DNA from: Escherichia coli | Lineage (GTDB): Bacteria > Pseudomonadota > Gammaproteobacteria > Enterobacterales > Enterobacteriaceae | DNA length: 420 nucleotides | Reading direction: 5' to 3' (one strand) | Assembly (NCBI RefSeq): GCF_003334335.1 | Contig: NZ_QOWQ01000191.1 | Shown: in pieces, positions 1 through 420 of the stretch | Numbering within the stretch: the stretch's first letter is position 1 | How the letters are laid out: the number at the start of each line of letters is the position of its first letter | The notes under the pieces: model-generated | What the model was told of the DNA's origin: nothing | The model's input: only the letters and a program-made list of their open reading frames with translations | Database searches by the model: none | Position numbers and translations under genes: made by a program

Positions 1-420
1 ACAACGGATTTATCAGCAACGGAAATGGCCTGGAAGCTGTGGGAGCTTATGGGGGAGGTGTATTCGAACCGCTGGACTCAGAAGAACGGGGCCGCACCTT
101 CGAAGCTCTGGATTGCCCAGATTGGCACGATGACTGAACAGCAAATCCGGCTGGTCTGCCGTCAGTGCATGGACCGCTGCCGGGCGGGTGAAACGTGGCC
201 CCCAGACCTGGCTGAGTTTGTTGCACTGATTTCGGAGAGTGGGGCAAATCCATTTGGTCTTACGGTGGATGCAGTGATGGAAGAGTACCGGCGCTGGCGC
301 AATGAATCCTGGCGATACGACGGGAGTGATAAATACCCGTGGCCACAGCCTGTGCTGTACCACATCTGCCTCGAAATGCGTACCAGAGGGATTGAGCGCC
401 AGATGACGCAGGGTGAGTTA
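1..420 (+). CDS. P: Partial CDS (both ends outside the window) for a lambda P-family phage replication protein, the DnaB helicase loader; corresponds roughly to lambda P residues 38-174
   Basis: Frame 1 (codons starting at 1, 4, 7 ...) reads through all 140 codons with no stop: TTDLSATEMAWKLWELMGEVYSNRWTQKNGAAPSKLWIAQIGTMTEQQIRLVCRQCMDRCRAGETWPPDLAEFVALISESGANPFGLTVDAVMEEYRRWRNESWRYDGSDKYPWPQPVLYHICLEMRTRGIERQMTQGEL. Frames 2 and 3 both hit stops (tga near 131-135). Against lambda P as I recall it, the blocks match in order with conserved spacing: TMTEQQ vs TTMEQV; PPDLAEFVAL vs PSPGQFVAW; then 36 vs 37 residues to D-KYPW vs ESYPW; then PQPVLYHICLEMRTRGIERQMTQGEL vs KSNAHYWLVTNLYQNMRANALTDAEL (26 vs 26 residues). 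Comparison is from memory, not a database search. Confidence 0.85.

Follow-up and report, generated by a model that had tools for sequence, protein, structure and literature searches.

The replication genes of phage lambda are the closest described counterpart of the locus considered here. Lambda P (PF06992, PHROG 109; PDB 9oa1, 8v9t, 8v9s) is a protein of 233 aa composed of a disordered arm (domain I, residues 1-29/40), domains II (~30-119) and III (~120-192), and domain IV (193-233) (PMC12661323). Its gene lies directly 3' of the initiator gene O in the early operon, and ori-lambda is located inside O. Two further systems are relevant for comparison: E. coli DnaT, with its C-terminal DNA-binding domain, and the ydaU-ydaV pair of the Rac prophage, which is represented by Escherichia phage Rac-SA53 (KU052037).

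Here we analyse a 420-nt stretch of E. coli DNA, hereafter called the window, which comes from a Rac-like lambdoid prophage, where it is part of the early replication operon. Frame 1 of its + strand belongs to the gene of a helicase loader that falls into the lambda P family, both by sequence and by predicted fold. The full-length loader (220 aa) is ~19% identical to lambda P in a multiple alignment and has in common with it the succession of a disordered N-terminal arm, a pair of helical domains and an arm at the C-terminus, as well as the position of its gene directly 3' of a phage initiator gene in an early operon. Unlike lambda P, it is paired with a non-O initiator: lambda O is a member of phrog_277, whereas the initiator here belongs to phrog_1408/3992 and carries a DnaT-like domain (PF17948). 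In both loci the initiator gene precedes the loader gene, and just as ori-lambda resides inside O, putative iterons (GTCACGNC) reside inside the initiator gene here. The lambda O and P genes overlap by 4 nt, whereas the first ~70 codons of the loader are placed inside the initiator gene.

Similarity to E. coli DnaT is confined to a single domain, the C-terminal DNA-binding domain, which is matched by initiator residues 194-268 (PF17948; NF002770 positions 82-155); the rest of the initiator is unrelated to DnaT. The likeness to the Rac prophage extends over both genes, with 90% DNA identity, the same gene order and the same overlap of open frames, which measures 212 nt in Rac-SA53. The Rac-SA53 record names the initiator 'primosomal protein I' and the loader, given as a short protein of 153 aa, 'ydaV'; these gene names appear to be positional.

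Long out-of-frame overlaps between phage genes are known from phiX174 D/E and lambda Rz/Rz1. As in those pairs, a constrained segment of one protein is encoded over a segment of its partner that is disordered or variable. Unlike those pairs, the overlap described here is terminal rather than nested, the 3' end of one gene lying over the 5' end of the next, and it joins two proteins of one pathway. A literature search outside the subscription journals found no description of this overlap, which is a weak negative. The gene family, the locus and the exact loader sequence in RefSeq are already known; what is mildly new is confined to the conservation of the long overlap and the truncation in the annotation. 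Very probably, one joint explanation would cover our observations, namely that a 220-aa lambda P homologue starts inside the initiator gene and overlaps it out of frame for ~209 nt, in two segments.

A Rac-like replication locus

The window is 100% identical to the corresponding sequence in four E. coli genomes, among them JE86-ST05 (NZ_AP022815.1, 1197642-1198061), which provided our reference locus (L002; the window is L002 5001-5420). Sites at least 80% identical to the window are present in 1,246 of 5,426 complete E. coli genomes, and phage Rac-SA53 and PPompW prophages match it at 90% identity. The neighbouring genes in JE86-ST05 encode an exonuclease, DicB, a repressor-like protein, a transcriptional regulator and a YdaT family protein, followed by initiator and loader. 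The operon order, repressor / YdaS-Cro-like / YdaT / initiator / loader, recurs in loci from E. coli, Enterobacter, Klebsiella, Symbiopectobacterium and Salmonella. RefSeq annotates two + strand genes that enter the window in JE86-ST05, one for a DnaT-like ssDNA-binding domain-containing protein (L002 4100-5137) and one for a replication protein P (L002 5130-5591).

Apart from these genes, an Rfam scan of the window returned no RNA family at E<=1, and a promoter scan of L002 4700-5700 found no candidate. A single terminator-like site in that interval is located at the end of the loader gene and is within chance expectation. A region with 90.2% identity, the same as in E. coli Rac-SA53, is also found in Actinobacillus phage vB_Apl-pPE4 (PP818812.1, 9461-9878), whose recorded host, Actinobacillus pleuropneumoniae, is unexpected for an E. 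coli Rac-like module.

Frame 1 encodes a lambda P-type helicase loader

Frame 1 of the + strand is open over all 140 codons of the window and contains zero stops; under a uniform-codon model, the chance of 140 stop-free codons is about (61/64)^140 = 0.001. A preliminary description of the window had regarded this frame as the true gene and its translation as similar to lambda P. Profile searches agree with that view: the 140-aa translation matches Phage_lambda_P (PF06992) at E=2.2e-9 over residues 33-139, and PHROG 109, 'P-like helicase loader', at E=1.1e-41, with residues 4-140 on profile positions 32-173 of 236. The description had also anticipated a gene of roughly 230 aa extending beyond the window. 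In JE86-ST05, extension into the flanks yields an ORF of 220 aa (L002 4929-5591), close to the anticipated length and to the 233 aa of lambda P. Its ATG lies 72 nt before the first base of the window and its end 171 nt past the last, at window coordinate 591. Window positions 1-420 hold codons 25-164 of these 220. What had been overlooked is the end of a second + strand gene, that of the initiator, in frame 3.

The full ORF matches PF06992 at E=1.9e-15 (residues 58-187 on model positions 31-161 of 162) and PHROG 109 at E=2.4e-62 (residues 14-220 on profile positions 18-236 of 236). Because lambda P itself covers positions 1-233 of PHROG 109, the numbering of the profile nearly coincides with that of lambda P. 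Even the N-terminal 67 residues of the loader, taken alone, match this profile (E=4.6e-4, residues 10-64 on positions 14-73). A sequence search of the PDB aligned the ORF with the lambda P chains of 8v9t, query residue 69 corresponding to lambda P residue 81; a pairwise hhalign comparison with lambda P alone was limited to aligned residues 85-194. NCBIfam contains no model that matches either the window translation or the full ORF.

Structure prediction leads to the same family. An AlphaFold model of the loader, built on 60 sequences, has a mean pLDDT of 75.6; it shows residues 1-26 as disordered and, at ~28-107, a helical domain that spans Met68. When this model was compared with the PDB by Foldseek, the best six matches were all lambda P. 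DnaB-bound lambda P chains (9oa1_Y/Z/V) were aligned over 207-223 columns at E=2e-5 to 7e-5, and lambda P domain III (8v9s) superimposed on the model with a TM-score of 0.92 and an rmsd of 1.0. Whole-chain TM-scores are low (0.42-0.52), as expected because the domains are flexibly linked. By homology, the loader would bind host DnaB and deliver the helicase to the phage origin through contact with the initiator.

The initiator gene and its disordered tail

The initiator is a protein of 345 aa (RefSeq CDS, L002 4100-5137). Its 3' end occupies window positions 1-137 in + frame 3, comprising the last two bases of codon 301, codons 302-345 and a TGA at 135-137. Frame 3 is open from the left edge of the window up to this TGA, and an ORF search with a 20-aa threshold reports its part at 39-137. 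The DnaT DNA-binding domain is recognised by PF17948 at E=1.7e-16 (residues 201-266). Against the DnaT equivalog model of NCBIfam, NF002770, the initiator scores 93.4 bits over positions 82-155 of 179 and does not reach the cut-off of 201; it is a DnaT-domain protein, not DnaT. Its PHROG families, phrog_1408/3992, are labelled 'replication initiation protein' and 'primosomal protein' and are distinct from the lambda O family.

Among relatives, the N-terminal and central domains of the initiator are mosaic and unrelated to one another, being DUF1376-type in some and of other types elsewhere, with some of them non-DnaT (loci L001, L002 and L083-L086; alignment A3). The last ~70-80 residues, which are the part that overlaps the loader, are shared and travel with the loader gene. 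This tail alone matches phrog_3992, 'primosomal protein', at E=2.6e-5; it is acidic and predicted to be disordered, with AlphaFold pLDDT below 50.

A further PHROG profile, phrog_15931 (482 positions), is matched by the initiator at positions 1-347 and by the loader at 279-482, and each of the two frames of the overlap matches it too. This cluster is apparently chimeric, bridging two different proteins.

The overlap is conserved among diverged prophages

The initiator and loader ORFs overlap by 209 nt, the loader being in the +1 frame relative to the initiator. To gauge conservation, we grouped relatives into clusters at less than 85% loader amino acid identity, which gave 26 lineages, the most distant of them 40% identical to the query. 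Across these clusters the overlap measures 191-224 nt in 25 of the 26 and 113 nt in the remaining one, and the frame relation is always the same. Synonymous positions have turned over to a large extent, given that fourfold-degenerate sites show differences in 62% of pairwise comparisons.

How often would the initiator frame stay open by chance? Under a null model that fixes the loader protein, draws synonymous codons from the usage in its non-overlapping part and is solved exactly by dynamic programming, the probability of an open initiator frame is 0.007-0.18 per lineage for the whole overlap and 0.08-0.38 for its second half alone; p-values multiplied across lineages would overstate significance, because the 26 lineages are related. 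Codon choice tells the same story at single sites. At positions where a T-ending loader codon would create a stop in the initiator frame, such codons account for 0 of 134 in the overlap segment versus 169 of 697 (24%) in the non-overlapping part (Fisher p=5e-15). Past the overlap, the initiator frame contains 2-11 stops in the ~150 downstream codons, and control windows of 33 codons are open in 0-15 of the 26 lineages, compared with 25 of 26 for the initiator frame within the overlap. The converse test, which takes the initiator protein as given and asks whether loader codons 1-35 stay free of stops, carries little information (p=0.14-1.0 per lineage). Judged by these comparisons, the overlap of ~200 nt is conserved far more often than chance allows.

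The one exception is a Symbiopectobacterium prophage (L085 2286-3113), in which an early initiator stop shortens the overlap to 113 nt and removes the distal tail. This points to a distal tail that can be dispensed with in this lineage, or else to a prophage in decay.

Constraint passes from the initiator frame to the loader frame

Diversity per codon position divides the overlap into two parts. Over loader codons 2-27, pairwise differences at positions 1/2/3 are 0.44/0.63/0.50, a periodicity that follows the initiator frame. Over codons 36-69 they are 0.31/0.25/0.52, which is the pattern of the non-overlapping part (codons 70-220; 0.29/0.24/0.59) and hence that of the loader frame. The switch from initiator-frame to loader-frame constraint falls at loader codons 25-35, window positions 1-33 on the + strand. 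Differences at fourfold-degenerate sites of the loader amount to 0.45 in codons 1-35 versus 0.62 both in codons 36-69 and downstream.

The two proteins mirror this division. Upstream of the window, a conserved initiator helix, SRAVQEIRAAREQWER, is encoded over the variable, disordered arm of the loader; at window 34-137, a conserved loader motif is encoded over the initiator tail. In this second half, amino acid identity of the tail is 0.36, inside the range of control windows (0.26-0.43), and tail motifs such as DCPDW can be read from the sequence as a consequence of the loader codons for LWIAQIG. Since tail identity lies in the control range and synonymous sites of the loader are unconstrained here, selection on the tail is evident as stop avoidance only. 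For the part of the overlap inside the window, the sequence comparison thus shows selection against truncation of the initiator and not on the sequence of its tail.

We envision a scenario whereby translation of the loader would begin at a conserved Shine-Dalgarno sequence and ATG, 72 nt upstream of the window and within the initiator gene, while the initiator, in the -1 frame with respect to the loader, would be translated for ~70 codons past the loader start, up to the stop at window 135-137. In the first half of the overlap (the upstream part and window 1 to ~30), the initiator frame is the constrained one, encoding the conserved helix, and the loader frame would encode an N-terminal arm, variable and disordered, that corresponds to domain I of lambda P. 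Over the second half (window ~34-137), constraint rests on the loader frame, which would encode the first half of the folded domain II, and the initiator would end in an acidic, disordered tail whose sequence is for the most part dictated by the loader codons but whose frame is kept free of stops. A contact between initiator and loader, and any function of the tail, are inferences.

Where does the loader start?

The position of the upstream start is documented by 138 distinct sequences from 179 collected loci. In all 138, a methionine occupies the column homologous to this start, whose ATG lies 72 nt before the window; GGAGGT, GAGGT or GGGGGT precedes this ATG by 5-9 nt in nearly all listed start contexts. 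In the initiator frame the ATG reads NAT-Gxx, encoding His, Asn, Tyr or Asp followed by Ala, Val or Glu, and these amino acids are variable. The T of the ATG is a synonymous position in the initiator frame, yet it is never replaced by C and is T in all 26 cluster representatives. Because this synonymous T never becomes C, it constitutes direct evidence of selection on the start ATG itself. Relatives of 212-223 aa are found in Enterobacter, Klebsiella, Salmonella and Symbiopectobacterium (93-100% query coverage, 45-89% identity), and full-length 221-aa forms of close relatives are present in GenBank.

Conceivably, the loader could start further downstream, and of the possible sites the ATG at window 49-51 (Met41) fares best. 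Translation from there would give a protein of 180 aa, leave 40 upstream codons untranslated and reduce the overlap to ~90 nt. Met41 is conserved in 137 of 138 relatives and has a GGAG 3 nt upstream; many RefSeq relatives, in Salmonella, Citrobacter and Klebsiella, are annotated as 'replication protein P' with 180-181 aa; and loader codons 2-27 are without loader-frame constraint. Nevertheless, we consider a start at Met41 unlikely. Upstream of it, W35 and W38 are conserved in 135 and 138 of the 138 relatives, respectively, and the alignment with PHROG 109 begins at residue 14. The upstream ATG with its Shine-Dalgarno sequence is found in 138 of 138 relatives, with its synonymous T held in 26 of 26 representatives. 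Moreover, an N-terminal segment of low constraint is not at odds with the family, given that in lambda P, too, domain I is a disordered arm (PMC12661323). Met41 might instead serve as a secondary internal start producing a shorter isoform, which is conceivable because the residue is nearly invariant and has GGAG close upstream.

The start chosen by RefSeq lies still further downstream and is, in our estimation, very unlikely. The RefSeq 'replication protein P', WP_000139447.1, has 153 aa and begins with the ATG at window 130-132 on the + strand, which is Met68 of the 220-aa ORF. On this model, frame 1 would be untranslated upstream, and loader and initiator would overlap by 8 nt around the initiator stop (ATGACTGA). 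The model draws support from its annotation on the exact sequence and on the top-listed matches among 1,250 E. coli records, from the junction ATGnnTGA, a common coupling arrangement, and from the precedent of lambda O/P with an overlap of just 4 nt. It is at variance with the conservation upstream of Met68. Eight residues that are invariant in the alignment of relatives down to 45% identity (W38, W49, K52, N53, G54, P57, W61 and A63) all precede Met68, as does the motif AWxLWExMGEIYSxRWTxKNGAAPSxLWIAQIG, and loader-frame periodicity is already present over codons 36-69. Met68 itself is replaced by Leu in 24 of 138 distinct relatives, and inspection of the sequence before the ATG at window 130 revealed no Shine-Dalgarno sequence. 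Finally, Met68 corresponds to position 74 of PHROG 109 and lambda P, inside the predicted helical domain at ~28-107, and the 153-aa protein would thus begin in the middle of predicted domain II. From the domain limits of lambda P it follows that the RefSeq product would consist of a protein without domain I and roughly half of domain II. Met68 is most likely an internal methionine, and by the alignment of its relatives the RefSeq loader start is 67 codons too late.

Truncation by 67 residues is common to every annotated match that was inspected among the 1,250 matching E. coli records. The reverse choice is found in GenBank assemblies from Enterobacter, Klebsiella and Salmonella (L083, L084 and L086), where the full-length loader is called and no initiator gene is annotated in an upstream gap of ~850 nt that contains an ORF of 339-393 aa. 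Gene callers seem to keep just one partner of the overlapping pair.

Frameshifting, fusion and antisense frames

Could initiator and loader be products of a single reading event? A programmed +1 ribosomal frameshift, or an ancestral single gene, would yield an initiator-loader fusion, with the overlap as the frameshift window. Such a fusion would fit the fact that phrog_15931, with its 482 positions, is matched by both proteins, and a few fused proteins do exist in databases, namely P0106 (333 aa, DUF1376 plus P) and P0032 (291 aa). Each of these is a singleton. P0106 results from an in-frame deletion that joins the middle of a DUF1376 initiator to loader residue ~103, and in P0032 a downstream DUF1627 protein is joined to the C-terminal part of the loader; probably, both are products of deletion or rearrangement in decaying prophages, and we dropped the idea on these grounds. 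The loader frame, moreover, has a conserved Shine-Dalgarno sequence and ATG of its own, and an unsystematic look for a shift site found none. We therefore regard frameshifting or fusion as highly improbable.

The opposite strand accounts for what an ORF search reports. As the preliminary description had pointed out, the ORF track of the window lists minus-strand ORFs only: the default cut-off of 60 aa leaves 13-363 (116 aa), 47-253 (68 aa) and 162-365 (67 aa), and frame 1 is missed for want of a stop inside the window, the tool omitting ORFs that run off the ends of the source. All three were judged spurious in that description, and we concur, because they lack family matches and their open runs are not conserved. 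A PHROG search of the minus-strand ORFs gave no family at E<=1 except for one weak match at E=0.067. Opposite a coding region of balanced GC content, antisense frames are expected to stay open over long stretches. That one or more of these ORFs (116, 68 or 67 aa, or 199 aa when extended) would be a real antisense gene is the least credible possibility of all, since, although long and provided with start codons, they have no family match and no RefSeq annotation, and their open runs vary between 37 and 136 codons among the 26 diverged lineages. The extended frame of 199 aa (L002 5162-5761, covering window 162-420) lies opposite the loader and is without significant family match.

Implications

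The preferred reading, a full-length loader that starts inside the initiator gene, has practical consequences. Structural or functional work based on the 153-aa RefSeq model would use a broken protein. An ORF track bounded by stops will miss a gene that spans a short window and may, in addition, hide a second, overlapping gene on the + strand. As an example of dual coding in a dsDNA prophage the overlap is tidy, and it would make the co-evolution of initiator and loader testable; the picture of lambda-type replication is left unchanged by it.

By analogy with lambda O/P, the initiator tail and the N-terminal region of the loader are the segments that would be expected to touch. We tentatively put forward the idea that the ~70-codon overlap, kept across Enterobacterales prophages, might physically link the initiator tail to the N-terminal region of the loader. 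A corollary, if this were true, is that whenever DNA-binding domains of the initiator were swapped in mosaic fashion, a matched interface between initiator and loader would come along.

Repeats within the initiator gene

Two clusters of GTCACG(A/G)C repeats with 10-bp spacing are located in the initiator gene (L002 4228-4290 and 4509-4560), ~450-770 nt upstream of the window. In the 10.4 kb of L002 there are six exact matches to GTCACGNC, compared with 0.97 expected, and all six are inside these clusters. By analogy with ori-lambda, the repeats look like putative origin iterons within the initiator gene.

Follow-up and report, generated by a model that had tools for sequence, protein, structure and literature searches.

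Results

The window and its surroundings

The sequence analyzed here, hereafter the window, is a 420-bp stretch of Escherichia coli DNA. It matches a prophage region of E. coli JE86-ST05 (NZ_AP022815 1197642-1198061) with 100% identity, and phage Rac-SA53 and the PPompW/Stx2a phages with ~90% identity; among 5426 complete E. coli genomes, 1246 contain window-related sequence. The source of the window is an E. coli lambdoid (Rac-like) prophage, and in the RefSeq record it is surrounded by a lambdoid early region, i.e., an exonuclease, dicB, the repressor and cro-like regulators, YdaT, the initiator, P and DUF1627. Two RefSeq genes are straddled by the window: the end of the initiator gene, read in frame 3, and 'replication protein P', read in frame 1 and annotated from an ATG at position 130.

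Frame 1 of the plus strand is open across the whole window (positions 1-420) and represents the internal part of a lambda-P-family helicase loader gene, namely residues 25-164 of a 220-aa ORF (L001 5929-6591). The product matches Pfam PF06992 ('Replication protein P'), with E = 2.2e-9 for the window and 1.9e-15 for the full ORF, as well as PHROG 109 ('P-like helicase loader', E = 2.4e-62, residues 14-220), and its sequence matches in the PDB are the lambda P chains 8V9T and 8V9S. An AF2 model of a 188-aa query, built on 104 homologs, had a mean pLDDT of 82. When compared to the PDB using Foldseek, this model matched lambda P chains Z, V and Y of 9OA1, the DnaB-lambda P complex, with a probability of 1.0 and E = 4e-6 over ~200 columns, and besides lambda P no PDB match was better than E = 1. 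The model also superposed on 8V9S, the crystal structure of domain III, with an rmsd of 1.0 Å over 70 columns. As for gene context, a cro-like regulator, YdaT, a DnaT-like initiator and P were found in this order in E. coli, Serratia, Symbiopectobacterium, Klebsiella and a metagenome contig. These matches in sequence, fold and gene context therefore place the frame-1 product in the lambda P family of DnaB helicase loaders, as the initial annotation had it, and make it an already annotated member of a known, structurally solved family. From homology alone, we infer that it would bind and open host DnaB and deliver it to the origin.

Lambda P (9OA1/9OA2/8V9T, 8V9S; PF06992) shares its fold and domain order with the loader, and its gene likewise directly follows that of the replication initiator in the early-right operon; in the structural alignment, the two proteins are 16-19% identical. 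They differ in their initiator partner, which is lambda O for lambda P and a DnaT-like/DUF1376 protein for the loader.

Downstream of base 137, the window differs from Rac-SA53 (90% DNA identity) at 31 positions, 25 of which are third positions of frame 1; judging by this pattern, frame 1 is the true coding frame. Minus-strand ORFs, such as the one of 116 aa at 13-363, were dismissed as shadow ORFs because the Rac-SA53 substitutions fall at third positions of frame +1.

The start codon of the loader gene

Both RefSeq and phage annotations start the loader at Met44 of the window (ATG at 130-132, plus strand, L001 6130; ATGACTGA, overlapping the initiator stop), which in RefSeq yields a protein of 153 aa. 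Frame 1 is open from an ATG located 72 nt upstream of the window (L001 5929), which gives the 220-aa ORF. The frame-1 protein upstream of Met44 is conserved in homologs down to ~47% identity (AWxLWExMGEIYSNRWTQKNGxxPSxLWIAQIG), while at the Met44 column itself, 26 of 82 homologs have Leu or Phe. A Shine-Dalgarno sequence (GGAGG, GGGGG or GAGG) followed by an ATG-CAx start lies 201 nt upstream of Met44 and is conserved in five diverged loci. Moreover, when the N-terminal part was added to the AF2 model, the confidence of domain II rose from 72-80 to 86-92, with an extra helix at residues 24-45. Conservation and modelling thus suggest that Met44 is probably an internal Met and that the RefSeq start lies too far downstream, favouring a loader of 215-225 aa over the 153-aa form. 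The RefSeq form would then probably lack the first 67 residues, including three helices of domain II, a probable truncation that matters for the annotation of such replication modules. Met9 of the window was rejected as a start because this position is Thr in most homologs. In the databases, the same loader-family gene is found with lengths of 140, 153, ~180 and ~220 aa.

Overlap of the initiator and loader genes

On the plus strand, positions 1-137 of the window belong to the 3' end of the initiator gene (DnaT-like/DUF1376), which is read in frame 3 and terminates with a TGA stop at 135-137 (RefSeq CDS L001 5100-6137). Its product is named 'DnaT-like ssDNA-binding domain-containing protein' by RefSeq and matches PHROG 1408/3992 and the NCBIfam DnaT domain. 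As a consequence of the longer loader form (start L001 5929), the loader gene overlaps this 3' end out of frame, and, as read from the two frames, positions 1-137 of the window are dual-coding, for the initiator in frame 3 and for the loader in frame 1. The overlap spans 209 nt in E. coli (L001 5929-6137), 191 nt in Serratia, 113 nt in Symbiopectobacterium, 215 nt in Klebsiella and 224 nt in the metagenome contig; in lambda, the two genes overlap by 4 nt, versus ~200 nt here. Compared to Rac-SA53, the overlap within the window contains 4 amino-acid changes in the loader frame versus 9 in the initiator frame, the loader frame being the more constrained of the two. The initiator tail presents a PxxxxxRGxxxxxxDCxDW pattern followed by acidic residues, which is conserved in the Klebsiella and metagenome loci and partly in Serratia. 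The sharing of ~110-220 nt between two frames, across diverged enterobacterial prophages, matters both for the annotation of these modules and for the co-evolution of the two partners. The shared DNA encodes the acidic C-terminal tail of the initiator and the N-terminal region of the loader; in lambda, the corresponding regions are thought to contact each other.

Several database entries touch on this gene pair. PHROG 15931 (482 positions, function not given) matches both the initiator (profile positions 1-347) and the loader ORF (279-482) over L001 5094-6591; positions 279-347 are common to both genes, and from this shared stretch the profile seems to mix, or to hold fused or frameshifted versions of, two overlapping genes. 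Two sequences of 291-292 aa (P0032 and P0081) combine PF07789, i.e., the DUF1627 of the downstream gene, with PF06992. In Rac-SA53 (KU052037 11382-11843), the P-family gene is labelled 'ydaV' and the initiator 'ydaU: primosomal protein I'. We take the YdaV of the E. coli K-12 Rac prophage to be a DnaC-like AAA+ protein; if so, the Rac-SA53 name reflects gene position instead of homology, and Rac-like prophages differ in their replication module.

A cluster of three cysteines in the loader

At positions 157-180 of the plus strand, the loader gene encodes a CxxCxxxC motif, C-R-Q-C-M-D-R-C, at window residues 53-60, within QQIRLVCRQCMDRCRAGETWPPDLAEF. The frame-1 translation confirmed the residues and codons originally reported for it, with Cys53 at 157-159, Cys56 at 166-168 and Cys60 at 178-180, all encoded by TGC. 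The 188-aa protein contains four Cys in total, C123 being the sole one outside the cluster. When this protein, with its four Cys, was shuffled, three Cys fell within 8 residues in 1.3% of the shuffles and formed an exact CxxCxxxC in 0.07%. At a Cys content of 1.15%, ~3e-4 CxxCxxxC motifs are expected per protein of the loader's size, so that a genome-wide scan would yield a few by chance, and for a single protein the motif is unusual.

The three Cys were retained in 80 of 80 viral contigs, with synonymous TGC/TGT changes in 5 of them; these loci are all near-identical (93-100%) and served as a codon check only, not as a measure of diversity. Retention despite synonymous change therefore points to purifying selection within the subclade, which is compatible with tight packing. 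A DNA- or RNA-level explanation for positions 157-180 was rejected, as the window (1-420) contains no Rfam match at E <= 1 and no inverted repeat, promoter-like or terminator-like site. A 17-nt imperfect direct repeat (82%, 103 nt apart) lies inside the loader gene at 141-157 (GCAAATCCGGCTGGTCT) and 244-260 (GCAAATCCATTTGGTCT) and is probably due to chance.

Conservation of the cysteines in close homologs and in the wider family

The close set comprised 104 homologs (43-98% identity); after removal of three aberrant rows, 101 were used. The initial annotation had tied the fate of the motif to the conservation of all three cysteines among close homologs; this was borne out for C60, which is Cys in 96 of 98 sequences, and not for C53 (Cys in 74 of 88; the 14 non-Cys residues are I9, V2, A2 and T1) or C56 (Cys in 70 of 90; the 20 non-Cys residues are L9, M8 and I3). 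Outside the cluster, 99 of 100 sequences have Cys at the C123 column; at H121, 79 of 100 have His and 19 have Gln. The rare losses, of C60 to Arg or Ser and of C123 to Tyr, are not coupled. The first position is Ile or Val in Brenneria- and Pectobacterium-type sequences, the second is Met, Leu or Ile in another group of homologs, and some sequences read C-L-C-Q-C, C-M-C-Q-C or the like. Only one subclade, made up of enterobacterial prophages (Escherichia, Salmonella, Klebsiella, Enterobacter and Citrobacter), has all three cysteines, in line with the earlier suggestion that the cluster might be lineage-specific.

To cover the wider family, 1.84 billion representatives were scanned exhaustively with HMMER, which produced 144 relatives at E <= 1e-3; the 90 of these that cover the motif region (18-60% identity) were aligned together with lambda P. 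In this alignment, the C53 column is mostly aliphatic (L41, M16, V10, I10, C5, F5), whereas Cys is the commonest residue at C56 (C44, A22, L14). At the C60 column, 65 of the 90 sequences have a gap, and with it a helix shorter by one turn; the residues there are otherwise C11, I6, V3 and A2. The C123 column reads V16, C13, A8, G7 and I4, and the H121 column W22, H16 and Q5. Neither the close nor the wider alignment contained a His or Asp replacement at the C53, C56, C60 or C123 columns, as would be expected if one metal ligand were exchanged for another. A further column, that of Ile69 of the query (Cys110 of lambda P), is Cys in 56 of the 90 wider-family members; this domain thus tends to use Cys in its core, though at shifting places. 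Each of these Cys columns behaves as an apolar position of small to medium size.

In lambda P itself, the aligned stretch is devoid of Cys, as previously stated: phmmer and MAFFT agree in pairing C53 with M89 and C56 with A92 and in placing C60 opposite a gap. They also agree that the loader is the longer protein at this point, by 3 residues and not by the ~4 originally counted. Cys123 and His121 align with lambda P V157 and W155, respectively, while Cys110 and Cys134 of lambda P correspond to Ile and to another non-Cys residue in the loader. The lambda P segment containing V157 and W155 (145-162) contacts DnaB (PMC12661323).

The cysteine helix within domain II

In both AF2 models, the three Cys lie in one continuous helix (residues 38-53 of the 188-aa query and 70-85 of the 220-aa ORF). 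According to AF2/DSSP, this is an amphipathic alpha-helix of domain II, covering window residues 46-61 (positions 136-183, plus strand), and in the full-length model the pLDDT of its block is 86-88. Cys53, Cys56 and Cys60 are located at i, i+3 and i+7, i.e., on successive turns of the same helix face. On a helical wheel, I49, V52, C53, C56 and C60 all fall within 70 degrees of the hydrophobic moment, and R50, R54, Q55, D58 and R61, whose columns are variable and polar in homologs, fall on the opposite side or at the edge of the helix. The only other Cys and the nearest His, which might serve as extra ligands, belong to His121-Ile-Cys123 (361-369, plus strand) in a helix of domain III. A structure prediction had been proposed as the means of judging the geometry of the cysteines and of finding a fourth ligand: it placed the three Cys along one helix, and the candidate fourth ligand, His121, is replaced by Gln in 19 of 100 homologs. 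It should be kept in mind that AF2 predicts structures without metals and cannot by itself exclude a metal site.

Directly after the Cys helix comes a WPPDLAEF loop (196-219, plus strand), whose W and P-P occur without exception in the close homologs (98 of 98). The helix pairs with lambda P residues ~81-96 in the alignment and the loop with R-P-F99-L-P-S-P-G-Q-F, such that Trp66 of the window, the aromatic residue of the loop, corresponds to lambda P Phe99; this column is W, F or Y in 86 of 90 rows of the wider family. A 2025 cryo-EM study reported that lambda P residues ~30-119 form a compact domain II, that five copies of this domain make up a crown above DnaB, enclosing the chamber in which Phe99 crosslinks ssDNA, and that each copy buries ~1000 Å2 against its neighbours (PMC12661323). 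In the same study, domains II and III were separate compact domains, with flexible links to terminal domains I and IV (PMC12661323). The Cys helix aligns inside domain II, and the motif therefore lies within a folded domain and not in a linker. The earlier placement of the motif between an O-interacting N-terminal part and a DnaB-interacting C-terminal part thus has to be revised.

Discussion

The cysteines as probable packing residues

The columns of the motif alternate between Cys and aliphatic residues, a pattern that would mark them as buried packing positions and not as ligands. In amphipathic helices with heptad-like apolar stripes, Cys can substitute for Ala, Val, Leu or Ile, and we found no difference between such helices and the one described here, which presents the same i, i+3, i+7 spacing, the same exchange for aliphatics and a polar, variable opposite face. 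In our favoured explanation, which we regard as highly likely, the three Cys would be packing residues of the domain II helix, assembled by accretion, and not a metal or redox site. As suggested by the alignments and the AF2 models, Cys53, Cys56 and Cys60 would contribute small apolar side chains to the buried face of the amphipathic helix, packing against the rest of domain II or against a neighbouring subunit. The middle Cys, being the commonest residue family-wide, would be the ancestral choice; the first would have taken the place of the usual Leu, Met, Val or Ile, and the third would sit in the one-turn helix extension found in part of the family. Of the two readings that were initially offered, a metal or redox site is thus left unsupported, given that its ligand columns are exchanged for aliphatics and its cysteines run along one regular helix, while the incidental reading is the one favoured by the aliphatic substitutions and the shared helix face, provided that incidental is taken to mean structural packing. 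Accordingly, the cluster is best viewed as a compositional quirk that should not be annotated as a zinc finger, an Fe-S motif or a redox motif.

Two findings count against plain packing. Within a clade whose members diverge to 43% identity, C60 and C123 hardly vary (98-99%), a degree of conservation that exceeds that of most apolar positions and could hint at a specific role, and the shuffling showed how rarely three Cys gather within 8 residues.

Weighing the alternatives

The near invariance of C60 and C123, together with His as the majority residue at position 121, is what speaks for a clade-specific structural zinc site, in which Cys60, Cys123, His121 and either Cys56 or Cys53 would hold domains II and III together. 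There is, moreover, precedent for a helicase-binding zinc domain in another loader family: the N-terminal domain of B. subtilis DnaI, likewise a non-ATPase domain of a helicase loader with clustered Cys including a CxxC, requires Cys67, Cys70, His84 and Cys101 for zinc binding and helicase interaction (PMC2673437). The fold of the DnaI domain is, however, unrelated to that of the loader, and whereas the DnaI ligands are essential, the candidate ligands of the loader are freely exchanged for aliphatics and share one helix face. Among the would-be ligands, C53, C56 and H121 vary in close homologs, C53 and C56 give way to aliphatics and never to His, Asp or Ser, and homologs with C-L-C-Q-C or C-M-C-Q-C are left with two or three possible ligands. 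The losses of C60 and C123 are uncoupled, and in the wider family the C60 column is C/I/V and the C123 column mostly V/C/A/G. As to geometry, the cysteines lie mid-way in regular helices in the AF2 models, three of them inside a single helix, and not on the turns, knuckles or helix ends where zinc ligands would be placed, and domains II and III are separate compact domains in lambda P (PMC12661323). We therefore consider this zinc site very unlikely.

Residues i and i+7 are ~10 Å apart along a helix, and so a mononuclear metal site built from i, i+3 and i+7 of the predicted regular helix is geometrically implausible. Equally little credence is given to a related proposal, in which an inter-domain zinc or thiol switch, built from C60 of domain II and C123 of domain III with the help of His121 and the neighbouring Cys56 or Cys53, would lock or release the autoinhibited loader crown of this enterobacterial clade, although, if true, it would constitute a metal- or redox-controlled step of helicase loading that lambda P lacks.

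In a redox role, Cys53 and Cys56 would form a reversible disulfide and so switch the activity of the loader during oxidative stress, and the CxxC spacing is indeed kept in 54 of 104 aligned rows and throughout the 80 near-identical contigs, across the synonymous codon changes. Each of these Cys is, however, singly replaced (by I/V/A or by L/M/I) in 16-22% of close homologs. In thioredoxin-fold proteins, CxxC sites occupy the helix N-cap after a strand, whereas here the CxxC is two turns into a 16-residue helix, its first Cys being 7 residues into the helix, and the protein is cytoplasmic and all-alpha in the model. A literature search on the thiol sensitivity of lambda P returned nothing relevant, and no thiol or redox literature on this protein was found. 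Such a disulfide switch appears to us highly improbable. An iron-sulfur cluster, for which the protein could provide its three clustered Cys and Cys123 as ligands, is barely conceivable. Radical SAM proteins use CX3CX2C and ferredoxins CX2CX2C...C, and the CX2CX3C of the loader fits neither; its ligand columns are not conserved, as would be the invariant Cys of an Fe-S motif, it is helical and not loop-like, and lambda P, the sole structural match below E = 1, leaves no Fe-S protein among the matches.

In a further reading, the apolar Cys stripe would belong to a protein-protein interface and not to the core of the domain, either between neighbouring domain II copies of the crown or with the acidic tail of the initiator, and the clade-specific Cys would tune the specificity for the partner. 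The surface that lambda P domain II buries in the crown (~1000 Å2; PMC12661323), the position of the Cys helix directly before the invariant WPPDLAEF loop and an initiator that belongs to a different family from lambda O are all in its favour. Nevertheless, the columns are apolar family-wide whatever the type of initiator, as expected of a core that determines the fold, and we hold an interface role to be very unlikely, preferring to see the three Cys as residues that pack domain II.

Domain II in other phage proteins

In many of the distant representatives (110-270 aa, E 1e-6 to 1e-3), the match is limited to the domain II part, corresponding to query residues 4-70 of the wider-family alignment and to the pattern W...W...L.......WPPxLxEFxxLC, and the remainder of the protein is unrelated. 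Going by these sequence matches, lambda P domain II may be a mobile module common to other phage replication proteins. The most conserved Cys of this module is the one that ends the EFxxLC motif (56 of 90).

Follow-up and report, generated by a model that had tools for sequence, protein, structure and literature searches.

A lambda-P-type helicase loader gene of an Escherichia coli lambdoid prophage, with its YPW block placed on domain III

The 420-nt stretch of Escherichia coli DNA analyzed here in full (hereafter the window) very probably encodes residues 25–164 of a 220-aa replicative helicase loader of the lambda P type, in which a block singled out by an earlier reading of the sequence (window 334–420) forms part of domain III. 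Frame 1 of the plus strand is open across all 420 nt. In E. coli JE86-ST05, a chromosomal prophage contains the same DNA at 100% identity (locus L002), and the complete ORF can be read there. Two RefSeq genes lie under the window: the 3′ end of a gene for a “DnaT-like ssDNA-binding domain-containing protein”, read in frame 3 and stopping at 135–137, and a 153-aa “replication protein P” with its start ATG at window 130. The product of the former, referred to below as the O-like initiator, matches the Pfam DnaT domain and a PHROG “replication initiation protein” family. Note that, with the label “replication protein P” carried by the identical E. coli prophage DNA, the lambda-P-type loader identity of the gene is already known and annotated, and its identification is correct but ordinary. 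The features on which the analysis rests are the following (window coordinates, unless L002 is given):

1..137, plus strand: 3′ end of the O-like initiator gene (DnaT domain), frame 3, stop codon at 135–137 (RefSeq CDS L002 5100..6137)
1..420, plus strand: loader coding sequence, residues 25–164 of the 220-aa ORF, frame 1 (PF06992, PHROG 109, fold match)
130..132, plus strand: RefSeq start ATG of the 153-aa protein, Met68 of the 220-aa ORF, aligning with lambda P Met82
196..219, plus strand: W-P-P-D-L-A-E-F motif, ORF residues 90–97, end of domain II, with P92 and F97 nearly invariant
331..384, plus strand: equivalent of lambda P 145–162, by homology only (PMC12661323)
334..420, plus strand: flagged block, ORF residues 136–164, equivalent to lambda P 146–174, domain III (BLASTP, HMM-anchored alignment, AlphaFold)
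340..342, plus strand: Trp138 codon, nearly invariant
358..360, plus strand: Tyr144 codon, nearly invariant
403..420, plus strand: equivalent of lambda P 169–174, by homology only (PMC12661323)
L002 5929–6591: full 220-aa loader ORF, E. coli JE86-ST05

The assignment to the lambda P family is carried by profile searches and by the predicted fold. PF06992 matches the window with an E-value of 2.2e-9 and is its sole significant Pfam match, and PHROG 109 (“P-like helicase loader”) matches it with an E-value of 1e-41. With the full ORF, the latter alignment pairs residues 14–220 with positions 18–236 of the 236-position profile (E 2.4e-62), a profile that lambda P itself matches with an E-value of 2e-98. 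BLASTP of the full ORF against lambda P gives 25% identity over 113 aa (E 3e-6). The AlphaFold model of the ORF, computed without templates from a 42-sequence alignment that includes lambda P, reaches a pLDDT of 88.4. In this model, helices 24–104 correspond to domain II and helices 113–129, 141–157 and 161–180 to domain III; an extended segment and then a C-terminal helix (203–216) come next. By AlphaFold and Foldseek, this is the architecture of the family: the compact, helical domains II and III, then an extended stretch, then the lasso helix at the C-terminus. [quoted passage not shown] ORF residues 1–23 have a pLDDT below 50, form no helix and are predicted to be disordered, and the PHROG alignment begins at profile position 18. 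Neither phmmer of the 140-aa translation of the window against PDB sequences nor NCBIfam gave a match, in keeping with the divergence of the subfamily, which is too large for searching with a single sequence. A profile search did recover lambda P, with a profile that contained lambda P and is thus not independent evidence, and the search for related loci with the single protein returned close relatives only. Overall, the window protein is a bona fide member of the lambda P family.

Compared with lambda P (PF06992; structures 6BBM, 8V9S, 8V9T, 9OA1 and 9OA2), the window protein shares domains II and III, the linker and the C-terminal helix, has a similar length (220 versus 233 aa), is encoded right after the initiator gene, and comes from the same host species. 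It differs from lambda P in sequence (~21–25% identity), as far as the model goes, in its N-terminal 23 residues, which are predicted to be disordered and show no counterpart of the N-terminal lasso helix (lambda P domain I), in the partner initiator, which is of the DnaT-domain type instead of the lambda-O type, and in the overlap between the two genes (209 nt versus 4 nt). The AAA+ loaders DnaC and DnaI do the same job and target the same DnaB docking-helix/linker-helix (DH–LH) interface with a lasso helix, by convergence (PMC12661323). In contrast to them, the window protein has no AAA+ domain and no relationship in sequence or fold: the Walker A/B-bearing AAA+ domain expected of a DnaC/IstB-like loader is absent, the model being all-helical with no AAA+ fold match. 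A further system, likened by description, is DopE, a chromosomally domesticated lambda-P-like loader that is described as a derivative of lambda P with a partner derived from O (PMC5509034); DopE is chromosomal in bacteria lacking DnaC and DciA, whereas the window gene belongs to an E. coli lambdoid prophage, in a host that has DnaC.

We then examined the flagged block. Translated in frame 1, window 334–420 reads YPWPQPVLYHICLEMRTRGIERQMTQGEL. The coordinates and sequences of the original prediction were exact, the quoted lambda P peptide corresponding to residues 146–174 of the 233-aa protein, and the gapless pairing that it proposed was recovered in the same register both by BLASTP of the full ORF and by the HMM-anchored alignment. 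Over these 29 positions, 7 residues are identical (24%) and 10 are positives, for a BLOSUM62 score of 31. This register is by far the best offset on lambda P (the next best scores −1), and the score is reached by 0.04% of 20,000 shuffles (p ~4e-4). Most of the signal is concentrated in the YPW motif, which supplies 25 of the 31 points, leaving only 6 for the other 26 positions. The sequence comparison thus places the alignment above chance, though resting on few residues. In the AlphaFold model, the block comprises the YPW loop, helix 141–157, a turn and the first turn of helix 161–180; BLASTP places a 4-residue insertion in the window protein, relative to lambda P, ahead of the YPW loop.

Lambda P is divided into domains I (1–29), II (~30–119), III (~120–192) and IV (193–233), the last being the C-terminal lasso (PMC12661323). 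In the DnaB–lambda P structure at 2.66 Å, every domain III is in contact with two DnaB subunits in a row (Shatarupa et al, 2025): lambda P residues 145–162 touch loops 424–432 of the DnaB C-terminal domain (CTD) on one subunit, and residues 131–141 together with 169–174 touch DnaB residues 391–398, 447–449, 454–456 and 468 on the next one (PMC12661323). Our mapping follows the ranges printed in that work, by segment and not by residue. The block aligns with two of these three published contact segments, and the DnaB-contact segments of domain III are present and alignable in the window protein at low identity. Because it overlaps two published contact segments, the block lies inside the region assigned as DnaB-contacting and not outside it. 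The description of the block as the C-terminal part of the loader is accurate in so far as it falls in the C-terminal half, within globular domain III, and inaccurate for the extreme C-terminal lasso. The latter (lambda P A215–F226) prises apart the DH–LH interface of DnaB (PMC12661323); its counterpart in the AlphaFold model, helix 203–216, is encoded downstream of the window (L002 6421–6591). Published genetics agrees with the contact reading of domain III, as the pi mutation R137Q of lambda P restores growth on a grpD55 host, which carries dnaB E426K (PMC3640518). The suggestion that conservation of the block points to engagement of a DnaB-type helicase is thus supported by homology, and by analogy with lambda P we infer that the window protein would bind and inhibit E. 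coli DnaB using residues of the block.

If the loader works as lambda P does, several copies of it would dock onto the tier of CTDs in E. coli DnaB, with domain III, including the block, wedging between two adjacent CTDs. The C-terminal lasso helix would insert between the docking and linker helices of DnaB and replace the DH–LH packing, so that the hexamer might be held by the loader copies as an open, ATPase-silent spiral. Recruitment of this spiral by the O-like initiator would then deliver the helicase to the initiator-bound phage origin.

The conservation of the block across P-family homologs, which had been put forward as a check, varies with the set of sequences compared, its rank ranging from 1st to 89th of 170. 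Relative to lambda P, it is 15th among 29-residue windows, with better scores for ORF 159–187 (42) and ORF 110–138 (40). Against gp14 of phage phi80 it ranks 1st, with 19 of 29 residues identical (66%). It is also first of 181 windows, by a small margin (0.504 vs 0.483), when every representative relative extending into the block is counted; the representatives are a 50%-identity set, and the block is covered by ~70 of these sequences as compared with 107–118 for the WPPDLxEF region. When restricted to the 16 representatives spanning both halves of the protein, its position drops to 89th of 170, the best window being ORF 72–100. In relatives from Vibrio phages, homology ends at about ORF residue 133 and the block cannot be aligned. 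The label “best-conserved” is thus not robust, although it stands for phi80 gp14 and, narrowly, for the block-reaching relatives. Among full-length relatives, the most widely conserved stretch is W-P-P-D-L-A-E-F. Position by position, W61, P92, F97, G110, W138, Y144 and G182 are nearly invariant (at least 90% in 42 diverse sequences), of which W138 and Y144 lie inside the block, with conservation scores of 0.89 and 0.91 among the representatives. In lambda P numbering, the conserved positions of the block include W148, Y154, T170, E173 and L174.

Since only 7 of the 29 residues match lambda P and W138 and Y144 are near-invariant, the conservation may reflect the fold as much as the interface. 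On that alternative, the block would be kept because domain III needs it for its hydrophobic core and its first helix, with DnaB being recognized mainly through other residues or through the C-terminal lasso. The concentration of the lambda P score in YPW and the aromatic nature of the two near-invariant positions speak for it, as do the average rank of the block among full-length relatives and the 22 of 29 positions that differ from lambda P, most of the aligned contact positions included, with both phages using the same E. coli helicase. However, the lambda P segments 145–162 and 169–174 are assigned as DnaB-contacting in the published work (PMC12661323). Moreover, the block tracks the host as an interface would, being strongly conserved in E. 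coli phage phi80 and replaced in the Vibrio phages. We regard the fold-core alternative as possible, if rather unlikely, and note that it overlaps with the loader-contact explanation and is not exclusive of it. Returning to the loader-contact reading, E. coli lambdoid phages would have at least two very divergent DnaB-binding halves, one of the lambda type and one of the phi80/Rac type, with 7 of the 29 block residues in common, and therefore offer a natural experiment on which interface residues matter. The block itself contains little that is new beyond its location on the helicase-contacting domain of the 2025 DnaB–lambda P structures.

The relatives of the window protein display a modular pattern. 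The C-terminal half (domains III/IV) of phi80 gp14 (L007 1198–1884; also HK639 and HK225 “replication protein 14”) is 46% identical to that of the window protein, and the block is its best-matching window. Unlike the window protein, phi80 gp14 has an N-terminal half of the lambda P type, with 48% identity to lambda P overall and far more over residues 1–115, and is paired with the lambda-O-like gp15. A mosaic junction can be placed in phi80 gp14 near the LPSPGQFVAW/WPPDLAEFVA motif (by comparison with L003 and L002), and from these alignments the WPPDLxEF motif is an apparent recombination joint. Conversely, relatives in Vibrio phages share the N-terminal half only, at 31–33% identity over ORF 13–133, followed by a different C-terminal half. 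In Vibrio phages 199E37-1 (L008 1387–2025) and D77 (L009 1399–2055), domain II is shared, and the C-terminal half is unalignable and without YPW; in D77, the annotated gene begins ~230 nt after the homology starts and overlaps a gene labeled “replication initiation O-like”. The N- and C-terminal halves of P recombine independently.

Classically, the N-terminal half of P is seen as fitted to the initiator, and the C-terminal half to the host helicase. The modular pattern would fit a host-helicase-specific C-terminal half and an initiator-specific N-terminal half, consistent with the domain roles reported for lambda P (PMC12661323). At the DNA level, the C-terminal part of the initiator gene and P travel together, and the first 485 nt of the initiator gene are shared with other phages independently. 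The region L002 5094–5578 is 83% identical to genes annotated “replication protein O / primosomal protein I” in Escherichia phages Evi, Tritos and others; the Escherichia phages sharing the first ~485 nt of the O-like gene are unrelated and have no P gene of the window type. As far as these alignments indicate, a putative recombination joint is located inside the O-like initiator gene.

As part of the same overall explanation, we hold with high confidence that the host element is an E. coli lambdoid prophage of the Rac/PPompW-like type, in which the loader gene lies directly downstream of the O-like initiator gene and overlaps it. The early-gene order dicC/cII-like, ydaT, O-like, P-like is found in four loci (L001, L002, L004 and L006), and the placement of the gene right after the initiator gene, in a lambdoid early rightward operon, is that of the loader family. 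DNA about 90% identical is present in the Rac-SA53 and PPompW/Stx2a prophage records. Of 5426 complete E. coli genomes, 1246 (roughly one in four) contain DNA related to the window, and this very common prophage gene is confirmed as encoding a lambda-P-type loader. On the minus strand, ORFs of up to 116 aa were discarded as artefacts, all homology and all wobble-biased variation being in plus frame 1, and no Rfam RNA family was found on either strand of the window. The record KU052037 labels the loader gene “ydaV”, a name apparently transferred on the strength of gene position, since K-12 YdaV is DnaC-like.

Rac-type prophages are often cryptic, and several genes in the surrounding locus are frameshifted or truncated, which raises the question of whether the loader gene is a decaying, non-functional relic of a defective prophage. 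We consider this very improbable. None of the 38 haplotypes has lost the ORF, its upstream ATG or the overlapping O frame, and the variation is wobble-biased: in the region coding for P only, the variable sites number 5, 3 and 16 at codon positions 1, 2 and 3, and the amino-acid sequence of the block is invariant. Close homologues are present also in phage-genome records (Rac-SA53, Citrobacter phage Chris1 and Klebsiella phage Kp4865-4). The loader gene is under purifying selection. As for a chance resemblance of a short aromatic motif to lambda P, which the 24% identity of the block and the weight of three residues in its score could evoke, its probability is negligible: the matches to PF06992, to PHROG 109 (full-length, E 2e-62) and, by Foldseek, to the fold of lambda P only already refute it, and the shuffling test and the conserved gene context speak against it as well.

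A modestly interesting by-product of the analysis concerns the start of the loader gene. Because homology and helices extend upstream of it and because it aligns with an internal methionine of lambda P, the Met that RefSeq takes as the start (window 130) is probably internal to an ORF of 220 aa. The frame-1 ORF reaches a conserved upstream ATG at L002 5929, preceded by a Shine–Dalgarno-like AAGGGGG, and from there overlaps the O-like gene by 209 nt in the +1 frame (L002 5929–6137). Homology to PHROG 109 begins at ORF residue 14, helices within 24–66 are confidently predicted by AlphaFold, and the residues TTMEQV at the RefSeq start pair with GTMTEQQ around Met82 in lambda P. Judging from the model, the 153-aa annotation probably lacks 67 residues, among which three helices of domain II are predicted with confidence. 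Databases hold the loader in forms of 220–223, 177–181 and 153 aa, and widely propagated annotations probably truncate it by 67 residues because the gene overlaps its neighbor.

The same +1 overlap is found in five loci diverged to 69% nucleotide identity, where it spans 209–215 nt when counted from the aligned conserved Met (263 nt in L005 if counted from an earlier ATG). A 41%-identical homologue has an overlap of 227 nt, and the open P frame of two Vibrio phages leaves room for an overlap of up to 200–215 nt. Between the closest of the five diverged loci, changes number 10, 1 and 8 at O-codon positions 1, 2 and 3. Across the 38 haplotypes, the part of the overlap encoding P residues 41–69 shows 1, 1 and 9 variable sites at P-codon positions 1, 2 and 3, and the part encoding residues 1–40 shows 1, 6 and 5. 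This substitution pattern fits two constrained frames, with window 1–137 as a candidate dual-coding region. We lean slightly towards the view that the first ~70 codons of the loader are nested, in the +1 frame, within the final 209 nt of the initiator gene, as a long and conserved dual-coding segment hidden by the RefSeq start. If real, the overlap may couple the synthesis or the stoichiometry of initiator and loader, and would be a clear example, in a replication module, of overprinting that has lasted for long.

An O–P frameshift fusion as the normal state had been suggested by PHROG 15931, which matches both proteins, and by single-member fused ORFs (P0106 and P0032). It was rejected, as neither frame is broken, and the O stop codon and the upstream P ATG are retained, in any of the 38 haplotypes or the five diverged loci. 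PHROG 15931 has 482 positions, of which 1–347 are matched by the O-like protein and 279–482 by the P-like protein; merged ORFs, or ORFs fused by frameshift, probably went into this profile. In a metagenomic contig (L011 1681–2727), the P-like gene is called and the overlapping 348-aa O-like ORF is left uncalled; the overlap therefore distorts automated annotation.

Two further observations concern related records and the region upstream of the window. Positions 9461–9878 of PP818812.1 (Actinobacillus phage vB_Apl-pPE4) are ~90% identical to the E. coli Rac-like module, and the Actinobacillus pleuropneumoniae host label of this record is odd; it may represent an E. coli prophage or contamination. 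Within the O-like gene of L002, ~10-bp direct repeats (TGTCACGNNN), in five overlapping copies, form two clusters at 5227–5272 and 5508–5564. By analogy with lambda, whose ori lies within O, these clusters upstream of the window are candidate iterons of an origin located in the initiator gene.

Follow-up and report, generated by a model that had tools for sequence, protein, structure and literature searches.

A probable out-of-frame overlap between an initiator gene and a lambda P-family helicase-loader gene in a lambdoid prophage of Escherichia coli

The window analyzed here, a stretch of 420 nucleotides of E. coli DNA, is explained with high confidence as ordinary phage replication machinery, namely the middle of a lambda-P-family helicase-loader gene in a lambdoid prophage; this confidence applies to the explanation as a whole, including the overlap described below. 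The start of the loader gene (P) very probably lies inside the preceding initiator gene, at position 19929 of L001 (the 40 kb around an identical copy of the window in E. coli JE86-ST05, in which the window is 20001–20420; L264 is the next 30 kb). As the P ATG is inside the initiator gene and P is +1 relative to it, window bases 1–137 would code for two proteins. Both the start of P and the translation of the initiator tail are conclusions that we infer from conservation alone. The long overlap appears to be conserved throughout this P subfamily, Vibrio phages as well as E. coli included. The module itself is known, but its initiator/loader junction is unusual and apparently undescribed. A search of the open-access literature retrieved no description of a long initiator/P overlap, which is weak evidence given that scope.

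The loader gene and its prophage

Comparison of the three forward frames identified frame 1 as the only one open across all 420 bases of the window. It corresponds to codons 25–164 of 220 of a P-like helicase-loader gene (window 1–420, plus strand), the ORF of which runs from an ATG 72 nt 5' of the window to a stop 171 nt 3' of it (L001 19929–20591). Matches to the Pfam family Phage_lambda_P (PF06992; E = 2.2e-9 for the 140-residue window translation, 1.9e-15 for the full ORF) and to PHROG 109, 'P-like helicase loader' (E = 1.1e-41 and 2.4e-62, respectively), place the product in the lambda P family, and bear out the first-pass annotation, which had taken the window for an internal fragment of such a gene. 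The PHROG 109 match of the 220-residue ORF starts at ORF residue 14 and spans profile positions 18–236 of 236. A profile search of the PDB with the P-like protein retrieved lambda P (8v9t) at E = 1e-5; the lambda P sequences of 8v9t/8v9s match, and the HMM alignment reaches lambda P residues 81–202. No NCBIfam model matches the P-like protein. The protein is predicted to bind host DnaB and to deliver it to the initiator–origin complex.

The earlier estimate of approximately 60 codons downstream of the window is close to the 56 codons plus stop that were found. Upstream, 24 codons were found rather than the 35–40 anticipated; that figure followed from lambda P numbering, the P-like protein being approximately 12 residues shorter at its N-terminus. 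The window DNA is 100% identical in four complete E. coli chromosomes. Of 5426 complete E. coli genomes, 1246 have a copy of at least 80% identity, nearly always on the chromosome; 13 deposited phage genomes, which belong to the Rac-SA53 and PPompW types, have one at approximately 90%.

The AF2 model of the P-like protein (mean pLDDT 71) comprises a disordered N-terminus (residues 1–27, pLDDT below 50), a helix at residues 25–45 (pLDDT approximately 86) and a confident helical domain at residues 28–107, which has its counterpart in lambda P domain II–III. The top Foldseek matches of the model are the lambda P chains of the DnaB complex 9oa1 (probability 1.00, approximately 200 columns), and the crystal structure of lambda P domain III (8v9s) superposes on it with a TM score of 0.80 and an rmsd of 2.4 Å. 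The model shows every element of the lambda P fold: the N-terminal lasso, which is disordered, the pair of helical domains, and the helix at the C-terminus. This agrees with the published layout of lambda P, in which domain I (residues 1–29) is an intrinsically disordered N-terminal lasso that precedes two compact domains (PMC12661323). On the plus strand of the window, the last eight codons of the P leader (window 1–24, residues 25–32) are poorly conserved and predicted to be disordered. The counterpart of domain III, the part of lambda P responsible for DnaB binding in lambda, occupies window 250–420 (P residues approximately 108–164, limits from PMC12661323) and continues past the window.

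The flanks were read in the four identical E. coli chromosomes and in other hits of at least 99% identity, which serve here as proxies for the source contig. In JE86-ST05, the 5' part consists of the chromosomal gene yccA, an integrase gene, an excisionase-like DUF4224 gene, an exonuclease gene and dicB. The immunity region has a leftward repressor-like gene, a rightward Cro/YdaS-like gene and a CII/YdaT-like gene, assignments (repressor, Cro-like and CII-like) that are supported by PHROG matches. The CII/YdaT-like gene is followed by the gene for a 347-residue initiator and then by the P-like gene. Located 3' of P are a DUF1627 gene (with a weak Ren-like hit), nin-like small genes, hokD, a DUF968 gene and RusA. 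The late region contains, in this order, Q, a methyltransferase gene, three tRNAs, and the genes for holin, lysozyme and spanin, and the structural part has terminase, portal, lambda-like head and tail genes, lom and tail fibres. The 3' border of the prophage is formed by tRNA-Ser (serT), after which chromosomal hyaA follows. A perfect direct repeat of 65 bp, representing the 3' part of tRNA-Ser (serT), is present beside the integrase gene (L001 11724–11788) and in serT (L264 21650–21714); these att copies are 50,284 bp apart and thereby bound the prophage between yccA and hyaA. The early region is the same in two further near-identical copies and in phage Rac-SA53.

The element therefore follows the canonical order of a lambdoid prophage, with an integrase and att repeats, an immunity region, Q, a lysis cassette, and head and tail genes like those of lambda. 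The first-pass annotation had predicted a lambdoid replication module from the window, and every item of context that it named could be located beside the identical and near-identical copies: repressor and cro-type genes (repressor, Cro/YdaS-like and CII/YdaT-like), nin-region genes downstream of P (the DUF1627 gene with its weak Ren-like hit, nin-like genes, RusA and Q), and an integrase with an attachment site (the 65-bp repeat at tRNA-Ser, delimiting a 50.3-kb element). The flanks carry phage hallmarks and an initiator gene does lie upstream, so that neither of the findings that would have spoken against a prophage module was made.

Several other features were observed in this region. The three tRNA genes (Ile, Arg and Arg; L001 29322–29573) are located 3' of Q and the DNA methyltransferase gene, before the lysis genes. 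A palindrome with a perfect 16-bp stem (TACCCATAGGTATTTA...TAAATACCTATGGGTA, L001 17742–17778) and T-rich tails on both sides sits between a DUF1391 gene and the repressor-like gene, and looks like a bidirectional terminator. Terminator-like sites numbered 8, with 2.9 expected. A scan for sigma-70-like promoters gave counts not above those in shuffled sequence; a divergent pair of such promoters was seen between the repressor and the cro-like gene. No RNA family was returned for the region by Rfam at E ≤ 1.

The initiator gene and its overlap with P

The initiator CDS (L001 19100–20137), annotated in RefSeq as 'DnaT-like ssDNA-binding domain-containing protein', encodes 347 amino acids and ends at window position 137. 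The only Pfam domain in it is the DnaT domain PF17948 (residues 203–268, E = 1.8e-16). The O-type N- and C-terminal domains of the lambda O family are absent, and PHROG places the protein in other families, of the 'replication initiation protein' and 'primosomal protein' kinds. An assignment as DnaT itself (NCBIfam equivalog NF002770) was rejected, as the protein scores 93.4 bits where the cut-off is 201, and matches over residues 196–270 only; the initiator has the DnaT-like domain in common with DnaT, yet is not DnaT.

Within the initiator gene we identified 11 GTCAC(G) repeats on one strand with a spacing of 10–11 bp (background 0.89 per kb). They form two clusters, 229 bp apart, of six (L001 19228–19284, 717–773 nt 5' of the window) and five repeats (L001 19509–19554, 447–492 nt 5' of the window), and translate in the initiator frame to recurring V-T / S-R motifs. 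A low-GC stretch of 40 bp (GC 0.375, L001 19550–19589) follows the second cluster. In having putative iterons inside the initiator gene and an AT-rich stretch after them, the gene is functionally laid out like lambda O. Of the O-like initiator with iterons and an AT-rich region that had been expected upstream, the gene, the iterons and the low-GC stretch are thus in place, but homology to lambda O is not. Beyond the iterons and the low-GC stretch lies a GC palindrome, CGCGCATGCGCGCG (L001 19597–19610). In a simple count of 7-mers in relatives, clear repeats were found only in the initiator types L001, L005, L120, L262 and L007.

The initiator is composed of a variable N-terminal domain and a DnaT-like domain. 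For comparison, 263 related loci were gathered from genomes and IMG/VR, with some contigs included twice, and 30 non-redundant representatives, with P identities below 85%, were taken as lineages. Among these 30 lineages, at least eight unrelated initiator N-terminal domains are joined to one common C-terminal module, which consists of the DnaT-like domain, a linker that contains the ribosome-binding site and ATG of P, a helix (RAVQEIRAAREQWER) and the tail. A single pair of loci illustrates the mosaicism: L008 (strain NCTC9112, 6127–7137) and L001 (19100–20137) have windows that are 99.3% identical and initiators with different N-terminal halves, DUF1376 in one and the MANAWLRLWHD type in the other, and the mosaic joint lies within the initiator gene, 5' of the DnaT-like domain.

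The P ATG is situated 209 nt before the initiator stop and is preceded by AAGGGGG at a spacing of 6 nt. In the window, the 3' end of the initiator gene takes up positions 1–137 (plus strand, frame 3), with 44 full codons at 3–134 (NGFISNGNGLEAVGAYGGGVFEPLDSEERGRTFEALDCPDWHDD) and a TGA stop at 135–137 that is formed across the P codons for Thr69 and Glu70 (ACT GAA). The encoded tail is glycine- and acid-rich, with stretches such as GVFEPLDSEER and TFEALDCPDWHDD. The first-pass annotation had considered the window ordinary and had expected anything unusual in the flanks. The former holds for the machinery, but the reading of window bases 1–137 in two frames would place the unusual feature partly within the window itself.

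The arrangement is the same throughout the related loci. The initiator is in frame P+2 in 263 of 263, and its stop falls 191–239 nt past the P ATG in 257 of 263. The P ATG is present in 30/30 lineages, against a retention of 0.42 expected from the initiator residues alone. The Shine-Dalgarno sequence is kept likewise, with G at −10 in 29/30 and at −9 in 27/30 lineages and GGAGG or GAGGT in approximately 28/30, at a place where the initiator protein is poorly conserved. From this ATG the P frame is open in all 30 lineages (21.3 expected). The initiator stop is found at P column 70/71 in 19/30 lineages and at column 78 in 8/30; L004 (Symbiopectobacterium) is an exception, with an earlier stop and an overlap of only 113 nt. 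Three Vibrio phage lineages, with approximately 27% P identity, have the same frame relation, an overlap of approximately 190–212 nt and initiator tails (such as ..EERGGSFIDLDNGDWSSK*) similar to the one described here. A 4-nt ATGA junction was found in lambda, HK225 (phi80-type), Tyrion and a phiV10-like phage, and no overlap of the two genes in Pantoea phage PdC23. The RNA structure at the P start is not unusual (z = +0.74), and the Shine-Dalgarno sequence is unpaired.

In two IMG/VR loci (L070 2707–3160 and L260 2314–3013), the junction is broken and P can be read no earlier than from residue ~80 or ~70; there is an N in L260 as well, and both are likely degraded prophages or sequence errors. 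An antisense ORF of 116 codons with a GTG start (window 13–363, minus strand) was discarded, since all three antisense frames are interrupted by stops in 27/30 lineages; the ORF arises as a side effect of coding-strand composition.

The pattern of substitution differs along the overlap. In close relatives, the fraction of variable sites is 0.57 at position 3 of initiator (O) codons in the O-only region and 0.61 at position 3 of P codons in the P-only region, and within the overlap it is 0.03, 0.24 and 0.38 at P positions 1, 2 and 3. The initiator has a pN/pS of 0.26 over P residues 1–32, where P has 0.63. In the second half of the overlap (P residues 33–70; window 25–137, plus strand), P is strongly constrained, with a pN/pS of 0.05, while the initiator reaches 3.5; the control value for the initiator frame, taken where that same frame is non-coding, is 2.8. 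Pairwise amino-acid identities among distant lineages follow this division: across P residues 2–32 they are 0.19 for P, 0.18 for the control frame and 0.32 for the initiator, and in the second half 0.58 for P, 0.35 for the initiator and 0.37 for the control frame. We also calculated how often a frame would be open in the second half when the P protein is held fixed and synonymous codons are redrawn. The initiator frame is open in 29/30 lineages versus 6.4 expected, a comparison in which shared ancestry overstates the independence of the lineages, and the control frame in 0/30.

Dual coding is thus indicated by two open frames, an independent conserved start and a substitution pattern unlike that of a single coding frame. 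Purifying selection on the amino acids of both products was not found throughout the overlap; instead, the constraint is partitioned. The part of the initiator tail inside the window appears to be kept free of stops without amino-acid constraint of its own, and may have no sequence-specific function.

Alternative readings of the junction

The overlap could tentatively be regarded as a neutral historical accident, in which the initiator stop was lost, the start of P moved upstream, and the tail is translated while its sequence and length are irrelevant. Loss of a stop and shift of a start are recognized as routes to overlapping genes (PMC2268670). In agreement with such an origin, the initiator frame in the window evolves as non-coding sequence does (pN/pS 3.5 vs. 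2.8, identity 0.35 vs. 0.37), the tail motifs LD.EERG and D..DW coincide with the invariant W..KNG and WIAQIG codons of P, and the L004 lineage makes do with a shortened tail. The open frame, retained far beyond expectation with P fixed (29/30 vs. 6.4; control 0/30), argues against it, as do the stop at column 70/71 or 78 in 27/30 lineages and the persistence of the arrangement from E. coli to Vibrio phages, while sister P subfamilies keep a 4-nt junction.

The extent of the overlap depends on where P starts. Public gene calls for P fall into three length classes, of 153, ~180 and 216–223 residues. The upstream ATG at L001 19929 is favored by conservation of the protein 5' of Met41 and Met68, by the structure model, and by the lack of any other conserved in-frame start; Met33 of the E. 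coli sequence, for instance, is absent from most relatives. It is quite unlikely that P instead starts at Met41 (window 49–51, plus strand), which would give approximately 180 residues and an 89-nt overlap and leave the upstream ATG unused. This codon is the start of the ~180-aa annotations of relatives (forms of 179–181 aa are annotated at NCBI in Salmonella, Citrobacter, Klebsiella and others), Met41 is nearly invariant, and GGGAG occurs 3 nt 5' of it. A spacing of 3 nt, however, is too short for a typical Shine-Dalgarno sequence, and Met41 lies inside a conserved helix, in the middle of it in a confident part of the model. Moreover, W38 and the AW.LWE motif, both 5' of Met41, are conserved as far as the Vibrio phages, and the upstream ATG is present in 30/30 lineages with a well-spaced Shine-Dalgarno sequence and a P frame that stays open behind it (30/30 vs. 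21.3 expected).

The RefSeq/PGAP start of 'replication protein P' is at the internal Met68 (window 130–132, plus strand; CDS L001 20130–20591), and implies a P of 153 residues, an 8-nt overlap and an untranslated frame 1 upstream. An ATG does exist there and PGAP annotates it in thousands of genomes, but we consider this start highly improbable: P-family homology, invariant residues and purifying selection extend approximately 100 nt 5' of window 130, as seen in the profile match from ORF residue 14, the tblastn matches to Vibrio phages from residue 34, the invariant residues W38, W49, K52, N53, G54, P57 and W61 5' of Met68, the pN/pS of 0.05 in the P frame, and the modeled helical domain (28–107) that resembles lambda P domain II–III.

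The likewise highly improbable reading that the overlap serves programmed +1 ribosomal frameshifting, giving an initiator–P fusion beside or instead of free P, fits the +1 position of P at every locus, the matching of both proteins to the 482-position profile PHROG 15931 and the existence of database proteins with both domains (P0106), but is opposed by the conserved ATG and Shine-Dalgarno sequence that favor independent initiation, by the count of in-frame fusions (0/263 loci), by P0106 and P0032 being deletion chimeras that join unrelated positions, by the Asp codon GAC before the TGA, which by eye would not re-pair in the +1 frame, and by the unremarkable RNA structure around the P start.

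In P0106 a DUF1376 initiator is joined to P at residue ~101, in P0032 the downstream DUF1627 protein is joined to P at residue ~76, and P0006 is a P with an internal deletion; these three probably reflect decaying prophage copies or assembly errors. PHROG 15931 ('unknown function') is matched by the initiator at positions 1–347 and by P at 279–482, and looks like a chimeric family that was assembled over the overlap region.

The overlap seems to mislead gene annotation systematically, with one gene or the other being mis-called. Where RefSeq calls the initiator, P is shortened to 153 or ~180 aa. Records that call a full-length P often have no initiator gene call at all, and uncalled initiator ORFs of ~340–390 codons were observed 5' of full-length P (212–223 aa) at L002 2139–3215, L003 2187–3215, L005 2037–3224 and L006 2061–3221. 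In the Vibrio phages, the loaders are annotated as truncated 'hypothetical proteins' (L007 3232–3558, L271 2232–2558, L269 2070–2522 and L270 2013–2534); their full ORFs, of 210–220 aa, start approximately 110 nt before the conserved block, within the O-like gene. The long overlap thus leads pipelines to shorten P to 153 or 180 residues or to drop the initiator gene, and as a result thousands of loader entries are without their first folded domain, and an initiator seems to be missing from some phage genomes.

Proposed working of the module and comparison with known systems

By analogy with lambda, the initiator would bind the phased GTCAC iterons in its own gene, approximately 450–770 bp 5' of the window, and open the adjacent low-GC stretch. 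The P-like protein would then capture host DnaB with its central and C-terminal domains and deliver it to the initiator–origin complex. In the first ~95 nt of the overlap, the C-terminal helix of the initiator (RAVQEIRAAREQWER) is the conserved product, and the disordered leader of P, comparable to lambda P domain I, is free to evolve; over the final ~113 nt, all inside the window, the first folded domain of P is conserved and the initiator tail rides along. The initiator C-terminus and P move as one unit, to which no fewer than eight unrelated N-terminal domains, presumably origin-binding, have been joined. Since they share nucleotides, they must be inherited together, which we suggest keeps their interacting surfaces matched while the origin specificity is swapped.

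It is possible, though doubtful, that the overlap is an adaptive device, either as a recombination-proof unit of the P-contacting initiator C-terminus and the loader N-terminus, as a control of the initiator-to-loader ratio, or as both. If so, any origin-binding domain could be swapped onto an unsplittable initiator–P unit, ribosomes reading the initiator tail across the P start may set the ratio of the two proteins, and the acidic glycine-rich tail could be a flexible element for partner binding. As a module, this is textbook biology, carried by roughly one in four complete E. coli genomes. Its junction matters in practice for gene annotation; in biological terms it is a clean and widely conserved case of partitioned constraint in overlapping genes, and it marks the unit that lambdoid phages exchange when swapping origin specificity.

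The module resembles the lambda O–P region (NC_001416) in having a CII-like gene, an initiator with internal iterons, a P loader and ren/nin genes, and the fold and domain order of P agree with those of lambda P, although the two P proteins are only approximately 16–20% identical. It differs in that the initiator lacks the lambda-O domain and has the Pfam DnaT domain only, in the 11 short GTCAC repeats in two clusters as opposed to four 18-bp iterons in lambda, and in the 209-nt out-of-frame overlap as opposed to 4 nt.

The Rac-SA53/PPompW-type prophages (KU052037, LC5678xx) have the same module and junction at approximately 90% nucleotide identity, recorded as a 'ydaU/primosomal protein I' gene followed by a 'ydaV/replication protein' gene. 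The N-terminal halves of their initiators differ from the one studied here, residues ~148–347 alone matching, and the records use the truncated 153-aa model of P. The phiV10/epsilon15/Tyrion-type modules also combine an initiator with a DnaT-like domain ('primosomal protein I') with a P-family loader, but have a 4-nt ATGA junction instead of the long overlap, and their P is longer (261 aa) and only approximately 25% identical.

An initiator with a DnaT C-terminal motif next to a P-family loader is annotated in many phages and has already been described as DopC/DopE, a domesticated O/P pair of Cellvibrionales and Oceanospirillales (PMC5509034). There, too, a protein with an HTH and the DnaT C-terminal motif is encoded directly 5' of a PF06992 protein; unlike the genes analyzed here, DopC/DopE are chromosomal and outside prophages, with no iterons reported (PMC5509034). 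The junction also occurs in the Vibrio phages D77, K248, D68 and 1.214.O, annotated as 'O-like plus hypothetical', which have an overlap of ~190–212 nt with the initiator in frame P+2. They differ in a P of only approximately 27% identity and in the annotation of the loader as a truncated hypothetical protein. These Vibrio phage loaders are possibly related to the VdhL loaders (PMC11087808).
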